From: Candidatus Onthoplasma sp. | GTDB lineage: Bacteria; Bacillota; Clostridia; Christensenellales; UBA1242 | Direction: 5' to 3' | DNA length: 64,000 nucleotides | Assembly: GCA_045633705.1 (NCBI GenBank) | Contig: JAZQYV010000017.1 | Location: 2,916-66,915 of the forward strand | Shown here: in pieces, positions 1-64,000 of the stretch | How positions within the stretch are numbered: position 1 is the stretch's first letter | How the letters are laid out: each line of letters starts with the position of its first letter | Notes under the pieces: model-generated | Seen by the model: only the letters and a program-made list of their open reading frames with translations | Databases searched by the model: none | What the model was told of the DNA's origin: nothing | Translations under genes and position numbers: made by a program

Positions 1-167
1 CCTGAAAGTATGGAAAGAATAGTTGTTTTGCCGCAACCAGAAGGACCAACAATGGACACAAACTCGCCAGGATTTATGTCAAAGCTGATGTTGTCAAGAG
101 CAAGAGTTTCTCCGGCCTTGCTATGATATGTTAAGCTTAAATTTTGTACTTCGATTACTTTTGTCAT
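1..167 (-). CDS. ABC transporter ATP-binding protein (N-terminal part only; gene continues past window start)
   Basis: Reverse translation from ATG at 167: [49 protein letters not shown] (Walker A); directly downstream of the binding-protein gene on the same strand. Confidence 0.85.
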
Positions 168-197
168 AAGGTGTGTTCCTTTATATAAGGGGTTTTG

Positions 198-1226
198 TTA
201 GCTTTGTTTTACAGCGTTTGCAAATTCGGTGTTTACAGCGTCAGAATATGCAACAGTTCCAGATAACTCTCCTGCATGTGTCATAATAGTTTGTAGCATA
301 GTCCAAGAAGTTTGGTTTAACACAAAGTCGTCAGCATACGCGCCAATACGAATATAGTTGCGTACCGCTGAAACAATCAATTCATCACTTGTAGTAGTAA
401 ATGATGGTTTTAGTGCGCTTATTATTTGGGTGTCAGTGGCAATCATTAAGTAATCATAACCTTTTTGTAATGCACGCATAAACTTTTCAATCTTTTCAGG
501 GTTCTTGTTAAGGAATGAACTGGTTGATGTAAACACGGTGTATGGGATATCACTAATTTCTTCGCCAAGAGCTGAAACTATTTTGCCAGTACCATCAAGT
601 TCGCACTGGCTGGCAGTTGGTTCAAACATTGTACAATAATCGCCAGTACCAGCCACAAAACTAGGAACATTTAGGTTGTAGGCAATGGTTGTATCAAGCA
701 CAACGTCTACACCATTACCAAGAGTGCTGCCAGTGGTCAATCCGTATAGCTCTTCCAAGATGTATTGCAATGTCATTGCAGGCATTCCACCTTTACGTCC
801 GGCAATAATATGCTTACCAATAAGGTCGTTGTAACTAAATGTGCCAGTATTTTCATCAGGGCGACCAACTAGGAATGATCCATCACAAGCGGTGAGTTGT
901 GCAAATATAATAGGTGCATTTTTCATTCCTTGTTTACGGACATAAATCATACCTTCTGGGCCAAGTAAACCGATATCGGCACTTTTGCTAGTTAGGGCAG
1001 TAGTAACTGCGTCACTTCCGCCAGCATTGGTAAGCTCAATTTCAAGACCCTCATCTGCAAAGTATCCATTATTCATTGCAATATAAAGTGGGGCATAGAA
1101 CAAACTATGTGTAACTTCACTTACACGGATTATGTTATCCTTTTTGTCCTTACCACAAGCTGTAAGACCTAGGCAGACCGACAACAGCGACATTATAGCC
1201 ACCATTAAAATTGTAATTTTTTTCAT
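198..1226 (-). CDS. ABC transporter substrate-binding lipoprotein, NMT1/THI5-SsuA/TauA-like
   Basis: 342 aa; signal peptide with lipobox LTAC; periplasmic-binding-protein-like sequence pattern; GGAGG RBS upstream of ATG. Confidence 0.75.
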   Translation of the reverse strand: MKKITILMVAIMSLLSVCLGLTACGKDKKDNIIRVSEVTHSLFYAPLYIAMNNGYFADEGLEIELTNAGGSDAVTTALTSKSADIGLLGPEGMIYVRKQGMKNAPIIFAQLTACDGSFLVGRPDENTGTFSYNDLIGKHIIAGRKGGMPAMTLQYILEELYGLTTGSTLGNGVDVVLDTTIAYNLNVPSFVAGTGDYCTMFEPTASQCELDGTGKIVSALGEEISDIPYTVFTSTSSFLNKNPEKIEKFMRALQKGYDYLMIATDTQIISALKPSFTTTSDELIVSAVRNYIRIGAYADDFVLNQTSWTMLQTIMTHAGELSGTVAYSDAVNTEFANAVKQS

Positions 1227-1402
1227 TTAACCTCCTATAAATACATTGTATGAAAATATCAAAAAAGTGTGTTATTCGAATGACAAAATAGGAAAATAAA
1301 GGAAATTTTTGTCAAATGCTTTATTTTGCTTGCTAAAATTTAAATTTTGGTATATTATACACTTGTAGATTAAATTATTGGACTTATTTAAGGAGAAATT
1401 TT

Positions 1403-1969
1403 ATGAATAATTATATGCGTTATCGTGGGTTGTTTGCAGCTGAAATTGCATTGTTACCATTGATTGTTGCCTTTAAGTTGATTATTGGCACATGGGCAGT
1501 ATGTATTCCATTAATTATGATTGCTGCTTGCCGTGGTATAATGATTTTGGTTAAAAATCGTGCAAAAATAAGCGACCATATTATTGAATGTGTTGGAGAT
1601 ACAATCGTTTTAGGCTTTTTGGCAATATACTTTAGTGTACTAGGATTTATTCCTAACTGGTTGAGTATTGTGGTATGTATTTTACTTCCATTGTACGAAA
1701 TTGCAAATGTGTATTTTTATGCAAAGCCTATGAGTGATATCATTGATGCATTGGATTTTTGTTTCCTAGCATTTGTATTTACAAGCATTATATCTTTAAG
1801 CTTTGTAATGGCGATTGATGTGGTGGCAAAAGTTTCATTTATTGCAATTATGCTAACAATGGCTATAGTAATTGCCTATAAGGTTTATAGATTTATGCGT
1901 TACTATATTATCAGCCGTAAAAGCAAAATGCAAAAGCAAATAGCAAAGGCTGAAAAAGCAAAAAAATAA
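1403..1969 (+). CDS. hypothetical polytopic membrane protein
   Basis: 188 aa, about 5 hydrophobic segments, basic C-terminal tail; AGGAG RBS; terminator at 2002-2026. Confidence 0.6.
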   Translation: MNNYMRYRGLFAAEIALLPLIVAFKLIIGTWAVCIPLIMIAACRGIMILVKNRAKISDHIIECVGDTIVLGFLAIYFSVLGFIPNWLSIVVCILLPLYEIANVYFYAKPMSDIIDALDFCFLAFVFTSIISLSFVMAIDVVAKVSFIAIMLTMAIVIAYKVYRFMRYYIISRKSKMQKQIAKAEKAKK

Positions 1970-2001
1970 ATAAACAGATTAAATTAATAACAACATAAAA
2001 G

Positions 2002-2026
2002 ATGCGGGCGGTTCCGCATTTTTTGT
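2002..2026 (+). terminator. rho-independent terminator
   Basis: ATGCGG-gcggtt-CCGCAT followed by TTTTTT. Confidence 0.75.
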
Positions 2027-2157
2027 TTGATAGAAAGTATTTAAAAAATTACATTTATATTTATTTAAATAAAAATAAATAAATTTACAAAAAATAGCAT
2101 AAAAGCTTTGACTTTTTTTGTTGTAAAATGTTAAAATTATTGCAAACGGAGGGGACT

Positions 2158-5100
2158 ATGAGTTTCAAAAAGAAAATACTATTAAGTCTGTCTATTTTCT
2201 TTTCATTTTTAATTATAGCGCTGATGGGGATTGCATTTAATGCTAAAGATGCATCATTTTCAAGCCCAGCTAACAAGGCAAGCGCAAGTAATGAAGAAAA
2301 GGTTTTAGTTGTGCCAAATGAGGGGAAAAACCCTATTAAGAGTAGTTTGGATTTTGTTTATGAGCCACATGCGATGGCAGCGTCATCAACAAGCGCAACC
2401 ACTAAGGTTTATGAATTTGCATTTGGTAACACCGGCAGTCAAACAATGGGTGTTGATTTGTATACAAGATTGTCTGAGATGGTGGGAGATGGTCAGGACT
2501 TGAATGTTAACGTCTCGTATGCTACAAGTGCTACACGATTGACATCTTTTACTGACAATACAACTTCTAGCTATTCAATTTCTAAAATTGAAAGGGGAAA
2601 TACACAATATGCTTATGTAATATTATCGGTTATTGATAAAACTAAACCAGTTGATTTTACTACTTCACTTGATTGGGTGTATGGTAAACCAATTGATATT
2701 ACATGCTACATAAAAGACGATTCGGTAGGATTGGATTATCAAGAAGAATTAACTTTAATTGCATCTACCAACATATACGAATCGCTAACCAAAATCAACG
2801 TTAGAGGAGGTTATGGTGTATTAGCATATTATAGTAATGAAGAAAAAACAGATGAAATCGACTTAAACACATTGGTGTATGACGGCATTAAAGTTTACTT
2901 TAAGCTTGATACAACAGGTGAATTTAATCCATACAACAATCCTAGATGGTTTGCGTTAATGGGGCCAGATGCTGATGGTGATGGAAAAGATGATGTGCAA
3001 AAATATTATAACACTGAGCTTGCTGGTGTGGATTTTTACTACTATAGAAACTTTTTAACATCTAAAGCAGATGTGTCTCCATACTACTTTCAAGTAATAC
3101 ATGGAAACACAACAATTAAAGTTGCAACAGAAGATAATGATTACGAATCGCTAGATAAATTAGGCCAATTAATTGTCCCAGCACAATATACTTTAAAAAA
3201 TACATCACTTACAATTCCAGTTAAGAAAATAGAGTCACTTGAAGTGTATAGTATTGTGAACGACCCTAATCCAATAGCAGTATTTTCTGGTCAAAAACAA
3301 ATTACATCAATAGTAATTTCCGAAGGTATTGAAACTATTGGTTATGGTTGCTTTAATGAGTGTGATAGCTTAAGGTATATTGAAATACCAAGCTCGGTTA
3401 CATATGTAAACAGGATGGCTTTCCAATATTGTGATAATTTGGAAGAGGTTAAATTTATTCCGCGTACGGATGATACGGAAGTTGTATTAGATAAGATTGT
3501 ATTCAATCAAAATCCAAAACTATCAAAAATAACTTTGCCAAACAATCTTAAAAATATTGACAACAATTGCTTTTATAAAAATCCAAACTTGAGAACAATA
3601 GATATTCCAAACTCGGTTACGTCAATTGGAATTAATGCTTTTCAAGGTTGTTCGGTATTAACTTCGCTATATTTTGAGGAAGGCACAAACATAACTTCTA
3701 TTGGACAACAAGCATTTTATCAATGCGGAAATTTGACAAGTATAGGCTCATTTGCGTATTCGTCAGATAACTATGTAGATGAATCTACAAGGCAAACCTC
3801 AACATATGGTTTTGATATGACATACATGGGAGATCTTGAATTAATTGCGCATGCAGCATTTGCACAATCTGGACTTAATAAAGTGGTAATACCATCAACC
3901 GTATCATCTTTATCTGGAGGCAATAGCCCAGAATCAAGTGGAAAAGTTTTCCAGGAGTGTACAAAACTCGTGGAGGTTGAGTTTAAAAGCAATACTCGTT
4001 TGGACGTAATACCCATTCAAACATTCCAATATTGTGCAAGTTTGCAGGTTGTTAAACAAATTCCATTGGTGTCTACAATATGTGCGTGGGCTTTTGACAA
4101 GTGTGCATCATTGCATACTATTACAACCGTAGATGATGCTACACAATATGTTGTTAATGTTCCTGGGACTGATATTGGCAAGCAGGCATTTAGCAGTTGT
4201 ACAAAATTAACAAAAGTTGTACTTATCGGGACTCCGGAAAATATTCTACAAAACACATTTGCTAGTTGTGAAAAACTTGAAACTGTTGATTTTGGAACAG
4301 CGACGCCAGAAATGATTGATCGTTTTGCATTTGCACATTGCGATGCTTTAAAATATTCTTTAATTAATGGCACACATTATAACTATTTTAAAATTCCTGA
4401 AGGCGTTAAGTTTATTGGTCATGGTGCTTTCTATGATTCATTAGGCTTGGTAGATGTAGAGTTGCCAAGCACATTGGTTCAGTCTTTTGAAGGTTCAGCT
4501 GATGGAGAAACTAACTATGGTATTGATAGTTTTGCGTTCCAAGCGTGTTTAAATTTAAAAACTGTTACATTGCATGGTTCAAGCGCTTCAGGTTCGTTAC
4601 AAACGTTAGCATCTAGCGTGTTTAATGGTTGTACAAATCTAGAAAAGGTTGTGATACCAAATAATATTAAAACCTTAGGAAATAATTTGTTTAATGGGTG
4701 TAAAAAAATCACTCAAATTACAAATGATTCGTCAGTAAGCAATGGTGTGATTATTTTGTCAGGCACCAATGATTTGGTTATAAATCAACAAAGCTTTGCA
4801 AATTGTACAGGTTTGCAGTCTATCAATTTTGGTAGAATTCAAACAATTGGTAATAGAGCATTCCAGGGATGTGCGGGGTTAACCACTATTACACTTCCTA
4901 AAACAGTTACATCAATTGGGGCATATGCATTCCAAGATTGTACTGCATTGACCACATTAACGTATGCAAATGACACCCCTTTGACAGCTGTGTCAGAAAA
5001 TATGTTTCAGGGGTGTACATCTTTAACAACAGTTAATATTCCGGCAACTATTAAAACAATTGGGCCATGTGCTTTCTTTAATTGTTATAAATTCAATCAA

Positions 5101-6042
5101 GCAAGTATTACTGCTAACGTAACTACAATTAGAAACAATGCATTCTGGAATTGTTATGCATTGGAAAGTGTTGATTTAACCAAGGTTACAACAATTGAAA
5201 AGCGTGCATTTACATATTCTGGAATTAAATCTCTTACACTGCCTAGTAATGTAACATTTGTTGGAGATTGGGCGTTTGCATATTGTGATGCACTTACGTC
5301 TGTTGATTTCTATCAGTGTTCCGGAGATGTGTTTAGTGGATCAAATATATTTAATAGTTGTAAATCATTAACTTCGGTTACAATTTCTGAAAATATAAAC
5401 TCGTTAGGAAATAATATGTTTAGTGGCTGTTCAAATTTACGAGATGTAACGTTTGAAGAAGGGTGTCAATTAACCACAATTGCAACAAACGCATTCCGTA
5501 ATACAGCAATAACAACCATATTATTACCAGATAGCGTTACAACTATTGGTACTTGGGCATTTGCAAATTGTACTAGTTTAGTATCAATTCAAATGGATTA
5601 TGTAACAGTGATTGACCACCAAGCATTTAGCGGCTGCTCTAGTTTGGCAAACACAATTATTGAAGGCGAGACACAACAAGGCTTTATTACAACAGATAGA
5701 CTGCAATCAATTGGTTTTGGCTCGTTCCATAAATGTTCATCACTAAAAACTTTGGAATTGGGGACTGGATTAAAAACAATTAAAGGTCACAGCTTCTTAG
5801 CTTCGGGATTAACTAGTGCTAAATTTAGAACGGGTAATCATAGTTGGAAACTATATAAAACCAGTGAAGGTACACCAACAGCAACAAGTTACGGAACAAT
5901 TACTATCACAAGTGATGGTGCTAAATACAAGTATGGTTCAAGTTCTGAAATTAGCTTGGTTGTGGGTTTAACAAGCATTACAACATCAATACCAAATCAG
6001 GGTGGTGTATACGCTGTTTACCTATATTGGGAAAAGCAATAA
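2158..6042 (+). CDS. cell-surface leucine-rich-repeat protein (BspA-type LRR)
   Basis: N-terminal TM/signal anchor, ~350-aa non-repeat region, then >25 tandem ~23-aa units of the form I-x-I-P-x-S-V-T-x-I-G-x-x-A-F-x-x-C-x-x-L; start placed at ATG 2158 behind GGAGGGG RBS (track ORF opens at 2128). Confidence 0.8.
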   Translation: MSFKKKILLSLSIFFSFLIIALMGIAFNAKDASFSSPANKASASNEEKVLVVPNEGKNPIKSSLDFVYEPHAMAASSTSATTKVYEFAFGNTGSQTMGVDLYTRLSEMVGDGQDLNVNVSYATSATRLTSFTDNTTSSYSISKIERGNTQYAYVILSVIDKTKPVDFTTSLDWVYGKPIDITCYIKDDSVGLDYQEELTLIASTNIYESLTKINVRGGYGVLAYYSNEEKTDEIDLNTLVYDGIKVYFKLDTTGEFNPYNNPRWFALMGPDADGDGKDDVQKYYNTELAGVDFYYYRNFLTSKADVSPYYFQVIHGNTTIKVATEDNDYESLDKLGQLIVPAQYTLKNTSLTIPVKKIESLEVYSIVNDPNPIAVFSGQKQITSIVISEGIETIGYGCFNECDSLRYIEIPSSVTYVNRMAFQYCDNLEEVKFIPRTDDTEVVLDKIVFNQNPKLSKITLPNNLKNIDNNCFYKNPNLRTIDIPNSVTSIGINAFQGCSVLTSLYFEEGTNITSIGQQAFYQCGNLTSIGSFAYSSDNYVDESTRQTSTYGFDMTYMGDLELIAHAAFAQSGLNKVVIPSTVSSLSGGNSPESSGKVFQECTKLVEVEFKSNTRLDVIPIQTFQYCASLQVVKQIPLVSTICAWAFDKCASLHTITTVDDATQYVVNVPGTDIGKQAFSSCTKLTKVVLIGTPENILQNTFASCEKLETVDFGTATPEMIDRFAFAHCDALKYSLINGTHYNYFKIPEGVKFIGHGAFYDSLGLVDVELPSTLVQSFEGSADGETNYGIDSFAFQACLNLKTVTLHGSSASGSLQTLASSVFNGCTNLEKVVIPNNIKTLGNNLFNGCKKITQITNDSSVSNGVIILSGTNDLVINQQSFANCTGLQSINFGRIQTIGNRAFQGCAGLTTITLPKTVTSIGAYAFQDCTALTTLTYANDTPLTAVSENMFQGCTSLTTVNIPATIKTIGPCAFFNCYKFNQASITANVTTIRNNAFWNCYALESVDLTKVTTIEKRAFTYSGIKSLTLPSNVTFVGDWAFAYCDALTSVDFYQCSGDVFSGSNIFNSCKSLTSVTISENINSLGNNMFSGCSNLRDVTFEEGCQLTTIATNAFRNTAITTILLPDSVTTIGTWAFANCTSLVSIQMDYVTVIDHQAFSGCSSLANTIIEGETQQGFITTDRLQSIGFGSFHKCSSLKTLELGTGLKTIKGHSFLASGLTSAKFRTGNHSWKLYKTSEGTPTATSYGTITITSDGAKYKYGSSSEISLVVGLTSITTSIPNQGGVYAVYLYWEKQ

Positions 6043-6122
6043 TCAAGTCTTTAAAAAGATTATGCAGATTGTCTAAATGTTTAAATTTTATAATTTAAAC
6101 TGATAATAATATTTAGAAATTC

Positions 6123-6150
6123 AAAAAACTTCCATTTGGAAGTTTTTTGT
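6123..6150. terminator. bidirectional-looking rho-independent terminator
   Basis: AAAAAACTTCCA-tt-TGGAAGTTTTTT. Confidence 0.8.
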
Positions 6151-6236
6151 TTTGTAGAACACAAATTTAAAAAAGCAGGCATTAAATTTTTACTGAATAA
6201 GCATTATAAAAATATTAATAAAATATTCTTTAGAGA

Positions 6237-6265
6237 TTGACACGCTGCTTTATAGCTGTTATAAT
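6237..6265 (+). promoter_or_regulatory. sigma-70-type promoter
   Basis: TTGACA (6237-6242), 17-nt spacer, TATAAT (6260-6265). Confidence 0.7.
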
Positions 6266-6288
6266 TAAATAAAGGTTAAGGGGAAGAT

Positions 6289-8328
6289 ATGTATAGCGCA
6301 ATTGAGTCTCAAAATATAAAATTATTTGATACTGACAATAATAAAACAAAATTAAATGTATTAAAATATGCGGATAGCCGTGATTTTGTTATGATCGATG
6401 GCAAGTTGACATACATTATGCCCGAAACTATTGAAGTTGTTGGTGAAAATGCCTTTAATGGCTCAAGTGTGCAACGTGTTGTGTTTTCACCTAATTTAAA
6501 AAAGATTTGTGCTGACGCTTTTTCCGCATCGTCAATTGAAGAAGCTGTTATTCCTGATAGTGTGGTAGCCATAGATAATGGCGCATTTATATATTGCAAG
6601 CAATTAAAAAGGGTTGTTTTACCAAATAAATTACAGATGTTAAAGGCACGTACTTTTTGCGACTGTATTAGCCTTGAAACAATTGATTTTCCTTCAACAT
6701 TATTTTATATTGGAGAAAGATGTTTTGAAATAAGTGGATTAAAACATATAACAATCCCAAGCGGTGTTAAGGTTGTTGATGACGGAGCATTTACTGGTTT
6801 AAAAATTGACGAATTAAATATTGAAAGCGATAAAATTAAACTTGCAAAACAAGCATTCTATGAATGTGAAATCAAACAGCTTTCGGTTAGCGGTAGGCAA
6901 TTCAATTTTACTAACTTAGATAGATATGAAAAACATTTATGCAAGAGCTTAACAAATGTAGATCTATTGAACAAGTTAAATACATTATCAACCATGCTTG
7001 GCAAACAACATGTTCAGTATGCTTTTGCATTAGAGGTAATTAATAGTAACAAGCAAGATGAATTTAGCACGGCATACTTTAAATATTACAATCAATTATA
7101 CAAATTATATTTTGGAGACACTGCCAATGCAAAGCCTGGGTTAGTAGCAGATTTTCAAAGATTATGTTTTAACCTGGGCGTATTTGATAGAGAAGTTGCG
7201 CAAAAGCCAGCAGAGTTTTTAAAATTAGTATATCAAGAACCAACAAAAAAGATTTCCAACATTGATGAGGAAGTGGCTGAAAATGATGTGCAATATGGCC
7301 TGTCTCCACGAGATATTACTACTTTGTTTCACGCTATGAACTTAAAGGGATATAACCAAAGTTTTACTAAATTTTTTTGTACGAGAAAGATTTTTAATGG
7401 TTTGATGCATAGAGCAGGTTTTGGGCATGATTTTATTGCTCGCGTATATAATGCTTACGATGAGGTTCAAAAGTATAATGTGTCAAAGAATGCTCAACAT
7501 CGCCAACTTGCGCCTACAATAGCAAAGTTTGAGCAATATTTTTCAACATCATTTAAGGGTGCAGATAGATATCCGGATATTGCGATGGAAATGGCAAAGT
7601 TTACTGACAAGCAAGAAGATTTTGACTATGCCGTACAGATATATGAAAAATACAAGCAAATGGTTGAAGAAACCAAGCTTGTTGATGAAGAGATAAAAGA
7701 AAATGATGTGTTTGAAGCAATTGATTTTTATTCAAAGCAAATTGTTGATAATATGATAGATACGGCTACAGTGTTGGGAGAACTTGCTAGCAAAGATTAT
7801 ACTTACGAGTGGCTTGCTAAAAACGACAAGAGAAATTTGATGTTAGGCTATTATTGTTCGTGCTGTGCACATATTGCTGGTGCAGGTGAAGGAATTGCTG
7901 AAGCAAGCATAATATTGCCTAATATGCAAAATTTAGCCATTATGGATAAGCTTGGAGACATTAAAGCAAAGTCCACAATATTTGTTAATGAGGAAATGGG
8001 ATATGCAGTTTGCAATAATGTTGAGATAAATATAGATTTGTTAGGTGATGAAAAAGCAATAAAGAAAATTTATGATAAGTTTATAGTGGCAATAAACGCA
8101 TTTGTTGAAAAATATAACGCAACACATGATAAACCCATAACTGAAGTTGTTGTTGGTATGGGCAAAAACGACTTAGAACCACTGCTAAAAGATGCGCCAA
8201 GACCATCACAACTATTAAAGGCAATTGATTTTAGCAAGTATGGAAGAAAGCAATACGATGGCGATTGGCAAAAAGGACAACGCATAGTTTATTCAAGTAA
8301 AGAGGGGGAAATACTATGGATAAAATAA
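6289..8328 (+). CDS. BspA-type LRR N-terminal domain fused to ~470-aa uncharacterised C-terminal domain
   Basis: Residues ~40-200 show the same LRR unit as the upstream gene (IPDSVVAIDNGAFIYCKQLKRV...). The rest has no motif I recognise (contains GYYCSCCAHIAGAGEG). No signal peptide. Confidence 0.7.
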   Translation: MYSAIESQNIKLFDTDNNKTKLNVLKYADSRDFVMIDGKLTYIMPETIEVVGENAFNGSSVQRVVFSPNLKKICADAFSASSIEEAVIPDSVVAIDNGAFIYCKQLKRVVLPNKLQMLKARTFCDCISLETIDFPSTLFYIGERCFEISGLKHITIPSGVKVVDDGAFTGLKIDELNIESDKIKLAKQAFYECEIKQLSVSGRQFNFTNLDRYEKHLCKSLTNVDLLNKLNTLSTMLGKQHVQYAFALEVINSNKQDEFSTAYFKYYNQLYKLYFGDTANAKPGLVADFQRLCFNLGVFDREVAQKPAEFLKLVYQEPTKKISNIDEEVAENDVQYGLSPRDITTLFHAMNLKGYNQSFTKFFCTRKIFNGLMHRAGFGHDFIARVYNAYDEVQKYNVSKNAQHRQLAPTIAKFEQYFSTSFKGADRYPDIAMEMAKFTDKQEDFDYAVQIYEKYKQMVEETKLVDEEIKENDVFEAIDFYSKQIVDNMIDTATVLGELASKDYTYEWLAKNDKRNLMLGYYCSCCAHIAGAGEGIAEASIILPNMQNLAIMDKLGDIKAKSTIFVNEEMGYAVCNNVEINIDLLGDEKAIKKIYDKFIVAINAFVEKYNATHDKPITEVVVGMGKNDLEPLLKDAPRPSQLLKAIDFSKYGRKQYDGDWQKGQRIVYSSKEGEILWIK

Positions 8329-8546
8329 TCGATGAATTTATGCGCATAACGACACAATTAAATGATTGTGCGCTTCAGTTTAAAATTTTACAAAACAAAG
8401 CAATAAAGCTAAAACAATCTTTTAGAAACACGCCAAAACAATTGGCTGAAATTGTAAAACTTGAAAAAGAATTTAAAAAGCTTAATATGGTAACCTATGA
8501 TTTGAGATTAAAGGCTTCAAAGTTAAAGGTGAGTAAGCCTGAATAA
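8316..8546 (+). CDS. hypothetical small coiled-coil protein
   Basis: 76 aa; ATG overlaps the stop of the upstream gene by 13 nt behind GAGGGGG (translational coupling). Confidence 0.5.
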   Translation: MDKIIDEFMRITTQLNDCALQFKILQNKAIKLKQSFRNTPKQLAEIVKLEKEFKKLNMVTYDLRLKASKLKVSKPE

Positions 8547-8598
8547 TCAATATAGCTTGTTTACCTAGCATAATGTATTAAAATATTTATTTTAGGTA

Positions 8599-8627
8599 TT
8601 GACAAACTAATAGATGTGTGTTAAAAT
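8599..8627 (+). promoter_or_regulatory. sigma-70-type promoter with extended -10
   Basis: TTGACA, 17 nt, TGtTAAAAT. Confidence 0.65.
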
Positions 8628-8648
8628 GCAAGCATAGGAGAAGAGATT

Positions 8649-8882
8649 ATGATTAATATTTTAGGTGTTACATTCAAGGAATTTATTCAAAAAGGAAATG
8701 TTATTATTGGTATAATTTTGGCAAGTTTGGGTATTGCTTGCTGGTTGTTAGCGCCTTATGTTACAAAGGCTATACGCAAAACTGAAAATCTTAAACCAAA
8801 TGATGTATGGTTGGTTGGGCTAAAAGTGGCTGCATTAGTATCTTTATTGATTGGTATGATACTAATTGCTATACCGGTGTAA
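8649..8882 (+). CDS. small two-TM membrane protein
   Basis: 77 aa, two hydrophobic helices; GGAGAAG RBS; terminator 8889-8912. Confidence 0.55.
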   Translation: MINILGVTFKEFIQKGNVIIGIILASLGIACWLLAPYVTKAIRKTENLKPNDVWLVGLKVAALVSLLIGMILIAIPV

Positions 8883-8888
8883 TCAAAA

Positions 8889-8912
8889 AATAAGCGAAAT
8901 GCTTATTTTTTT
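8889..8912 (+). terminator. rho-independent terminator
   Basis: AATAAGC-gaaat-GCTTATT followed by TTTTT. Confidence 0.75.
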
Positions 8913-8999
8913 GTTGCTATTTTAGTGTTTTTATATTAGTTGAGTAGCAAGTGCAATTAGGTATAATATTATTAAATTATAAATTATTTTATTTAGTAG

Positions 9000-9028
9000 T
9001 TGATTTTGCTTAAAAAAGATGTTAAAAT
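9000..9028 (+). promoter_or_regulatory. sigma-70-type promoter
   Basis: TTGATT (9000-9005), 17 nt, TAAAAT (9023-9028); predicted start just before element E1. Confidence 0.55.
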
Positions 9029-9042
9029 TATATCAAGTATTG

Positions 9043-9111
9043 CGCAAAGCAAAAGCTCAACAGCTTTATAAGGCATATTGTGCCTTGTTAGGCAAAGCCT
9101 CATGCTTTGCG
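9043..9111 (+). ncRNA. candidate structured element E1 (four-way junction, 5' leader of methyltransferase gene)
   Basis: 9-bp closing stem CGCAAAGCA/TGCTTTGCG enclosing hairpins 9052-9067, 9070-9086, 9090-9100; same architecture at 49454-49532 and 52098-52168. Confidence 0.45.
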
Positions 9112-9128
9112 TCTAAAGCGAGGATTTT

Positions 9129-9728
9129 ATGCAACATTATTTTATTGAAAAACAACACAAACCAAGTGATTATTTTGAATTTGAAGATGTGGTCGAGGAT
9201 ATGAAGTTAAAATTTCGTTCTTGTGATAGTATTTTTAGTAAGGATGAAATTGATATGGGCACACAAACCCTTTTAAACACAGTATTTGATAAGCTTGACC
9301 TTTCGGGCAATGGATTAGACTTGGGTTGCGGATATGGGGTTATTGGTATTTCAATTATTAAAAAATTAGGTCTTAATTGCGACATGGTAGATGTTAATGG
9401 CACAGCAGTTGATTTAGCATTACATAACTTGATGCTTAATGGCATTAGGGCGGGGGCAAATGTGTTTAAATCAAATGGTTTTGAAAGCGTACAAAACAAT
9501 TATGACTTTATTGTAACCAATCCACCAATTAAAACAGGCAAGAAACTTTTGTTTGAACTGATGGAAGGTTGTTTTAACCACTTAAATAATGGCGGAACCT
9601 TAACACTTGTAATACGTAAGGACCACGGCGAAGAAAGCCTTAAGAAAAAGCTAATTGAATTGTTTGGCAACTGCGAAATATTAAAACGTAACAAAGGGTT
9701 TTATATATTACACTGTATTAAACAATAA
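9129..9728 (+). CDS. class I SAM-dependent methyltransferase, RsmC/RlmG-type small domain
   Basis: 199 aa; motif I LDLGCGYGVIGI; motif IV DFIVTNPPI. Confidence 0.8.
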   Translation: MQHYFIEKQHKPSDYFEFEDVVEDMKLKFRSCDSIFSKDEIDMGTQTLLNTVFDKLDLSGNGLDLGCGYGVIGISIIKKLGLNCDMVDVNGTAVDLALHNLMLNGIRAGANVFKSNGFESVQNNYDFIVTNPPIKTGKKLLFELMEGCFNHLNNGGTLTLVIRKDHGEESLKKKLIELFGNCEILKRNKGFYILHCIKQ

Positions 9729-9730
9729 TT

Positions 9731-9762
9731 AAAAAAGTAGCACTACAAAAGTGCTATTTTTT
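9731..9762. terminator. bidirectional rho-independent terminator
   Basis: AAAAAAG-TAGCAC-tacaaaa-GTGCTA-TTTTTT; A-run and T-run flank the stem. Confidence 0.75.
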
Positions 9763-9886
9763 AACGCAAAAATATTTGAAAAACATCTATATTAGGATAG
9801 GTTATAACGTCAATTGGCGTGTTTAAATTGGATATCTTCACACAATTGCAATTACAACCTTTGCGGTATACAAATCTTGTTAGCAT
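9761..9886 (-). CDS. candidate small ORF (41 aa, Cys-containing)
   Basis: Below the ORF-track length cutoff. AGGAGG 9 nt upstream of ATG (9886). Peptide MLTRFVYRKGCNCNCVKISNLNTPIDVITYPNIDVFQIFLR ends at the bidirectional terminator. Confidence 0.25.
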   Translation of the reverse strand: MLTRFVYRKGCNCNCVKISNLNTPIDVITYPNIDVFQIFLR

Positions 9887-10048
9887 ATATAATAGCCTCC
9901 TAAGTCATCGTATGATTATTAATAATAAATGGTTATAGCATTAATTACAAAATAAGCCAAAGTTTTTGTGAGTAAATTTATATTTGTTGCATACGATATA
10001 TTAACGGGTTTTAAAATACAAAACTTAATAAACGTAAAAGGGGACTTT

Positions 10049-10780
10049 ATGTGGGAATTTTCTCTCGCTTGTGATAATAAAAATAAATACATAATTGATT
10101 ATATAAACAACTGCTTTTGTAAGGATTTGCCAGATTGTATGCTTACTACATATCAAGACGAACATTTCTCGTATTTGCTATTTGCAAGTGATGAAAGCAT
10201 TAAAAGTATATGTCAAGCTAAAATTAAGCACTGTATTGCAACTTACATAATTGATGTGTATAAATATGACTATTTTAAAAGTAGAATACGTGGTAACAAA
10301 AACCTTGTTTTTTTGGCATACATTAAGGCACTAACACTATATGATGTTGATACAGATATTGGACTTATAAATAGCTGTTTTGATGTTGAAAATCAGTTGC
10401 ATATAGATACCTTAATTAGATTTAAAATGGGCGATATCGTGCGTATGTGGCAGGAGCTTTGTGAGTTGATTACGAGCAATGTTAATTATTTAAATAGAGA
10501 TATGATGCTAGACGTTATGCGTCAATTTATTTCAACATTTAACATTTCTAATAATAGCATAAAAATTATTATAGACAACAATAGTTATGTGTTGTATAAA
10601 ATTGAGAAAAATAAAAATCCAATCAAATTAAAAGACACCGCCGAACCAATTGACATTATAAATTACACACTGCTTTCAAACCCAAGCAATATACAAATTT
10701 ATGGAGATGTTGGGGTTGGATTTTCTATTATTAGCTTACTAAAAGATTTGTATAAGGAAAAGGTTGAAATTTTTAATTAG
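10049..10780 (+). CDS. hypothetical protein (possibly YtxC-like, judged only from position upstream of the thrS operon)
   Basis: Start moved to ATG 10049 behind AAAGGGGA RBS (track opens at GTG 9968); 243 aa; no motif recognised. Confidence 0.55.
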   Translation: MWEFSLACDNKNKYIIDYINNCFCKDLPDCMLTTYQDEHFSYLLFASDESIKSICQAKIKHCIATYIIDVYKYDYFKSRIRGNKNLVFLAYIKALTLYDVDTDIGLINSCFDVENQLHIDTLIRFKMGDIVRMWQELCELITSNVNYLNRDMMLDVMRQFISTFNISNNSIKIIIDNNSYVLYKIEKNKNPIKLKDTAEPIDIINYTLLSNPSNIQIYGDVGVGFSIISLLKDLYKEKVEIFN

Positions 10781-10812
10781 ATTTTACATTTGTTTTATTG
10801 ATGCTGGCAATA

Positions 10813-10841
10813 TTGACAACTTCTTTAATATTTGATATAAT
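10813..10841 (+). promoter_or_regulatory. sigma-70-type promoter with extended -10
   Basis: TTGACA, 17 nt, TGaTATAAT. Confidence 0.7.
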
Positions 10842-10867
10842 TAATGCAATAAGTTAAAGGAGATAAT

Positions 10868-11800
10868 ATGAGCAAACCAACAAGTTCTATATTAAAGGAT
10901 AGGCTAAAAAGGGTGAGGATTGCCACCATTACGGGAGTTATGGCTGTTAGTGTGGTTATGGGTGCTGTGGCGTGCAATACATTAAGCGATATTACTGGTA
11001 GCAAAACAAGCCAATCGCATACAAAAAATATATCAACTGAAGAAGCTTACGCAAACTTGCAAGAAGTAAGAAAAACACAACTTGAAACACATGTTGTTAC
11101 GTGGACCGAAGAAGATGGCTCAAAAGCAAAGTATTTACAAGCAAATGAAGAAGATGTACTTGAATTAAGCAAAGATATGAGTGTTGCTATTGAAGATTAT
11201 TTTAAGGCTTGCGGTGCAACCGACTGGGTAAGTGATAAGGAAGAACAATTCTGGCCAGAAGATATTGAGTATATTGTAACAGCAATTGCATTTAATGAAA
11301 GCAGTTATCGTACTAATTGTATGAATGATGGTGGCAAGGCTGGAATTACTGGAATATATAAGAGTTCGTTGTTGAAAACTTTAGACACACAATGGCTTAT
11401 TCCACGAATTTGGGGAAATACGATTCCTCAAGTTAATTGCAATCCTAAAGAAGTTGATATATTTAATCCCACAACTTGTTTGGAACTTACCTATGAAAAT
11501 ATAGGTTATAATTTAGCAAACAGGTTTAAGGAAGATAAAGATTTTATTGACATTGATGGCCAGAAGAAGTGTGTTTGGGACATGCTGGAGTATAGTGAAG
11601 AATTGCAAATACGTTTAGTTGTTGCTGCGCATAGATTCGGGTTGGGGAATGTTATAAATTCGATATATGGCAGAAATTATAACGAGGAAGAAAAACGATA
11701 TGTGCCAATAGAAGAGTATATTTATGGCGGTTATGTAAACAGCGTTATGGAAAAGGCGTTAGAGCTTGAACAAACCTACGGACAGGGTTTTGCCTATTAA
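10868..11800 (+). CDS. lytic-transglycosylase-like (SLT-type) lipoprotein or anchored protein
   Basis: N-terminal hydrophobic segment ending GAVAC. AIAFNESSY...GKAGITGI resembles the SLT E-S catalytic motif plus GxxGLMQ; AAHRFGLGNV resembles AYNAGxGN. Confidence 0.55.
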   Translation: MSKPTSSILKDRLKRVRIATITGVMAVSVVMGAVACNTLSDITGSKTSQSHTKNISTEEAYANLQEVRKTQLETHVVTWTEEDGSKAKYLQANEEDVLELSKDMSVAIEDYFKACGATDWVSDKEEQFWPEDIEYIVTAIAFNESSYRTNCMNDGGKAGITGIYKSSLLKTLDTQWLIPRIWGNTIPQVNCNPKEVDIFNPTTCLELTYENIGYNLANRFKEDKDFIDIDGQKKCVWDMLEYSEELQIRLVVAAHRFGLGNVINSIYGRNYNEEEKRYVPIEEYIYGGYVNSVMEKALELEQTYGQGFAY

Positions 11801-11817
11801 ATCAGTGTAACAACTTT

Positions 11818-11856
11818 AAAAATCAAGTGAAATTTTAAATTTTGCTTGATTTTTTG
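11818..11856 (+). terminator. rho-independent terminator
   Basis: AATCAAGTGAAA...TTTTGCTTGATT long hairpin followed by TTTTT. Confidence 0.7.
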
Positions 11857-11886
11857 TTGACAAATATAGTTTTGATATGATATAAT
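11857..11886 (+). promoter_or_regulatory. sigma-70-type promoter with extended -10
   Basis: TTGACA, 18 nt, TGaTATAAT (TATAAT at 11881-11886). Confidence 0.65.
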
Positions 11887-11892
11887 AATATT

Positions 11893-12012
11893 ACCATAAA
11901 GAGTGCGTAAGGGACAGCCCCGTTGACCGCACGGCAACCTGCATATGTAAGGTGCCAAAGGCTGAATGATGGGTTTATTAGTAGGAAATCCATCTAACGA
12001 TGGCTTTTTTTA
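11893..12012 (+). promoter_or_regulatory. SAM riboswitch (SAM-I core with SAM-IV-like 3' side, i.e. SAM-I/IV type) with terminator expression platform
   Basis: AAGAG-UGCG-UAAGGGACAGCCCCGUUGAC-CGCA-CGGCAACCU...AGGUGCCAAAGGCUGAAUGAUGG matches the SAM-I core (GGGA..GCCC..UGA, GGCAACC...GGUGCC). GGCUG can pseudoknot with CAGCC. P1 is CCAU/AUGG. The 3' P1 strand GAUGG competes for CCAUC of the terminator CCATC-taac-GATGG + T7. Confidence 0.7.
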
Positions 12013-12054
12013 TTAAGTGTTCTTTGTGGGAGATTTTATTTAAGGAGAATATAT

Positions 12055-12330
12055 ATGAAACAAACACAAAGAAAACAACATTTAGTAAAACTAAACAATG
12101 CAAAGGAAGGGAATGAGTTTATTGAATATTTGGAGCAAAATGGTTTTGACAATATTCATAATCTTAGCTTTGAAAATTTGCGAATTAAAGTTATTGGTGT
12201 TACTGATAAGAAATTTGGAGCGGTAAGCGTTACTTGCTTGGCAGCGTTAGCAAGCAGTAAAATTTATCCTATTAGTGTTGATGAATTTAAAAATTGTGTT
12301 GAATTGAAAAATCAAGACTATAATTTATAA
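12055..12330 (+). CDS. hypothetical 91-aa protein, only gene downstream of the SAM riboswitch
   Basis: AAGGAGA RBS; no motif recognised; followed by an independent promoter for the T-box leader. Confidence 0.6.
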   Translation: MKQTQRKQHLVKLNNAKEGNEFIEYLEQNGFDNIHNLSFENLRIKVIGVTDKKFGAVSVTCLAALASSKIYPISVDEFKNCVELKNQDYNL

Positions 12331-12347
12331 AAATTTTTAAAAAGTTG

Positions 12348-12375
12348 TTGACTTTTTTATAAATTGATTTATAAT
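12348..12375 (+). promoter_or_regulatory. sigma-70-type promoter
   Basis: TTGACT, 16 nt, TATAAT. Confidence 0.65.
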
Positions 12376-12394
12376 ATATTATAGAAAGTTAAAT

Positions 12395-12645
12395 CTTTCG
12401 GTATCTTAATAAATCGTAGATTATAGACAAGTAGGCTATTAATCAACTGTTACAGAGAGTTCCCTGCAGGCTGAGATTGGGGCATAGTATTAATAATTGA
12501 AACCACTATATGAGATTTGACGTTAGGGAATAGTCCTAAAAATTGAGAGAATTAATACGCTATTTTATAGTGATTAGTTAAATAAGGTGGAACCGCGAGG
12601 AATATCGTCCTTATGTTGTTGCATAAGGGCGATATTTTTATTTTG
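12395..12645 (+). promoter_or_regulatory. T-box leader, threonine specifier (ACC)
   Basis: AG box AGAGAG (12453-58), GCUGAGA distal motif (12470-76), specifier loop GAA-ACC-A (ACC 12502-04), F-box-like CGUUA (12521-25), T-box AAUAAGGUGGAACCGCG (12581-97), 14-bp terminator 12602-12635 + U-run. Confidence 0.85.
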
Positions 12646-12721
12646 ATAGTGCAAAAACAATGATTAATAAAGAGTAAAAAATGAATAATTAATAATAAAA
12701 TTTATAAAAGGAGAATTTAAA

Positions 12722-12976
12722 ATGCATTATTCGTACAAAACTAAGGGCACTTGTAGCGCGCAAATTGAGTTTGATGTTATTGATGGCAAAGTTCATGGTG
12801 TTAAGTTTTTGGGTGGATGTAATGGTAATTTAAAGGGTATTTCAGCGCTGGTTGAAGGTATGAATGTGGAAGATGTTATTGCAAGGTGCAAGGACATTAA
12901 ATGTGGCTTTAAACCAACGTCTTGCCCAGACCAATTAGCAACCGCACTAAGTGGCGTGGCCACCTCAAATAAATAA
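12722..12976 (+). CDS. TSCPD-domain small protein (TIGR03905-like 4-Cys family)
   Basis: 84 aa; GTCS...GGCNGNLKGI...CGFKPTSCPDQLA pattern as I recall it for this family. Confidence 0.65.
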   Translation: MHYSYKTKGTCSAQIEFDVIDGKVHGVKFLGGCNGNLKGISALVEGMNVEDVIARCKDIKCGFKPTSCPDQLATALSGVATSNK

Positions 12977-12993
12977 TTTGAAAGGGTGTGGAT

Positions 12994-13314
12994 ATGAGTT
13001 ATAACAAATTAGTTAGAGATAAAATTATTGATATTATACGTAGTAATGGTGAAAATCCAGTATATCATACATTAAGCGATGAAGAGTATTTAGCGGAACT
13101 TCATAAAAAGTTGTTTGAAGAAGCAAACGAGTTTGTGGAAGCAGATGACCATGAAGAATTAGCCGATTTGCTTGAGGTGATATACGCTATTGCAAAACAC
13201 AAAAATATCAATATGGAAGAAGTTGAACAAATTCGATTAAATAAACGCGTAAAGCGTGGCGGTTTTGAAGATAAGATATACCTAGAAGGTGTAGAAGAAG
13301 AATTTAAAAGATAA
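12994..13314 (+). CDS. MazG-like nucleoside triphosphate pyrophosphohydrolase (house-cleaning type)
   Basis: MSYNKLVRDKI...EEANEF...EELADLLEVIYA...KRGGF pattern; ATG 12994 behind AAAGGG RBS (track opens at GTG 12988). Confidence 0.6.
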   Translation: MSYNKLVRDKIIDIIRSNGENPVYHTLSDEEYLAELHKKLFEEANEFVEADDHEELADLLEVIYAIAKHKNINMEEVEQIRLNKRVKRGGFEDKIYLEGVEEEFKR

Positions 13315-13325
13315 AGGAGTTGGAA

Positions 13326-13829
13326 GTGGAATATAAAATAAATAAAGAGGATTACGAAAAAATGTTATCAAAATTTTATTCTCATAAAGTTAAATGGCTA
13401 TTAATCCTCGCTTTTATGGCAATAGTTTTTGGGACTTATTGTTTATTTGTTGGGATTTTTTCTGACAAAGGGGCGTTCAAATATATGGGCGGTGGTTATG
13501 GTTGTTTTGTGCTATTTTTGTATGTATATATTGCTGGAGGTAAAACATATAAAAAGCAATCGTTAAATGCGATAAGGTTTAATGATAACAATGAAATTGA
13601 ATGTTATATGGAGCAACAAGATAATTCAATAAAATTATATGATTTAACAAATGACAATCATTCAACAATAAAAATAGAAGACATAACGGGAATTAAAACA
13701 TTTAATGACAAAGAGTATTCATTTATTGTTTGTGGACAGAGAGTATTTATTGTTAAAAATAATGAAGTTATGGATAACTTAAAACAACAATTAGAAAAAA
13801 ATAAAAAAATTAAAATAGGGAGAAAATAA
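13326..13829 (+). CDS. hypothetical membrane protein
   Basis: Two adjacent TM segments; GTG 13326 is 6 nt after AAAGGAG (track opens at TTG 13320, which abuts the RBS). Confidence 0.5.
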   Translation: MEYKINKEDYEKMLSKFYSHKVKWLLILAFMAIVFGTYCLFVGIFSDKGAFKYMGGGYGCFVLFLYVYIAGGKTYKKQSLNAIRFNDNNEIECYMEQQDNSIKLYDLTNDNHSTIKIEDITGIKTFNDKEYSFIVCGQRVFIVKNNEVMDNLKQQLEKNKKIKIGRK

Positions 13830-13833
13830 AAAA

Positions 13834-15624
13834 ATGGAAGAAAAAGATTTAGAAAAAGTAAAAGAATTACAACAAAAACAAGAAATGTATCGTCATAGTA
13901 TGAGCCATGTGCTTGCTAAGGCAATCAAAAGCATTTGGGGCGATGTAAAGTTGGCAATAGGACCTGCTATTGACAATGGTTTTTACTATGATATAGATAT
14001 GGAACAATCAATTAAGCCAGAAGATTTTGGCAAGATTGAAGACAAAATGCGTGAAATTATATGCAATAACGAAGATTTTGTACGTTTTGAACTAAGTAAG
14101 GAAGAGGCGTTGGAAAAGTTTAAGGACAATCCTTATAAAGTAGAATTGATTAATGAACTACCTGAAGGCGAACTTATTACAATGTATCGCACTGGCGATG
14201 ATTTTTATGATTTGTGTAGAGGATCACACGTAGAAAATACTAAATTTTTGCGTGGATTTGCTTATAAAATTAATCGTGTAAGCGGTGCTTACTGGCGTGG
14301 TAGCGAAAAGAATAAGATGTTACAACGTGTATATGTTTATGGTTTCCTAGACAAAAATGACCTTAAAGCATATATTCATCAAATGGAAGAAGCCCTAAAG
14401 CGCGACCATAACAAGTTGGGTAGAGAATTAGGCTTGTTTACAACTGTTGACTATATCGGCCAAGGTTTACCAATCTTGTTACCAAAGGGTGCAAGAATAG
14501 TTCAATTACTACAACGTTTTGTTGAAGATGAAGAACAAAAGCGTGGCTGGTTGTTAACCAAAACACCATTTATGGCAAAGAGTGACTTGTACAAGATTTC
14601 TGGCCACTGGGACCACTATAAAGATGGTATGTTTGTGTTGGGTGACGAAAATAAGGATAAGGAAGTGTTTGCACTTCGCCCTATGACTTGTCCTTTCCAA
14701 TATCAAGCATATTTAAATCAACCAAGGTCTTACAAAGATTTACCACTAAGATATAACGAAACTTCTACACTATTTAGAAATGAAGAAAGTGGCGAAATGC
14801 ATGGACTAATTCGTGTACGTCAATTTACAATTAGTGAAGGTCACTTAATGTGCACGCCTGACCAATTAGAAGATGAATTTAAGCGTTGCCTAGAACTAGC
14901 AATCTATATGCTTAAAACTTTGGGATTGTACGAAGACGCATCTTATCGTTTCTCACAATGGGACCCAGATAATCGTGCAAAATATATTGGTACTGATGAA
15001 CAATGGACGGCAGCTCAAGACAGCATGAAACGCATACTTGATAATCTTCAAGTTCCATATGAAATTGGTGTAGGGGAAGCGGCTTTCTACGGACCTAAAT
15101 TAGACATTCAAATCCGTAACGTTTGGGGCAAGGAAGATACGCTTATTACTATTCAAATTGACCAACTGCTTGCTGAAAAGTTTGGTATGGAATATACTGA
15201 TAGCGATGGAACTAAGAAACATCCTTACATCATTCATCGTACAAGTATTGGTTGCTATGAACGTACTTTGGCGTATCTAATTGAAAAATATGCAGGCGCA
15301 TTCCCAACATGGTTGGCTCCAAATCAAGTTAAGGTTATTACCGTTAGCGAAAAGAATAATGAGTATGCTGTTAGGGTGGCGGAAGAATTAAGTGCTTGTG
15401 GACTACGTGTTGAAACTGACCTAGATAACGAAAGTGTTGGTAAAAAGATTCGTAGTGCTGTTATGGAAAAGAACCCATATATTTTGATTCTTGGCGACAG
15501 AGAAATGGAAGAAGGAACCGTTGCTGTGCGTAAGCGTGGCAGTCAAGAAACAACTGCTATGAGCCTGGCTGAATTTAAGGCGGAAATCTTAAACAACATT
15601 GCAACCAAAAGTTTAACAGTTTAA
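13834..15624 (+). CDS. thrS: threonine--tRNA ligase, lacking the N-terminal TGS domain
   Basis: 596 aa; starts at the editing domain (HSMSHVLAKAI...AIGPAIDNGFYYD); class II motifs FRNEESGEMHGLIRVRQFTISEGH and anticodon-binding C-terminus. Confidence 0.95.
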   Translation: MEEKDLEKVKELQQKQEMYRHSMSHVLAKAIKSIWGDVKLAIGPAIDNGFYYDIDMEQSIKPEDFGKIEDKMREIICNNEDFVRFELSKEEALEKFKDNPYKVELINELPEGELITMYRTGDDFYDLCRGSHVENTKFLRGFAYKINRVSGAYWRGSEKNKMLQRVYVYGFLDKNDLKAYIHQMEEALKRDHNKLGRELGLFTTVDYIGQGLPILLPKGARIVQLLQRFVEDEEQKRGWLLTKTPFMAKSDLYKISGHWDHYKDGMFVLGDENKDKEVFALRPMTCPFQYQAYLNQPRSYKDLPLRYNETSTLFRNEESGEMHGLIRVRQFTISEGHLMCTPDQLEDEFKRCLELAIYMLKTLGLYEDASYRFSQWDPDNRAKYIGTDEQWTAAQDSMKRILDNLQVPYEIGVGEAAFYGPKLDIQIRNVWGKEDTLITIQIDQLLAEKFGMEYTDSDGTKKHPYIIHRTSIGCYERTLAYLIEKYAGAFPTWLAPNQVKVITVSEKNNEYAVRVAEELSACGLRVETDLDNESVGKKIRSAVMEKNPYILILGDREMEEGTVAVRKRGSQETTAMSLAEFKAEILNNIATKSLTV

Positions 15625-15726
15625 TAATTACATCTTAGATTTTGAAGAAATTATCAATATTATAAATGGCTCTTAAATTGCAATATGTTAACACAATAGA
15701 TATTAAAATTTAATAACATTGAACAT

Positions 15727-15757
15727 AAAAACTAGGAATTTCCCTGGTTTTTTTGTT
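15727..15757 (+). terminator. rho-independent terminator
   Basis: ACTAGG-aatttc-CCTGGT followed by T7. Confidence 0.65.
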
Positions 15758-15833
15758 AAGAAAACACTAGTATTTGCTTGACTAAATTATAGGTTGAATA
15801 TATAATAAAAATAGATAAAATTAAAAGGTGATT

Positions 15834-16568
15834 ATGAGAAAATTATCAAGCGCAGAAATTAAGAATATAAAAAAGTTGAAAGACAAAAAGCACCGAAAAG
15901 AGCAGGGTTTGTTTTTGGTAGAAGGACCAAAGTTATGTGAAGAGGTTCTTAATTCAAATTATGAAATTAAGCTTACTATAACATCTAACGAATTTAAGTA
16001 TAATGACTTTCCAAATGTTTGTGTTGTTGAGTATGACATAATCAAAACAATAAGCACAACCGAAACTCCACAAGATATTGTGTGTGTGGTTTGTGTCCCA
16101 AGTTTTGAATTAGGCGAACCTAAAGGCAATAGTTTAATTCTGGACGGTTTGCAAGACCCTGGCAATATTGGCACACTTATTAGAAGCGCAATGGCTTTTG
16201 GTTTTGACGATGTTTATTTTATAGATTGCCCTGATATTTATAGTGAAAAAGTTGTACGTGCAAGTATGGGTGGAATATTTAAAATTAATGCACATATTGT
16301 TACAAGACAAGAAATTGTAGAAAAAAAGCGAGAAATTTGCGATATTTTATTATCTACAACATTAAATGGTGAAAAAATGCCTGAAAAATATTTGCCAAGT
16401 AAGCGAATTGGTGTTATAATAGGTAATGAAGGAAACGGAGTAAGCGACATGCTTATTTCTGCTTGCGATAAGGCGATTACACTGCCTATGAGTGGCAAGG
16501 TTGAAAGCCTAAATGCTGGCGTTGCTGGCAGTATTATGATGTTTGAAATTTTTAAAGGAGAATTATAA
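15834..16568 (+). CDS. TrmH/SpoU-family RNA 2'-O-methyltransferase
   Basis: GLQDPGNIGTLIRSA, IGNEGNGVS, ESLNAGVAGSIMMFE; ATG 15834 behind AAAAGGTG. Confidence 0.85.
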   Translation: MRKLSSAEIKNIKKLKDKKHRKEQGLFLVEGPKLCEEVLNSNYEIKLTITSNEFKYNDFPNVCVVEYDIIKTISTTETPQDIVCVVCVPSFELGEPKGNSLILDGLQDPGNIGTLIRSAMAFGFDDVYFIDCPDIYSEKVVRASMGGIFKINAHIVTRQEIVEKKREICDILLSTTLNGEKMPEKYLPSKRIGVIIGNEGNGVSDMLISACDKAITLPMSGKVESLNAGVAGSIMMFEIFKGEL

Positions 16569-17287
16569 TGTCGGGACATAGTAAATGGAATAATATTAAA
16601 GGAAGAAAAGAAAAATCTGACGCACAACGTGCCAAGATGTTTACAATGCTTGGTCGTCAAATTATGGTGGCAATGGCAGGAGGTGCTGACCCTGAAAGCA
16701 ACCCAAGCCTTAAGAATGCTATTCAAAAAGCAAAGCAAAACAACATGCCTAATGATAAGATTAAAGCATTATTAGATAAGTCTAATAAGGACACATCAAA
16801 TTATAGCGAAAGCGTGTATGAAGGCTATGGCGTTGGCGGTGTTGCAGTGGTTGTTAAATGCCTAACAGACAACAAAAATCGTACAATATCTGACGTTCGC
16901 CATGCGTTTGATAAGTTTGGTGGAAGCCTTGGTGCTACTGGTAGCGTTACATATATGTTTGAAAACAAGGGTGTGGTAGTGCTTGAAAAGTCTGCTGATT
17001 TTGATGCTGATAAGGCTATGGAATTGGCGTTAGAAGTTGAAGCTTTGGACTGTGAAGATGACGAGGTGTTTACAGTATATACTGAAGCAACTGCTAGCGA
17101 AGTAAACCGCGTGTCTACAGCGTTTACAGACGCGGGTTACACAGTGCTTTCAGCAGAAGTGGAAATGATACCTCAAAATTATGTAACACTTGATGAACAT
17201 CAACGTGAAACATTTGAAAAAATGCTAGCAAAGCTTGATGAAAGCGATGATGTGCAAGAAGTAATACACAATTTAGAAGAAGAATAG
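16568..17287 (+). CDS. yebC: YebC/PmpR-family transcriptional regulator
   Basis: MSGHSKWNNIKGRKEKSDAQRAKMF...; 239 aa. Confidence 0.95.
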   Translation: MSGHSKWNNIKGRKEKSDAQRAKMFTMLGRQIMVAMAGGADPESNPSLKNAIQKAKQNNMPNDKIKALLDKSNKDTSNYSESVYEGYGVGGVAVVVKCLTDNKNRTISDVRHAFDKFGGSLGATGSVTYMFENKGVVVLEKSADFDADKAMELALEVEALDCEDDEVFTVYTEATASEVNRVSTAFTDAGYTVLSAEVEMIPQNYVTLDEHQRETFEKMLAKLDESDDVQEVIHNLEEE

Positions 17288-17314
17288 ACCAAATTTTAAC
17301 TAAGGGGACAAACT

Positions 17315-17914
17315 ATGGAAGAAACAAAAACACAAGATAAACAAACCAAATTATTAACAATATTAGAGCTATTAAACGGCGTTCGCGAAAAGCTTTATGC
17401 GACCTACAATCTTTTTGTTGCCAACGTAGAGCAAACCAAAACTATTAAGGAGTTTTCTGGTTTGAAGTACGAGCAATTATTAGATATTCGTAATGAGTTT
17501 AGCCAATTATTTAAAAGTGGCAAACCTGCTAAAATGCGTGTTGCAAAATTACGTAAGGATGCGGCTGCTCTTAAGGCGGAGCATGATGAGCAAATTGCTT
17601 TGGTAGGTGATGGTATGGAAGATGCAGAAGCTTGCCGTAAAACATATAAGCACGAAGTTGCATTATGCTGTGATACATACAAAAAATTAGGCGCTGTTGA
17701 AACAAAAACTGAAGAAAATACTGAACAAGCTGTACCTCTAGCAATTGAAAAGGGTTATAAGCAACAAGTAAAGCTTATAAGACGCATTCTTGATAAGATT
17801 GATGAAGTTAAGATTAGTTTTAAAAATGTTAAAGCTGATATTAAAGAACGTGTTAAATTGTTTAATGAATTGTTTGCCCAGTTAGAGGAGCAAACCCTTG
17901 CCATAGCTAAATAA
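17315..17914 (+). CDS. hypothetical coiled-coil protein
   Basis: 199 aa, K/E-rich heptad-like; GGGGA RBS; terminator 17960-17987. Confidence 0.55.
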   Translation: MEETKTQDKQTKLLTILELLNGVREKLYATYNLFVANVEQTKTIKEFSGLKYEQLLDIRNEFSQLFKSGKPAKMRVAKLRKDAAALKAEHDEQIALVGDGMEDAEACRKTYKHEVALCCDTYKKLGAVETKTEENTEQAVPLAIEKGYKQQVKLIRRILDKIDEVKISFKNVKADIKERVKLFNELFAQLEEQTLAIAK

Positions 17915-17959
17915 TAAACACAATAAAATGCTTAAGAAAATTTTATAATATATTTGAAT

Positions 17960-17987
17960 ACGCAACTTGGTTGCGTTTTCGTTTTTA
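17960..17987 (+). terminator. rho-independent terminator
   Basis: ACGCAAC-ttg-GTTGCGT followed by TTTCGTTTTT. Confidence 0.7.
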
Positions 17988-18002
17988 AATAAGGAGATGT
18001 GT

Positions 18003-18488
18003 ATGCGAGTATTGGGGATTGACCCTGGGTATAATATTATAGGCTTTGGGGTGGTGGAAAGCAATGGCAATCAAGTGATTGATTATGGTGTAATTACCAC
18101 ACCTAAAAATATGCCTATGAGTGAACGACTAAAGGTTATTTTTGAGGCGACAAATGAACTGATTGATAACTTTAAACCCGACCAAGTTGCGTTTGAAGAA
18201 TTGTTTTTTAACAACAATCAAAAGACCGCTGTACCAGTAGCTCAAGCGCGCGGAGTGTTGTTGCTGGCGTGTAAGCTAAAAATGGACGATTTGTACGAAT
18301 ATACACCACTTCAAATCAAGCAAGCTTTGACTGGTGTTGGTCGTGCCGAGAAAAAACAAGTACAATATATGGTTAAGTCGATATTAGGACTTGAAAGCAT
18401 ACCGCGCCCAGACGACGCTGCAGATGCTTTGGCAGTTGCCCTTTGCCATATTCAAACCAATAGCGTGTTAACCGATAACAGAGTGTAG
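18003..18488 (+). CDS. ruvC: crossover junction endodeoxyribonuclease RuvC
   Basis: MRVLGIDPGYNIIGFGVV...FEELFFNNN...DAADALAVALCH; ATG 18003 behind AAGGAGA (track opens at 17967). Confidence 0.93.
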   Translation: MRVLGIDPGYNIIGFGVVESNGNQVIDYGVITTPKNMPMSERLKVIFEATNELIDNFKPDQVAFEELFFNNNQKTAVPVAQARGVLLLACKLKMDDLYEYTPLQIKQALTGVGRAEKKQVQYMVKSILGLESIPRPDDAADALAVALCHIQTNSVLTDNRV

Positions 18489-18648
18489 GTGTCGTGGACA
18501 CCGGCAAGTAAGTTAATACGCCGATTTATATTGTTAACTATATTAATTTATTGGATGTTGCGTTATGTTGTGGCGACTGGATTGTCAATGTAAAAATAAT
18601 AGTAATAAACATATTTGTAAGTTTACAAGTGTGTTTTTTATTTGCCTA

Positions 18649-18676
18649 TTGACAAAATTTGTATTTGTGATATAAT
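18649..18676 (+). promoter_or_regulatory. sigma-70-type promoter inside a conserved 23-nt block
   Basis: TTGACA, 16 nt, TGaTATAAT; block TTTTTTATTTGCCTATTGACAAA at 18634-18656 recurs at 24661 and 63005. Confidence 0.7.
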
Positions 18677-18695
18677 TCGGTTATAGGAGTAGATT

Positions 18696-19286
18696 ATGAA
18701 AGTGGAAGTTAATAGCCTTGTGCGTGCAGGAGAAATTAAACACCTTGAAGATAAAGGTGCGGTGGCGGAATATGAAGTGCTTGAATTTACACGTCAAGAT
18801 ATAATTGATAAAACCGAAACAGCCGTTAAGTATTATGAGAGCCTTAAACAGTTGCTTGAAATTAAAACCAAGCAATACGTTGAATCTGGTATGGAAACTG
18901 ATGAACAAGAAAACAAAAAATTAAATTTACTAATTGATATTGAAGAATTGGTTTATACTTTTGCGTGGTATAATGACGTTTCATGGTTAGATGTTTGGAA
19001 CAGGGCAAAGCTTGGCAGTATGCAAACATTTGCAAAATATGCACGCGTTGGCGAGCCTAACTTTGCGGGCTGTGTTAAAGAATATTTAACATTTGAAGAT
19101 AAGGACGACTTAAGTTATATAGAAATGGCATTGTTTGATGAACTTAAAAAGTTTAGCGCTAGCCCTAGTTTTTATTTCAAGTTTCAAGATAGACGAAAAG
19201 CCAAGAAAAACAGGCTTGGTGGCTATAAGGCAGGCCATTATTTAAAGAGCATTGAATATGCAAATATTCAAGGGCAAAATAAATAG
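18696..19286 (+). CDS. hypothetical protein
   Basis: 196 aa; TAGGAG RBS; no motif recognised. Confidence 0.6.
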   Translation: MKVEVNSLVRAGEIKHLEDKGAVAEYEVLEFTRQDIIDKTETAVKYYESLKQLLEIKTKQYVESGMETDEQENKKLNLLIDIEELVYTFAWYNDVSWLDVWNRAKLGSMQTFAKYARVGEPNFAGCVKEYLTFEDKDDLSYIEMALFDELKKFSASPSFYFKFQDRRKAKKNRLGGYKAGHYLKSIEYANIQGQNK

Positions 19287-19355
19287 AATTTTAGTTAATT
19301 TGCTTTACAAATTTATAACAATCAATTATTATTAGTACACTTAAAAGGAAATACA

Positions 19356-19925
19356 ATGAAATTATTTGAACAAATACGTAAAAAGTATGAAGGCAGACTG
19401 CTTGCCAAGGAGCAAAAGAGGCAAGAAGAAATAAAGCGCCAACAACAAGAAAAACAAAACTATATTGAAGAGCTTTTGAACTCAACAGTTGAAGAGCAAT
19501 TTTTGTTGGAATTGTCGTGTGATTTTTATAACACAAAGGGCAAATACACATACAGCACATACGATTATTTTATTAGCGACACAAAGCGTAATGAGTTGAA
19601 GTATGGAGATAGGTTTACTATTACAAAAATTAGCGGGGGCAATATTGGAGGCAAATTTACAGCAACTGTAGGGAAAATGTCAAGTTTGAGCATGGCTAGG
19701 GCTACAAGCAATATTAAAGCATATGTTGATGGGGCAAAACTACAAGGCTTTACTGAAGATGTGCCATACATACCAGCAAAATGTAAAACTGAAGAAGGGG
19801 TTTCGGTAAGAGAGTTAAATATCTATGCAGACCAACAAAACAACAAACGTAGAGAAGATTATGCTCAAAATAAATTAAAGATGCAACAATTAGAACAGGA
19901 ACATCAAGACAAATTTTTTAGATAA
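19356..19925 (+). CDS. hypothetical protein (paralog family A, intact copy)
   Basis: 189 aa; N-terminus MKLFEQIRKKYEGRLLAK and core GDRFTITKISGGNIGGKFTATV are mirrored in the next reading frame. Confidence 0.6.
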   Translation: MKLFEQIRKKYEGRLLAKEQKRQEEIKRQQQEKQNYIEELLNSTVEEQFLLELSCDFYNTKGKYTYSTYDYFISDTKRNELKYGDRFTITKISGGNIGGKFTATVGKMSSLSMARATSNIKAYVDGAKLQGFTEDVPYIPAKCKTEEGVSVRELNIYADQQNNKRREDYAQNKLKMQQLEQEHQDKFFR

Positions 19926-19942
19926 CCACATAGGAGAACATA

Positions 19943-20548
19943 ATGACATTATTTGAACTAATACGTAAAAAGCATGAAGATAGAATACTTGCAAAAGCCA
20001 AATTAATAGAAGAAAATAGATTAAAGCAAGAGTAAACAGATGAAATATGTACAACACACGAAGTAGAAAGTGTTTGTGATGAACAAGCAGAAATTAAACA
20101 AGAGACATTAGAGGAGAAGATTCTAAATAGCAAAATACTAGTAGATTATGTTATATCTATGTATCACGACGTGAAAGGGGATTGGGAAAACAGAGATTTC
20201 CTTCAAGAATATTTTTTGAGTGACGTGGAAATAAAAGATATGCAACCTGGAGAAAAATATAGCGTAATGCAAATAACTGGCAAAAACATTGGCTTAAAAG
20301 CAACATTAATAATTAAATATGGAAGCCCTGTTGATGTTTCAGCAGAATTAGTAGATTGTGATGGAAAATTGTGGTTTGGAGATACTAGACTTTCTATGAC
20401 AAGATATATACATTTATATAAGGACGATACGATTTCAACGCTAAACGACATGGTAAATGAAAGAAATGTAAAAGTATTAGAAAGATATAAAGAAGATATT
20501 GTACTAAAACAAAAAGGTCAAGAAACAGTTAGTCAGATTTTTAAATAA
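19943..20548 (+). pseudogene. tandem paralog of 19356-19925 interrupted by one in-frame TAA (20033-20035)
   Basis: TAGGAGAAC RBS + ATG 19943 gives MTLFELIRKKHEDRILAK...KQE*. The same frame continues without further stops into the 20159-20548 track ORF (GEKYSVMQITGKNIGLKATLII). Confidence 0.6.
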
Positions 20549-20691
20549 AAAATTATATCTTTAACTAATTTACAATATAATCATAGTATTTTAGTTAAAG
20601 GTTTTTTTATTGCTTGATTTTATTTAATAATGTTGCTATAATCTAGTTATAATGAGATAATTGTGCTAAGTGGCACTAAAAGGAAGAGTTT

Positions 20692-21282
20692 ATGTTAGCG
20701 TTTATTAATGGAATTTTAAGGGAAAAATATGAAGGGATTGCAGTTATTGAGTGCAATGGATTAGGGTATGAGTTAATCCTTACCAATTCAGCATTTTGTA
20801 ATCTACCTAACGAGGACGAGCAAGTTAAACTTCCAACATACTTGCATATTAGGGAAGATGAATGGTTGATTTTTGGATTTAGTAGCGTGGAAGAAAAAAG
20901 TTTGTTCCTACAACTTATTACTGTTAGTGGTGTTGGGGCAAAGACGGCTATTCAAATTTTATCTGGTGTAAAACAAAGCGATTTGGTTAACTCGATTGTT
21001 AGTGGTGATAGCCACTTGATATCTACCGTTAAAGGTATTGGCAAAAAGACTGCTGAACGCATTGTATTGGAACTTAAGGACAAACTTAATCCATATGAAT
21101 ATGTATTGCCATTGTTTGAACAACGTGAAGAAAGTGACCCAACCGCCATTGAAGATGCAGTACTTGTGCTTACTAGCCTAGGCATTAACAAACATCAAGC
21201 AACACAACTAGCACGCAAGGTGGCAGAGCCTACCGATAATGCTGAGCAAATTGTGGCAAAAGCTTTACGAAACATGAACTAA
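20692..21282 (+). CDS. ruvA: Holliday junction DNA helicase subunit RuvA
   Basis: 196 aa; LITVSGVGAKTAIQILS and GIGKKTAERIVLELK HhH motifs. Confidence 0.9.
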   Translation: MLAFINGILREKYEGIAVIECNGLGYELILTNSAFCNLPNEDEQVKLPTYLHIREDEWLIFGFSSVEEKSLFLQLITVSGVGAKTAIQILSGVKQSDLVNSIVSGDSHLISTVKGIGKKTAERIVLELKDKLNPYEYVLPLFEQREESDPTAIEDAVLVLTSLGINKHQATQLARKVAEPTDNAEQIVAKALRNMN

Positions 21283-21315
21283 TAAACATCAAATACAATT
21301 TTAAAGGAAAACAAA

Positions 21316-22362
21316 ATGGAACAAGATAATAGATTTATATCAAGCACCAAAAATTTAAGTGATAGCGAAGTTGAAAACAAACTTCGCCCTATTACGTTTG
21401 ATGAATATGTTGGCCAAGAAAAGATTAAGGGAAATTTACGAGTGTATATAGATGCGGCTAAAAAGCGTAAAGAGGCGTTGGACCACGTGCTTTTATACGG
21501 ACCACCAGGACTTGGTAAAACCACGCTTAGCCATATTATAGCCAGTGAAATGGGCAGTCAAATTAAGGTAACTAGCGGTCCTGCTATTGAGCATGCGGCA
21601 GACCTTGCAGCAGTGCTAACCAACCTTAATAAAAATGATGTATTGTTTATTGACGAAATACACCGTCTTAATCGTAGCGTTGAAGAAATTTTGTACCCAG
21701 CAATGGAAGATTTTGCCCTTGACTTTATTGTAGGTAAGGGCCCATCAGCGCGCAGTATGAGATTGAAAATTCAACCATTTACGCTTATTGGTGCTACTAC
21801 CAAGGCAGGTAACCTTTCTAGCCCTTTGCGTGATAGATTTGGAGTGCTTGCACGTCTTGAAATGTACACCCCAGATGAGATTAAAACAATATTAAAGCGT
21901 AGTGCTAAAATATTGGGTGTAAATATTACTGATGAGGCTGCAGATGAGCTTGCACGCCGTAGCCGTGGCACACCACGTATTGCTAACCGCATTTTGCGCC
22001 GTGTGCGTGACTTCGTGCAAGTTGATGGTAAAAACATTATTGAAGTACAAGATGCTAAACGAGCACTTGACCTTATGGACATTGATACATTAGGATTAGA
22101 CTACACCGATAAAAAGGTGCTTGAAGCAATGATTGGCAAATTTGATGGCGGACCGGTGGGGCTTGATACACTTGCAGCATCAACTGGCGAAGAAAGTACA
22201 ACAATCGAAGATGTAATTGAGCCATATTTGTTGCAACTTGGATTTATTGCACGTACTCCACGTGGACGTGTGGTGCTTAGACCTGCATACGAGCATTTTG
22301 GAATGAAAGTGCCAAAACATTTGGAAAAAATTGACAACGAGGAAAACAATGAAGGAAATTAA
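21316..22362 (+). CDS. ruvB: Holliday junction DNA helicase RuvB
   Basis: [50 protein letters not shown]. Confidence 0.97.
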
Positions 22363-23386
22363 TTATACTAATTTAAATACTTACGATTACAACTTGCCTG
22401 AAGAGTTGATTGCGCAAACGCCATTGGAGCCTAGAGATAGTTCACGTATGTTGGTGTATAATCGTAAGATAGATACAATAGAACATAAACATTTTTACGA
22501 TATTGATAATTATTTAAAAGCGGGCGATGTGCTGGTTATAAACAACACTCGTGTAATACCTGCAAGATTGTATGGCTACAAAGCAACTGGAGCAAAGATT
22601 GAAACTTTGCTACTAAAGCGTCATAGCTTGACAGTGTGGGAATGTTTGATGAAGCCAGCCAAGCGTTTGCATATTGGTGATGAACTAGTGTTTAATGAAG
22701 AATTAAAATGTAAACTGCTTGAAATTATGCCAGATGGCAACCGTAAAATAGAGTTTATATATGATGGCGTGTTGGAAGATATTTTAACCCGTGTTGGGCA
22801 AATGCCATTGCCACCATATATACGTGAAAAACTTAAAAATCAAGAACGTTATCAAACCGTATACAACAAAGTCACTGGTTCGGCAGCAGCACCAACTGCA
22901 GGTCTGCACTTTACACCAGAACTTATTGAACGTTTAAAAGATAAAGGTGTGATATTTGCCGAAGTTACGCTTGATGTTGGGCTTGGCACATTTAGGCCTT
23001 GTAAGGAAGATGATATCACCAAGCACGATATGCATACCGAGCATTATAACATCAGCGCTGAAACTTGTGATATTATAAATAAAGCCAAGGCCGAAGGCAG
23101 ACGAGTGATTGCAGTAGGAACAACCAGTGTGCGCACGCTTGAAAGTGTGGCAAGATATGGCTTGCCATTAAAGGCTACCAGCGAAGATACATCGATATTT
23201 ATATATCCACCATATCAGTTTAAGGTGGTAGATGCTATGATTACCAATTTCCACTTGCCCAAATCTACACTTATAATGCTAGTATCAGCATTTGCAGGGC
23301 TAGACAATACTATGAAAATATACAATACTGCGGTGGCGGAAAAGTATAGGTTCTTTTCGTTTGGGGATTGTATGCTGGTGCTATAA
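22349..23386 (+). CDS. queA: S-adenosylmethionine:tRNA ribosyltransferase-isomerase
   Basis: [44 protein letters not shown]; ATG 22349 chosen (track opens at 22331). Confidence 0.94.
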
Positions 23387-23418
23387 AATAATAAACCTAG
23401 ACTTTTCTAAATGTATTT

Positions 23419-23446
23419 AATAAGGCTTTAATGCCTTATTTTTTAT
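23419..23446 (+). terminator. rho-independent terminator
   Basis: AATAAGGC-tttaat-GCCTTATT followed by TTTT. Confidence 0.8.
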
Positions 23447-23453
23447 TTATATC

Positions 23454-23481
23454 TTGACAAACGTTTAATTTGTGATATACT
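23454..23481 (+). promoter_or_regulatory. sigma-70-type promoter with extended -10
   Basis: TTGACA, 16 nt, TGaTATACT. Confidence 0.65.
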
Positions 23482-23507
23482 ATGGATACAAAATTAAGGA
23501 GAAGAAT

Positions 23508-24632
23508 ATGGACATGACACATATAGAAAATTATGATAAAATGAAAGTTCTTGAAATGGCTATTGAAAATATGCGAAAATATATGCGTGGCGGAGCAGGG
23601 TTTATTAATAAAGAAGTAGTCATCAACTATCTTATCGACCAAGGTCATAGAGGACTTGCTTTTGGTGAAGCGATAGAAAGGTTGTATAAAGAAACCTGTT
23701 TTACAGATAAGGCTGATTCAAGGGCTTTGGATATTTTGCGCTGGATGGCTAAAATATTTGGTAATGCTGAAATTTTTATGAACAGTGATTGCCCTACAAG
23801 AGCAAAAACAGGGTTTAAACAAATTGGCTATTGGTGTACATATGCTGATATATTAAGCCGAAGTGAAAAGGATATTAGAAAGCTTCGCAATATGGGTAAT
23901 AAAACATTTGAAGACTTCAAGGATTGGTTTGAATATCAAGGCTATGAGTTGTTTACTGAATTGGAATTAGATGTTTTAAGAAGTATTAATTTTAATTTTT
24001 ATGGTGAAAGTAGAAGTTTGGAAACCTTAAAAGAGTTATTGCATATGCCTCAAATTACCAGAAAGATTGCAAAAAATCATATGCTATGGAATCCAGTAAT
24101 AAAAATGTGGGAAGGCAATATGTTTGACAGGCTAAAACCTGAAGAACAAGTAGTAGAGACTATGGAAAGCCAAATAGAGCAACACAATGCAAGTTCAGAT
24201 AAACAAACTAAAGTAAATTTGCCTAGAAGGGCTACATTAATTAATATGGAGCCAGAGAAAGGAACGAAATATTTTACAATAGGTAAAGGCGAAGAAATTA
24301 GGCAAGAAATAAACAACGAAAGAGTTACAAGCCATAGTGAGCGTCTAATTCGTGAACGTATCACACATTATGCAGTTGAAATGACAAAACAAACACCAAA
24401 GGTTAAGAAAATTAAATTAGACGAAAAGAAATACATTACTAACAACGATTTGTTTAATATTATTAAAACTAATCCTAATAGCATATACGATATTGACCCA
24501 AATTATATCAGAATAAGTGGCGATATTATTTATGACTATATTATGAAAAGTGATTTAGATGTTAGGACAAAGTTTGATTTGATTGAATATGTTAAACGAG
24601 TTAATGATTTTAAAGAAGAGTTAAAATTTTAG
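23508..24632 (+). CDS. hypothetical protein with an RNA polymerase alpha-CTD-like helix-hairpin-helix module
   Basis: 374 aa; CPTRAKTGFKQIGYWCTYADILSRSEKDIRKLRNMGNKTFEDFKDWFEYQGYEL parallels alpha-CTD (SVRSYNCLKRAGINTV..L......L..VRNLGRKSLEEVK..L...GL); ATG 23508 behind AAGGAGAAG. Confidence 0.6.
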   Translation: MDMTHIENYDKMKVLEMAIENMRKYMRGGAGFINKEVVINYLIDQGHRGLAFGEAIERLYKETCFTDKADSRALDILRWMAKIFGNAEIFMNSDCPTRAKTGFKQIGYWCTYADILSRSEKDIRKLRNMGNKTFEDFKDWFEYQGYELFTELELDVLRSINFNFYGESRSLETLKELLHMPQITRKIAKNHMLWNPVIKMWEGNMFDRLKPEEQVVETMESQIEQHNASSDKQTKVNLPRRATLINMEPEKGTKYFTIGKGEEIRQEINNERVTSHSERLIRERITHYAVEMTKQTPKVKKIKLDEKKYITNNDLFNIIKTNPNSIYDIDPNYIRISGDIIYDYIMKSDLDVRTKFDLIEYVKRVNDFKEELKF

Positions 24633-24638
24633 TAAAAA

Positions 24639-24667
24639 TAGGGTGTAGAGGTACACCTTATTTTTTG
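24639..24667 (+). terminator. rho-independent terminator
   Basis: TAGGGTGTA-gagg-TACACCTTA followed by T6, which runs into the next promoter block. Confidence 0.7.
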
Positions 24668-24675
24668 TTTGCCTA

Positions 24676-24703
24676 TTGACAAATTTTAAATCTGTGGTAC
24701 AAT
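24676..24703 (+). promoter_or_regulatory. sigma-70-type promoter inside conserved 23-nt block
   Basis: TTGACA, 16 nt, TGgTACAAT; block TTTTTTGTTTGCCTATTGACAAA at 24661-24683. Confidence 0.7.
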
Positions 24704-24727
24704 ACACTTAAATACAAAGGAGAAAAT

Positions 24728-26758
24728 ATGGAAAGGATTATACCAGAATTAATTGAGAGATTATCACACGCTGAAAGGCTGGAAAGAGCAATTAATATAT
24801 TACATGCCTGGCATAAAGAATATGGCACATTAGGCAATATTAAAATAGACAGTGTACTTGTATATAATGGCGAATCTGTAAATATGAAGCCTATTATTAC
24901 TAAAATTAGAGGTCATTATAAGAACGGAAAATTAAATCAAGAAACAATTAAACTTCTAGAAGATATGGGATTTGAGTGGAAACATGATAGATGGTCGGCA
25001 ATCAGAGCATACTATGAGGAATTTGGTACACTAGAAGGAATAAACTATAAAACAACATATGAGCATAATGGGAAAACGGTCTGTATAAGCAACATAATTG
25101 GGATGTTACGCCAAGAATATAAAAAAGGGACACTACCACAAGAAATAATTGAAGAGTTTGGCAAAATGGGTATAGTTTGGTCAATCAAAATGCAATATGA
25201 AGACAAGGTGCTTATGTTTAAACAATATTGCTTAGATGGCGGAGAATTGAAAGACATATCTAAAACTACTACATATAAATATAATGGCAGAAATATTAAA
25301 ATAGGCGAAATTGTTAGCGATTTAAGAGAGAAGTACGCTAACGGAGAATTGCCTGAAGATATTATTAAGCAATTAAGTGAATTGGGCATGTTGTGGAGTG
25401 TTCGCCCACGAATTAATATGGATAAAATGTATGTGTTTAGAGCATATTTTAAGGAACACGGAACACTAGCGGATATAAAAAGTACCACTAAGTATACTTA
25501 TCAAGGCAAAGAAGTTGCTTTGGGTATGTTGGTATTTAATTGGAGAAGGGGCGAACGTAAAGAAAAGTTAACCCAACAAGAGATTGATGAATTAACCAGC
25601 ATGGGTATGGTATGGGAAAATAAAGATAAATCTACCGAACTTAAACTGGATATTTTAAAAGCATATGTTAGTGCTGGAAATGCTATAGAAGATGTTCAAA
25701 CAGACACAATATTTGAATATGATGGCAAACCTATCAAAATGTATAGTTTATTAATGAGATTGCGCAGTTTGAACAGAAAGAATAAATTATCTAACGAAGA
25801 AAAACAGATAATTAGTGGGCTTGGGGCAGTGAAAAGCAAAAAAACATTAGAAGAAAGATATGCGGTTTTAGTTGCGTATTACAATCAATATGGTTCGCTA
25901 GATAATATTGCTAGTGATGAAAAGTTTGAGTATAATGGAGTTATATATAATATTGGCAGTCAAATAGCAGCATTAAGATCAAGACACACGAATAATAGTT
26001 TGAAGCCAGATGTAATTGAATTTTTGGAAGGCTTGGGTATGGTGTGGCGAAAGCGTGATATTAGAATGTCGTTTGCTGATAAACTGGAGGTGCTAAAAAC
26101 ATATACACAACAAAACAACAAAACTCTTGCCGAGGTAGAAGTTGATGAAATATTTAAGTATGAGGGAAGAAACATTAAAATTCACATTTGGATTTCAGGA
26201 TTTAGAGTTGCATACGCAAGTGGTGAGCTAAGTGCAAATCAAGCGCAGGAATTAGAAAATTTAGGCATTATGTGGGACGGTAAACGAAATTATCGAAATA
26301 TGCATTTTAATAGGCAAATTGAAATCTTAGAACAATATGCGTCCGAGCATGGAGGAACTATACGCCAGGCGAAAGCAAAAGAAATATATTACTATAATGG
26401 TGAAAAATTTTATCTAAAAGATGTAATTTATCGTTTGCAGGGTAAATATGCTGAAACTCTTACTGAAGAACAAATCAGACGATTATCAGCTATAGGTATG
26501 ATTTGGAGTGGTGTAAGCGGTCACAAGATTAATGTCTTAAAAGCGTATGCTTCTAAATTTGGCTCAATTAAAGATATTAAAATGACTGAAAAGTTTGAGT
26601 ACAATGGTTATGAAGAATCTATTGGACGATGGATGCATGCTTATAGAACAGATTACAAATTTGATAAGCTAAAAGAGGACATAATTAAACAATTAGAAGA
26701 ATTGGGTATGGTTTGGAATATGACTCTTGGCAGGCGTCCAGCTGAACAATCGTTATAA
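24728..26758 (+). CDS. protein made of 9 tandem helicase-associated (HA)-domain-like repeats
   Basis: 676 aa; nine ~68-75-aa units with the pattern (Y/F)xxxxGxLxxI......Y.Y.G..(I/V).(I/L)G......R..Y..G.L....I..L...G(M/I)(V/I)W. Confidence 0.65.
   Translation: MERIIPELIERLSHAERLERAINILHAWHKEYGTLGNIKIDSVLVYNGESVNMKPIITKIRGHYKNGKLNQETIKLLEDMGFEWKHDRWSAIRAYYEEFGTLEGINYKTTYEHNGKTVCISNIIGMLRQEYKKGTLPQEIIEEFGKMGIVWSIKMQYEDKVLMFKQYCLDGGELKDISKTTTYKYNGRNIKIGEIVSDLREKYANGELPEDIIKQLSELGMLWSVRPRINMDKMYVFRAYFKEHGTLADIKSTTKYTYQGKEVALGMLVFNWRRGERKEKLTQQEIDELTSMGMVWENKDKSTELKLDILKAYVSAGNAIEDVQTDTIFEYDGKPIKMYSLLMRLRSLNRKNKLSNEEKQIISGLGAVKSKKTLEERYAVLVAYYNQYGSLDNIASDEKFEYNGVIYNIGSQIAALRSRHTNNSLKPDVIEFLEGLGMVWRKRDIRMSFADKLEVLKTYTQQNNKTLAEVEVDEIFKYEGRNIKIHIWISGFRVAYASGELSANQAQELENLGIMWDGKRNYRNMHFNRQIEILEQYASEHGGTIRQAKAKEIYYYNGEKFYLKDVIYRLQGKYAETLTEEQIRRLSAIGMIWSGVSGHKINVLKAYASKFGSIKDIKMTEKFEYNGYEESIGRWMHAYRTDYKFDKLKEDIIKQLEELGMVWNMTLGRRPAEQSL
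24770..26745 (+). repeat. nine in-frame tandem coding repeats (~205-225 nt each)
   Basis: Each repeat ends in MGFEWK / MGIVWS / LGMLWS / MGMVWE / LGAVKS / LGMVWR / LGIMWD / IGMIWS / LGMVWN. Confidence 0.7.
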
Positions 26759-26760
26759 TA

Positions 26761-26797
26761 AAAACAAGGTCGTATGTTTAATGCGACTTTGTTTTTT
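26761..26797 (+). terminator. rho-independent terminator
   Basis: AAAACAAGGTCG-loop-CGACTTTGTTTT. Confidence 0.75.
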
Positions 26798-26800
26798 GTC

Positions 26801-26829
26801 TTGACAACAATCAAGAATATAAGTATAAT
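26801..26829 (+). promoter_or_regulatory. sigma-70-type promoter
   Basis: TTGACA, 17 nt, TATAAT. Confidence 0.7.
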
Positions 26830-26884
26830 AAAATTATATAGTGGCGAAATATAATCACGCCTTAAAGACATTAAAGGTAAATAA

Positions 26885-28009
<1,125 letters not shown>

Positions 28010-28180
28010 GTATTGTTTTGTTTACAGTGGGTTAATATATAATTTATAGACAAATAAAAAGATGGAAATTTGATGTATTGAATAGAATTTTGTAGTTTTG
28101 ATATAAAAATAATTTTTATTTAGTAAATTGTTTGACTTTAATGGTTAATTTATGGTAAATTTAAATTGTGGGGGATAATT

Positions 28181-28528
28181 ATGGACTTTTCAAGTGTATT
28201 AATGATTGTTATTTTGTTATTCTTGGTTGCTTTAATGGTGATGGGCTATTTAAAACGTCGCAAGTTTTCAGCCTCATTACAACAACTTCGCAACGACATT
28301 AAAGTCGGCAACAAGGTTATGACCGACACTGGTGTTGTGGGTGAGATTGTTGATATTGCAACTGAAGGTGAACACAAATATTTTACAATCAAGTCTGGCA
28401 CTGACGATAAGTTTGGCTATGTTAAAGTTCACGCAAATGCAGTTTATTATGTATTTGATAAAGATGAGCCTAAATATGCCACAACTGAAAGTGCTGAAGA
28501 AGCTGAAGAAGATTCTAAAGCTGAATAA
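28181..28528 (+). CDS. yajC: preprotein translocase subunit YajC
   Basis: Single N-terminal TM then VGNKVMTDTGVVGEIVDI; ATG 28181 behind GGGGGA. Confidence 0.8.
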   Translation: MDFSSVLMIVILLFLVALMVMGYLKRRKFSASLQQLRNDIKVGNKVMTDTGVVGEIVDIATEGEHKYFTIKSGTDDKFGYVKVHANAVYYVFDKDEPKYATTESAEEAEEDSKAE

Positions 28529-28698
28529 TTGTGTTAGATTAGTTAATGTTTAGCATTAAACATAGCTAAAATTACAAAATAACTTAAAATTTTCATTAAA
28601 AAATGTTAAAAGAGCTAATATATTGGCTCTTTTTTTCATACATTTAAGTTATAAAAATAAAATTGAGCCCAGTAAGTATCAATTTTTAGGGAGGATAT

Positions 28699-29091
28699 AT
28701 GAAAGAAAAGTTAAAAAACATAAATTTTGCAAGCATTGCATCAATATTAAAATCCAGCTTGGTTGGGGTGATTGTTTCGATACTATTGGTACTAGTGTTT
28801 GCGTTCGTATTAAAGTTTGTTGATTTCAATTCTAATACAATTGCAATTGTAGACCAAATAATTAAGATAATTAGCATATTTATAGCAGTTGCTGTATTGA
28901 ATAAAAGCGTTGACAATCTTTTGCTTAAAGGCATTGTTGCTGGTGCGATATATGCTATAATCACTTTTATGGTGTTCTCGGTGCTAAATGGAGGCTTTAA
29001 CTTGGGTATTGGATTAATAAGCGATATTGCTTTTTCAGCCCTTGTAGGAGGGGTTGGTGCCATCGTCATTAATATTATAAAAAAGAAATAA
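28699..29091 (+). CDS. small multi-TM membrane protein (YrzE/TIGR04086-like by position after yajC)
   Basis: 130 aa, 4 hydrophobic segments; GGGAGGA RBS. Confidence 0.45.
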   Translation: MKEKLKNINFASIASILKSSLVGVIVSILLVLVFAFVLKFVDFNSNTIAIVDQIIKIISIFIAVAVLNKSVDNLLLKGIVAGAIYAIITFMVFSVLNGGFNLGIGLISDIAFSALVGGVGAIVINIIKKK

Positions 29092-29232
29092 TTTGTTAAA
29101 TATTTTATTAAAAATAAAGCTTAAAATTTTAAGTTTTATTTTTTGTTATATTTAAAGCATTTAAAAAAGTTTGATTTGTAGTTATTTTTAGCAATTTTTT
29201 GGTTAAAGATTGAGTAAGAGGGTAAAAATTAG

Positions 29233-29261
29233 TTGACATAAATTGATTAATCAACTATAAT
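29233..29261 (+). promoter_or_regulatory. sigma-70-type promoter
   Basis: TTGACA, 17 nt, TATAAT. Confidence 0.7.
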
Positions 29262-29283
29262 AACAAAGAAATTAGGAGAAGTT

Positions 29284-30621
29284 ATGACTAAAAATCGTTC
29301 TAAAATGCTTATTATATTTCTAACTCTTGTACTAATAGTAGGACTTGTGGCTAGCTTTGTAAGCTTCACATACCCACTTTCAATTGGTGGAGTTAAATAC
29401 AAATATTCAAGTTTTGTTAACGAACTTGTGTTAGGTTCGGATATCAGTGAGGGAGTGCTGATTGAATATCAAGCAAAAGCGCACGAAGACACAGATAACA
29501 ACAATTATGATAGGTTGATGGATTCAACTTTAAATGACCTTAGAAATATCTTAAAGGACAGTGGTTTTAAAAATAGCACTGTTGCACGTAAGGGTGAAGA
29601 CGGAATTCGTATTGAAGTTGGCGGAATTGTTGACAAAGATGATAGTGGTGAAGTGATTAATTTAATTGGTGCACCATCAAAATTGTCATTTAGCACAAGC
29701 ACAAGCGCTGATGATGCCTTTATGTATGGTTATGAATGTGTTAAAAGTGTAAAAGCAAACTCTATTGCCAATGGTAACCAAACTGCATATTATGTTGAAA
29801 TTACATTTACCGACAAAGGATTTGATATTATTAGTGCAAAATCTAAGGAAATTGTAAAAAACAGCGGCACTATATATATGTTGTTGGGCGATACTCAAGT
29901 TGGTAGCACCACTCAAGAAGTTACAACCAAGTCATTACAAATGTCTGGCGAGGGCTTTATCGATATGGCAACCACACGCGATTATGAAATTCAAATCCGC
30001 ACGGGTATGTTGGCACTGGATTTAGTGCGCACATATAATGGCACAATTTCGGCAACATCTGGTGTTCGTGGTAATGTTACCAATCCTATGTTGTTTGTAT
30101 GGGTTACTTTTGCAATTATGGTAATTGCAACCCTAGTATTCTTTGCAATTCGTTACAAACAAATTGGTTTAATGGCAATATTTAATATGCTATTCTATAT
30201 AGTATTAGGATTATTCTTCTTACAATCAGTACCATTGGTGCACATCAATTTAAGTGGCCTATTTGCAATAGTGCTTGGCTATGTAATGGCTGTAATTGCG
30301 CTAATGACCACATTAGAGCATGCTAAACATGCTTATGCAAGGGGCAGGAAGCTGCACACCAGCTTACATCAGGGTATAAATGCAAGCCTATCATCTACAT
30401 TAAGCATAAATGTAATGTTGATTTTGGCGGGTGTTGTATGTGCTTTGATGCCTACAATGGCTATACAATCATTTGGTATTGTAACCCTAGTGCTAGGCTT
30501 TGTAAATATATTCTGCGCTCAAGCTTTAATGAGATTAATGATAAATTTATATTTACCATTTAATGCAGAAGATGGTAAAAAATGTAACTTTACTAGAGAG
30601 GAGGGCTTGAAGAATGATTAA
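29284..30621 (+). CDS. secD: protein translocase subunit SecD
   Basis: 445 aa; N-terminal TM, large extracytoplasmic domain, 5 C-terminal TMs; overlaps secF by 8 nt. Confidence 0.8.
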   Translation: MTKNRSKMLIIFLTLVLIVGLVASFVSFTYPLSIGGVKYKYSSFVNELVLGSDISEGVLIEYQAKAHEDTDNNNYDRLMDSTLNDLRNILKDSGFKNSTVARKGEDGIRIEVGGIVDKDDSGEVINLIGAPSKLSFSTSTSADDAFMYGYECVKSVKANSIANGNQTAYYVEITFTDKGFDIISAKSKEIVKNSGTIYMLLGDTQVGSTTQEVTTKSLQMSGEGFIDMATTRDYEIQIRTGMLALDLVRTYNGTISATSGVRGNVTNPMLFVWVTFAIMVIATLVFFAIRYKQIGLMAIFNMLFYIVLGLFFLQSVPLVHINLSGLFAIVLGYVMAVIALMTTLEHAKHAYARGRKLHTSLHQGINASLSSTLSINVMLILAGVVCALMPTMAIQSFGIVTLVLGFVNIFCAQALMRLMINLYLPFNAEDGKKCNFTREEGLKND

Positions 30622-31681
30622 TAGAGATTTTTCAAAATCAGGAAAAGAATATATAAAGCAAAATAAGGTTGTTTTAATTGTTCTAGCAGTTATTCTTGCT
30701 TTAGGTGTTGTAATGCTGGCTGTGTTTGGTTTTAAGGGCGGAAGCGAGGTTAAGGGCTATAACACATTTTCGGTTACAATGGGCTCAACTTATGATGCTG
30801 GAGAACTGGAAAAATATACCGATACTTTAAAAAGTGCGGTAGCAAAAAATGGCGGAGATTTGCAATCAGTGCAAGTTACTGGCGAAGGGGATTATACAAC
30901 CCTTGTTGTAAAGTATTCTGGGAAAATTAAACAAATTTCTGAATTAAATGCAGATATTTCTTCAGAACTTAAAATAAGCGTACTACAAATTTCTGAACAT
31001 TCGCACGTTGAGGCAAGCTTAACTGGCAAAGATTATGTTTATGCTATTGCCGGCGGTTTGATTATATTAACATTGGCAGTTATATATGTTGCATTCAGAC
31101 ACAACATTGCCTGTGCCATCACATCTTTGGCTGGCTCACTTTTAGCTGTAGCATTATTGATGGCTATAACCGCAATATTTAGATTAACAATTAACAGCTC
31201 ATTCCTAGCAATTAATATTATTTCTATGTTGTTAGTTTTGGGCGAAAGCTTTATATTGTTTGACGGTATTGATAGAGAACGCACAAATAACAAATCTGAT
31301 CGTTCTGCTCAATTAACCAACACTTTAAAAGCAAATGCATTTAGACAAAAGATTATGTATGGCGCATTATTTGCCATAGCATTAATTTTTGTAATACTAA
31401 TGCCAAATACAATTAAACAAGCTAGTTTGATTGCCTTGTTTGCAACAGTTGTTGCACTATTTGTAACAATTTATGCTTTACCTTTATTATGGTGCTTGAC
31501 AATTACTCAAGTTAGTGATAAAATAAGAGTGAAAAAAGTTGAAAAAGTAAAAGCAGTACCAACTGCAGATGAAGTGGAAGGCGAATTGGAACAAAATTAT
31601 ACTGAAAATCAAGTGATTGAAGTAAAGGAAGATAATGGAGATAACACTCCATCTTCGGACGATAATATAACAATTGAGTAA
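30614..31681 (+). CDS. secF: protein translocase subunit SecF
   Basis: 355 aa; same topology class, directly coupled to secD; acidic C-terminal tail. Confidence 0.8.
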   Translation: MINRDFSKSGKEYIKQNKVVLIVLAVILALGVVMLAVFGFKGGSEVKGYNTFSVTMGSTYDAGELEKYTDTLKSAVAKNGGDLQSVQVTGEGDYTTLVVKYSGKIKQISELNADISSELKISVLQISEHSHVEASLTGKDYVYAIAGGLIILTLAVIYVAFRHNIACAITSLAGSLLAVALLMAITAIFRLTINSSFLAINIISMLLVLGESFILFDGIDRERTNNKSDRSAQLTNTLKANAFRQKIMYGALFAIALIFVILMPNTIKQASLIALFATVVALFVTIYALPLLWCLTITQVSDKIRVKKVEKVKAVPTADEVEGELEQNYTENQVIEVKEDNGDNTPSSDDNITIE

Positions 31682-31685
31682 ATTC

Positions 31686-31715
31686 AAGTCGCCTAAACTT
31701 TAGGCGACTTTTTGT
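31686..31715 (+). terminator. rho-independent terminator
   Basis: AAGTCGCCTA-aactt-TAGGCGACTT followed by TTT. Confidence 0.8.
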
Positions 31716-31749
31716 TGCCAATGGTTTGTGCTGTAAAGGTGGTGAATGT

Positions 31750-34131
31750 ATGAAATATATAAATTCGTGTGAGGGTGTGCAAATTGATGAACAATTTGTA
31801 AGCAATATGGCAAAAAAGTTTTTGCTAGATTCAAGAGTGGTTCGCTTGTTATATGTGCGAGGTTTTAACACTGAACAAGCGTTAAGAGATTATTTAAATC
31901 CTAATATTAGCCATTTGCATAATCCATTTTTGTTTGAAAATATGGCGCTTGTTGTGCAAAAGATTAAAGACTATATAGCAAGCAATAGCAAAATATTGAT
32001 ATATGGCGACTATGATGTTGATGGCATAACTGCAACTGCTACAATGTATGATTATTTAACCAAAATTGGAGCACGGGTTAGTACATTTTTACCTAATAGA
32101 TATATTGATGGTTATGGACTAAATATTGAAACAATTAATAAAGTATTGGAAACCAATTCGCCAGATTTGATTATAACCGTTGACTGCGGAATTACTGCAG
32201 TTAATGAAGTTGAATATTTAAAAAGTAAAGGCATTGATGTTATTGTAACCGATCACCACGAGAGTGATGGCAATTTGCCTGATTGCTTGATAGTTAATCC
32301 AAAGGTTAGTAAAACTTATCCATTTAAATATCTATGCGGGGCGGGTGTTGCGCTTAAGCTGGTGCAAGCTATAGGCGGTGTTGATGCAATAAAACCATAT
32401 CTTGCCACCACAGCAATTGCTACAATATCTGATATAGTAGAGATGGTTGGCGAAAATCGCGCAATAGTGTCAATGGGTTTAAATCAAACAAACAGCCTGC
32501 CTAAAGGACTACTTAAAATGCTACACGAATGTGGCATTGGAAGAACCCCTAAAGCAAACGAAATCGCCTTTAAACTAGCACCAAAAATCAACGCTTCAGG
32601 GCGTATGGGCGATGCGGATTTGTCGTTAAAACTATATCTAGAAACCCGACCAATAGAAATTAATAAGATATGTAAAACAATTATTGAATATAATACTAAG
32701 CGTCAACAATTATGTAACAAAATTTATGATGATGTAAAGCAATATTTGGCGGAGCAGGATATATATTCAATGAAGGCAATTGTATGTAAGTCGTCTGATT
32801 GGGAGGCGGGATTGCTTGGCATTGTGTGTGCAAAACTCAGCGAGGAATACCACAGGCCAACTTGCTTGTTTAGCGACACTGATGGTGTGCTTACAGGCTC
32901 TTGCAGAAGTGTTAATGGAGTAAACGTCCACACCTTAATGTGCAGCATGAGCAATATTTTGGAAAAGTTTGGTGGTCACACCATGGCTGCCGGTTTAACC
33001 ATGAAGGTTGAGCATTATGAAGAATTTTGTACCCAATTTAACGATTATGTAGAACAAAACTTAATAAAAGATGAATTTTTGCCAACCAAGGTGTATGATT
33101 TTGAAATTACACTTGATGAGGTCAATACTGGGCTTATTGAAAGTGTTGAACGTATGGAACCTTGTGGGCATGAAAACAGCAGGCCAGTGTTTAAGTTAAG
33201 TGTAACACGTGCCGATGTAAGTCCTATGAAATCACACCCAGAACATTTGCTGGTTAAGTACAACAATTTGTCGTTTTTGGCATTTAATGCGGCTTCTATG
33301 CAATATGTGTTGGCGGGAGATACCAATTGTAATATACTAGCAGATTTAAGCATTGAAATATACAAAAATGTTAAACGTGTTACTGGCGTTATTAAAAGTA
33401 TTGATTATGAAGATATTTATCGCCCGGAAGAAATGGGTGTTATAACCCATAATTATTTGCGTCAACTAACATTTACTGAAAGTGGGGATTGTCAGTTTGT
33501 AAACTATAATCGAGATAATCTAATTAGACTGTTGGTAGACATGGAAAAGAGCATATATGGGACACTAATTGTAACTAACAATTACAATTCGTATTTAAAT
33601 TTTAAAAGTATATATGACAATTTAAATATATTCAGAAATCGAATATTTGAAGTTGAGGACCAAACAGGGCTAAACACAATTTTGCTTGCACCAAACGGCT
33701 TTAAGAACTTTAATAGTTTTAAGCGCATAATATTTATTGACCCAATATTAAATTTAAACTACATTTCAGCTGTAAATAAGGCAACCAAGTCAGCAATATA
33801 TATCCCACACAAAAGTCAATTAAACTATTCGCTTTTACGTGAAATTAGTATGGATAGAAAAGTGTTTGGAGAATATTTTAAGGTTCTTAAGTTTGCGTGT
33901 GACAACAATATTTCAGCCCCAAGCGCTATACAATTTTTTGACAAAGTAACAAATGCTTGTAAGCGTAAGTTGTCATATCTGCAATTTATGATTTGCATGG
34001 ACGTGTTTAAGGAATTAAATATTATTGAAACTGAAAATGACCAAAAGATAATTAATTTATCAATGGACAAAAAATCACTTGAAGAAAGCGTTTTGTATAA
34101 TAGGTTAACGGCTATTAAAAATTTAAAATAA
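31750..34131 (+). CDS. recJ: single-stranded-DNA-specific exonuclease RecJ
   Basis: HNPFLF, GDYDVDGITA, DCGI, VIVTDHHE (DHH), GGHTMAAG (DHHA1); ATG 31750 behind AAAGGTGGTG. Confidence 0.9.
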   Translation: MKYINSCEGVQIDEQFVSNMAKKFLLDSRVVRLLYVRGFNTEQALRDYLNPNISHLHNPFLFENMALVVQKIKDYIASNSKILIYGDYDVDGITATATMYDYLTKIGARVSTFLPNRYIDGYGLNIETINKVLETNSPDLIITVDCGITAVNEVEYLKSKGIDVIVTDHHESDGNLPDCLIVNPKVSKTYPFKYLCGAGVALKLVQAIGGVDAIKPYLATTAIATISDIVEMVGENRAIVSMGLNQTNSLPKGLLKMLHECGIGRTPKANEIAFKLAPKINASGRMGDADLSLKLYLETRPIEINKICKTIIEYNTKRQQLCNKIYDDVKQYLAEQDIYSMKAIVCKSSDWEAGLLGIVCAKLSEEYHRPTCLFSDTDGVLTGSCRSVNGVNVHTLMCSMSNILEKFGGHTMAAGLTMKVEHYEEFCTQFNDYVEQNLIKDEFLPTKVYDFEITLDEVNTGLIESVERMEPCGHENSRPVFKLSVTRADVSPMKSHPEHLLVKYNNLSFLAFNAASMQYVLAGDTNCNILADLSIEIYKNVKRVTGVIKSIDYEDIYRPEEMGVITHNYLRQLTFTESGDCQFVNYNRDNLIRLLVDMEKSIYGTLIVTNNYNSYLNFKSIYDNLNIFRNRIFEVEDQTGLNTILLAPNGFKNFNSFKRIIFIDPILNLNYISAVNKATKSAIYIPHKSQLNYSLLREISMDRKVFGEYFKVLKFACDNNISAPSAIQFFDKVTNACKRKLSYLQFMICMDVFKELNIIETENDQKIINLSMDKKSLEESVLYNRLTAIKNLK

Positions 34132-34211
34132 AAGCGTTTTAACACAAGGCATAAATCATTTGGTTTAAGCTTTAACCTTTTTGCTGGGGGAAATTATTTT
34201 AAGGAGATAAA

Positions 34212-36266
34212 ATGAACTTAAATTCATATATAAAAAATGAAGAATATATAAAATTATTGCAAAAGTATTTTGACGAAACCACTCTTCCAACTAAGGAAGT
34301 AATATCTTATATTTATGATATATTAAAATCATACAATTTAGATGATTTTAGTTTTATTGCAACCGCATTGTTTGTTATAAAACCCAAGGAAGAAATTGAT
34401 TATGATGTTATTAAATCAGAGTTTGGACAAGATGTTAGCGACATTTTAAAAAATCTAAACTCGGTAGGTATAAGGCATTCGCTTGACAATAGTGCCGAAT
34501 TTGAAAGCATTAGAAATATGCTAATTGTGATGTCTAAAGATGTTCGAGTGCTTATTATTTTGCTGTCATACAATGTTTATAAGGTTCAACACTTGGAATT
34601 GATGCCAACAGATGAACAAAAAATGTTCGTAAAATCAGTTAAGGAAATTTATGCTCCGCTATCGGCAAGGCTTAGCCTTAACGAAATTAAAAATAGAATG
34701 GAGGACGCTTGTTTTAGATTTTTAGAACCTGAAATGTACAAGAAACTATCTGAAGACGAACGCTTAAACAAGGAAGAACGCCAACAACAGGTGGATTTGA
34801 TTATTAAATCAATTAAACAAGAGTTGGACGAGTCTGGTATGCAAAATTTCAAGGTGTATGGACGCGAAAAACACTTGGCAAGTGTTTATAACAAGCTTAA
34901 GTCTAAACAGCTTACCCTAGGTCAAATTTACGACCTAATGGCAGTTCGTGTGGTAGTTGACACTATCGAACAATGCTATTTAGTTCTAGGCAAAATCAAT
35001 TCGATGTTTACCATCATTCCTAACCGCTTTAAGGACTATATTGCAACACCTAAGCCAAATGGCTATCAATCAATCCACACTTGCATATTAGCAAACAACA
35101 ATCGTCCAGTAGAAGTGCAAATTAGAACACATCAAATGCATCACTTTAATGAATATGGTGTTGCGGCACACTGGATATATAAGGACAAAAGTCACAAAGC
35201 AAGTAGTTTTGATAAATCAATTAACTGGCTAAAGGAACTGATTGATGAAAATAAGGATTTGTCTGGCCGTGAATTTGCACAAAACATCAAAATTGATATG
35301 TTTAACAGTGAGATTTATGCCCAAACACCTAACGGCAAAATAATCAAATTTCCAGTTGGGGCAAATTGTATCGACTTTGCTTATGCTGTGCATACCAATA
35401 TTGGCAATCGTTGTGTTGGTGCTAAAGTTAATGGAAAGTTTGTGCCACTTACCACCGAACTTAAAAATGGCGACGTTTGTGAAATTTTACTAGGCAATGA
35501 AAACAAAGGGCCATCACGCGATTGGCTAAAAATAGTAAAAACAAGTTCTGCTAGAACAAAAATAAACAGCTATTTTAAAAAGCAAATGGTGGAGGAAAAT
35601 ATCCGCAACGGAAAATCAATGTTTGAAGCCAGTGCTAAAAACAATCAAATAAGTGTTGCAACACTATTATCAAGCGATAAATTAGATACTTTGCTTGCCA
35701 AATATGCCTTGTCAGATGTTGACGAAATGTATGCAATGATTGGAATAGGTACGCTTAGTGCCGAAGGTATGGTACGCAAGCTTATGCCACATATTGAAAC
35801 TGTTAAGGAAGAAAAAACATTTACTTACAAACCAATTAAGGTTAGTGGTAATGTATTGGTTGACAATAGTAGGGGAATGATGACCAGATTTGCAAAATGT
35901 TGTTTGCCGATCCCTGGTGATGACATTATTGGATTTGTGTCGCTAGGCAAAGGTGTTACCGTGCATCGTAGCGACTGCATAAATGTAAAGACACTAAATC
36001 ATGACAGATTTATACCTGTTAGCTGGGACGAGGACAAAAACTCTACATATCTTGCCAAAATTTGTGTTACTGGCGAAAATACAGTTATTGCTTCTATTAC
36101 CAATCTTTTAGACAAACTTGGCGTTAAAATTAACGCATTTGAGGTTAATCCGCTAAACCCTAATCAATATATGATAACAATTAGTTTGAAATCAAGCGCA
36201 GAACTAAACAAGGTTATTAATAAAATACGTCAAATAAACAAAGTTACAGCGGTAGAACGTGCATAA
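34212..36266 (+). CDS. relA: RelA/SpoT-family (p)ppGpp synthetase with degenerate HD hydrolase domain
   Basis: Synthetase motifs intact (DLMAVRVVV, GYQSIHT, EVQIRT, GVAAHWIYK), TGS and ACT-like C-terminus present. HD-domain positions read ALFVIKPKEE and LLSYNVYKV instead of ALLHDVvEDT and LADRLHNM. Confidence 0.88.
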   Translation: MNLNSYIKNEEYIKLLQKYFDETTLPTKEVISYIYDILKSYNLDDFSFIATALFVIKPKEEIDYDVIKSEFGQDVSDILKNLNSVGIRHSLDNSAEFESIRNMLIVMSKDVRVLIILLSYNVYKVQHLELMPTDEQKMFVKSVKEIYAPLSARLSLNEIKNRMEDACFRFLEPEMYKKLSEDERLNKEERQQQVDLIIKSIKQELDESGMQNFKVYGREKHLASVYNKLKSKQLTLGQIYDLMAVRVVVDTIEQCYLVLGKINSMFTIIPNRFKDYIATPKPNGYQSIHTCILANNNRPVEVQIRTHQMHHFNEYGVAAHWIYKDKSHKASSFDKSINWLKELIDENKDLSGREFAQNIKIDMFNSEIYAQTPNGKIIKFPVGANCIDFAYAVHTNIGNRCVGAKVNGKFVPLTTELKNGDVCEILLGNENKGPSRDWLKIVKTSSARTKINSYFKKQMVEENIRNGKSMFEASAKNNQISVATLLSSDKLDTLLAKYALSDVDEMYAMIGIGTLSAEGMVRKLMPHIETVKEEKTFTYKPIKVSGNVLVDNSRGMMTRFAKCCLPIPGDDIIGFVSLGKGVTVHRSDCINVKTLNHDRFIPVSWDEDKNSTYLAKICVTGENTVIASITNLLDKLGVKINAFEVNPLNPNQYMITISLKSSAELNKVINKIRQINKVTAVERA

Positions 36267-36270
36267 TAAA

Positions 36271-36298
36271 AATTGCCACCATTAGTGGCGATTTTTTA
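36271..36298 (+). terminator. rho-independent terminator
   Basis: AATTGCCAC-cattа-GTGGCGATT type hairpin (AATTGCCAC / GTGGCGATT) followed by TTTT. Confidence 0.75.
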
Positions 36299-36423
36299 TA
36301 CCCTGTTTAATGCAGTGAGACAAAATAATAAAGTTTATGTATTTGTTTGCTATAATTTTTCGATTGTGCTATAATTTTAATAGTATTATGCTTATTTTTA
36401 AGCCAAATTGATGGCTTTCCGGC

Positions 36424-37125
36424 ATGAATTTAGGATTAGTTATGATATTTTCAATATTTAATTACGATTTTGGATTAGGTGAAATTGTTATATTGCTATT
36501 AGCGATAACTTTGATTTATATGTTGTCGTTATCTTTTCACGAGCTTGCTCATGGGTTTGTAGCATTTAAGCAAGGGGACCCAACACCAAAAGCAACCGGA
36601 AGGCTTACACTTAATCCTTTGGCTCATATCGACACAACTGGATTTATAATGTTTTTATGTTTAGGTGTTGGCTGGGCAAAACCAGTGCCAGTTAATCCCA
36701 ATAACTTTAAAAAGTATCGTTCAGGAATAGCCAAAGTTTCTATTGCAGGAATTGTTGCAAACTTTATCTTATGCGTGTTAGGCAGCTTTTTGTATATATT
36801 AACCCTTAATTTAATTGGCGATAGTGCCGATTTATTAGTAACAATAGCCTTTTGGTTGATGTGGACTAATGCTTGCCTGATGATATTTAACCTAATCCCG
36901 CTATATCCATTAGATGGATTTAATTTTATTAGTTCGTTTATGCGCCCAAACAATAGATTTGTTCAGGCAAATATACGCAACGCAGGCAAAATATTTTTGT
37001 GGGTGTTAGTAATTGATTTGTTTATGGACTTGTTCTTTAATATATCGATTATAGGCTACTTTTTATCAACATTAGCGGGTTGGATATGTGAGCCATTATG
37101 TAGATTATGGCAATTAATGTTTTAG
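36424..37125 (+). CDS. site-2 protease family (M50) membrane metalloprotease
   Basis: HELAHG zinc motif in TM, NLIPLYPLDG second motif; 233 aa. Confidence 0.8.
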   Translation: MNLGLVMIFSIFNYDFGLGEIVILLLAITLIYMLSLSFHELAHGFVAFKQGDPTPKATGRLTLNPLAHIDTTGFIMFLCLGVGWAKPVPVNPNNFKKYRSGIAKVSIAGIVANFILCVLGSFLYILTLNLIGDSADLLVTIAFWLMWTNACLMIFNLIPLYPLDGFNFISSFMRPNNRFVQANIRNAGKIFLWVLVIDLFMDLFFNISIIGYFLSTLAGWICEPLCRLWQLMF

Positions 37126-37133
37126 AGGGGAAT

Positions 37134-37985
37134 ATGGCAGAAGAAAAACAAGAAGTGTTAAATCAGGCCGAACCTATATTGCAAGATGAAAATTTGGAAA
37201 CGGTTGACACCAGCGCCGAAGAGGTAATTGGTGATGCTGATAGTACAATAAAGTATAAATTGCAAGATTTCGAAGGTCCACTTGATTTGTTATTACACTT
37301 AATTAGAGAAAAAAAGATGGATATTATGGAAGTTAAGTTGGCGGAAATTACCGACCAATATCTTTGCTATATTCAAAATCTTAAATCAAGCGATATGGAG
37401 CTGGCAACCGAGTTTTTAGTTATGGCGACAAGACTTATGGAAATTAAGTCGTTTAAAATGCTTCCTGTAGAGCCTGTAGAAGATGATGAGGAACAAATAG
37501 ACCCAGAACTAGAGCTTAAAATGCAATTGCAAGAATATCAATTATTTAAAGAAGCTAGCGAAAGTTTGCACAATATTGAAAATATTGACCGCTTTTATAA
37601 AGCGCCAGATAAATCTGTGGGAGACCCACGCATTGTGTTTAACCAGTTTAATCTTGACAAGATGCTAGATGCCTTTGCGGTAATATTAATGCGTGCCGAG
37701 GACAAGGCAAACCCTGAAGCATCTAAAAAGATTAGCAAAGATAGATGGACTGTTGCTGAAAAATTGGACTTTTTAAAGGGCGTGTTAAAGGAAAATAAGG
37801 AAATTAATTTCTTTAGCTTGTTTGACGATAATTATTCACGCCTTGAAATTATAACAGTGTTTTTGGCAGTGCTAGAGTTATTAAAATTTCAGTATGCTGA
37901 AGTTGTACAAGCTGATAAATATGAAGATATCTTAATCAAGGCAAAAGAACGACCACAAGATGAAGAAACTGAAGCTATTGGTTAG
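37134..37985 (+). CDS. scpA: segregation and condensation protein A
   Basis: FEGPLDLLLHLIREKKMDIMEVKLAEITDQYL; ATG 37134 behind GAGGGG. Confidence 0.85.
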   Translation: MAEEKQEVLNQAEPILQDENLETVDTSAEEVIGDADSTIKYKLQDFEGPLDLLLHLIREKKMDIMEVKLAEITDQYLCYIQNLKSSDMELATEFLVMATRLMEIKSFKMLPVEPVEDDEEQIDPELELKMQLQEYQLFKEASESLHNIENIDRFYKAPDKSVGDPRIVFNQFNLDKMLDAFAVILMRAEDKANPEASKKISKDRWTVAEKLDFLKGVLKENKEINFFSLFDDNYSRLEIITVFLAVLELLKFQYAEVVQADKYEDILIKAKERPQDEETEAIG

Positions 37986-38010
37986 AAATATACAAACATA
38001 AGGAGATAAT

Positions 38011-38847
38011 ATGAAAATTGCGGAAATTGCACGTGTAATTGAAGCTGTGCTATTTGTGTCAGGCGATGGCGTGGATAGAGACGAATTTAAACGTATTTAT
38101 GATATGTCGGATAAGGAACTTAACAAGTGCCTTGATATTTTGCGCGAAAAATATAGTGGCGATAGTGGAATCCACTTAATTCAATATAAAAACAAAATGC
38201 AATTATGCTCAAACCCAGAGCTGGCTGAAAATGTTGCTGAGATTTTAAACCCAATAAGAGAACGTAGCCTAACCAAAGCAGCTCTTGAAACCGTTGCAAT
38301 TATTGCATATAAGCAACCTATTACACGTACCGAAATTGAGCAAATTCGTGGGGTTAATTGTGACTATGCGGTGCAACTGCTTCAAAACAATAATCTTATT
38401 GAAGTTGTTGGTCGTAAAGATGCGGTTGGTAAGCCACTTTTGTTTGGAACAACTGATAACTTCTTAAAACGCTTTGAATTAAACAGCCTTGAAGATTTGC
38501 CTAATTATAAAGAACTGCTTGACCGTATTCGTGTTATTCATAGTGAGGGTGATAGTTTGTATCGTGAATTTACCATTCCAGATGAAACAGCTGAAGGCGA
38601 AAATGCTGATAATGTAGAAGTTGCCACAACTGAAACCAACGAAACATCTGTAGAAAAAGAAACTGAACCAGTAATTGCTAAAGAAAGCATAAACAATAAT
38701 ATTGAACAAAATACTAGCGATAACGGCAATCAAGTTGACACTGAAAAGCCAAAAGTTAGTTGGCGTGATAAAATGAAAGCAAAAATGACCGAGAATGCCG
38801 AACACTATGAAAATCTTGACAGCGTGTTGGAAAAGAAAAATAAATAA
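38011..38847 (+). CDS. scpB: segregation and condensation protein B with ~100-aa acidic/N-rich C-terminal extension
   Basis: IEAVLFVSGDGV, TKAALETVAIIAYKQPITRTEIEQIRGV, GRKDAVGKPLLFGTT. Confidence 0.85.
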   Translation: MKIAEIARVIEAVLFVSGDGVDRDEFKRIYDMSDKELNKCLDILREKYSGDSGIHLIQYKNKMQLCSNPELAENVAEILNPIRERSLTKAALETVAIIAYKQPITRTEIEQIRGVNCDYAVQLLQNNNLIEVVGRKDAVGKPLLFGTTDNFLKRFELNSLEDLPNYKELLDRIRVIHSEGDSLYREFTIPDETAEGENADNVEVATTETNETSVEKETEPVIAKESINNNIEQNTSDNGNQVDTEKPKVSWRDKMKAKMTENAEHYENLDSVLEKKNK

Positions 38848-38867
38848 TCAAACAATAAGGAACAGAC

Positions 38868-39731
38868 ATGGGAATATTTGGAAATTTTTTTAAACGAGTT
38901 AAATATGTTTTTACTAAAAACGAACTAGACGATGATTTTTATGACGAACTAGAGCAAACTCTTATAAGCTCTGATATGGGTGTTATGACAAGTGAGGAAA
39001 TCATTGATGAATTTCGTGCTGAAGTAAAAAAACGTATGATTAAAGATACCGAAAATGCACAAAAAGTATTACGTGAAATTTTGGTTGAAAAATTGCAATT
39101 TGATGAAGTTGAATTTAGCTATCCAATGATAATAACAGTTGTTGGTGTAAATGGCGTTGGCAAAACTACCAGCATTGCAAAAATGGCTAATTATTTTAGC
39201 AAACAAAAAAAGAACGTTATGCTAGTGGCAGGTGACACTTTTAGAGCTGCCGCAACTGAGCAGCTTGATGAGTGGGCCAATCGCTTAAAATTAAAGATTG
39301 TAAAGCAAGGCGAGGGTGCTGATAGTGCAAGCGTGGTGTTTGATGGTATTGCTTCAATGAAAGCTAAAAATGCCGATGTGTTGATTGTTGATACGGCAGG
39401 AAGATTGCATACAAAAGTTAATCTTATGAAAGAACTTGAAAAAATCAATAATGTGGCCAAGCGTGAATATCCGGAAGCAAAACATCTTAACTTTATAGTG
39501 CTAGATGCAAGCATTGGCCAAAATTCGCTTGCTCAAGTAGAAGCTTTTAAGCAAAGTGTTGATATTGACGGCATTATTTTAACTAAGCTTGATGGTACGG
39601 CTAAAGGTGGTGTTGCATATCCTATCGTTAAGGAGCTGGAAGTGCCTATTGTGTTTACAGGTTTTGGTGAAACAATTAACGACCTATCAAAATTTAATGT
39701 TGAAGAATTTGTTGACAAAATTTTGATGTAA
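38868..39731 (+). CDS. ftsY: signal recognition particle receptor FtsY (NG domain only)
   Basis: VVGVNGVGKTTSIAK, DTAGRLH, LTKLDGTAKGG. Confidence 0.92.
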   Translation: MGIFGNFFKRVKYVFTKNELDDDFYDELEQTLISSDMGVMTSEEIIDEFRAEVKKRMIKDTENAQKVLREILVEKLQFDEVEFSYPMIITVVGVNGVGKTTSIAKMANYFSKQKKNVMLVAGDTFRAAATEQLDEWANRLKLKIVKQGEGADSASVVFDGIASMKAKNADVLIVDTAGRLHTKVNLMKELEKINNVAKREYPEAKHLNFIVLDASIGQNSLAQVEAFKQSVDIDGIILTKLDGTAKGGVAYPIVKELEVPIVFTGFGETINDLSKFNVEEFVDKILM

Positions 39732-39743
39732 TGAGGCTTTAAT

Positions 39744-39989
39744 ATGTTGCAAACTACAAAACTTTGTCCAGATTGTAAAGGGGTTATTTGTTGGGATAGT
39801 AGAATTCAAGCGTATAGACACGACTATATTGATGATTGCTGCTATATGGAAAATCTTAATGGAAAACGCATTTGGGACAATGCCAAAAGAGATGAAAGAT
39901 TGCAAAAGTTGAAAGATGGCAAGGCTAAAATAAGGCTTCTTACTGGCGATATTGTTGAAGAAGATGTTGAAGAAAATTTTTTAAGATAA
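39744..39989 (+). CDS. hypothetical small Cys-rich protein
   Basis: 81 aa; CPDC...C...CC pattern, K/E-rich tail; terminator 39996-40022. Confidence 0.5.
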   Translation: MLQTTKLCPDCKGVICWDSRIQAYRHDYIDDCCYMENLNGKRIWDNAKRDERLQKLKDGKAKIRLLTGDIVEEDVEENFLR

Positions 39990-39995
39990 TGATAA

Positions 39996-40022
39996 TAAAA
40001 AGACTTTAATTAGTCTTTTTTT
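39996..40022 (+). terminator. rho-independent terminator
   Basis: AAAAAGACT-ttaatt-AGTCTTTTT. Confidence 0.8.
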
Positions 40023-40042
40023 GTGCAAAAAAATAATGGGTA

Positions 40043-40071
40043 TTGACAAAGAAGGGTTTGTATGTTAGAAT
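40043..40071 (+). promoter_or_regulatory. sigma-70-type promoter with extended -10
   Basis: TTGACA, 17 nt, TGtTAGAAT; the track ORF start 40062 lies inside this promoter. Confidence 0.7.
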
Positions 40072-40094
40072 TAAGCACAAAAGAGGTAAAACAA

Positions 40095-41159
40095 ATGAAT
40101 CGTGAAGAATTTATGAAATTAAATCCTTGTATAAGGAAATCTTCCTGCAGTCAAAGAATTTCACAACAAGACATTCTTGCGCAGGCAATTTTTTTGTCGA
40201 AGCGTAAATTTATTTTTAATAAGTTAAGACAACGTGAAGCTGAACTGTTAAAGTTAAGACTTGGATTAGAAGATGGGAGAGTGCATACACAACTTCAAAT
40301 TGCTGAGTTGTGGGGTGTTTCTACTCCAAGAATACAACAATTAGAGAAATCGGCGTTGCGTAGGCTATCTACAGATGAAAATATAGAGCTATTAATGAAG
40401 TATGATGACACAACCATTGGTAACAGGATTATAAAAACAATGGTTAAGAATTTTAATTATAGGGAATTGATTTTTGAAGACATTCAAAAAGCGTTGTTAA
40501 CAGATAAAATGATTGTTAAAAGAGATGGTAATGTTTCTTCATTGTATATTCCTAGCACTTTTAATGGAAGTATAAAGAAAAAGCTTGTAGCGGGCGGCAT
40601 TACAACGGTTGAACAGTTAATTAAATATTTAAGTCAACATGACAACTTAAAAGAATTTGGATTGGGAGATACCACATATTCATCTGTTATATTTTCAATG
40701 GTTAGACTAATTGAAAACAGAACTGTAGTTATAGCATCAAAAGAACTTTTAGATAGCTATTATGCCAACAAGGCGAAATATTTAAATTATCTTACTGCAA
40801 ATAATCTTACGGACAAGGCAATATTTCCAGAAATTCAAGAGATTGAGGAAGAAATTGAACCAGCACAAAAAGATGAACAGGAAAAGAAAAGTATACTATG
40901 TTTTGCCGAAAAGGTGTTTGGAGCCAATCCTTCAAATGTGCTAATAGATGAATTAAGGTCACGCATAAGTGCAAGATCTTACAATGCACTAAGAAGGGCT
41001 CATATTGTAACAATAAGTGATTTAATCGATTATTATTACAATAACAATAGGGCATTTTCATCGATTAAGGGGATAAGTGCAATCAGTGAAACGGAAATAT
41101 TTGACGCATTGCAAGATGTTGGCCTAGAGCTAACTCAAAATGAACTACAATATGTTTAA
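40095..41159 (+). CDS. chimeric protein: sigma-70 region-4-like HTH plus two alpha-CTD-like modules
   Basis: LRQREAELLKLRLGLEDGRVHTQLQIAELWGVSTPRIQQLEKSALRRL = region 4.2 pattern. KKKLVAGGITTVEQLIKYL and SARSYNALRRAHIVTISDLIDY...IKGISAISETEIFDALQDVGLEL = alpha-CTD pattern. ATG 40095 behind AAAGAGG. Confidence 0.65.
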   Translation: MNREEFMKLNPCIRKSSCSQRISQQDILAQAIFLSKRKFIFNKLRQREAELLKLRLGLEDGRVHTQLQIAELWGVSTPRIQQLEKSALRRLSTDENIELLMKYDDTTIGNRIIKTMVKNFNYRELIFEDIQKALLTDKMIVKRDGNVSSLYIPSTFNGSIKKKLVAGGITTVEQLIKYLSQHDNLKEFGLGDTTYSSVIFSMVRLIENRTVVIASKELLDSYYANKAKYLNYLTANNLTDKAIFPEIQEIEEEIEPAQKDEQEKKSILCFAEKVFGANPSNVLIDELRSRISARSYNALRRAHIVTISDLIDYYYNNNRAFSSIKGISAISETEIFDALQDVGLELTQNELQYV

Positions 41160-41169
41160 GTGTTTAAAG

Positions 41170-41196
41170 ACCTCTATTTATAATAGAGGTTTTTTG
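41170..41196 (+). terminator. rho-independent terminator
   Basis: ACCTCTAT-ttata-ATAGAGGT followed by TTTTT. Confidence 0.8.
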
Positions 41197-41218
41197 TTTA
41201 AAAATTTTGTAAAAAGTG

Positions 41219-41247
41219 TTGACATACTGTTTTTTATGTGTTATAAT
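41219..41247 (+). promoter_or_regulatory. sigma-70-type promoter with extended -10
   Basis: TTGACA, 17 nt, TGtTATAAT. Confidence 0.75.
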
Positions 41248-41287
41248 GCAAGTGTTAAGTAAAAATACTTTACAGGGGGGGGCTTGA

Positions 41288-41608
41288 ATGGACATTGAAA
41301 CTAAAGTTGAAACATCGGCACTATTTGAAATTTATGGTAATAGTTTAACCGAAAAACAACAACAAGTGGTTGATTTGTGCGTGTTGCAAGACCTAAGCTT
41401 TGGAGAAGTTGGTGATTTACTTAACATTTCGCGCCAAGCAGTGAAGTATACGCTTGACAATGCAGTCCTTAGTATGTTAAAGTTAGAAGAGAAGTTAAAC
41501 ATTTTGAATAAATTTCAAAATATTAAACAAAAACTAACTAACTTGCTTAAAAATACAAATGATAATAAATTAAAGCAAGAAATTAACAAGATTTTGGAGG
41601 AATTATAA
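41288..41608 (+). CDS. ylxM: YlxM/p13-like putative DNA-binding protein (UPF0122)
   Basis: 106 aa; LTEKQQQVVDLCVLQDLSFGEVGDLLNISRQAV; immediately precedes and abuts ffh. Confidence 0.8.
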   Translation: MDIETKVETSALFEIYGNSLTEKQQQVVDLCVLQDLSFGEVGDLLNISRQAVKYTLDNAVLSMLKLEEKLNILNKFQNIKQKLTNLLKNTNDNKLKQEINKILEEL

Positions 41609-42948
41609 TGGCATTATTTCAAGGGCTAGGCGAAAGATTAAATCATATATTTAGCAAGCTTACAAAGCATGGCAAACTAACTGAGCTTGAAATCAAGGAA
41701 GCTATGCGTGAAGTGCGTGTTGCATTGCTTGAGGCTGACGTTAACTTTATGGTAGTAAAAAAATTTATTGCCAGTGTTAGCGAAAAAGCGGTAGGCGAGG
41801 AGATACTTAAAAGTTTAACACCAGCGCAACAGGTTATTAAGATTGTTCGTGATGAACTTACAACCCTAATGGGTGGCGAAAATGTTAAGCTGGAAGTAGC
41901 AAGTAAACCACCAACAGTTATTATGATGTGCGGCTTGCAAGGTAGTGGTAAAACAACCCTTAGCGGTAAACTCGCATTAAGCCTTAAAAAGCAGGGCAAA
42001 AAGCCGCTGTTAGTTGCGTGTGATGTGTATCGTCCTGCAGCAATTGAGCAGCTTAAAGTTCTAGGCAAATCAATCAATATTGATGTGTTTGAGCGCGGTA
42101 CTGACAATCCTGTTAAAACCAGCCGTGAGGCGATTAAGTATGCTGAAAAATATATGCTAGACACAGTGATTATTGATACGGCAGGACGTCTTCAAATCGA
42201 TGAAAAATTGATGCAAGAATTAAAGGAAATTAAAAAGGAAATTAATCCTACTGAAATCTTGCTTGTAATCGACTCGATGATTGGTCAAGAGGCTGTTAAT
42301 GTATCAACAGCATTTAATGATGCGCTTGATGTAACTGGTGTTGCACTTACTAAGCTTGATGGAGATACTCGTGGTGGCGTGGCATTAAGTGTGAGATCGG
42401 TAATTGGCAAGCCAATTAAATTTTGTAGCGTAGGCGAAAAGTTGACAGACCTTGAGACGTTCCACCCAGACCGTATGGCATCTCGTATCCTTGGTATGGG
42501 AGATATCCTAACTCTTATCGATAAGGCTCAAGAGGCAGTAGATGAAGCTCAAGTTAAGGAAATGGAAAAGAAGTTTAGAGAAAACTCTTTTACATTTAAC
42601 GACTATATTGCTCAAATGGACAATCTTAACAAAATGGGCGGTTTAAAATCGGTGCTTGGCATGTTGCCAGGTATTGGTGGTAAGTTACGACAAATTGAAG
42701 AATCGATTGACGAAAAGCAGTTGCTTAAAAACAAGGCAATAATCCAGTCGATGACAGAAAAAGAACGCGAAAATCCTGATATAATCAACGGTTCGCGTCG
42801 TACCCGTATTGCAAAAGGTGCAGGCGTAACGGTTAATGATGTAAACCAATTAATAAGGCAGTTTAATCAATCTAAAGAGATGATGAAACAGCTTAAAAAC
42901 AATAAGCGTGGCGGAATGGCCAATCTTATGAAGATGATGAGGGGATAG
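41608..42948 (+). CDS. ffh: signal recognition particle protein Ffh
   Basis: MMCGLQGSGKTT, DTAGRLQ, TKLDGDTRGG, Met-rich M domain. Confidence 0.97.
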   Translation: MALFQGLGERLNHIFSKLTKHGKLTELEIKEAMREVRVALLEADVNFMVVKKFIASVSEKAVGEEILKSLTPAQQVIKIVRDELTTLMGGENVKLEVASKPPTVIMMCGLQGSGKTTLSGKLALSLKKQGKKPLLVACDVYRPAAIEQLKVLGKSINIDVFERGTDNPVKTSREAIKYAEKYMLDTVIIDTAGRLQIDEKLMQELKEIKKEINPTEILLVIDSMIGQEAVNVSTAFNDALDVTGVALTKLDGDTRGGVALSVRSVIGKPIKFCSVGEKLTDLETFHPDRMASRILGMGDILTLIDKAQEAVDEAQVKEMEKKFRENSFTFNDYIAQMDNLNKMGGLKSVLGMLPGIGGKLRQIEESIDEKQLLKNKAIIQSMTEKERENPDIINGSRRTRIAKGAGVTVNDVNQLIRQFNQSKEMMKQLKNNKRGGMANLMKMMRG

Positions 42949-42960
42949 ATGCTCCACACA

Positions 42961-43012
42961 AATGAAAAATGAAGAATGAAAAGTGAAAAATTGCGGACGT
43001 TTTCACAGTATA
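42961..43012 (+). repeat. intercistronic repeat R, copy 1 (purine-rich run + hairpin + TATA)
   Basis: AATGAAAAATGAAGAATGAAAAGTGAAAAATTGCGGACGTTTTCACAGTATAAAA; hairpin GTGAAAA/TTTTCAC 42983-43006. Confidence 0.65.
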
Positions 43013-43077
43013 AAAAATTATCGATATAACCTACAATAGTAGTTATATATACAAAAAATTATAGGAGGAAAAATTTT

Positions 43078-43374
43078 ATGGCAGTAAGAATTAGATTAAC
43101 AAGACTTGGCGACAAAAAATCACCTTTTTATCGTGTGGTAGTTGCTGATTCTAGAACAGCTCGTGATGGTAAAGTTATCGAACAAATCGGTACTTATAAC
43201 CCACTTAAGAACCCAGCTGAAATCAACATCAATGCTGAACTAGCTAAAAAGTGGTTAGCTAATGGTGCTCAACCAACTGAAACTGCAAAAAGCATTTTGC
43301 AAACTGCAGGTGTGATTGAAGTTAAGGGCAATAGCGCAGCTAAAACAAATAATAAGAAAAAGAAGGCTAAATAA
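43078..43374 (+). CDS. rpsP: 30S ribosomal protein S16
   Basis: [31 protein letters not shown]. Confidence 0.97.
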
Positions 43375-43376
43375 TT

Positions 43377-43604
43377 ATGCAACAATTAATTGAATTTATG
43401 GTTAAATCAATTGTATCAGATAAAGATGCGGTTAGCGTTAACGAAGTGCAAGAAGAACGTGCTACAATATATAATGTAACAGTTGCGCAAAGCGACATTG
43501 GCGCAGTTATTGGCAAGGGTGGTAAAATTGCTGAAGCAATTCGTACAGTGGCAAAATCTGCTAGCCACAAGCGCTTTGTTCGTATCAAATTTGATGCAAA
43601 GTAA
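43377..43604 (+). CDS. KH-domain RNA-binding protein (YlqC family)
   Basis: 75 aa; VIGKGGKIAEAIRTV GXXG loop; conserved position after rpsP. Confidence 0.85.
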   Translation: MQQLIEFMVKSIVSDKDAVSVNEVQEERATIYNVTVAQSDIGAVIGKGGKIAEAIRTVAKSASHKRFVRIKFDAK

Positions 43605-43612
43605 AGGAAATT

Positions 43613-44107
43613 ATGAAAGAAGTACAAATAGCAAAAATATTACGCCCACATGGCGTTAAGGGTGCTGTTAAGATATCGGCAAGTTTGTCTGATATCTCTT
43701 TTTCTACATTTAAAAATGTATATTTAGGTAAGGCACGTATTCCAAGTAAAATTACAAAAATCATGCCACTTAATGGATTTTATTCAATTATGTTAGATAC
43801 TATTAAATCATGCGATGAGGCAGAGAAGTATCGCAATCAACCAATATATGTTAATCGTGAAGATTATGAGGTATTTGACGACGTTATGCTTATTAGCGAT
43901 TACATAGGCATAGAGGTTAAAACCAAAGAAGGCAAGTATATTGGCATCGTTGTAGATGTAGATAATTATGGCAGTGCAGATATTTTGTCAATTAACTGTA
44001 ACGGCACAACATATATGGTGCCTTATATCGAAGATACACTACACTTTGACAAATCTAAAAATGAATTTGTTATTGATTATAACAGATTTTTGGAGATACG
44101 TGTATGA
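43613..44107 (+). CDS. rimM: 16S rRNA processing protein RimM
   Basis: ILRPHGVKGAVKI, PRC-barrel C-terminus; conserved position. Confidence 0.85.
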   Translation: MKEVQIAKILRPHGVKGAVKISASLSDISFSTFKNVYLGKARIPSKITKIMPLNGFYSIMLDTIKSCDEAEKYRNQPIYVNREDYEVFDDVMLISDYIGIEVKTKEGKYIGIVVDVDNYGSADILSINCNGTTYMVPYIEDTLHFDKSKNEFVIDYNRFLEIRV

Positions 44108-44769
44108 GAATAGATGTATTAACACTATTTCCTGAAATGTTTGAAAGTCTTAATCACAGTATATTAAAACGCGCGCAAGAAGATGGCAAAATTAGTATTA
44201 ATGTAACTAATATTCGCGATTTTGCCGCTGCTCCTCATTTTAAATGTGATGATGAGCCATATGGTGGTGGTGCTGGTATGGTTATGCTATGCGAACCTTT
44301 GTTTAAGGCAATCGAAAGTGTGGTTAAGCCAAATTCTAAAGTGTATTATATGTCGCCACGTGGCAAAGTGTTTAAGCAGGCTATTGCCAAGCAAATGTCA
44401 ACATTAGAGCACATTGTGTTACTTTGCGGTCATTATGAAGGCATTGACCAACGAGTGATTGATTATTTTAATATTGAAGAACTTTCAATAGGTGATTATG
44501 TGCTGACAGGTGGTGAACTGCCTGCTATGGTTGTTATTGACGCTGTTGCACGTTTGATTCCAGATGTAATTACAGCAGATAGTCTTGATACCGAAAGCTT
44601 TAGTAATAATCTTCTTGAATACGACCAATACACTCGTCCAGCGGAATATAAGGGAATGAAAGTGCCAGATATACTACTTTCAGGTCATCACGCCAATATT
44701 GAAAAATGGCGACAACAAAACTCGTTGGCTAACACCAAGAAAAATCGACCTGATTTATTAGATAAATAA
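44104..44769 (+). CDS. trmD: tRNA (guanine37-N1)-methyltransferase
   Basis: MRIDVLTLFPEMF, DDEPYGGGAGMVM, LCGHYEGIDQRV. Confidence 0.96.
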   Translation: MRIDVLTLFPEMFESLNHSILKRAQEDGKISINVTNIRDFAAAPHFKCDDEPYGGGAGMVMLCEPLFKAIESVVKPNSKVYYMSPRGKVFKQAIAKQMSTLEHIVLLCGHYEGIDQRVIDYFNIEELSIGDYVLTGGELPAMVVIDAVARLIPDVITADSLDTESFSNNLLEYDQYTRPAEYKGMKVPDILLSGHHANIEKWRQQNSLANTKKNRPDLLDK

Positions 44770-44775
44770 TCAATT

Positions 44776-44806
44776 AAAGCATTACATAAAGGTGTAGTGC
44801 TTTTTT
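44776..44806 (+). terminator. rho-independent terminator
   Basis: AAGCATTACA-taaagg-TGTAGTGCTT followed by TTTT. Confidence 0.75.
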
Positions 44807-44807
44807 C

Positions 44808-44836
44808 TTGACAAAATCAAATTATTTAATTAAAAT
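44808..44836 (+). promoter_or_regulatory. sigma-70-type promoter
   Basis: TTGACA, 17 nt, TAAAAT. Confidence 0.65.
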
Positions 44837-44875
44837 AGAACTAAATTGAAGTGTGAAAATTAAAAGGAATGTATT

Positions 44876-45742
44876 ATGATTAACTGGTTTCCGGGACATA
44901 TGAGCAAAACATTAAAGCAAATGCACGAGTTAAATAAGTTGTGCAATTGTTTTGTGTATGTATTAGATGCACGCAGCCCAAAGGCATGCATAAACCCAGA
45001 ATTTGTAAAAGTTATTGGCGATAAGCCTATTGTATATGTGCTTAACAAAAGCGATAAGGCCAACGAAATGGCAACCACCCAATGGAAGCAATATTTTAAC
45101 GCCCTTCCTAACAGCAAGTGCGTGGTTACAAATGCAACTATTAGCAAAAATTGTAATGTGATAGTAAGCGCTATTATGGATTTGCTTAAAGACAAGGTAG
45201 AGATGAATAAGCAAAACCAAGTAAATTTTGTGTTCCGCGCAATGGTTATGGGTGTGCCCAATTCGGGTAAGTCAACCATTGTAAACAATCTTTGTGGTAA
45301 ATCTCGTGCAGTAACTGGCGATAAGGCGGGTGTTACCAAAAATGTACAATGGGTAACAGTTAACCCAACATTGCAAATTATGGACACTCCAGGTACATTG
45401 TGGCCAAGCTTTGAAGATGAGGATTTGGCATATCAACTGGCATATATTGGCAGCATTAAAGACGATGTATTAAATATTAATGAGGTGGCGGGCAAGCTAG
45501 CTATTAAATTAACTAATATCAAATCCAAGTTTGCTGAAAATTACAAGCTAACCCTAACACGTGAATATGATGCCAGCATCAACCAAGACTGGATTGAAAT
45601 GCTAGAACTTGTTGCACGTAAGCGTGGTTGTGTTTTGCGTGGTAACGAAATTGACTATGAGCGCGTATCTAAATTAATACTTGGAGATTTTAGAAAAGGA
45701 GTTTTAGGCAGGATTACATTTACTTTGCCGGAGGCAAACTAA
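44876..45742 (+). CDS. rbgA: ribosome biogenesis GTPase A (YlqF)
   Basis: INWFPGHMSKT, circularly permuted G motifs LNKSDKA ... GVPNSGKST ... DTPG. Confidence 0.9.
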   Translation: MINWFPGHMSKTLKQMHELNKLCNCFVYVLDARSPKACINPEFVKVIGDKPIVYVLNKSDKANEMATTQWKQYFNALPNSKCVVTNATISKNCNVIVSAIMDLLKDKVEMNKQNQVNFVFRAMVMGVPNSGKSTIVNNLCGKSRAVTGDKAGVTKNVQWVTVNPTLQIMDTPGTLWPSFEDEDLAYQLAYIGSIKDDVLNINEVAGKLAIKLTNIKSKFAENYKLTLTREYDASINQDWIEMLELVARKRGCVLRGNEIDYERVSKLILGDFRKGVLGRITFTLPEAN

Positions 45743-45800
45743 ATGGAGTGAAGAATGAAGAGTGAAAAGTGAAAAATTGCGGAAGCTTTCGCATTATATA
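45742..45800 (+). repeat. intercistronic repeat R, copy 2
   Basis: AATGGAGTGAAGAATGAAGAGTGAAAAGTGAAAAATTGCGGAAGCTTTCGCATTATATA; hairpin 45769-45792. Confidence 0.65.
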
Positions 45801-45814
45801 CAGGAGATAAAACA

Positions 45815-46117
45815 ATGTTAGAAAACATATTATTAGGGATTGTTTCAATTTGTACATTTATTTCATATTTTCCGCAAATTGTAAAGAGTTTAAGAACTAA
45901 ACAAGCGGAAGATTTAAGCATAGGTTCATGGATATTATGGGTTGTAAGTTCCGTTGCATATACTTTATGGGCATTTATATATGCAAATAGTTTTATGCTG
46001 ATATTTGAAACAGTTATGGAATTAAGTTTTTGCTTAATTATACTTATTTGTGCAATAGTATTTAGAAATAATAAACCAAATAAAAAGGAAGAAAAAACAC
46101 AGAATGATAGACACTAA
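45815..46117 (+). CDS. PQ-loop (SemiSWEET-like) 3-TM membrane protein
   Basis: 100 aa; three TMs with FPQIVKSLRTK PQ motif after TM1. Confidence 0.55.
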   Translation: MLENILLGIVSICTFISYFPQIVKSLRTKQAEDLSIGSWILWVVSSVAYTLWAFIYANSFMLIFETVMELSFCLIILICAIVFRNNKPNKKEEKTQNDRH

Positions 46118-46709
46118 ACCATTATTTGAACACGATTTAAAGATTAAGAAAAAATATAATCTAATTGCTGGGCTTGATGAAGTAGGGCGTGGACCACTGG
46201 CTGGCCCTGTTGTTACTGCGTGCGTGATTATGCCATATGATGAAATGATTGATGGTGTTTACGATAGCAAGCGTGTTAGTGCTAAAAAGCGTGAAAAGTT
46301 GTATGATGAGATTTTAAGTAAGGCGATTGCATACTCAATAACTCTTGAAACCGAAAAAACTATTGATGAAATTAATATTTTGCAAGCAACTAAAAAGAGT
46401 ATGTTAAACTCGTACAACACTTTAAGTATAAAGCCAGACGTATTGTTAGTAGACGCAGTTAAATTGGATGTAGACTGCGAAACTTTGCCTATAATTAAAG
46501 GTGATATGACAAGCTATGCCATCGCTTGCGCATCGATTGTGGCAAAGGTGTATAGGGACAGAATTATGGACAAATATCATGAGCAATATCCTGCATATGA
46601 CTTTATTAATAACAAGGGTTATGGAACTAAAAAACATATAGAGGCTCTTAAAGCATGTGGGAAGTGCCCAATACATAGAGATAGTTTTATATCCAATTTT
46701 GTAAAATAA
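46104..46709 (+). CDS. rnhB: ribonuclease HII
   Basis: AGLDEVGRGPLAGPVV, DSKRVSAKKRE, GYGTKKH. Confidence 0.92.
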   Translation: MIDTKPLFEHDLKIKKKYNLIAGLDEVGRGPLAGPVVTACVIMPYDEMIDGVYDSKRVSAKKREKLYDEILSKAIAYSITLETEKTIDEINILQATKKSMLNSYNTLSIKPDVLLVDAVKLDVDCETLPIIKGDMTSYAIACASIVAKVYRDRIMDKYHEQYPAYDFINNKGYGTKKHIEALKACGKCPIHRDSFISNFVK

Positions 46710-46843
46710 TTGGAATAGTACTGAACTTAATGGCAACCTGAATGGTATAATGTGAAAAGGCATGATATAATGTTGAGAGCTTTATATTTTGCGAATAGAT
46801 GCGGTTCTTTAGAAGAACAAATAACGGCAAGGGGAGTGAGATA

Positions 46844-47191
46844 ATGTTAAATACAAAAATACTTGGCGAAAAGTATGAAAATATGGCTATACATTATTTA
46901 AAAACACAAAAATACAAAATACTTGCACGCAATTTTTTGTGCCCAGCTGGGGAGATTGATATAATAGCTTACGACAAGGCAAATGATTATGTGGTGTTTG
47001 TTGAGGTTAAGTATAGGGCAACAAATGCTTTTGGTAGACCATTGGAGTCTGTTACAGCGGATAAACAGCGTAAAATTCATATAACATCACAAGTGTATTT
47101 AAAGCTTAAAGGCTGGCTTGATAAAAATTATAGATTTGATGCAATTGAGATTATTGATGACCAGCTTAGGCATATAATTAATGCCTTTTAG
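46844..47191 (+). CDS. YraN-family (UPF0102) putative endonuclease
   Basis: GEKYENMAIHYLKTQKYKILARNF..PAGEIDIIA...VFVEVKYR; ATG 46844 behind GGGGAG. Confidence 0.8.
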   Translation: MLNTKILGEKYENMAIHYLKTQKYKILARNFLCPAGEIDIIAYDKANDYVVFVEVKYRATNAFGRPLESVTADKQRKIHITSQVYLKLKGWLDKNYRFDAIEIIDDQLRHIINAF

Positions 47192-47331
47192 TGCCCATAG
47201 TATAGCAATTTGATAATGGTCTGTTTTGTGTTTTAATCGCAAAATAACAGTAAAAGTATATACAAAATTAAATATGAATACATGGTAAAATAAATTTGAC
47301 AAAATTTGTCGAATTTTTTTGTTTAAAAGTC

Positions 47332-47360
47332 TTGACAAGCTATTGTTTTTACTTTATAAT
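47332..47360 (+). promoter_or_regulatory. sigma-70-type promoter
   Basis: TTGACA, 17 nt, TATAAT. Confidence 0.7.
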
Positions 47361-47392
47361 GCGATTACCAATAAATTTTTAGGAGAATTAAT

Positions 47393-48043
47393 ATGAAACA
47401 ACAAATAGGTATGAACTCTAGCACTCTAGGGGAAATTTTTGCTCAAATCAAGGCGTACAACAAGGAAGGCAAGTCGTCATTACAATTAAAGGCCTCAATG
47501 CTTGAACAGAATATTTATAGGGCTTATCGTCCAATTATTGCAAGCTATTCAAAAAAATACAATATTCCATTAGATGAGGTTGAAATTACTTTTGATGAAG
47601 TGTTTAGTTTTGTTTATAACAACATGTTAAATGAAGTGATTGAGGCAGAAGATTTTAACCCTGCAATTAGAAACATTATGATTAAAAAGTGTCAGGCTTA
47701 CAATAATGATTCCCAAATTAAACATTCTGATCCAGTAATTCCTGCCGAAGAAGTGGCTAAGCAATCATATTTTTACACATTAATAATGATAGCTGAACTA
47801 AACAAAAATCCTAATTTAGCACAAGAGTTGGAGATATCTAAAGCCACACTTAAACTACTAAATGATTTTTATGGAATAAACAAAGAAGCGGTAAGGTATA
47901 CTCCTGACGATTTGGCTGAAAGATATGGTATATCGCCCGTTACAGTAAGAAGTAGAATAGTAATAAGCTTGAAAAAAATTAGAAACAGACACGCATTTGA
48001 ACTTACAAAAAAACAAAATCCAGACTTTAATTTTGGTTCATAA
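47393..48043 (+). CDS. divergent sigma-factor-like protein (clear region-4-like HTH, weak region-2-like N-terminus)
   Basis: 216 aa; C-terminus LKLLNDFYGINKEAVRYTPDDLAERYGISPVTVRSRIVISLKKIRN fits the region 4 pattern. Confidence 0.5.
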   Translation: MKQQIGMNSSTLGEIFAQIKAYNKEGKSSLQLKASMLEQNIYRAYRPIIASYSKKYNIPLDEVEITFDEVFSFVYNNMLNEVIEAEDFNPAIRNIMIKKCQAYNNDSQIKHSDPVIPAEEVAKQSYFYTLIMIAELNKNPNLAQELEISKATLKLLNDFYGINKEAVRYTPDDLAERYGISPVTVRSRIVISLKKIRNRHAFELTKKQNPDFNFGS

Positions 48044-48171
48044 GCATAAAAATAAAATATTTATAACAAATTTGAGTAAAACTCTTGATTAAATTGACGC
48101 AGTGTGATATAATTAAAATGTTTGAATGGTCCGCTGCGTCCAATTGCATGAACATTCACAAGGAGGTATAT

Positions 48172-48516
48172 ATGAATCCAATTATCGAACAAATTGAAAA
48201 GGAATCAATGAAATCTAGTATCACTCCATTTAATATTGGCGACACCGTTAAAGTTTATGTTAAGGTTGTTGAGGGTGATAAGGAAAGAATCCAAGCTTAC
48301 GAAGGTACTTGTATAGCTAAAAAGGGTTCTGGTATCCGTGAAACATTTACGGTAAGACGTATTTCTTTCGGTATTGGCGTTGAACGTACATTCCCATTAC
48401 ATTCACCACGTATTGATAAAATCGAAGTGGTTCGTAAGGGTCGCGTAAGACGTGCTAAACTTTACTATCTTCGCGATAGACAAGGTAAGGCAGCCAAAGT
48501 TAAAGAAGTTAAATAA
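48172..48516 (+). CDS. rplS: 50S ribosomal protein L19
   Basis: [26 protein letters not shown]...[18 protein letters not shown]; ATG 48172 behind AGGAGG (track opens at 48085). Confidence 0.97.
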
Positions 48517-48524
48517 TTGATTTC

Positions 48525-48556
48525 AAAAAATGATGAGAATAACTCATCTTTTTTTG
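48525..48556. terminator. bidirectional rho-independent terminator between convergent genes
   Basis: AAAAAA-TGATGAG-aataa-CTCATC-TTTTTTT. Confidence 0.8.
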
Positions 48557-48562
48557 TGCTTA

Positions 48563-49111
48563 TTAATTATATAATGTTATCTTTTTTAAATCATTTTCAT
48601 TAAATTTTTCAACCCAAATTATATCTTTTTTAAAGCTATATTCTTCATTGTTGTATAGGTTAATTATAATATATGGATATGCAGAAAGTTTGTTAAATTT
48701 TGTAATGTTTTTATCATCAATATAAGCAAAACATTTATGGCTATTGTTTACAATAAATTGACGTGTTAAAAATGTTTTTTCTTCCAAAGTTTGACTTTCG
48801 GCGTATATATAAATTAATTGCTCGTTTGCATATTTTTGTAATAATATTTGATATTGCTCGGGATTTTTAATTATATCAATATCGGTTAAAACTATTTTGA
48901 TGCTAATATTTTTACTTTTGTATCGTTTTTGTAAGTGTTTGCATGTTTTAAATGTAATATTGTCAAATTCATTGTTGGCACCAATTATAAAGGAGTTTAC
49001 TCCGTTGTGTATGGCATTTATGAAATGGCTTTCTAAATCTTTTTTTAGTATATTTGGTACAAATATTAAATTTTCATCACTTAAAACCCCATAACATTTT
49101 TCATTTAACAT
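48563..49111 (-). CDS. hypothetical protein (weak resemblance to YpsA/DUF1273 SLOG-type proteins)
   Basis: 182 aa; one of the few minus-strand genes; AAGGAGA RBS; strong own promoter. Confidence 0.5.
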   Translation of the reverse strand: MLNEKCYGVLSDENLIFVPNILKKDLESHFINAIHNGVNSFIIGANNEFDNITFKTCKHLQKRYKSKNISIKIVLTDIDIIKNPEQYQILLQKYANEQLIYIYAESQTLEEKTFLTRQFIVNNSHKCFAYIDDKNITKFNKLSAYPYIIINLYNNEEYSFKKDIIWVEKFNENDLKKITLYN

Positions 49112-49143
49112 AAATTTTTCTCCTTAAGTTTTAAAATCACCTA

Positions 49144-49188
49144 ATTGACTATAATTCAATTATAGCGAATGTCAGTCAATTAGTCAAT
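49144..49188. promoter_or_regulatory. candidate operator: inverted repeat plus palindrome in divergent promoter region
   Basis: ATTGACTA (49144-51) ... TAGTCAAT (49181-88); internal palindrome TATAATTcAATTATA (49150-64); direct GTCAAT repeats. Confidence 0.45.
49159..49187 (-). promoter_or_regulatory. sigma-70-type promoter for 48563-49111
   Basis: Minus strand reads TTGACT, 17 nt, TATAAT. Confidence 0.7.
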
Positions 49189-49228
49189 GAGTTTTTCGTA
49201 ATAAAATTTACATAGAAGGAGTTTTGTT

Positions 49229-49432
49229 ATGAAATTTGAAACTTTTGGTTTAAATGTTGCTAAACATAGGATAAAAAATAATTTATCTGCGTATGAATTA
49301 AGTTTAAGGTTAGGTAAAGATGCAAGTTATATAAACAAACTTGAAAATGCCAAAATAAACCCTAGCTTAAAAATGATGATAGCAATTAGTGAGAATTTAA
49401 AATTAAATATATGTGATTTATTTAAGGAATGA
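49229..49432 (+). CDS. XRE-family helix-turn-helix transcriptional regulator
   Basis: 67 aa; NLSAYELSLRLGKDASYINKLENAKINPSLKMMIAISENLKLNICDLF. Confidence 0.8.
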   Translation: MKFETFGLNVAKHRIKNNLSAYELSLRLGKDASYINKLENAKINPSLKMMIAISENLKLNICDLFKE

Positions 49433-49453
49433 AAACATATAGTATAATAGGGG

Positions 49454-49532
49454 CGGAGTCGGGAGCAAATTTTGCAAGCAAAATTTTGTATCGCGTAAGC
49501 GATTGGCAAGGCGGAGCCTTGCGCTCCCTCCG
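49454..49532 (+). ncRNA. candidate structured element E3 (four-way junction)
   Basis: Closing stem CGGA-(gtc)-GGGAGC / GCTCCC-TCCG. Hairpins 49467-49486 (AAATTTTGC..GCAAAATTT), 49490-49503 (ATCGC-gtaa-GCGAT) and 49506-49522 (GCAAGGC-gga-GCCTTGC). Confidence 0.45.
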
Positions 49533-49670
49533 TATTGTAAAATGATATATTTATTAGGTGTAGCAATGATATTGGATAGATTGAATTGTGGAGTAAAGCA
49601 ACAAATTGTTGCACTAAATTTTTGATTGTAGGAAAGTATCAACTGAATTTTGTAATTCAGGGAGATTTTA

Positions 49671-49718
49671 GTAACTATTTTTAAGTTATTGCACTTAAAA
49701 TAGTTGCTATTTTTTTTG
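49671..49718 (+). terminator. strong rho-independent terminator
   Basis: 14-bp stem GTAACTATTTTTAAG / CTTAAAATAGTTGC with one bulge, followed by TATTTTTTTT. Confidence 0.8.
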
Positions 49719-49786
49719 TTTTAATATATAATCCTTTTTGATAAATGTTTATTTATTAATATATTTTTATTTTAAGGAGATTTTAT

Positions 49787-50353
49787 ATGAACGAAATGGT
49801 AAATGAATATATGGAAAGCTATAAGCAAGACCTAAACAAGATTTTTGACAAACTTCAAGATGAGTTTGCAATGATACGTGTTGGCCGTGCTAATCCAAAG
49901 ATTGTTGAAAAGATTATGGTAGAATATTATGGTAGCCGTGTGCCACTATCTCAAGCTGCCAATATCAGTGTTCCAGAGGCAAGAATGTTGGTGGTAGCTC
50001 CTTGGGACGCAAGCTTGATTAAGGGCATTAAGTCATCTATTGATGAGGCAAACCTTGGGGTTAGTTGCAGCGATGACGGTCAAAAAATTCGTATCAACTT
50101 CCCACAACTTACTGAAGAACGTCGTGTGCAATACAGCAAGGAAGCAAAAAAGACATTGGAAAATTATAAGATTACAATGCGCAATGCACGCCGTGATGTG
50201 TTAGATATTCTTAAAGATATGAAAAAGGATTCAGAAATTAGCGAAGATGAATATAATACATTAGACAAAACTGTTCAAAAGCATTTGGACGAGGCAACAG
50301 CTAAAGCAGATGCTGCCTGCGAAAAGAAAGTTGCTGAAATTATGGAGGTTTAA
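49787..50353 (+). CDS. frr: ribosome recycling factor
   Basis: IRVGRANPKIVEKIMVEYYG, LTEERR, 188 aa. Confidence 0.95.
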   Translation: MNEMVNEYMESYKQDLNKIFDKLQDEFAMIRVGRANPKIVEKIMVEYYGSRVPLSQAANISVPEARMLVVAPWDASLIKGIKSSIDEANLGVSCSDDGQKIRINFPQLTEERRVQYSKEAKKTLENYKITMRNARRDVLDILKDMKKDSEISEDEYNTLDKTVQKHLDEATAKADAACEKKVAEIMEV

Positions 50354-50355
50354 TT

Positions 50356-51066
50356 TTGGAACTGGCCGAGCTGAAAGCAAACTATAAAATTCCAAACCAT
50401 ATATGCTTTATAATTGATGGAAATGGAAGATGGGCAAAACAAAGGCATTTGCCACGAAGTCAAGGGCATATCAAAGGCGCAGAAAAGATGGAAAAAATGT
50501 ATAGCATGGTGCGCGAAACGGGAATTAAATATATATCAATTTATGCATTTTCTACTGATAACTGGAACAGACCCAAAGAAGAGGTCGATGGTTTGATTAG
50601 GTTGTTTAGAAAGGCTATAAATACATTTAACCAAAAGAAATATAGTGATTGTCATATTGAGTTTTTGGGCGATTTAACTAGATTTGATAAGGATATACAA
50701 AATAGTGCCAAAGACATTATGAGAAGGACCGAACACAACGATAAATTTTATATAAACTTATGCTTGAATTATGGAGGAAGGGAAGATATCGTGCAAGCAG
50801 TAAACAAATTGATTGCTGAAGGCAAAACTGAAATTACAATGGCCGATATCAGTGCAAATTTGTATACTAAAAACTGTCCGGACCCGGATTTTATTGTACG
50901 AACAAGCGGCGAGCATAGGTTAAGCAATTTTATGCCATGGCAAAGCACATACGCCGAGCTGTATTTTCCAAAAGTGTTATGGCCAGATTTTGGCAAAAAT
51001 GATTTGATTGAAGCAATTAAAGAATATTCTTCACGCGATAGGCGATTTGGAGCAATTAAAGAATAG
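50356..51066 (+). CDS. uppS: isoprenyl transferase (undecaprenyl-diphosphate synthase)
   Basis: TTG start 6 nt after GGAGG; HICFIIDGNGRWAK, YAFSTDNWNRP, RTSGEHRLSNF. Confidence 0.95.
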   Translation: MELAELKANYKIPNHICFIIDGNGRWAKQRHLPRSQGHIKGAEKMEKMYSMVRETGIKYISIYAFSTDNWNRPKEEVDGLIRLFRKAINTFNQKKYSDCHIEFLGDLTRFDKDIQNSAKDIMRRTEHNDKFYINLCLNYGGREDIVQAVNKLIAEGKTEITMADISANLYTKNCPDPDFIVRTSGEHRLSNFMPWQSTYAELYFPKVLWPDFGKNDLIEAIKEYSSRDRRFGAIKE

Positions 51067-51084
51067 ATACAACCTTTGTTGTTA

Positions 51085-51137
51085 AATGAAAAACAAAGAA
51101 CTAAAAGTGAAAATTGAGGACGCTTTCGCATTATACT
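51085..51137 (+). repeat. intercistronic repeat R, copy 3
   Basis: AATGAAAAACAAAGAACTAAAAGTGAAAATTGAGGACGCTTTCGCATTATACTG; hairpin 51107-51129. Confidence 0.6.
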
Positions 51138-51179
51138 GATAATATAAAAGCGCAAACAAGCGATTATTAAGGAGTAATT

Positions 51180-52079
51180 ATGAAAAAAAGAGCAATTTCC
51201 AGCATATTTATTATGCTTGCAATAATTTTGGCAATTGCATCAAAATTTTTAATGGCGGAAATATTTGATATATTTGTAGCCGTTGTTGGTATCGTTGGAG
51301 CAGTAGAGATGTGCAACATTATGGACAAGCGTGGGATTAAAGTTAGCAGATTTTTAAGTAGTATGTTTATAGTGGCCCTATATCTAGCTATAACTATTGC
51401 TATTAATACAACAGTAGAATTGCATATTGCATTGCTATATATGCTAGATGCATTTATTATTTACAGTTTTGTAATATTTGTATATGAGACAATTATTACC
51501 AAGGAAGATAGATTTACAGAGGCTATGAGGGTAACACTAAACTCATTAAAGGTTATGGTTTATCCAGGCTTGTTGTTATCGGTGTTCTTTATTATAAATC
51601 ACATTGAAGTATTTAGTACGGTGGCGGTTACTGTGCCATATTTGTCATTTATTTTGATTGTGTTTATATGGGGCATAGCGCTACTTAGCGATACATTTGC
51701 ATATCTTGTTGGCTCTACTTTACGTGGACCAAAACTTTGTCCTAAAATTAGCCCTAATAAAAGTTGGAGCGGGGCAATTGGTGGCGTGATTGGTGGTGTA
51801 TTGATGGGTGTTATAACCTATTTGATTATTAAGAACGTGCCAAGTATGAGTGCCATTTTAACTAGCACCGATATTAATCTTGCATGGTTGATGGTGTTGG
51901 GCGGATTAGGTTCTGCAGTAAGCCAAGTGGGTGACATATTTGAAAGTTGGTTAAAGCGTAGAGCGGGTGTTAAGGATTCGGGCAACTTTATGCCTGGTCA
52001 TGGCGGCATGCTTGACCGAGTAGATGCATTAATGTTCTGTTTGGTGTTTGTGGGCGGAATATTATTATTCTTAATTTAA
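51180..52079 (+). CDS. cdsA: phosphatidate cytidylyltransferase
   Basis: SDTFAYLVG, KRRAGVKDSGNFMPGHGGMLDRVD. Confidence 0.88.
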   Translation: MKKRAISSIFIMLAIILAIASKFLMAEIFDIFVAVVGIVGAVEMCNIMDKRGIKVSRFLSSMFIVALYLAITIAINTTVELHIALLYMLDAFIIYSFVIFVYETIITKEDRFTEAMRVTLNSLKVMVYPGLLLSVFFIINHIEVFSTVAVTVPYLSFILIVFIWGIALLSDTFAYLVGSTLRGPKLCPKISPNKSWSGAIGGVIGGVLMGVITYLIIKNVPSMSAILTSTDINLAWLMVLGGLGSAVSQVGDIFESWLKRRAGVKDSGNFMPGHGGMLDRVDALMFCLVFVGGILLFLI

Positions 52080-52097
52080 TAAAAAATAGGCGATGTG

Positions 52098-52168
52098 GGA
52101 CAAAGCGTGCGGCAATGCCGCACAAAATGCTGGCGCATTTAAATAGGCGTGTAGCCTTTGCTTTGTCC
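52098..52168 (+). ncRNA. candidate structured element E2 (four-way junction)
   Basis: 9-bp closing stem GGACAAAGC/GCTTTGTCC. Hairpins GTGCGGC-aat-GCCGCAC (52107-23), AAATGC-tggc-GCATTT (52125-40), AGGC-gtgta-GCCT (52145-57). Confidence 0.45.
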
Positions 52169-52239
52169 TTTATTATAAATAAGCAAAATTGTTCATATAA
52201 TTGGACAACTTTGTAATATAATAATATAAAGGAGTAAAC

Positions 52240-53367
52240 GTGAATTATTTATTATCAATAGGCTCGGTATTATCATATGGTTGGTATATTTTAGTAGCAA
52301 TTCTAGCATTGCTTTTGATGGTGATGATACACGAGTTTGGACACTATATTGCAGGGAAAATTTTAGGCTTTAAAATTAACGAATTTTCAGTTGGTTTTGG
52401 CCCTAAAATATTTCAAAAAAAGAAGAAAAATGGTGAAGTTTTTAGTCTTCGTACAATTCCATTAGGTGGTTATTGTGCATTTGATGGGGAGGACGAAAAA
52501 AGTGATAGCCCAACAGCATTTAATAATCAAAAAGCTTGGAAGCGTTTGATAGTTCTATTTATGGGTGCATTCTTTAACTTCCTATCAGCAATAATATTTT
52601 CATATATCTTGTTGGTAAGTTGTGGTTACGAGCACGTGCAAGTTAAAACTATGCAAAACACATCATTTCAATACCAGGTAGAAAACCACCTTGAAGTTGA
52701 TGACCGCATTTATGGTATTAATGGTACCGAATTTGATTTTGTATCAGATGATTATTTCAATAGCTTACTTGGAGATTATGTGCGTAATAATTTGGACTTT
52801 GAAGAGGACGGCTGGACAAGCGAGGGGGTACAATATAGCACAATACCACTAAATGTTGAACGTGATGGACAGAAGATTGTGGTTGATGGTGTGTTGCAAA
52901 AACAAGTTGTTGATGATGAAGAAGTTTGGAGTTTTGTATCAGTTGATGGGAACGAATTTCAACTTAAAACTTATCGTCATGGCTTTGTAGAAGCAATAGG
53001 TGAAAGCTTTACGTTTACTTGCCGTTGGGCTGTAAAAATTATGATAATACTGGGTGATTTATTTACCGGTCAATTATCAATAAAATCATTAGGTGGGCCA
53101 GTAACAACAATTAAGGTTATGGCAGAAACCACACAACAAAGTTATAGCTACTTACTACTATTGTTGCCAGTAATTGCAGTAAATTTGGCGGTATTTAATC
53201 TACTTCCAATACCTAGCTTGGATGGTGCGCGTATGGTGTTTGTTGGTATTGAAATGGTTAGACGTAAACCAATCAATCGTGATGTTGAAGCATATATTCA
53301 TGGATTTGGATTATTGTTACTGCTAGGATTTGTGGTAGTGGTAGACATTTTGCAGTTTGTCCTGTAA
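52240..53367 (+). CDS. rseP: RIP metalloprotease RseP (M50)
   Basis: GTG start 5 nt after AAAGGAG; HEFGHY in TM1, NLLPIPSLDGARM near C-terminus. Confidence 0.85.
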   Translation: MNYLLSIGSVLSYGWYILVAILALLLMVMIHEFGHYIAGKILGFKINEFSVGFGPKIFQKKKKNGEVFSLRTIPLGGYCAFDGEDEKSDSPTAFNNQKAWKRLIVLFMGAFFNFLSAIIFSYILLVSCGYEHVQVKTMQNTSFQYQVENHLEVDDRIYGINGTEFDFVSDDYFNSLLGDYVRNNLDFEEDGWTSEGVQYSTIPLNVERDGQKIVVDGVLQKQVVDDEEVWSFVSVDGNEFQLKTYRHGFVEAIGESFTFTCRWAVKIMIILGDLFTGQLSIKSLGGPVTTIKVMAETTQQSYSYLLLLLPVIAVNLAVFNLLPIPSLDGARMVFVGIEMVRRKPINRDVEAYIHGFGLLLLLGFVVVVDILQFVL

Positions 53368-53451
53368 GTGTAGTGTATTTAAATAAATAAAGAAATATAG
53401 CCATATATCTTGTACAACGTAATGGTATAACGATGCTGTAGGTGTAAAATA

Positions 53452-53485
53452 AAAACAAAGTGTAAAAAATGCACTTTGTTTTTGA
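53452..53485 (+). terminator. rho-independent terminator
   Basis: AAAACAAAGTG-loop-CACTTTGTTTT. Confidence 0.8.
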
Positions 53486-53493
53486 TTTAATTG

Positions 53494-53522
53494 TTGACAA
53501 TATGCGGCACTTATGTTAAATT
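53494..53522 (+). promoter_or_regulatory. sigma-70-type promoter with extended -10
   Basis: TTGACA, 17 nt, TGtTAAATT. Confidence 0.6.
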
Positions 53523-53540
53523 AGAAATAGGAGAAATATT

Positions 53541-53915
53541 ATGGAAGACACATTAATTGGAAGAATAATTAAAATTATATCACTTAACAAAGAACTATCA
53601 CAGATTAACAGAGATGTAAATAAATTGATTAAGTTAAGGAAATCAACCATTTTTAGCAAACAAGTTGATGAATATGGCGGGTTCTTAAAAATAAGTGCAT
53701 CCAGCACTGATATTGAAGAGATGAAAAAGATTGAAGAAGTGTTATTGTGTGTTGATAAAAAATTTCGCTATTATATGAAATGTCATTGGAAAACAATTGC
53801 CATGAATTCATCATTGGTTAAACCTGCACTAAAGATATCAAACAAAATAAATAATGAAAAAAGGTTCTACAAAATGTCGATATCGTATGAACCCATCAAT
53901 AATAAAAATAAGTAA
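53541..53915 (+). CDS. hypothetical protein
   Basis: 124 aa; TAGGAGA RBS; own promoter and terminator. Confidence 0.55.
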   Translation: MEDTLIGRIIKIISLNKELSQINRDVNKLIKLRKSTIFSKQVDEYGGFLKISASSTDIEEMKKIEEVLLCVDKKFRYYMKCHWKTIAMNSSLVKPALKISNKINNEKRFYKMSISYEPINNKNK

Positions 53916-53930
53916 TGATAAAAATTGTTA

Positions 53931-53960
53931 AATCAAGAGAAATTAATCTCTTGATTTTTT
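53931..53960 (+). terminator. rho-independent terminator
   Basis: AATCAAGAGA-aattaa-TCTCTTGATT followed by TTTT. Confidence 0.85.
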
Positions 53961-53969
53961 ATTATGTAA

Positions 53970-53997
53970 TTGACAAAGTTTAAATTTTTGATATAAT
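53970..53997 (+). promoter_or_regulatory. sigma-70-type promoter with extended -10
   Basis: TTGACA, 16 nt, TGaTATAAT. Confidence 0.7.
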
Positions 53998-54003
53998 ATT
54001 ATT

Positions 54004-54459
54004 ATGAATAATTTAAGATTAAGGAATAACAATCCTACCGAAGAAAATGTATTGAAAATCATCAACCACATAAAAGACATTGAAACTGAAAGAGGTTTGA
54101 CCAAAGATGAAATAGAGTATAAATATACACAGGGTCATTGTTCTTCATTGGTGGAAATGGTACAACATTTTTTACCCAGTGTTAGGCCAATATGGTTTTG
54201 GAATTATGAGGAGTGTTCGCATTATTGTTTAGCTATTGAAAATCCGGATAAAAATAGTGGTAAATATTTAGATTTGGATTATTTTGATATTAATGGTAAA
54301 AAGAGTTATAAGCAAATAACTGATTGGATGTACGAATACTTTGGTTTGAATATAAAGTGTTTTAATGTGGGAGAAGAGTCACCAAGTAGATCGAACGAAA
54401 TAAAGGAAGATGTATATAATTCGATTGTTATTGAAAACGAACAAGTTTTGCAAATGTAA
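54004..54459 (+). CDS. hypothetical protein
   Basis: 151 aa; very short leader after the promoter; no motif recognised. Confidence 0.5.
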   Translation: MNNLRLRNNNPTEENVLKIINHIKDIETERGLTKDEIEYKYTQGHCSSLVEMVQHFLPSVRPIWFWNYEECSHYCLAIENPDKNSGKYLDLDYFDINGKKSYKQITDWMYEYFGLNIKCFNVGEESPSRSNEIKEDVYNSIVIENEQVLQM

Positions 54460-54485
54460 AACTTAATAAAAACATAAGGAAGATT

Positions 54486-56015
54486 ATGAATATATTACAA
54501 CAAATTGAAAGTTATGAAGGGCTAAAACTTAAGGATATAGTGTTTAATAAGGGAGTGCGCAAACTTACTGCCACATTTTTGTATAACCCAAGTATTTTTG
54601 TGGTGGCGGATAAGGTGGAAGAAATTGAAAGTTTGCTTAAGTCCACTGTGCCTAGCGATGTGGTGGTCGAAACCAAGTTTAATCGCAGCAGTTTAGATAA
54701 AGCTACCATTGCAATGTTTATATTAAACACAATGACAAACAACTTTCCAAGCATGGCAAAAAACTTTTCGTTAGATGATATAAAACTTACTATTGATAGT
54801 ATGCAGATTTTAGTGGATTTATATATAGATGCAGGAGTGTATGAATTTAGCGCAAAAGCAGGTCGAGAAGACGATATTATAAATAAACTGCAAGAAAACT
54901 TTTTTGGCAGTTTTAAAGTAATTTTACACAAGAAGGAAGACTTTGTTGGTGGTAGTGTAGATGCCATTGCCGACACTAAAGAATTTCAAGATAGTATTAA
55001 ATTGCTAGATAATAAAGTATTTTACAAGATAACTAATGTAAATCATATTGTTGGAAAAGTAGAGTATAATATGGCACTTGATTTTAGTAAGGTACAAGAG
55101 CCAATTAGCAACTGTGTTATTTGTGGTACGATTACAAGGCTAGAAAAGCGTACCTACATGCGAAAATCTACACGCAATGGTCGCACAACCGAGCAAGAGC
55201 ACGTATTTTATACATTTTCACTAATGAATGACGGCAAATATTTAAGTGGTTCGATTTTTCCGCGTGTTGCGGAAGAAAAGAAGGTGGAAGTGGTAGAGGT
55301 TGGGCGCAAGGTGGCTATGAGTGGTAAGTTTGATAATTATAAAGGCAGACTTAACTTTACTGCTGACACTTTATGTGTGTGTGATTTTGAAAAATACGTA
55401 CCACCTGTTAAATATAAGCATGTAAATCAAAGCTATCACACAATAAAACCAGAGCCTTATGAGGACTTTGAGCAAAGCAATATGTTTGGCGAGATTAATG
55501 AGGGAGTATCTGCAGACGCATTAGATAGTGATTTTGTAGTGTTTGACTTTGAAACCACGGGCTTAGAAAGTAGTAAAGATGAAATTATTGAAATTGGTGC
55601 CGTAAAGATTTCTAAAGGCAAAATTATATCAACATTTTCAACATTTATTAAGCCAAGCGTACCAATACCGGCAGAAATCACTGAACTTACTAACATTACC
55701 GAAGATATGGTGGCGGATGCACCAGCAATTAACTATGTGTTGCCGGACTTTTATAAGTACTGCTATGGTTGTGGTTTGGTGGCGCACAATATAGCATTTG
55801 ACTATGGATTTTTAAATGCTATTGCTAAAAAGATGCAGTATAATTTTGACAATCCTCAATATGATACCATGATATTGGGTAGAAACAAGTTAAAGGGACT
55901 AAAGAACTATAAACTGGGCACAATTTGCGAATATTTAGGTGTGTCATTAGTTGGCGCACACCGTGCAGTAAACGACTGTTTGGCTACCGCAAAAGTATTT
56001 TTGAAGTTAATTTAA
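54486..56015 (+). CDS. PolC-like N-terminal region + OB fold + DEDDh 3'-5' exonuclease, no PHP or polymerase domains
   Basis: Exo I FVVFDFETTGL, Exo II AHNIAFDYGFL, Exo III GAHRAVNDCLATAKVF. Preceding OB-like segment VICGTITRLEKRTY...FYTFSLMNDGKYLSGSIFPR. Sits between rseP and rimP, where Firmicutes carry polC. Confidence 0.75.
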   Translation: MNILQQIESYEGLKLKDIVFNKGVRKLTATFLYNPSIFVVADKVEEIESLLKSTVPSDVVVETKFNRSSLDKATIAMFILNTMTNNFPSMAKNFSLDDIKLTIDSMQILVDLYIDAGVYEFSAKAGREDDIINKLQENFFGSFKVILHKKEDFVGGSVDAIADTKEFQDSIKLLDNKVFYKITNVNHIVGKVEYNMALDFSKVQEPISNCVICGTITRLEKRTYMRKSTRNGRTTEQEHVFYTFSLMNDGKYLSGSIFPRVAEEKKVEVVEVGRKVAMSGKFDNYKGRLNFTADTLCVCDFEKYVPPVKYKHVNQSYHTIKPEPYEDFEQSNMFGEINEGVSADALDSDFVVFDFETTGLESSKDEIIEIGAVKISKGKIISTFSTFIKPSVPIPAEITELTNITEDMVADAPAINYVLPDFYKYCYGCGLVAHNIAFDYGFLNAIAKKMQYNFDNPQYDTMILGRNKLKGLKNYKLGTICEYLGVSLVGAHRAVNDCLATAKVFLKLI

Positions 56016-56020
56016 TATAT

Positions 56021-56050
56021 AAAACTCTGTTTTACATTGCAGAGTTTTTT
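56021..56050 (+). terminator. rho-independent terminator
   Basis: AAAACTCTG-loop-CAGAGTTTT. Confidence 0.8.
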
Positions 56051-56079
56051 AATTGTTGTATAATATTTATGATTATTGT

Positions 56080-56108
56080 TTGACAGGTATGTTAAAATAT
56101 GATAATAT
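56080..56108 (+). promoter_or_regulatory. sigma-70-type promoter
   Basis: TTGACA, 17 nt, TAATAT. Confidence 0.6.
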
Positions 56109-56130
56109 GCAAAATATAAGGAGAACTAAT

Positions 56131-56418
56131 ATGCAGATACAACTAAAAAACAAAAAATACGAGCACGTGATTGAAGATAAATGTGCCGCAGCGGATAGAT
56201 TGATAGCTAAAATGTTGAGGTTTGGATATCTAAAACACCAAATTATGCGTGATGCAACAAATAAGGCAACTATTGTGTGTGAGAATTTTGGAACACTAAA
56301 TATAACCAAGCAGCAGGCAAAAGCATTAAGAAAAATAGCTGATGAAAAAGTTAAAGAATTGATTATGAAAGATGTTAAAGAAGGCGTAGATGTGGAATTT
56401 ATGTTTTCGGTTAAATAA
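56131..56418 (+). CDS. hypothetical small protein
   Basis: 95 aa from ATG 56131 behind AAGGAGA (track opens at 56053, inside the promoter). Confidence 0.5.
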   Translation: MQIQLKNKKYEHVIEDKCAAADRLIAKMLRFGYLKHQIMRDATNKATIVCENFGTLNITKQQAKALRKIADEKVKELIMKDVKEGVDVEFMFSVK

Positions 56419-56534
56419 CATAAATACAAATTTTTAGTCAAAATAATATAAGGCGATAAAAATAAATAACTGCATTAAAACTTTGTAAATTTTGTAGGAA
56501 TTTGTTAAAGAATTATGTAACAAAAGGAGAAGAT

Positions 56535-56822
56535 ATGAAAATTTGTTTTGAAACAGCAGAACAGGTAATGGAATTTATTGAAAAGGCAGAAGAATTATTC
56601 GGTACTGAAAGGCCAGTATCATATCAATATATGTCATACATGATAGAATCAATTGAACACATAAGGAAGCAAATAAGATTTAAGCCTGAAGTGTATGAGA
56701 GGGCTTTGCGTGATTTGAAACCAAGGATGTCAGAAGAAATGATTGAAAATGCTAAAGTTAAATATTTTGAGTTTGAGAAATACTATAATTCAAAAAAACA
56801 AGAACAGAGCTTTAATTTGTAG
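56535..56822 (+). CDS. hypothetical small protein
   Basis: 95 aa from ATG 56535 behind AAAGGAGAAG. Confidence 0.5.
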   Translation: MKICFETAEQVMEFIEKAEELFGTERPVSYQYMSYMIESIEHIRKQIRFKPEVYERALRDLKPRMSEEMIENAKVKYFEFEKYYNSKKQEQSFNL

Positions 56823-56914
56823 GGTTGTGGCTGTAAAAAAACGATTGAAAGGGCGATTTTGCATTAAAACAAACATAATTTTTAAATAAATTTAAAAAAG
56901 TTTATTAAAAACTA

Positions 56915-56943
56915 TTGTAAAATAATTAAAAGTGTGTTATTAT
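56915..56943 (+). promoter_or_regulatory. candidate promoter of the rimP-nusA-infB operon
   Basis: TTGTAA, 17 nt, TGtTATTAT; followed by 8-bp leader hairpin AGGAGTGG/CCACTCCT at 56957-56981. Confidence 0.45.
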
Positions 56944-57044
56944 AATAACGCAGAGTAGGAGTGGGCTTTAGGTCCACTCCTAATTGTTTGAATAAGGCAA
57001 TTTAGCCCTATTTAAACCAAATTTAAATTTAAAAGGATTTTTAT

Positions 57045-57497
57045 ATGAAAGTTGCAGAGTTAGTGCATAATGCAATCAGCCCTTTGTTTGAGGGGACAGA
57101 TGTTAAACTTGTAGACGTTGAATACGTTAAAAAATTTGATGACATGCACCTTATTGTGTATATCGACAAGGATAGCGGCATAACAATTGAAGATTGTGAA
57201 CGTGTTAGCAAAATGATTGACCCGGTTGTTGAGGAACTTAACCCAACACAAGACGCGAGTTATTGCTTAGATGTGTCATCATATGGTATTGATAAACCAT
57301 TAAAATTTGATTGGCAGTTTGAAAAGTATTTAAATCAAAAAGTGTCAGTTAAACTTTATAAAAAGGTTGACAATCTAAAAGAATTTGACGCTATATTAAA
57401 GGGCTATAAAGATGCATATGTGTTTGACTTGGACGGAACTGAAATAAATTTAGAAAAAGAAGTTGTGGCATACATATTGCCATACATTGAGTTTTAA
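57045..57497 (+). CDS. rimP: ribosome maturation factor RimP
   Basis: 150 aa; conserved position before nusA; LVDVEYVKK...LIVYIDKD.GITIEDCERVS. Confidence 0.85.
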   Translation: MKVAELVHNAISPLFEGTDVKLVDVEYVKKFDDMHLIVYIDKDSGITIEDCERVSKMIDPVVEELNPTQDASYCLDVSSYGIDKPLKFDWQFEKYLNQKVSVKLYKKVDNLKEFDAILKGYKDAYVFDLDGTEINLEKEVVAYILPYIEF

Positions 57498-57508
57498 GGA
57501 GAAATATT

Positions 57509-58633
57509 ATGGTAAACAAAGATTTTTTTGAAGCATTAAGATTATTAGAACAAGAACGTGGTATTCCACAAGACCAAATGATTGGTATGTTGGAAGCAGG
57601 CCTTACAGCTGCATATAAAAAGCACAAAGGCGAAGCTATGCTTGCGCAAGTTAAGCTTAATCCAGAAAAGCATACAATCAAGTTTTATTCTGGTAAGATG
57701 GTGGTTGAAACTGTTGAAGATAGCGATAAGGAAATTAGTCTTGAAGATGCCAAGGAAATTAAAAAGTCATACAAACTTGGCGACATTGTGTTAAAGGAAG
57801 AAAACCCTAAAGACTTTAACCGTATTGCAGTGCAAACAGCTAAACAAGTGGTTGTTCAAAGCATTAAAGAAATTGAAAAGAAAACTATATATAACGACAT
57901 CGCTGAAAAGGAAGGCAAGCTAATTGTTGCCAATGTACGTCGTATTGATGGCGATAATGTGTATCTTGAAATTGGCGGAACAACACTTGAAGGTTTGCTA
58001 ACTGAACGTGACTGCTTGCCAGACGACAAGTTCCGTACAGGTGATAAAATTAAAGTATTTGTTCGTCACATTCGTGATGATTACAAGGGTGCTGTTGTAC
58101 AAGTTACACGCGCAAATACTTCATTTGTTAAAAAATTATTGGAAATCGAAGTTCCTGAAATTGCAAATGGCGATATTGAAATTGTAAACATTGTGCGTGA
58201 AGCTGGTCTTAGAACTAAAGTGTCAGTTAAGACATCTATTGAAGGTTTGGACGCTGTTGGTGCTTGTATTGGTAACAAAGGTATGCGTATTAATACAATT
58301 ATTAACGAATTGCATGGCGAAAAGATTGATATAATCAATTATTCAGAAGATGCTGTTGAATATATTACAGCAGCGCTTAGCCCAGCAACCGTAAATGAAG
58401 TAATTGTAAACGAAAATGAACAATCTGCAAAAGTTTTGGTACCAGAAAACAAATTGTCACTTGCAATTGGTAAGGGCGGACACAATGTACGCCTTGCAGC
58501 AAAGCTTACTGGCTACAAACTTGACGTTAAGGGTGAAAAAGAACGCGCTAAAACAAATGACGTGCTAGTAGCAGGTGATGTAAACATTATTGTTGATGAT
58601 GTTGATGAAAACATCTTTGATGATATCGACTAG
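57509..58633 (+). CDS. nusA: transcription termination/antitermination factor NusA
   Basis: N-terminal domain, S1 (GKLIVANVRRIDGDNVYLEIG), two KH (GACIGNKGMRI; LAIGKGGHNVRLA). Confidence 0.96.
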   Translation: MVNKDFFEALRLLEQERGIPQDQMIGMLEAGLTAAYKKHKGEAMLAQVKLNPEKHTIKFYSGKMVVETVEDSDKEISLEDAKEIKKSYKLGDIVLKEENPKDFNRIAVQTAKQVVVQSIKEIEKKTIYNDIAEKEGKLIVANVRRIDGDNVYLEIGGTTLEGLLTERDCLPDDKFRTGDKIKVFVRHIRDDYKGAVVQVTRANTSFVKKLLEIEVPEIANGDIEIVNIVREAGLRTKVSVKTSIEGLDAVGACIGNKGMRINTIINELHGEKIDIINYSEDAVEYITAALSPATVNEVIVNENEQSAKVLVPENKLSLAIGKGGHNVRLAAKLTGYKLDVKGEKERAKTNDVLVAGDVNIIVDDVDENIFDDID

Positions 58634-58888
58634 GTGGCTATGCACACAACATATCAACGCAGATGTGTTGCTTGTAGGCAGCCACATCTTAAACAAGAGA
58701 TGGTGCGCATAACCAAGATTAATGACGATTATGTTATAGATGAAACATACAAATTAAATGGTAGAAGCGCATATATTTGCAAAAATAAAGAATGCATAAC
58801 TAAAGTTATTGATAAAAAGCTATTAAATCGAAGCTTTAAAACCAATTTAAATGAGATTTATAGCAATTTGAGAGGGTATATTGAATAA
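58634..58888 (+). CDS. ylxR: YlxR/RnpM-family (DUF448) RNA-binding protein
   Basis: RRCVACRQ...GRSAYIC; GTG 58634 or ATG 58640 possible. Confidence 0.85.
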   Translation: MAMHTTYQRRCVACRQPHLKQEMVRITKINDDYVIDETYKLNGRSAYICKNKECITKVIDKKLLNRSFKTNLNEIYSNLRGYIE

Positions 58889-59198
58889 ACTAATAAAGAC
58901 ATACCTAGGTTTTAGTATAAAATCTAGAGCAGTTGTAATAGGACAAGATAGATTAAAGGCAACTAAAGATAAAGTGTGTTTAATTATATGTTGCACATCA
59001 GCCAGTCAAAATTTAAAGGACTTGGCAATAAGACAAGCTGAAAGGTTTAAATGTAAACTGATATATTTAGACGAAACGTTAGAAAACTACACAAGCCTAG
59101 ACGGCTGTAAAGTTATAGGACTTACAAATCAGTCACTGGCTAATGCAATATTAAAAGTTGCGGAAAATAAACAAGAGGGAGAGATTAATGGAAAATAA
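58881..59198 (+). CDS. L7Ae/L30e-family protein (YlxQ-like)
   Basis: TTG start after AGAGGG; 105 aa; conserved slot between ylxR and infB. Confidence 0.7.
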   Translation: MNKLIKTYLGFSIKSRAVVIGQDRLKATKDKVCLIICCTSASQNLKDLAIRQAERFKCKLIYLDETLENYTSLDGCKVIGLTNQSLANAILKVAENKQEGEINGK

Positions 59199-61758
59199 GA
59201 AAACAGTATCATTTGACAATATCAATTTGTTAAAAACCTTTATAAAAGAAGGTAAATTTTCCGCGCTTACTGGAAGTATTAAAAATTTGAAATTAAAGAT
59301 GGATGCTTTGTGTAAAAATGCGCGCGCAAGGGAAAAGCAATTGCTTGCTACAGCTGAGGCGGAAAAACTTGAAACTCAAAGATTAGAACAAGCAAAGCAA
59401 GTTGTTGTTGAACAGCCTAAAAAGGAAGAGGTTAAAGTTGAACCAAAGGTAGAAGCACCAACGCAACCAGCACAACCTCAAAGACCTCAACAAAACAATC
59501 AACGCCCACAACAAAATCAACAAGGCCAACGATTTAACCAAAATCAACAAGGTCAATTTAATCGTGGACTAAATCAAAACAATCGCAATAACTATAATAA
59601 CAATTTTAACCGTAATCAAAATGGGCAAGGTGCGCAAGGTCAAGGATTTAATAAGTTTAATAAGCAAAATGGTCAACAAGGTCAATTCCAACGTAATAAC
59701 AACCAACAAGGCAAGGCGCCATTTAATAAGGCTGGTGGCTTAAAAACAAACATTGCAAAGCCAAGCTTTATGAACAAGCCAAAGCCTGTGTTTGTTGCAC
59801 CTATTATTGAAAATCAACCACAACGTGACCATGGCAACAAAAAGAAGGGCGGAACACAATACGAAGAAAAGAAAGCATACACCAAGCGCGACCTGTTAAA
59901 GCGCGGTATGATTGAAGAGGAAAACACCGAAGACAGAATGCTTTCTCGTAAGGTTCGCACCAAGAAGAAGGAAGAAAAGACAGTTGTTGTTAAGCCAAGT
60001 GGTCCAGCAGTTATTACAACTGATAATATTACCGTTAAGCTACTAAGTGAGGTTACCGGTAAAACGGTTAGTGAAATTATGAAGAAGTTTATGTTACTTG
60101 GAATGATGGTTACAATTAACTCGGTAGTAGACTTCCAAACAGCAGAACTTATAGCTAGCGAAATGGGTGTTGAAATTATCCAAAAACTTGATAAGACTAG
60201 TGAAGAAAAATTGCAAGAAGTTCAAAATACGATTGCCAACTATAGCGATGAAGAGGCTGTTGTGCGCCCTCCAATTGTAACAGTTATGGGCCACGTAGAC
60301 CATGGTAAAACATCATTACTAGACTATATACGTAAGGCAAAAGTTACACTTGGCGAAGCGGGTGGTATTACACAGCACATTGGTGCATATCGTGTTGAAA
60401 TTGATGGTAAAAATATTACATTTATCGATACACCAGGTCACGAAGCATTTACTGAAATGCGTGCACGTGGTACATCAGTTACTGATATAGCAATACTTGT
60501 GGTGGCGGCTGATGATGGTATAATGCCACAAACAATCGAGGCTATTAATCATATCAAATCGGCTGGCGTGCCTATGATTGTTGCAATTAATAAAATGGAT
60601 AAAGAACAAGCCAACCCAGAACGCATCAAGCAACAACTTGCTGAAAACAATGTGTTGCCAGAAGAATGGGGCGGCGATGCAATATTAGTGCCAATTTCAG
60701 CTAAAACTGGTATGGGTATTGATAAATTGCTTGAAACCATATTATTAGTTGCCGAAATGGGCGAATTAAAGGCAAATCCAAATGCTCCAGCTATGGGCAC
60801 AATTCTAGAATCCCGTCTTGACAAAGGCCGTGGTGCTGTTGCTTCACTTATTGTGCGCAATGGTAGCCTAAAAGTGGGCGACACACTTGTAAGTGGCACA
60901 TGTATTTGTAAGGTTAAGGCAATGATTGACGAGCATAACAAGAGTGTTAAGGTGGCAACTCCATCAACACCAGTATCAGTACTTGGATTTAGCGAAGTGC
61001 CATCAGCAGGTGAAAGCTTTACAGTGGTTGATGAAAAACTATCTAAGGAAATTGTTGAAGAGCGTAAGGCTAAGATTAAGAATGAAATGGCTAACACTTC
61101 TAGTGCAAACACACTTGAAGACCTTATGGCTAAAACCAGTGAAGGCGACATTAAAATTCTTAATGTATTGCTTAAAACTGACGTTGGCGGAAGTTTGGAA
61201 GCAATCAAGCAATCTATTGCTAAAATTACAAACGACGAAGTGCGCGTAAACATATTGCACAGCGGTGTTGGTGGTATATCTGAATCAGATGTAATACTTG
61301 CAAACGCATCAAACGCTGTAATTTTAGGATTTAACACTCATATTGATAGCAAGGTTAAAACAGTTGCTGAACGCTTAAAAGTTAATATCAAGAACTACAA
61401 GATTATTTACGAACTACTTGAAGACCTTGAAGCCGTTATGAAGGGTATGAAAGAACCTAAATATGAAAAGGTTGAAATGGGCAAGGCTGAAGTTCTTGTT
61501 GTATTCAAACTTACTGGTATTGGTATTGTTGCAGGTTCAATCGTAAAAGACGGCGTGATTGCACGTAACACTCATGCTCGTGTTATTCGTGATGGCGAAG
61601 TAATTGTAGAAGATTGTGAATTGTCTAGCGTTAAGATTGTAAAAGATGATGTTAAGGAAGCTGGAAAGGGACGTGAATGTGGTATTAAGTTAGCTTTCAA
61701 TGAAATTAAAGTGGGCGATATTATTGAATGTTTCGCACTTAAAAGGATTGAAGAATAA
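59188..61758 (+). CDS. infB: translation initiation factor IF-2 with Q/N-rich N-terminal low-complexity region
   Basis: GHVDHGKTSLLD, DTPGHEAF, NKMD; ATG 59188 behind GGGAGAG (track opens at 59158). Confidence 0.97.
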   Translation: MENKKTVSFDNINLLKTFIKEGKFSALTGSIKNLKLKMDALCKNARAREKQLLATAEAEKLETQRLEQAKQVVVEQPKKEEVKVEPKVEAPTQPAQPQRPQQNNQRPQQNQQGQRFNQNQQGQFNRGLNQNNRNNYNNNFNRNQNGQGAQGQGFNKFNKQNGQQGQFQRNNNQQGKAPFNKAGGLKTNIAKPSFMNKPKPVFVAPIIENQPQRDHGNKKKGGTQYEEKKAYTKRDLLKRGMIEEENTEDRMLSRKVRTKKKEEKTVVVKPSGPAVITTDNITVKLLSEVTGKTVSEIMKKFMLLGMMVTINSVVDFQTAELIASEMGVEIIQKLDKTSEEKLQEVQNTIANYSDEEAVVRPPIVTVMGHVDHGKTSLLDYIRKAKVTLGEAGGITQHIGAYRVEIDGKNITFIDTPGHEAFTEMRARGTSVTDIAILVVAADDGIMPQTIEAINHIKSAGVPMIVAINKMDKEQANPERIKQQLAENNVLPEEWGGDAILVPISAKTGMGIDKLLETILLVAEMGELKANPNAPAMGTILESRLDKGRGAVASLIVRNGSLKVGDTLVSGTCICKVKAMIDEHNKSVKVATPSTPVSVLGFSEVPSAGESFTVVDEKLSKEIVEERKAKIKNEMANTSSANTLEDLMAKTSEGDIKILNVLLKTDVGGSLEAIKQSIAKITNDEVRVNILHSGVGGISESDVILANASNAVILGFNTHIDSKVKTVAERLKVNIKNYKIIYELLEDLEAVMKGMKEPKYEKVEMGKAEVLVVFKLTGIGIVAGSIVKDGVIARNTHARVIRDGEVIVEDCELSSVKIVKDDVKEAGKGRECGIKLAFNEIKVGDIIECFALKRIEE

Positions 61759-62135
61759 TGAAAAATAACAGATTAGAACGTGTAAATTCAGAACTTCAAA
61801 AAGAAATTGCTATGATTATAAACAACGAGCTTCGTGACCCTCAAATCACCAGTATGATTGGGGTTAGCGAAGTGGACGTTGCACCAGACCTTGCAAATGC
61901 AAAAGTGTATTTGTCAGTGTATGGCGGTGATGCGCAAGATACGCTTAATCGTGTAAAAGGTGCAGGCTCGTTTATTCGTGGCAGACTTTCACAAAAAATC
62001 CGTTTGCGTATTACTCCAAGATTAGATTTTTATCTTGACAATTCGCAAGTTTATGGTCAAAAGATTGACGAGTTGTTAAACAATATCACTTATACAACCA
62101 ATCCAGATGACCAATTTGATTATGAGGAAGATTAA
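61758..62135 (+). CDS. rbfA: ribosome-binding factor A
   Basis: RVNSELQKEIAMII...LRDP...VEVSPDL-like pattern, 125 aa, coupled to infB stop. Confidence 0.9.
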   Translation: MKNNRLERVNSELQKEIAMIINNELRDPQITSMIGVSEVDVAPDLANAKVYLSVYGGDAQDTLNRVKGAGSFIRGRLSQKIRLRITPRLDFYLDNSQVYGQKIDELLNNITYTTNPDDQFDYEED

Positions 62136-62983
62136 TGAGAGGAATATTATTAGTAAATAAACGTCAAGGCTGGACTAGCTTTGACGTTGTTAATTTTTGT
62201 AAACGGGTGTTTGGTACACGTGAGATAGGGCATCTTGGCACACTAGACCCTATGGCAACTGGCGTGCTTGCCGTAACAGTAGGCAGTGCCACAAAACTGT
62301 TTGATATGTTTTTAAATAAAACTAAAACGTATGTAGCCGAATTTACTTTTGGATATAGCACCGATACACTTGATGCTGAAGGTCAAGTAGAAAATAAGTG
62401 CGATATAATTCCAACACTAGAACAAATACAACAAGTTTTGCCAGCATTTATAGGCGAGATTGAGCAAATGCCACCAAAGTATAGTGCTAAAAAGATTAAT
62501 GGTAAAAAAGCCTATGATTTGGCTAGAAGCGGTAAGGACTTTGAACTTAAACCAAGCAAAGTTACTATACATAATCTTAAAATTTTGGATTATAGTAATG
62601 GCGTTTTAAAACTTGAAATCGAATGTGGGGCAGGCACCTATATTCGTTCACTTGGTCGTGACATTGCCCTTAAACTTAATAGTTTGGCTACTATGACAAG
62701 CCTTGTAAGAACCAAACTAGGTGCATGGAATATTGAAGATTGTATTGATGTTAAGGACAATACAAACGAGTTTATAATGTCTAAATTATTACCAATAGAT
62801 AGTGTATTTAATAATCTATCTACACTAGATGATGTAGAGATGGTTAAGCGCCTACTTAATGGTCAAACAGTGGTTGTAGATATAAAAGATGGCGATTATA
62901 GACTATATAAGGATAATGGATTTGTAGCAATAGCAACCGCAAAAGATAAACATATTAAGATGAGCAAATATTTTAAAATATAA
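62135..62983 (+). CDS. truB: tRNA pseudouridine(55) synthase
   Basis: GILLVNKRQGWTSFDVV, GHLGTLDPMATGVL, GAGTYIRSL. Confidence 0.94.
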   Translation: MRGILLVNKRQGWTSFDVVNFCKRVFGTREIGHLGTLDPMATGVLAVTVGSATKLFDMFLNKTKTYVAEFTFGYSTDTLDAEGQVENKCDIIPTLEQIQQVLPAFIGEIEQMPPKYSAKKINGKKAYDLARSGKDFELKPSKVTIHNLKILDYSNGVLKLEIECGAGTYIRSLGRDIALKLNSLATMTSLVRTKLGAWNIEDCIDVKDNTNEFIMSKLLPIDSVFNNLSTLDDVEMVKRLLNGQTVVVDIKDGDYRLYKDNGFVAIATAKDKHIKMSKYFKI

Positions 62984-63010
62984 AACTACAATTTTAGGTT
63001 GTAGTTTTTT
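62983..63010 (+). terminator. rho-independent terminator
   Basis: AAACTACAA-loop-TTGTAGTTT followed by TTT, running into the next promoter block. Confidence 0.75.
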
Positions 63011-63019
63011 ATTTGCCTA

Positions 63020-63048
63020 TTGACAAAGTTAATAACATATTATATAAT
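63020..63048 (+). promoter_or_regulatory. sigma-70-type promoter inside conserved 23-nt block
   Basis: TTGACA, 17 nt, TATAAT; block TTTTTTATTTGCCTATTGACAAA at 63005-63027. Confidence 0.7.
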
Positions 63049-63072
63049 AAAGCAAATTTAAAGGAGAAAATT

Positions 63073-63609
63073 ATGGAAAAATTCGATTTATATATGTCAT
63101 CAATACAAACCGAGTCTATGGTTCCAACAAAAGAGAATGAAAAGAGTTTTCGTTTTGTTGGGTATTTTGTAAATAAAAAGGATGCAGAAAATGCGGCTAA
63201 AATATATGAAGTGGTATATAGAGCTATGGGTATGAAACTTTTACATACATATAAAGTAGAAAAAAAATCGTTTTCTAAAAATTTAAGATTAAGAACTACA
63301 ATTATAGATAGACAAGGTGAATTTTACTATAAATCATTAGATGAATTTATTTATTGCAACCAAAATATTAAACGTTATCTAGAAGTTAATAAATTAACCG
63401 CAGATGAGCTTTTAAGTCAAATAAATGAAAATGATAGTAAAATAGAAAAAGAACTTCGTATTATTGAAAGAATGATAAAAGAATATAATGATAAACTTCA
63501 TTTTGCTTTACGAACATCAAGCACCAGTGAAGAAAGTATTGAAAAGATTAAAGAAAGTATTAAATATCTAGAAAGTTTGCGTGAGAAGACAACAGGATTT
63601 ACCAAGTAG
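63073..63609 (+). CDS. hypothetical protein (paralog family B, copy 1)
   Basis: 178 aa from ATG 63073 behind AAAGGAGAA; shares DAENAAKIYE.../YKSLDEFI/LRIIERMI with the next ORF. Confidence 0.55.
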   Translation: MEKFDLYMSSIQTESMVPTKENEKSFRFVGYFVNKKDAENAAKIYEVVYRAMGMKLLHTYKVEKKSFSKNLRLRTTIIDRQGEFYYKSLDEFIYCNQNIKRYLEVNKLTADELLSQINENDSKIEKELRIIERMIKEYNDKLHFALRTSSTSEESIEKIKESIKYLESLREKTTGFTK

Positions 63610-63619
63610 GAGAGACTTA

Positions 63620-64000
63620 TGGAAAAGATTACATTATATGAAGCAGTTGTTGAATTTCAACATAAATTTATATGGCACAATGATGAGCCCCAAAACACAT
63701 TTTGGCAAATTGGCTTATTTGAAAACGAACAAGACGCAAATTATGCCATTCAAATATATGAGAAAGCGCACAGCATTAAGAAAAGTAAATGCACAGGCAA
63801 TCATTATGTGGCTAGTTATGAATATCCTAAACGCTTAAACGTTAGGTATTATAAAAATTTAGATGAATTTATAAATAATAACGTTCCAGTTATGGAATAT
63901 ATTGCATTTATTGGTCAAGATGGGCTAGATAAACTTTTAAAGGAAATTGGTTTTGAACCGCAAGAAGAAAAAAATCTTAGAATAATCGAAAGAATGATAA
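63620..64000 (+). CDS. hypothetical protein (paralog family B, copy 2; 3' end beyond window)
   Basis: Not in the track because it has no stop in the window. TAGGAGAGA RBS + ATG 63620: MEKITLYEAVVEFQHKF...DANYAIQIYEKAH...YKNLDEFINN...NLRIIERMI. Confidence 0.55.

Follow-up and report, generated by a model that had tools for sequence, protein, structure and literature searches.

E1, a GC-rich nested palindrome in the leader of a methyltransferase gene, and two further elements of the same architecture, E2 and E3, in the 64,000-bp stretch of Candidatus Onthoplasma DNA analysed here (the window) may well be REP/MITE-like foldback palindromes, which come, go and flip through events at the DNA level and are passively transcribed where they lie in untranslated regions. 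E1 itself would be one inserted member of a small, dispersed family of such palindromes.

E1 (Table 1) begins 14 bases past the -10 box of the methyltransferase gene promoter. Because it lies downstream of that box it should be transcribed within the 5' untranslated region, where it would fold as a near-perfect four-way junction; its junction has 3 unpaired bases. The coordinates and stems of E1 given in the original prediction are all correct against the sequence and the promoter proposed there was likewise confirmed; the second hairpin, placed at 9070–9086, is real and is in fact longer. E1 has an MFE of -29.4 kcal/mol (z = -4.6), and folds as good were found in 0 of 200 shuffles. In the predicted mRNA the arms of the closing stem have unpaired probabilities of 0.03–0.04, so that the stem is about 96% formed, and the Shine-Dalgarno bases have a mean unpaired probability of 0.63. 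Weak pairing is also possible between the 3' arm of this stem and the Shine-Dalgarno region, and nothing in the predicted mRNA supports a switch role for this alternative hairpin, the closing stem being stable and the Shine-Dalgarno sequence accessible. We note that an entry 100% identical to the methyltransferase protein is present in the protein collection.

Table 1. Features of the window discussed in the text (window positions), with the additional element found beside rnhB in relatives
Feature	Position	Strand	Remarks
E1, 69-base nested palindrome, four-way junction	9043–9111	+	Folding, local-fold scan, shuffles
E1 closing stem	9043–9051 / 9103–9111		CGCAAAGCA / TGCTTTGCG, 9 pairs
E1 hairpin 1	9052–9067		
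E1 hairpin 2	9068–9088		9 pairs, two of them G.U
E1 hairpin 3	9090–9100		
Methyltransferase gene promoter, sigma-70-type	9000–9028	+	TTGATT-17-TAAAAT, TG ahead of -10 box
Shine-Dalgarno sequence GAGGA	9119–9123	+	Serves methyltransferase gene
Methyltransferase gene	ATG 9129 to 9728	+	MTS small methyltransferase domain, RsmC/RsmD-like; Pfam PF05175, E = 5.7e-39
Weak alternative hairpin, E1 closing-stem 3' arm with Shine-Dalgarno region (CUUUGC/GCGAGG)	9105–9123	+	-5.1 kcal/mol
E2, 79-base four-way junction, 3-base bulge in closing stem	49454–49532	+	Folding, local scan
E3, 73-base four-way junction	52097–52169	+	Closing arms GGGACAAAGC/GCTTTGTCC(T)
rnhB element	20 bases after rnhB in L075/L076		45.7 bits by R1

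The original prediction of a three-copy family with a common architecture is borne out by the folds, by a local scan and by a shared motif. E2 and E3 have MFEs of -35.4 and -36.1 kcal/mol (z = -3.7 and -5.9, respectively), and in a local-fold scan of both strands E1, E2 and E3 are the top three three-branch structures in the window. The three-hairpin junction topology by itself arises in 0.6–1.1% of 1000 dinucleotide-preserving shuffles per element; none among 1000 such shuffles of each element matched both the topology and the observed energy of E1, E2 or E3. The motif AGGC-N3-5-GCCT-N0-3-GCT occurs 3 times in the window, where 0.15 matches are expected, always on the + strand and always within one of the three elements; at other loci, its matches outside elements are chance occurrences inside coding DNA. 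The AGGC...GCCT core, proposed as a constant part of hairpin 3, is indeed present in all three elements, but it is not fixed at that place, being in the first hairpin of E3 orthologues in some genomes and in the last in others. The 20 matches that a structural scan returned from 548 kb of unrelated contigs are all imperfect folds, and 19 of them lie in contigs of 50–67% GC; since these matches come mostly from GC-rich contigs, the energy thresholds are meaningful only in an AT-rich setting.

Methyltransferase leaders were compared in nine close relatives (L001–L007, with 78–85% protein identity, L077 with 89% and L078 with 88%) and in the distant L008 and L009. E1 is absent from all eleven orthologous leaders, and none of these relatives has a GC-rich structured insert there. 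The promoter (TTGATTTT/TTGCTTTT-N17 and the -10 box) is kept in eight of the nine close relatives, where the ribosome-binding site and ATG come within a few bases after it; only the L006 leader has no clear match to the promoter. Its presence in eight relatives that do not have E1 indicates that this promoter is the host gene's own and not a part of E1. By comparison with L003 the empty site is rebuilt as TAAAATTATATC-AAG-CGAGGA, with an implied insert of about 78–80 bp between TAAAATTAT and the ribosome-binding site. The E1 flanks may carry a repeated 3-bp AAG (relative to L003 and L077), and there is no clear target-site duplication. As related genomes lack E1 at the orthologous leader, it looks like a lineage-specific, recently inserted copy of the family and not like a conserved regulatory leader; the idea of a conserved cis leader of the methyltransferase gene did not survive the comparison with these eleven leaders.

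To judge from the same spacer in relatives, E2 is also lineage-specific and young. It begins 21 bases past the stop codon of a small HTH gene (49229–49432), in a long spacer upstream of frr, and is missing both from L099, which has the same YpsA-HTH-frr gene order, and from the region upstream of frr in L071, while L072 has a plain terminator hairpin at the position held by E2 in the window. The flanks of E2 add 7 pairs, and pairing reaches 49443–49539. The TATAATA that precedes E2 can pair with the TATTGTA that follows, and because of this complementarity the former is regarded as an extension of the palindrome. We considered a K-turn in the E2 bulge and rejected it, since the pairs past the bulge are all Watson-Crick.

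E3 begins 17 bases past the cdsA stop codon, upstream of rseP, and the cdsA-rseP spacer was read in eleven other assemblies (the contigs of CdsA relatives and one metagenome contig, from the single close relative that a metagenome scan with CdsA yielded). The site is filled in the window and, with the CdsA identity in parentheses, in L068 (96%), L069/L070 (90%), L071 (88%), L099 (84%), L097 (82%), L072 (79%) and L014 (79%), and it is empty in L075/L076 (82%), L073/L074 (78%) and L098 (67%); the element is thus present in 8 genomes and missing in 3. The empty lineage L075 branches among filled ones in the CdsA tree. From the sequences at this site, E3 is an old copy. Its closing arms, GGGGACAAAGC/GCTTTGTCCCC, are nearly invariant among orthologues, the arms GGACAAAGC and GCTTTGTCC being identical in all 8 genomes that have an element at the site. 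The 11-base arms are 93–98% identical, compared with 62–67% for the adjacent 25-base flanks, and this excess points to sequence-specific selection at the E3 site, either for a host function or for a recognition site.

The covariation that the original prediction had suggested from the three copies was found across seven E3 orthologues, in which paired substitutions keep the stems: 6 pairs have changes on both sides, and in one hairpin this is true of four of the seven pairs. Over the structure as a whole the covariation score is 0.214, compared with 0.120 in shuffles, and was reached by 0 of 500 shuffles; it is 0.080 or less once partners are slid by 1–3 columns. When the 48–54-base interiors at the E3 site were aligned alone and without prior assumption, they were found in either orientation, one in the window, L068, L072, L097 and L099 and the other in L069, L071 and L014. 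The right flank of the site is homologous in both classes. The CdsA tree pairs the two orientation classes as sisters twice, which indicates at least two in-place inversions at the E3 site, and the occurrence of both orientations does not sit easily with a specific aptamer fold. A sequence that resembles fused arms, TTGGACAAnTTTGTAA, is conserved about 40–60 bases beyond the downstream end of the E3 site in the majority of the genomes compared, among them two of the three without an element at the site.

A MAFFT alignment of the three window copies was too poor for a model, and a covariance model, R1, was built from the E3-site sequences only. With filters off, R1 finds E3, E2 (37 bits) and E1 (30 bits) in the window and nothing else of note; the 30–37 bits of E1 and E2 compare with 68–88 bits for true orthologues. 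Run with default filters on 873 kb of other DNA, it returned the orthologues and one new element, that beside rnhB in L075/L076, and nothing else. With filters off it also scored a very GC-rich element in a divergent spacer of L008 at 33.6 bits (about 0.26 Mb of related loci) and a weak AT-rich fold between infC and rpmI in L077 at 25.4 bits (E = 4e-4); the latter may be a diverged family member or unrelated. No further four-way junctions were found at E < 1e-3 in the window, in about 0.87 Mb of other DNA or in the 0.26 Mb of related loci. The search for additional copies in relatives that had been suggested thus yielded the E3 orthologues, the rnhB element and the L008 element. The rnhB element is absent from the same spacer in the window, L072, L073, L097 and L099, and it has the hairpin GTGCGAT/ATCGCAC and the inner pairs AAAGC/GCTTT in common with the E3-site elements. 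There are 3 copies in the 64-kb window, 0–1 per 20 kb elsewhere in relatives, and none in about 110 kb from seven close relatives. As far as their sequences tell, the copies are homologous and dispersed, but they are rare in the DNA that was read (the window plus some 0.45 Mb from related genomes).

All members are intergenic, and E3, E2 and the L075 element begin 17–21 bases past a stop codon. They are 69–88 bases in size, with perfect inverted arms of 9–11 bp that form the closing stem; this terminal inverted repeat usually ends ...AAAGC/GCTTT... and encloses three short palindromes with 3–6-base centres. Copies at different loci have only short motifs in common and no two are near-identical. 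The closing arms vary by locus (CGCAAAGCA, GGGAGC, GGGCTGAAAGC and GGGGGCAGAAC), and the element ends are CGCAAAG, CGGAG, GGGGACAAAG, GGGCTGAAAG and GGGGGCAGAAC. The orientation of E1 and E2 relative to E3 is ambiguous, since the shared motif puts all three on the + strand and R1 prefers the - strand for E1 and E2 (E1 scores 30.4 bits on the - strand and 15.3 bits on the + strand); this ambiguity likely comes from the mutual likeness of the hairpins within one element.

An Rfam scan of the whole window at gathering thresholds gave nothing that matches E1, E2 or E3, in agreement with the original prediction, in which E1 was not recognised as any named riboswitch, ribozyme or sRNA class. The best Rfam matches over the elements at E ≤ 10 have 10–22 bits, compared with cut-offs of 37–128 bits, and a genuine SAM riboswitch at 11891–11975 is found by the same scan. 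ARAGORN found no tRNA or tmRNA gene in the window, and a tRNA-like element was ruled out on this result and on the loops, which are 3–6 bases long, whereas a tRNA cloverleaf has anticodon and T loops of 7 bases and conserved D/T-loop residues; a structural scan of related DNA did pick up a real tRNA, in L012, which serves as a positive control. BLASTN searches with E3 in plasmids and with E1 in phages gave nothing relevant, and full-text literature searches found no description of a matching element. Viral contigs contain 18 matches to the E3 arms with a 45–70-base gap, none of them with three hairpins, a number that we take, on a rough estimate of our own, to be about that expected by chance. 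Forty window ORFs were scanned against Pfam, and there is no transposase, integrase or Y1 nuclease among them; those that are recognisable are core housekeeping genes. The neighbours of the elements are frr, uppS, cdsA, rseP, rnhB and the methyltransferase gene, and no candidate enzyme was found near any copy.

Several properties bear on the question of an RNA or a DNA role for the elements. The opposite strands of E1, E2 and E3 fold about as well as the + strands, roughly one hairpin centre in three is just 3 bases long, and stable RNA tetraloops are not enriched among the element hairpin loops. Folding of both strands and such minimal centres are typical of DNA palindromes. Of the non-Watson-Crick pairs, 12 are G.U when read on the gene-sense strand and a single one is A.C, a bias seen in both flip orientations. 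As evidence for selection on the transcript this bias is weakened by the strong GC skew of the window region, which predicts the same asymmetry by mutation alone; the sense strand is moreover the lagging-strand template, so that folding of single-stranded DNA would give the same G.U signal. The pointers to the DNA level are two-strand folding, perfect stems, 3-base centres, the absence of a tetraloop preference, flipping, and gain and loss, and those to selection on transcripts are the sense-strand G.U pairs, the three copies past stop codons and the T run behind the L075 element.

The mechanism that we favour is one in which the family acts as a DNA-level repeat, like REP elements, MITEs or mitochondrial GC clusters. 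Orthologous intergenic sites would acquire and lose copies, the stretch enclosed by the terminal repeats would flip in place, and the hairpin arms would change by paired substitutions, so that every palindrome stays perfect. E1 would have inserted downstream of the -10 box and ahead of the ribosome-binding site in the methyltransferase leader, and in the mRNA it would be passive, near-neutral or mildly stabilising, with no sensing of a ligand. The spread or origin of the copies would be by a DNA process, with a transposase and hairpin-driven template switching during replication as candidates, and the latter could also account for the flipping and the paired substitutions. Several observations run against a REP/MITE-like nature: the strong sequence divergence among copies, which is unusual for an actively transposing MITE, the low copy number, the lack of a transposase in the scanned ORFs and of a clear target-site duplication, the conservation of the E3 arms and the sense-strand G.U bias. 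The constraint on the E3 arms in particular would leave room for a host function or for a dedicated recognition protein.

The alternative that survives best, a possible but unlikely one, is that the elements are host-selected RNA modules in untranslated regions, with a role as exonuclease barrier, mRNA stabiliser, processing site or branched intrinsic terminator. If only the closing stem and compactness matter for such a module, this would explain the flippable interior. The placing of E3, E2 and the L075 element shortly after stop codons agrees with it, and the L075 element is followed by GTTTTTTAAAATTTT, a terminator-like T run (GTTTTTT), and E3 in the window and L068 by TTTATTAT/TTTATTGT, a partial U-tract. 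The replacement of E2 by a plain terminator hairpin in L072, the near invariance of the E3 arms at a site that is still filled in 8 genomes, the covariation of helix 2 and the sense-strand G.U pairs in both orientations also argue for it. However, there is no U-tract behind the E1, E2, L008 or L071 elements, termination at E1, which separates a promoter from the gene it serves, would be harmful, and three genomes have no structure at all at the E3 site; the lack of stable-tetraloop enrichment, the many 3-base loops and the two-strand folding also count against an RNA role, and the G.U bias is explicable by GC skew. A universal terminator role was rejected, since several copies have no U-tract.

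We regard as quite unlikely a broader reading in which the elements are a hitherto undescribed class of bacterial foldback element, defined by structure rather than sequence, that is kept or moved by a structure-specific enzyme reading the inverted arms, with flip-flop of the interior, and in which long-lived copies like E3 have become host-adopted RNA or DNA signals; such a process might be likened to the hairpin-transfer chemistry of parvoviral or hairpin-telomere replicons. Protein-recognised DNA sites, whose arms or four-way structure, extruded from supercoiled or single-stranded DNA, would be bound or cut by an HUH nuclease, resolvase or recombinase that drives the flip, much as hairpin transfer does in parvoviral terminal repeats, are decidedly unlikely. 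The E3 arms are conserved in sequence beyond mere pairing, inversion of the interior has recurred at a single site, the perfect palindromes have minimal centres, and TTGGACAAnTTTGTAA is conserved downstream of the E3 site even in two element-free genomes, all of which would suit such sites. Yet the enzyme has no candidate near any copy, the arms differ by locus, which makes a single sequence-specific reader unlikely, and classical invertase synapsis needs a longer interior than the roughly 53 bp present here.

Independent small RNA genes, each giving a 70–90-nt cloverleaf-like sRNA that starts just upstream of the closing stem, are very improbable. TATAATAGGG lies directly upstream of E2 and of the L075 element, E1 starts 14 bases past a -10 box, and a T run follows the L075 element; but the promoter ahead of E1 is that of the host gene and is present without E1 in relatives, TATAATA ahead of E2 is an extension of the palindrome, most copies have no terminator tail, the interior flips between unchanged flanks, and ARAGORN and Rfam recognise nothing. 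The ligand-sensing leader of the original prediction, for example a SAM/SAH riboswitch that controls the methyltransferase gene, did not hold up and is close to refuted, for although E1 lies between promoter and ribosome-binding site and its 3' arm may pair weakly with the Shine-Dalgarno sequence, it is absent from 11 of 11 orthologous leaders, has no match in an Rfam scan that did detect the SAM riboswitch at 11891–11975, has relatives beside the unrelated genes frr, cdsA/rseP and rnhB, and has neither conserved unpaired bases to form a pocket (3–7 unpaired junction bases, none conserved between copies, and variable loop sequences) nor a competing platform (the closing stem is about 96% formed against an alternative hairpin of -5.1 kcal/mol).

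The striking four-way fold in this gene leader should therefore not be catalogued as a riboswitch candidate, because the same leader in relatives shows it to be an insertion. If the reading as DNA-level repeats is right, the family, whose hosts are uncultured low-GC Clostridia of the gut (Candidatus Onthoplasma and its kin), would add a closed three-hairpin palindrome type to the known short bacterial intergenic repeats. One orthologous site, that of E3, combines conservation of arm sequence with repeated in-place inversion, and if inversion is ongoing it would offer a simple natural system for the maintenance, flipping and tolerance of nested palindromes in chromosomes and transcripts.

By the defining tests of those classes, the E1 family is not one of riboswitches, REPs, tRNA-like elements or attC sites. 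REP and BIME are elements of Proteobacteria that are mobilised by RAYT transposases (Y1 transposase), and no RAYT gene is present among the 40 window ORFs scanned. They are short GC-rich intergenic palindromes, often located just past stop codons, in either orientation and variably present, and in untranslated regions they can stabilise mRNA or attenuate transcription (PMC3333891, PMC3733652, PMC3116915). The E1 family resembles them in its intergenic GC-rich palindromes, its post-stop placing, its two orientations, its transcription in untranslated regions and its variable presence. REPs are, however, single imperfect hairpins of 20–40 bases with a GTAG or CGTC tag and hundreds of near-identical copies, whereas E1-family members have a closed stem around three hairpins in 69–88 bases, no tag, and few and diverse copies in the DNA sampled.

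Correia, RUP and bcr1-type elements are examples of bacterial MITEs. MITEs are small and non-coding, have terminal inverted repeats, show insertion polymorphism, and insert into promoters and untranslated regions with possible effects on expression (PMC10969869, PMC3184786). The perfect inverted ends of 9–11 bp and the presence or absence of copies at the E1, E2, E3 and rnhB sites are traits of this kind. MITEs normally have near-identical copies in each genome and target-site duplications, whereas copies of the E1 family share architecture and short motifs and not sequence; none at different loci are near-identical, and the family has no known parent insertion sequence. Beyond the possible AAG at E1 no target-site duplication was seen, the flanks at the other sites being too diverged to define boundaries.

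Integron attC sites conserve structure over sequence, lie just after genes and act as folded single-stranded DNA (PMC5737381). The E1 family differs from them in having no R''/R' boxes (RYYYAAC/GTTRRRY), no extrahelical bases and no integrase or cassette array. Identity with attC was rejected, as the arms do not fit RYYYAAC/GTTRRRY and the neighbours are core housekeeping genes. The double-hairpin elements of fungal mitochondria are comparable palindromic units. The GC clusters of yeast mitochondria are GC-rich palindromic islands in an AT-rich genome, with sporadic presence at homologous positions, substitutions that keep the fold and palindromes that merge into bigger multi-hairpin units (PMC4478555). 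They belong to another domain of life, have unrelated sequences and consist of one or two hairpins, so the likeness is one of analogy only.

Among the known systems, the closest are REP/BIME, the bacterial MITEs and the yeast mitochondrial GC clusters, and the flip and flop of the interior recalls the terminal repeats of parvoviruses. In the terminal repeats of the parvovirus AAV an outer palindrome surrounds inner ones, and the interior occurs in two reverse-complement orientations. The AAV repeat closes off a linear single-stranded genome in a three-way T shape and flips through hairpin transfer during replication, whereas the E1-family element is four-way and lies inside a bacterial chromosome, with its two forms fixed in different species.

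The 10-base sequence TATAATAGGG lies immediately 5' of two unrelated family members, E2, the four-way-junction element between the HTH and frr genes, and the element that follows rnhB in a related genome. Its pairing partner at E2 is TATTGTA, beyond the other end of the element, and it may be either a part of the mobile unit or the marker of a preferred target. A conserved block in front of rseP is found in the majority of the compared genomes, among them L073 and L075, two of the three genomes without E3, the element of the cdsA-rseP spacer; in three genomes whose site is filled it is replaced by TTGTACAAG. This block looks like a fusion of both E3 arms, the inverted closing-stem halves (GGACAAAG plus CTTTGTCC), and it could be an operator-like site tied to the origin or recognition of those arms.

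Sequence features of the window, of related genomes and of viral contigs
Feature	Location	Strand	Setting or score
BspA-type proteins	window 2128-8328		just upstream of E1 region
SAM riboswitch (RF00162)	window 11891-11975	+	48.5 bits
91-residue ORF	window 12055-12330		downstream of SAM riboswitch
T-box leader (RF00230)	window 12408-12615	+	Rfam model match, 76 bits (gathering score 93), E = 8e-17
Threonyl-tRNA synthetase gene	window 13834-15624		downstream of T-box leader
RuvC ... RuvA-RuvB set	window 17967-22362		~9 kb downstream of E1
TATAATAGGG	window 49441-49453		E2
TATAATAGGG	L075 6279-6298		rnhB element
TTGGACAA(C/G)TTTGTAATATAAT	window 52205-52230; relatives, e.g. L075 10940-10965		before rseP
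AT-rich four-way-junction fold, 65 bases	L077 20134-20198		infC-rpmI spacer, 7 bases past infC stop
Long palindrome	L002 8288-8376		~1 kb upstream of methyltransferase gene
rnhB-UPF0102 spacer, 296 bases	L072 5505-5800		AGTGATGTT present three times
GGACAAAGC/GCTTTGTCC cluster	L081 277-353; also L085, L089, L094		IMG/VR viral contigs, 33-36% GC

The fold in L077, a contig of a related genome, has an energy of about -17 to -19 kcal/mol, is given 25 bits by the covariance model built from E3-site sequences, and has the shared AAATGC/GCATT hairpin; it may be either a member of the family in decay or a ribosomal-protein operator of no relation to it. Another, different palindrome, in the relative L002, consists of 16-base perfect arms (TAGACGTGTGCTTGTC/GACAAGCACACGTCTA) that flank a centre of 29 bases.

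The SAM riboswitch, at a distance of only about 2.8 kb from E1, the element in the methyltransferase leader, shows that a standard SAM sensor is already in use in this genome; the ORF downstream of it has no Pfam match. The T-box leader was missed by the default Rfam scan because its score is under the gathering cut-off; a terminator follows it, and a small TSCPD-like ORF accompanies the synthetase gene downstream. The two BspA-type leucine-rich-repeat proteins are very large (1304 and 679 residues). RuvC and RuvA-RuvB are enzymes that process four-way DNA junctions; nothing observed ties their genes to the elements.

Each copy of the 9-mer AGTGATGTT in the spacer of the relative L072 is followed by a mini-hairpin that is different every time, and the set resembles a small repeat-spacer array. 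The 9-mer of the E3 arms, GGACAAAGC/GCTTTGTCC, is also that of four to five clustered copies, direct and inverted, in one phage-like sequence; this match may be coincidence, and the cluster is arranged like iterons or operator repeats.

Follow-up and report, generated by a model that had tools for sequence, protein, structure and literature searches.

The gene under study lies on the forward strand at 40095..41159 of the window (the whole stretch of DNA analysed, 64,000 nt), where its neighbours are scpA, scpB, ftsY, ylxM, ffh and rpsP. We call its product, 354 aa plus stop, the window protein. The ORF listing gives this ORF as 40062..41159, and a database entry (P0001) starts at the upstream ATG 40062 to give 365 aa; this codon falls within the promoter. 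The start at 40095 is favoured by the N-termini of homologues, which are conserved (MNREEF, MSREEF or MTKEQF) and match M1 of the 354-aa form, and likewise by the RBS and the promoter-like site, which overlaps ATG 40062.

A sigma-A-type promoter occupies 40043..40071 (+), with -35 TTGACA at 40043-40048, a 17-nt spacer, TG at 40063-40064 and -10 TAGAAT at 40066-40071; promoter scoring found 11/12 consensus matches and an extended -10. Equivalent promoters (TTGACAA-N16-TG-N-TATAAT) stand 5′ of the homologues in five related loci (L001, L002, L005, L006 and L007), while in L003 and L008 the gene begins 21-24 nt after ftsY without a promoter of its own. The RBS AAAGAGG, read from the sequence at 40080..40086 (+), is 8 nt 5′ of ATG 40095, and its arrangement, AAAGAGGTAAA..ATG, is also found in L001 and L002. 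A near-consensus promoter joined to a strong RBS indicates that the window gene is probably expressed. No RNA family was found by an Rfam search in and around the gene, and no compositional island is evident (gene 30-33% GC, neighbours 31-42%).

Terminator-like hairpins flank the gene on both sides. The upstream one, 39997..40023 (+; hairpin 39997-40020, U7; -7.9 kcal/mol, z -4.0), is predicted to end the transcript of ftsY and a small ORF behind it. The downstream one, 41166..41196 (+; hairpin 41166-41194, U6; -13.2 kcal/mol, z -5.1), directly follows the stop codon. For each hairpin 0/200 shuffles folded equally well. The promoter score and hairpin z-scores bear out an earlier note on this DNA, which described a stand-alone cassette between ftsY and ylxM-ffh with an extended -10 promoter and flanking terminators. 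The interval after ftsY does hold the terminator, but the small ORF also sits there, at 39744..39989 (+), between ftsY and the upstream terminator. It encodes 81 aa, is Cys-rich (CPDC...H...CC) and has 43% identity (E 2e-22) to an 81-aa ORF in L008, placed there immediately 3′ of the homologous gene. No counterpart was found in loci other than L008, and no match in Pfam, PHROG or PADLOC. It is a possible associate of the window gene.

A complete sigma-A-type domain 4 is encoded at 40170..40409 (+, residues 26-105), comprising the region 4.1 helix, the region 4.2 HTH and the tail helix; its recognition helix is at 40320-40367 (+, residues 76-91). Pfam Sigma70_r4 (PF04545) matches residues 42-91 with E 4.9e-7 and 29.6 bits, above its gathering score of 24.1. 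The top PDB sequence matches for this domain (r4) are region 4 of Thermus SigA (1rio_H, 1ku3; E 3e-9), and the phmmer alignment to Thermus SigA spans residues 26-95. In a Foldseek search the full-length AF2 model matched 1ku3 (TMt 0.82) and 3n97 (TMt 0.84-0.89, rmsd ~1 Å). The sigma-70 region-4 HTH named in the earlier note is thus established by a significant Pfam match and by the fold match of the model. The absence of region 2 claimed there was confirmed: neither Sigma70_r2 nor Sigma70_r3 gave a Pfam match at E<=10, nor did either in NCBIfam, whose sigma models match through their C-terminal ~60-80 positions only (18-38 bits against cut-offs of 240-570).

The same note had called region 4.2 an 'almost textbook' -35-binding pattern, which fails at the base-reading positions. 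These we take to be R584, E585 and R588 in E. coli numbering, and their equivalents in the window protein are T77, P78 and Q81. Among the family members R584 is found in 9/35, E585 in 15/35 and R588 in 11/35, and these positions are the least conserved within domain 4; in some orthologues the recognition helix is without a basic residue (L008 TSQCISIIQ, L003 NIVTITRFE). So variable a recognition helix makes a fixed -35 specificity less likely. Since its base-reading positions differ between members, the HTH cannot have a single specificity common to all, and in some members it may not bind DNA. Within the subclade of the window protein the helix motif RIQQ[LI]E is kept even though overall identity is 45-49%. 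Equivalents of R562, T583, R586, Q589, E591 and L598 are present in the window protein. Presumably R562 and T583 are DNA-backbone contacts of sigma domain 4; across the family R562 is kept in 30/35 and T583, as S/T, in 31/35. The mean charge of domain 4 is +2.4 across the family, and the proteins are mildly basic.

Domain 4 is the most conserved region of these proteins, with a mean pairwise identity of 0.38, and its best-kept parts are the hydrophobic core, helix 1 and the tail helix, which in sigma we take to form the beta-flap-binding groove. The family consensus reads EFFKTHxFIF in the region 4.1 helix and LLxxYxDxT in the tail. At the tail positions the L607 equivalent is kept in 33/35, F610 as Y/F in 35/35 and D612 in 33/35; the window protein has LLMKYDD where sigma70 has LRSFLDD.

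The C-terminal part of the window protein is a canonical alphaCTD (helix-hairpin-helix) at 40944..41114 (+, residues 284-340), as the earlier note had proposed. Pfam RNA_pol_A_CTD (PF03118) matches residues 284-340 with E 1.1e-7 and 31.9 bits (gathering score 23.8). The best PDB sequence match of this module is the RpoA alphaCTD 8syi_A (E 3e-4), and in the full-length AF2 model Foldseek places it on the alphaCTD 9dvt_A (TMt 0.84). Two of the checks suggested in that note, profile search and structure prediction, gave the proposed result: Sigma70_r4 and RNA_pol_A_CTD both score above their gathering scores, and the AF2 model carries both folds. At the residue level the proposed alphaCTD pattern holds in part. 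R294 and N297 stand where E. coli alpha has R265 and N268, but the second hairpin is degenerate, with S328, I330 and S331 for G296, K298 and S299; G296 and K298 are retained in most relatives. In the family's first modules and further modules, respectively, the R265 equivalent is kept in 28/34 and 15/19, the N268 equivalent in 22/34 and 15/19 and the G296 equivalent in 28/34 and 16/19, and these key DNA-contact positions rank among the family's best conserved columns. Conservation does not extend to the 261-determinant, with N, G or D in place of E261 and sigma R603 kept in 12/35. No alpha-NTD (RNA_pol_L or RNA_pol_A_bac) was found in Pfam or NCBIfam, and NCBIfam rpoA models match only through their last ~70-100 positions (21-36 bits against cut-offs of 228-406). 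The protein, having neither sigma region 2/3 nor alpha-NTD, therefore carries no known RNAP-assembly determinant, and the earlier statement that it combines both promoter-upstream modules without such determinants agrees with these searches.

A middle domain at 40455..40802 (+, residues 121-236) separates the two. It is built of a helix and short strand, a five-helix core, a second strand and a long helix, and the alphaCTD/SAM-like core lies at 40563-40715 (+, residues ~157-207). Aligned with the family's own alphaCTD by hhalign, the family's middle module gives a probability of 96% and E 3e-9 over 50 columns, with controls <2%, and cross-HMM matches between the two modules have E 0.003 and 1e-4. 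The AF2 model of the domain (pLDDT 96.7, pTM 0.87) superposes best on the alphaCTD 9dvt_A (TMt 0.74, rmsd 2.0 Å, at a non-significant Foldseek E of 4.9), and SAM domains, also at non-significant Foldseek E, superpose about as well. There is no alphaCTD match for the module among Pfam and PDB sequence profiles, and it has no R265 or N268 equivalents. The second, weaker alphaCTD-like module seen earlier thus has support from hhalign and from the predicted fold, and none from a Pfam or PDB sequence call or from its contact residues. From profiles and predicted fold we tentatively class it as a divergent alphaCTD/SAM-like helical domain. A charged, poorly conserved linker at 40803..40943 (+, residues 237-283) tethers the C-terminal alphaCTD. 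Its residues 246-254 have pLDDT <50 in the AF2 model, and the overlapping alignment block of residues 216-280 has a mean pairwise identity of 0.15, the lowest of any region.

The window protein had been called an orphan. A word-indexed search yielded 4 relatives. With HMMER, run exhaustively, the number of representatives rose to 36 at E<1e-30 and to 379 at E<1e-10. We define the family by its architecture (N-terminal segment, r4, linker, middle domain and at least one alphaCTD) and by its place between ftsY and ylxM. The full architecture is common to ~46 representative clusters, and the five HMM segments of the family all match the window protein, in their proper order. With these syntenic clusters and at least 69 further clusters that combine r4 and alphaCTD, the orphan status is ruled out. 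A literature search turned up no published description of a fusion of sigma r4 with alphaCTD, in keeping with the earlier note, whose author was not aware of any. A GTDB scan with the first alignment (A1) found no relative; a later profile scan (A3) found the family in two Clostridia MAGs from roe-deer rectum. The family loci examined come from uncultured animal-gut Clostridia MAGs. They have one or two family genes each, and a single protein can have 1 to 4 alphaCTD and 1 to 2 r4 modules. The position between ftsY and ylxM-ffh is shared by ten of ten related loci examined (L001-L010). The gene is missing from a close relative, L123 (Ffh 99%), and from more distant ftsY-ffh loci.

A palindrome in the ylxM leader, TGTTAAGT-N5-TACTTTACA (41253-41274), occurs in every family locus. 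It also stands 5′ of ffh in 24 metagenome loci without a family gene, which rules it out as a partner element of the gene. Conserved DNA upstream of the family genes consists of ordinary promoters only, and no target element was found there. An origin of r4 from the neighbouring ylxM was rejected as well. PF04297 (UPF0122) does not match the window protein at E<=10, whereas the true YlxM next door has E 3e-18; the family r4 HMM misses YlxM, and r4 has the loop and tail of primary sigma. Split sigma factors such as SigO-RsoA of Bacillus subtilis exist; no Sigma70_r2 partner is listed among the neighbouring genes in eight loci, the 81-aa ORF again giving no Pfam match.

The family evolves much faster than its neighbours: between genomes whose Ffh proteins share 90-99% identity, the family proteins share 25-47%. 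Family dN (0.44-0.97) is set against ffh dS of 0.77-1.4, or ~0.6-0.7 of the neighbours' dS, and dN/dS is 0.15-0.5 for the family and ~0.03 for Ffh, with all available sequence pairs saturated at synonymous sites. The ORFs are intact in every locus, which together with this dN/dS indicates function. Tandem copies have diverged to 28-30% identity, and both paralogues are retained across species. We read these data as pointing to a dispensable, clade-specific, fast-evolving accessory function, in which HTH specificity would diversify rapidly between close relatives and not be fixed.

Outside the family the r4 and alphaCTD cassette occurs in other architectures, and in total it is present in at least 115 of the 156 representative clusters that match best. 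In 59 of the 69 cassette proteins outside the family r4 precedes alphaCTD. Fusion partners include SF2 helicases, three Spo0A_C domains and one complete sigma factor, P0101, with two alphaCTDs. P0111 (r4 and two alphaCTDs) is encoded on a 180-kb contig where neighbour genes match phage families, and PADLOC models of PglW match the alphaCTD modules of P0111 and P0013. For the window protein itself PADLOC gave no PglW match, and its one match was of 13.7 bits to the r4 part of MzaA; no full-length defence-system match and no defence gene neighbourhood were found, and PHROGs matched the sigma r4 only. The family was not found in GenBank phages or IMG/VR. With matches at the domain level only and no relative in these two viral collections, membership of a phage or defence system is not supported. 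What we have is an uncharacterised and unusually fast-evolving family rather than a one-off protein.

The reading that we favour, tentatively and as somewhat short of probable, is that of an accessory regulator that binds DNA independently of RNAP, its function being predicted from sequences and models. The protein's building blocks would be copies of the two modules with which RNAP touches promoter-upstream DNA. Its C-terminal alphaCTD, on a flexible charged tether, would anchor in the minor groove of A/T-rich DNA, much as alphaCTD does on UP elements, and the N-terminal sigma-A-derived domain 4 would add an HTH contact in the adjacent major groove. The middle alphaCTD/SAM-like domain may be a structural or self-association module. 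Occupation of promoter-upstream-like DNA could then modulate sigma-A initiation by occlusion or recruitment, so the earlier idea of a promoter-occupying competitor or recruiter is plausible for the family; alternatively the protein might coat A/T-rich DNA. PDB 3n97, with alphaCTD and sigma region 4 on UP/-35 DNA, is among the top structural matches and shows that DNA can accommodate the two parent modules next to each other. The variable numbers of alphaCTD and r4 are as expected of avidity-based DNA binders.

Several observations would support DNA binding. Both flanking domains match DNA-binding modules significantly, R265, N268 and G296 are kept in a family that otherwise evolves at a near neutral rate, and the R562 and T583 positions are kept in a domain with a charge of +2.4 and in mildly basic proteins. 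The cassette is fused elsewhere to DNA-acting or DNA-binding domains, and the recognition helix is kept within the window subclade. Other observations seem to speak against it: the base-reading positions are the least conserved ones, the second alphaCTD hairpin of the window protein has lost G296 and K298, and no DNA target was found, as ordinary promoters are all that is conserved upstream of the family genes and the palindrome is shared with the 24 gene-less loci.

Conservation of the core, helix 1 and tail of domain 4 would fit equally well a factor that binds RNAP, predicted by analogy and in our estimate unlikely, which would use its domain 4 to bind core or holoenzyme at the tip helix of the beta flap, in the manner of sigma region 4, phage minimal single-HTH sigmas and T4 gp33. 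Such a factor would compete with sigma-A region 4 or take its place while its alphaCTDs add upstream DNA contacts, and promoter preference would be altered, for example towards extended -10 promoters. The whole domain, 4.1 helix and tail included, is kept as the most conserved region (identity 0.38) while the base-reading residues vary freely; single-HTH proteins that bind the beta flap have precedent (PMC7824862), and P0101 is a complete sigma with two alphaCTDs. However, the conserved positions double as the fold's hydrophobic core and therefore do not speak specifically for flap binding, and speculatively the groove may be filled intramolecularly by the conserved N-terminal 25 residues. The gene is also dispensable, being missing in L123, and no sigma region 2 partner is encoded nearby. 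We give less credence still to a role in host-phage conflict. Here a free-standing copy of the RNAP promoter-recognition face, made up of the two surfaces that phages attack or exploit most, would divert phage takeover proteins as a decoy, or sense them, or else silence invading DNA by occupying its -35/UP sites, and would be caught in an arms race. That would account for the hypervariable recognition helix, and it suits the near-neutral divergence (dN 0.44-0.97 against ffh dS 0.77-1.4) in a fixed chromosomal slot, the drift of tandem duplicates to 28-30% identity, the copy-number variation and the absence from L123, although a high rate alone does not show positive selection, and synonymous sites are saturated. 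Phage factors act on alpha (Alt, ModA, Rac) and on sigma region 4 (AsiA; PMC7824862), and PDB 4g6d (phage G1 ORF67 on S. aureus sigma-A domain 4) is among the structural matches. P0111 is on a phage-like contig, the cassette occurs in helicase fusions, and BREX proteins contain alphaCTD-like and sigma-HTH domains (PMC12839542), in line with the PADLOC PglW matches; the PADLOC similarity is at the domain level only, and the family is not in IMG/VR or GenBank phages. Moreover the gene sits among housekeeping genes, in no defence island and with no effector domain, and its proteins are basic rather than acidic mimics.

Position might suggest an SRP-linked accessory that, like YlxM, acts with FtsY and Ffh or regulates the ylxM-ffh operon, as each of the ten related loci examined has the gene in the gap from ftsY to ylxM-ffh, and as it stands directly 5′ of a strong ylxM promoter bearing the conserved palindromic element. 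The genomes concerned are close kin (Ffh 90-99% identical), and common descent would lead one to expect the shared position. Together with the gene-less L123 (Ffh 99%), this kinship rules out synteny as proof of an SRP function. The gene is also missing from more distant ftsY-ffh loci, the palindrome stands 5′ of ffh in the 24 gene-less loci, there is no UPF0122 match and the family r4 HMM misses YlxM; we regard this role as very improbable. Equally hard to credit is a decaying or functionless lineage-specific gene, a drifting relic of domain shuffling. The near-neutral rate relative to the neighbours' dS, the loss from L123 and the degenerate contact residues of the window protein are what decay would leave, but although synonymous sites are saturated the ORFs remain full-length and intact in all loci, dN/dS within the family is 0.15-0.5, domain cores are kept along with surface residues such as R265, promoter and RBS are strong, and both tandem paralogues are retained across species.

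In RNAP, DNA on the upstream side of the -10 element is read by two modules, sigma region 4 and alphaCTD, and it is with these that most activators, and many of the proteins by which phages take over the host, make contact. A regulator that has both but is unable to join RNAP would be of a new type; its targets would be the DNA sites or the partner surfaces that the polymerase itself uses. The uncharacterised r4 and alphaCTD class spans Firmicutes and their phages, and since the cassette is in at least 115 of the 156 clusters, solving one member would annotate a sizeable class. The gap between Ffh (90-99%) and family (25-47%) identities offers a clean case for rapid evolution of DNA- or RNAP-recognition modules.

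Modules of both kinds are known in other settings. PglW of type 2 BREX has an alphaCTD-like helical DNA-binding module outside RNAP (PMC12839542), but it is a kinase-containing defence protein of 1400-1600 aa and its similarity to the family is limited to this domain. Phage minimal sigma factors and T4 gp33 are essentially sigma-domain-4-like HTH proteins that have no region 2 and bind the beta flap (PMC7824862); they act as RNAP parts and have no alphaCTD, whereas for the family, which is chromosomal, beta-flap binding is hypothetical. Like the family, YlxM/UPF0122, the C-terminal domain of WhiA (PMC10243135) and the N-terminal Sigma-HTH of BrxL (PMC12839542) place a sigma-type HTH outside sigma, and the neighbouring YlxM matches Sigma70_r4. 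None of these is fused to alphaCTD, and the family r4 is of the primary-sigma type, with no UPF0122 match. The alphaCTD of RNAP, the UP-element reader (PDB 3N97), shares with the window protein its fold, the R265 and N268 equivalents and the flexible linker. Unlike RNAP alpha, the window protein has no alpha-NTD and thus neither dimerises nor assembles into RNAP, G296 and K298 are replaced by S and I, relatives have 1-4 copies, and the family has not conserved the 261-determinant, through which alpha contacts sigma R603. Closest to r4 is region 4 of primary sigma (SigA/RpoD; Thermus, PDB 1KU7/1KU3 on -35 DNA), which has the same fold, with 46% identity over 56 residues to Thermus SigA 1rio_H and with the loop GLxDGxxxT and the C-terminal tail helix in common. 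The window r4 differs in being unattached to regions 1-3, which implies no core binding via region 2 and no -10 melting, in having T, P and Q for the -35-reading R584, E585 and R588, and in being preceded by an extra conserved N-terminal segment of 25 residues.

The 354-aa product of 40095..41159 (+), the window protein, has one domain belonging to PF04545 and another belonging to PF03118. Pfam finds Sigma70_r4 (sigma domain 4, here r4) at residues 42-91 (E 4.9e-7) and RNA_pol_A_CTD (alphaCTD) at residues 284-340 (E 1.1e-7), both above gathering score, and nothing else significant. Thermus SigA region 4 is its best PDB sequence match (E 3e-9, residues 26-95 aligned), and a cyanobacterial RpoA alphaCTD is also among the best. 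The full-length AF2 model (pLDDT 76.5), in which the domain arrangement is uncertain because pTM is 0.39, superposes on 1ku3 (TMt 0.82), region 4 of 3n97 (TMt 0.84-0.89) and alphaCTD 9dvt_A (TMt 0.84). An earlier note, made from the sequence alone, had seen a sigma-70 region 4 and an alphaCTD in one protein without region 2, and had proposed profile searches and structure prediction as the check; these methods confirm that observation. Its sigma-derived portion comprises an entire domain 4 of the primary-sigma type; the GLxDGxxxT loop is present, and so is a tail helix, LLMKYDD, which aligns with LRSFLDD at the C-terminus of E. coli sigma70. The protein is nevertheless not a sigma factor (region 2 is missing and the -35 residues are replaced), nor is it an alpha subunit (there is no NTD); NCBIfam sigma and rpoA models match by their C-terminal ends alone, far under full-length cut-offs.

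The second, weaker alphaCTD-like module that the note placed mid-protein stands in part. It is uncalled by Pfam or PDB profile search, with weak SAM/HhH matches at most, and equivalents of R265 and N268 are missing. The family's middle segment aligns by hhalign with its own alphaCTD segment (96% probability, E 3e-9, 50 columns; three controls all <2%), and the family HMMs of the two modules cross-match. A model of residues 121-236 (pLDDT 96.7, pTM 0.87) has no significant PDB structural neighbour, its best compact superpositions being on RNAP alphaCTD 9dvt_A (TMt 0.74, rmsd 2.0 A, 62 columns) and SAM domains. On this evidence we label it a predicted alphaCTD/SAM-like helical domain inside a larger fold without a solved counterpart.

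ORF calling lists the gene as 40062..41159 (+), 365 aa. Translation almost certainly begins at the ATG at 40095 instead, because AAAGAGG (40080-40086, +), the putative ribosome-binding site, precedes it, homologues open with the same N-terminal residues (MNREEF, MSREEF or MTKEQF), and the upstream ATG at 40062 falls within a promoter-like site (+; TTGACA at 40043, 17-nt spacer, TG, TAGAAT ending at 40071; 11 of 12 consensus positions). On each side is a terminator-like hairpin with a U-run after it, one upstream (39997-40020; -7.9 kcal/mol, z -4.0) and one downstream (41166-41194; -13.2 kcal/mol, z -5.1), so the note's term 'stand-alone cassette' is correct here. An 81-aa Cys-rich ORF (39744-39989, +; CPDC...H...CC) with no match in Pfam, PHROG or PADLOC separates ftsY from the upstream hairpin, starting 12 nt past the ftsY stop codon. 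Among the loci retrieved this ORF recurs only in L008 (6000-6245; 43% identical, E 2e-22), there directly after the family gene and in the window before it; it is a candidate zinc-binding partner for the r4 protein.

Downstream, the ylxM-ffh operon has a perfect promoter (TTGACA-17-TG-TATAAT, 41219-41247), followed closely by a near-palindromic element, TGTTAAGT-N5-TACTTTACA (41253-41274). The 64-kb window has a single copy of this element, as does each related locus, always upstream of ylxM. Of 24 metagenome loci with an Ffh only 47-70% identical and with no r4-alphaCTD gene, most also have it, in either orientation, at ~330-440 bp ahead of ffh. As RNA it forms a weak hairpin (-4.4 kcal/mol, z -1.2) and has no Rfam match; we read it as a probable operator or leader element, widely conserved, of the operon. 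The ylxM ribosome-binding region is a run of eight Gs (41275-41282), long enough that slippage may occur; the corresponding stretch is GGGGG, GGGG or GGGAGG in related loci. The sole Rfam family found in the window is a SAM riboswitch (RF00162; 11891-11975, +; 48.5 bits, above gathering).

The protein is not the orphan it was first taken for. A word-indexed search gave three full-length relatives at 35-47% identity, one named 'MAG: hypothetical protein [Clostridia bacterium]', and an exhaustive HMMER scan with an alignment of these relatives as query gave 36 representatives at E<1e-30. GTDB representative genomes held two matches, both Clostridia MAGs from roe-deer rectum. In the 36-member alignment RNA_pol_A_CTD matches 35 and Sigma70_r4 matches 34. 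Family-derived HMMs give a constant order of N-terminal segment, r4, linker, middle domain and one alphaCTD; members of 413-433 aa have two alphaCTDs, some have up to four, and two members have two r4 modules. The gene lies between ftsY and ylxM-ffh at every family locus retrieved, and three loci carry two tandem copies between ftsY and ylxM (L005 4758-7272, L007 75-2812, L010 1510-4042). In L005 the tandem genes share a 20-nt overlap. The first copies of L007 (P0018, with two r4 modules, as in P0023) and L010 are 453-459 aa long and 46% identical.

The best 156 representatives of the exhaustive scan comprised 46 of the core family, 69 others with r4 and alphaCTD (r4 preceding in 59), 28 with alphaCTD repeats only and 13 with r4 only, some of them chains of 7-12 r4 modules. 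Pfam places the pair behind an SF2 helicase, with 2-3 alphaCTDs (P0044, P0075, P0087), and beside three Spo0A_C domains (P0058), and in P0101 it finds two alphaCTDs after a full sigma (r2-r3-r4). These proteins are large and uncharacterised, and P0047, P0066 and P0117 are also in the scan's set of cassette or tandem-r4 proteins. P0111 (255 aa, r4 and two alphaCTDs; L011 6001-6768) is encoded on a 180,950-bp contig with dozens of small genes without Pfam match; SpoVG, HU and a cold-shock domain protein are encoded nearby, and several neighbours have matches to phage families (among them NTP pyrophosphohydrolase and the Holliday junction resolvase phrog_1770). A large phage or mobile element is the probable identity of this contig; IMG/VR gave no match, and GenBank phages only one partial match (24% of query). 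With 69 further cassette proteins and no annotated name among the clusters looked up, the combination is common in sequence space and unannotated.

Residues of r4 and alphaCTD are given in E. coli numbering; for sigma the alignment agrees with the PDB sequence alignment to Thermus SigA. Core and backbone-contact positions of r4 are kept: R562 (30/35), G564 (35/35), T583 as S/T (31/35), E591 (31/35), L598 (34/35), L607 (33/35) and F610 as Y/F (35/35). Variation is greatest at the base-reading positions (R584 9/35, E585 15/35, R588 11/35), with recognition helices spanning sigma-like SRERIRQME to TSQCISIIQ among genomes with Ffh >90% identical. In the window protein this helix reads T-P-R-I-Q-Q (RIQQ[LI]E is common to its two closest relatives), and the note's 'almost textbook' region 4.2 fails at the base-reading residues. 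By alignment, the main DNA determinant of alphaCTD is retained across the family: R265 in 28/34 first and 15/19 further modules, N268 in 22/34 and 15/19, and G296 in 28/34 and 16/19. About 40% keep K298 and S299; the alphaCTD of the window protein has R and N at 265 and 268, and S and I for G296 and K298. The RNAP-type alphaCTD-sigma contact is unconserved (E261 becomes N, G or D; sigma R603 12/35). Family proteins are mildly basic (r4 mean net charge +2.4).

Identity to the window is 90-99% for Ffh, 86-96% for FtsY and 86-100% for RpsP, and only 25-47% for the family protein; judged by these sequences, the carriers are close relatives. Nei-Gojobori values, approximate because synonymous sites are near saturation, give family dN of 0.44-0.97 against ffh dS of 0.77-1.4, or ~0.6-0.7 of the neighbours' neutral rate, and dN/dS of ~0.03 for Ffh, ~0.1-0.2 for YlxM and 0.15-0.5 for the family. 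Tandem paralogues are 28-30% identical to each other and 40-46% to positional counterparts in other genomes, so the duplication is old and both copies have been kept. In L123, a 1817-bp metagenome contig closely related to the window (FtsY 94% and Ffh 99% aa identity; 87% DNA identity across ylxM-ffh), ftsY is followed by a ~140-bp non-coding spacer (stop to ylxM ATG) with a terminator hairpin and then the ylxM promoter; both the r4-alphaCTD gene and the 81-aa ORF are absent from this interval, and the former from more distant ftsY-ffh loci too. Rates and absences thus mark the gene as clade-specific, very fast-evolving and dispensable, although its ORF has been kept intact; that it is a drifting relic seems very improbable. 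An SRP-linked role we hold to be just as remote, since a position shared between genomes so close is no evidence of a functional link.

Two bona fide RNAP DNA-reading modules and a third related domain are joined in one polypeptide without assembly determinants; the alphaCTD minor-groove determinant is selectively retained, the HTH is diversifying and the tether is flexible. Our tentative reading, to which we give somewhat less than an even chance, is that the protein binds DNA on its own, with alphaCTD anchoring it in the A/T minor groove and domain 4 giving a variable reading of the major groove, and that through this pairing it would influence initiation or coat A/T-rich DNA. The note's interpretation is partly supported, and its promoter-occupying competitor or recruiter stays plausible for the family. 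The main rival, in our judgement an unlikely one, is that domain 4 docks on the beta flap in the manner of minimal phage sigmas and gp33 (PMC7824862); the conservation pattern of domain 4 fits this equally well. A conflict role as decoy, sensor or silencer would best account for the rate, the turnover and the phage-borne cassettes, and we consider it improbable. Independent DNA binding remains our preference.

The interest lies more in the family than in this one gene: proteins with r4 and alphaCTD form an uncharacterised class that evolves rapidly, and we found no description of it in open-access papers and preprints. YlxM, WhiA and BrxL likewise reuse the sigma HTH outside sigma, but none combines it with alphaCTD; PglW likewise reuses an alphaCTD-like domain (PMC12839542), but apart from any sigma HTH.

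Follow-up and report, generated by a model that had tools for sequence, protein, structure and literature searches.

A stable four-way-junction element in Candidatus Onthoplasma that may belong to a family of miniature mobile cassettes

The rplS–frr interval and the E3 junction

The stretch of Onthoplasma DNA analyzed here (64 kb; hereafter the window) carries a variable cassette between rplS and frr (48557–49432). The cassette comprises a minus-strand YpsA/SLOG-like ORF (48563–49111; Pfam PF06908, a borderline match of 27.7 bits) and, on the plus strand, an ORF for an XRE HTH protein (49229–49432; Pfam PF01381). At its 3′ edge lies the element that is the subject of this study, E3 (49454–49532, plus strand), a 79-base, very stable four-armed junction. 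Directly 5′ of E3 on the same strand is the flank motif TATAATAGGG (49443–49452), which consists of a −10-like box, TATAAT (49443–49448), and a G run. On the other side, the closing helix is followed by the tail TATTGTAAAATG, which is a poor U tract and gave no call in a terminator scan. E3 is accompanied there by 140 nt of lineage-specific, hairpin-rich DNA (49533–49672, plus strand), recognized by folding and by the terminator scan, in which a terminator-like hairpin (49598–49612) is followed by a T run and a second hairpin occupies 49643–49660. Outside the element, the conserved frr upstream region and promoter (49673–49732, plus strand) align with the corresponding DNA of L001, L003, L007, L043, and L044, all of which lack E3; a promoter scan places the frr promoter at TTGCTA (49704–49709) and TATAAT (49727–49732), separated by a 17-nt spacer.

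The first-pass annotation had described E3 as the 5′ end of an ORF-less promoter-to-terminator unit. As regards the promoter half, the TATAAT box upstream of E3 is real and forms part of a TATAAT(A)GGG flank common to other members of the family described below. The structure taken for the terminator at the far end (~49668–49715), however, pairs inserted DNA with the conserved frr promoter region. Nor is the unit strictly free of ORFs: a putative 27-codon ATG ORF, MIYLLGVAMILDRLNCGVKQQIVALNF, lies just after E3 on the plus strand (~49542–49625), nested in a listed 40-aa TTG ORF (49503–49625), and its product would have a hydrophobic N terminus, although the frame lacks a Shine–Dalgarno sequence.

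The fold of E3 is real and is exactly as first described. Its outer closing helix pairs CGGA (49454–49457) with TCCG (49529–49532) over 4 bp and is followed by a 3-nt GTC bulge, after which an inner closing helix of 6 bp pairs GGGAGC (49461–49466) with GCTCCC (49523–49528). The three hairpins enclosed by these helices are all perfect: hairpin 1 (49467–49486) has 8 bp and a CAAG loop, hairpin 2 (49490–49503) has 5 bp and a GTAA loop, and hairpin 3 (49506–49522) has 7 bp and a GGA loop. The GNRA character of the hairpin 2 loop, which had been singled out as a feature, is incidental, as loops vary across the family. When E3 was folded alone and unconstrained, the minimum free energy structure and the centroid both coincided with the proposed junction, at −35.4 kcal/mol; shuffled sequences averaged −22.4 ± 3.5 (z = −3.7), and none of 200 shuffles was equally good. 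The junction was also kept when the whole 277-nt intergenic stretch was folded.

Structures of this kind are rare in the window. Both strands were scanned with a descriptor for a closing helix enclosing three hairpins with short linkers (≤6 nt), and the matches were ranked by ViennaRNA energy. The descriptor is informative only after that ranking, since pairing alone returned ~140 matches, and it yielded three outliers in 64 kb: E2 (52097–52169, −37.7 kcal/mol), E1 (9042–9112, −31.4 kcal/mol), and E3 itself (49461–49528, −31.0 kcal/mol). The next best match in the window reached −19.8 kcal/mol, and the top matches in 10 Markov-shuffled windows ranged from −12 to −19 kcal/mol. A local-fold scan of the window found no unusually stable multi-branched structures beyond E1, E2, and E3. 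Because the energies of all three are far from both the window background and the shuffles, the E3 fold is not a product of chance.

Comparison with related genomes indicates how E3 came to occupy this position. Relative to close relatives, the window contains ~1.1 kb of extra DNA (48557–49672), comprising the YpsA/SLOG-like ORF, the XRE ORF, E3, and the 140 nt that accompany it. In L001, L003, and L007, whose Frr proteins are 88–91% identical to that of the window, the frr promoter region follows directly after rplS and the 49533–49672 DNA is missing too; the YpsA-like/XRE cassette is missing from these three loci and from L078–L081. Two other relatives, L043 and L044, which were reached via their YpsA-like homologues, have the same cassette in the same place but contain neither E3 nor the 49533–49672 DNA. 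There, XRE is followed by an ordinary hairpin and U-run terminator, and the XRE–frr gap measures 131–136 nt, as against 354 nt in the window. The orthologous interval of close relatives, where the first-pass annotation had proposed to look for the element, is thus without E3 even when the cassette is the same. Because these same-cassette relatives have a plain terminator and no E3, the element is evidently a lineage-specific insertion and, to judge from this pattern, a recent one. A blastn search with 49433–49690 against phages, plasmids, and every fetched related locus found nothing similar. The exact E3 segment had no match in viral contigs, and two degenerate family patterns found there either nothing or chance matches lacking a four-way-junction fold.

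The two-gene cassette is an observation in its own right. A YpsA/SLOG-like protein of 165–198 aa, encoded divergently from a small XRE HTH protein beside rplS, occurs in some Onthoplasma relatives and not in others. Loci noted for the YpsA-like/XRE pair are the window (48557–49432), L043, L044, L045, L077, and L084, and in L084 the cassette is followed by rpmF, not frr.

E1, E2, and further members of the family

To relate the three outliers to one another, we used a covariance model (CM R1) built from E2 orthologues together with reverse-complemented copies from L077 and L002; E1 and E3 were left out, and the search was run filter-free over the whole window. E2 was recovered on the plus strand at 77.1 bits (E = 1.3e-18) and on the minus strand at 33.6 bits (E = 8.6e-07). 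E1 followed on the minus strand (27.4 bits, E = 4e-5), and E3, also on the minus strand, ranked fourth in the window (25.8 bits, E = 1.2e-4). Lower scores were obtained for E1 on the plus strand (16.3 bits, E = 0.047), for the best unrelated match (plus strand, 14.2 bits, E = 0.17), and for E3 on the plus strand (11.7 bits, E = 0.79). E1 and E3 are thus the top non-self matches of a model from which both were absent, which agrees with the earlier assignment of E3 to the same family as E1 and E2. The AGC/GCT closing pairs and the AGGC/GCCT hairpin core noted as common to the three are likewise real, and E3 has, as elsewhere in the family, no linker between its closing helix and its first hairpin. 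Taken together, these sequence comparisons support the view that E1, E2, and E3 belong to one family. The helix order of E3 had been thought to parallel that of E2; because the best CM R1 scores of E1 and E3 fall on the minus strand, both lie instead in the orientation opposite to E2.

E1 (9042–9112, plus strand), a member in the same orientation as E3, is located between the −10 box and the Shine–Dalgarno sequence of a methyltransferase gene that starts at 9129. In five relatives with methyltransferases 82–89% identical (L087–L091), the promoter is the same (TTGATT, a 17-nt spacer, and TAAAAT or TATAAT) and is followed by a leader of only ~20 nt, E1 being missing from the orthologous 5′ UTR. 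E1 is therefore an insertion in the methyltransferase 5′ UTR. A few kilobases from the methyltransferase locus, one sublineage (L158 794–2710, L159 227–2218, and L160 1–2001) encodes a protein of 638–666 aa with weak HNH and HA domain matches, in the position taken by ABC-transporter genes in other relatives.

E2 (52097–52169) has a different history. It is conserved between cdsA and an M50 protease gene, and its family sense is the minus strand: its flank polarity puts a TATAAT box on that strand at 52177–52172 and a U-rich tail towards the cdsA stop codon. The first-pass annotation had implied that E1 and E2 are leaders placed before start codons. This role does not fit either element, given that E1 is missing from orthologous 5′ UTRs and that E2, with its minus-strand polarity, precedes the probable promoter region of the following gene. 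Orthologues of E2 are found at 13 cdsA/M50-protease junctions and are missing in L002 and L005. In their alignment, 94.5% of the cells in the helices are paired and 12 of 28 pairs have changed on both sides; none of 500 shuffles reached the observed values, and slid registers paired only 34–48%. The 11-bp closing helix, the hairpin 2 stem, and the GTG/CAC at the base of hairpin 1 are invariant, whereas the third codon positions of unchanged CdsA residues show only 55–68% identity in these genomes. Because this core is invariant while synonymous sites are near saturation, E2 is an old, retained copy under purifying selection.

The interior of E2 has also been inverted. In L077 (13593–13667), L079 (11730–11804), and L080 (3786–3860), the 50 bp between the 11-bp closing inverted repeats are reverse-complemented relative to the ten other genomes, with no change in the orientation of the closing repeats or of either flank; a very short segment has been inverted in situ. 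In several genomes the flank beside E2 (window 52170–52179) is the perfect palindrome TATTATAATA, and a TATAAT hexamer is therefore present on both strands there.

Further members emerged outside the window: over 327 kb of relatives, CM R1 detected E2 orthologues, the L002 copy that had been used in building it, and one new copy in L087. The L002 copy (698–785) lies after rnhB in the rnhB–yraN gap, and its reverse strand opens with GGGCTGAAAGC immediately followed by GTGCGAT...ATCGCAC, matching both the closing helix and the first hairpin of E2. The L087 copy (20134–20198) is partly degenerate and lies in the infC–rpmI gap, which measures 158 nt in L087 and 35 nt in L089, where the copy is missing. 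Alongside the copy are a further long hairpin and an internal direct repeat of 12 nt, CGAGTTTTGAAT. In a more distant genus, L165 (16383–16473; also L164 and L166–L169) carries, upstream of recO, a perfect four-way junction of 91 nt that comprises an 11-bp closing helix and three hairpins of 8–11 bp, with identical 7-mers (TGAATAT) 22 nt out on each side. Its architecture is the same as that of the family and its sequence is different; CM R1 does not detect it.

Across the ~0.5 Mb of related DNA surveyed, copies were seen about once per 15–30 kb, by extrapolation. Every one is intergenic, with a GC content of 0.44–0.54, and the arms of the closing helix are perfect inverted repeats of 10–13 bp. 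TATAAT(A)GGG occurs on one flank at three independent loci, namely E3, L002, and the E2 orthologues (on the minus strand), and every E2 orthologue keeps a variant of the −10-like hexamer in spite of indels. The opposite flank is U-rich, as in GTTTTTT in L002 and, among E2 orthologues, TTCGTTTTTTTT in L004. E1, inside its 5′ UTR, has neither the TATAAT(A)GGG box nor the U tail. A scan for consensus sigma-70 promoters found no −35 partner for the element-side TATAAT boxes, inspection of E1, E2, E3, L002, and L087 for target-site duplications revealed only chance AT-rich 5-mers, and there is no BLAST-level similarity among the copies. G-U pairs occur almost exclusively on the gene-sense strand (23 vs. 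2), which folds better in 14 of 15 copies; this strand bias is only a hint of tolerance at the RNA level, because replichore GC skew predicts the same bias.

Competing explanations for the junction

E3 does not correspond to a known RNA. At gathering threshold, an Rfam search of the whole window returned only a SAM riboswitch (11891–11975), and E1, E2, and E3, for which an Rfam search had been suggested, are all without a family match; at E ≤ 10, the DNA around the three elements gave chance snoRNA-type matches only, at ≤21 bits and far below thresholds. ARAGORN found no tRNA or tmRNA in the window, and no reverse transcriptase, as expected of a retron, is present near E3, whose neighbours are XRE and frr. 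Readings as a retron, a tRNA-like RNA, an SRP or 6S RNA, a ribozyme, or an r-protein leader were dropped, on the grounds that Rfam gave no match, that a reverse transcriptase and internal loops are lacking, and that there is no connection with the relevant genes. The SAM-I aptamer (plus strand) matches RF00162 at 48.5 bits (gathering score, 44.4), with most of P4 missing in the alignment, and precedes a 91-aa ORF starting at 12055.

Several explanations of the family can be weighed against one another. That E3 is a chance structure or an artefact of metagenome assembly is exceedingly improbable: E3 does come from a single contig, and a protein search for the neighbouring ORF gave a match at 100% identity on just one contig, but its folding energy is far outside that of shuffles and it has a family resemblance to elements in many independent assemblies. 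We consider it very unlikely that the junctions are cis-regulatory leaders, whether riboswitches or protein-binding structures, that control the gene downstream. Real riboswitches can contain four-way junctions, one of them (the SAM-I aptamer) lies in the same window, and E1 is located between a promoter and a Shine–Dalgarno sequence. Nevertheless, the downstream genes are unrelated (methyltransferase, M50 protease, frr, yraN, and rpmI), five relatives lack E1 in the corresponding 5′ UTR and E3 is likewise missing from relatives, and members occur in both orientations and have no Rfam match. Moreover, the helices are perfect, the linkers are 0–3 nt long, the loops are variable, and the invariant columns fall in the helices, which leaves no conserved pocket. 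More generally, a gene-specific regulatory RNA is unlikely. Strand symmetry raises the alternative that the element is a DNA-level site for the host, for instance a cruciform or clustered palindromic binding sites for a protein, the RNA fold being irrelevant; the parts of E2 that are conserved (the closing repeats and the hairpin 2 stem) are exactly those left unchanged by inversion. We regard this as improbable, as the palindrome sequences are wholly different between loci, which leaves no common binding site, and the excess of G-T wobble pairs on the gene-sense strand hints at tolerance at the RNA level, a comparison confounded by GC skew. Hardly more probable is a complex or bidirectional terminator, or an mRNA-end stabilizer, evolved by the host in place at each site with neither mobility nor common ancestry. 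E3 stands in the place of the XRE terminator of relatives, E2 and the L002 copy begin 6–35 nt past stop codons, A/T-rich stretches are present on both flanks, and either strand folds; the L002 copy and several E2 orthologues have U runs past the closing helix, where the terminator scanner cannot model a branched stem. What such an origin leaves unexplained are the AAAGC/GCTTT pairs, the TATAATAGGG flank, the covariance-model scores, and the homology between the first hairpins of L002 and E2 (GTGCGAT...ATCGCAC); in addition, the genome uses ordinary hairpin terminators, and E1 lies inside a 5′ UTR.

A more serious rival, to which we assign a modest but real chance, is that the elements are autonomous small-RNA genes. 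In this model, a −10 box would direct transcription of a four-way-junction RNA of ~75–95 nt from the G run, with the closing helix and the U tail acting as its terminator; E2, on the minus strand, would be the conserved functional gene and founder and E3, E1, L002, and L087 younger paralogues, and the RNA would act in trans through its shape, for instance in protein binding. The polarity of TATAAT(A)GGG, junction, and U-rich tail at three independent loci is as this model predicts, and the start expected ~7 nt past the −10 box in E3 and L002 coincides with the first base of the closing helix. Likewise, the E2 core is under purifying selection, its helices covary, and −10-like hexamers are kept in all E2 orthologues. 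Set against this, loops and junction linkers vary, so that no seed or recognition sequence can be proposed; in L077, L079, and L080, E2 remains intact although its interior is reversed with respect to the flank motif; L002 and L005 have lost E2; and no −35 element was found. In most E2 orthologues, moreover, the box is only 1–5 nt from the helix, so that a normal start would fall inside the closing helix, and E1 lacks both the box motif and the U tail. A related proposal, which we advance tentatively as possible, is that an undescribed class of self-contained four-way-junction small-RNA units, each with a −10 box, a fully helical junction, and a closing helix that also serves as terminator, is proliferating in the genome-reduced gut Clostridia of UBA1242, with E2 fixed, selected beyond synonymous saturation, and recognized by a host factor through its shape and its closing-helix sequence, inversion of the interior being tolerated.

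The best reading of the data is that E3 behaves more like a miniature mobile cassette than like a gene-specific regulator. Specifically, we favour, with confidence that is about evenly balanced, a model in which the E3 family is a structured cassette resembling MITEs and Correia elements that gives rise to a passive four-way-junction RNA and not a riboswitch-like leader. The pattern is MITE-like because it combines inverted-repeat ends, filled and empty sites (seen among close relatives at the E3, E1, E2, and L087 loci), both orientations, in-situ inversion, a promoter-like box, and a terminator-like tail. According to this model, E3 would be a young copy, confined to its lineage, of a small family of dispersed repeats in genome-reduced Onthoplasma (UBA1242). 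The repeat unit would span ~85–100 bp, with the TATAAT(A)GGG box on one side, a GC-rich core, and a mostly U-rich tail on the other side; the core would consist of a closing inverted repeat of 10–13 bp, usually with AAAGC/GCTTT ends (GGGAGC/GCTCCC in E3), around three short perfect palindromes. The family would act as a non-autonomous cassette, gained and lost at AT-rich intergenic sites in either orientation, with an interior that can flip between the closing repeats. Transcription, from its own −10-like box or by read-through, would then produce a compact four-way junction with almost every base paired. The role of the junction would probably be passive, providing a fully paired 5′ or 3′ end structure, or a terminator-like stop where the U tail is kept, and it would involve no ligand- or gene-specific sensing.

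For E3 itself, which occupies the place of the simple XRE hairpin terminator of relatives, the consequences would depend on its box. If the TATAAT fires, the start would be expected at ~49454–49456, at the first base of the closing helix, giving a transcript with a fully paired 5′ end; given the weak U tract, read-through to the hairpin at 49598–49612 or to the structure at ~49668–49715 would be likely. If the box is silent, E3 may instead serve as the 3′ structure of the XRE transcript, replacing the ancestral hairpin terminator.

Several features do not sit easily with a MITE-like cassette. There is no target-site duplication, no BLAST-level similarity among copies, and no linked transposase, and the copy number seen is low. 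The box is without a −35 element, the U tract of E3 is poor, and the three palindromes of the interior are ordered. MITEs are typically AT-rich, whereas these elements are GC-rich. In addition, a purely selfish element would not predict the invariance of the E2 core, which therefore points to a host function at the E2 locus.

Relation to known repeats and implications

Bacterial MITEs, such as Correia elements, QMITE of Coxiella, and the BOX, RUP, and SPRITE elements of pneumococcus, are small, non-coding, inverted-repeat-bounded, and intergenic, and they vary in presence or absence between relatives; they occur in both orientations, form stable transcript folds, and in some cases carry sigma-70-like promoter boxes, and in addition inversion is possible in Correia elements and SPRITE resembles a terminator (PMC10969869). 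Each of these traits is paralleled in the E3 family. The family differs from Correia elements and other MITEs, however, in lacking target-site duplications and nucleotide similarity from copy to copy, in having closing repeats of only 10–13 bp, in being GC-rich within an AT-rich genome, and in folding its three ordered palindromes into a four-way junction instead of one long hairpin, and no cognate IS is known for it. REP and BIME sequences, which are associated with RAYT transposases, are GC-rich extragenic palindromes located after genes and have been proposed to function in termination and mRNA stabilization (PMC3733652). The E3 family resembles them in being composed of GC-rich extragenic palindromes placed after genes. 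REPs, in contrast, are single palindromes of 20–40 bp with a GTAG or CGTC tag and a high copy number, while members of the E3 family are multi-hairpin and have no terminal GTAG/CGTC tag that we could see.

Selfish, structured, and relatively GC-rich palindromes that spread in reduced, AT-rich genomes include the Rickettsia palindromic elements and the GC clusters and double-hairpin elements of mitochondria. These families have a recognizable consensus among many copies, and Rickettsia palindromic elements also insert into genes; in the E3 family, the copies seen are all intergenic and are highly divergent. In topology (a closing helix and three further helices) and in size (70–90 nt), the family recalls the SAM-I aptamer and tRNA, but it gives no Rfam or ARAGORN match, its loops are 3–5 nt long, and it has no internal loops and no conserved unpaired core.

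Elements of this type bear on how structured RNAs are sought. Their strong folding energies and compensatory changes mean that they can pass for riboswitch or leader candidates in structure screens, and they can be exposed by checking orientation, empty orthologous sites, and inversion. The E2 locus, at which the core is invariant and yet the interior is inverted in one lineage, constitutes a clean natural experiment on which part of the four-way junction is selected. For any partner IS or HUH/RAYT-type gene, the ends of interest are GGGGACAAAGC or TATAATAGGG.

Retrieval by Frr places the window among Candidatus Onthoplasma MAGs, while a metagenome scan with Frr yielded almost no close relatives. 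Onthoplasma belongs to the family UBA1242 of the Christensenellales, within the Clostridia, and has genomes of 0.8–0.9 Mb (PMC12306168). Genomes of this size are expected to shed repeats and non-essential RNAs, yet Onthoplasma still appears to gain, keep, and flip a GC-rich four-way-junction cassette. This would imply either an unrecognized spread of small structured DNA that proceeds without an obvious transposase, or an unrecognized small RNA that acts through its shape.
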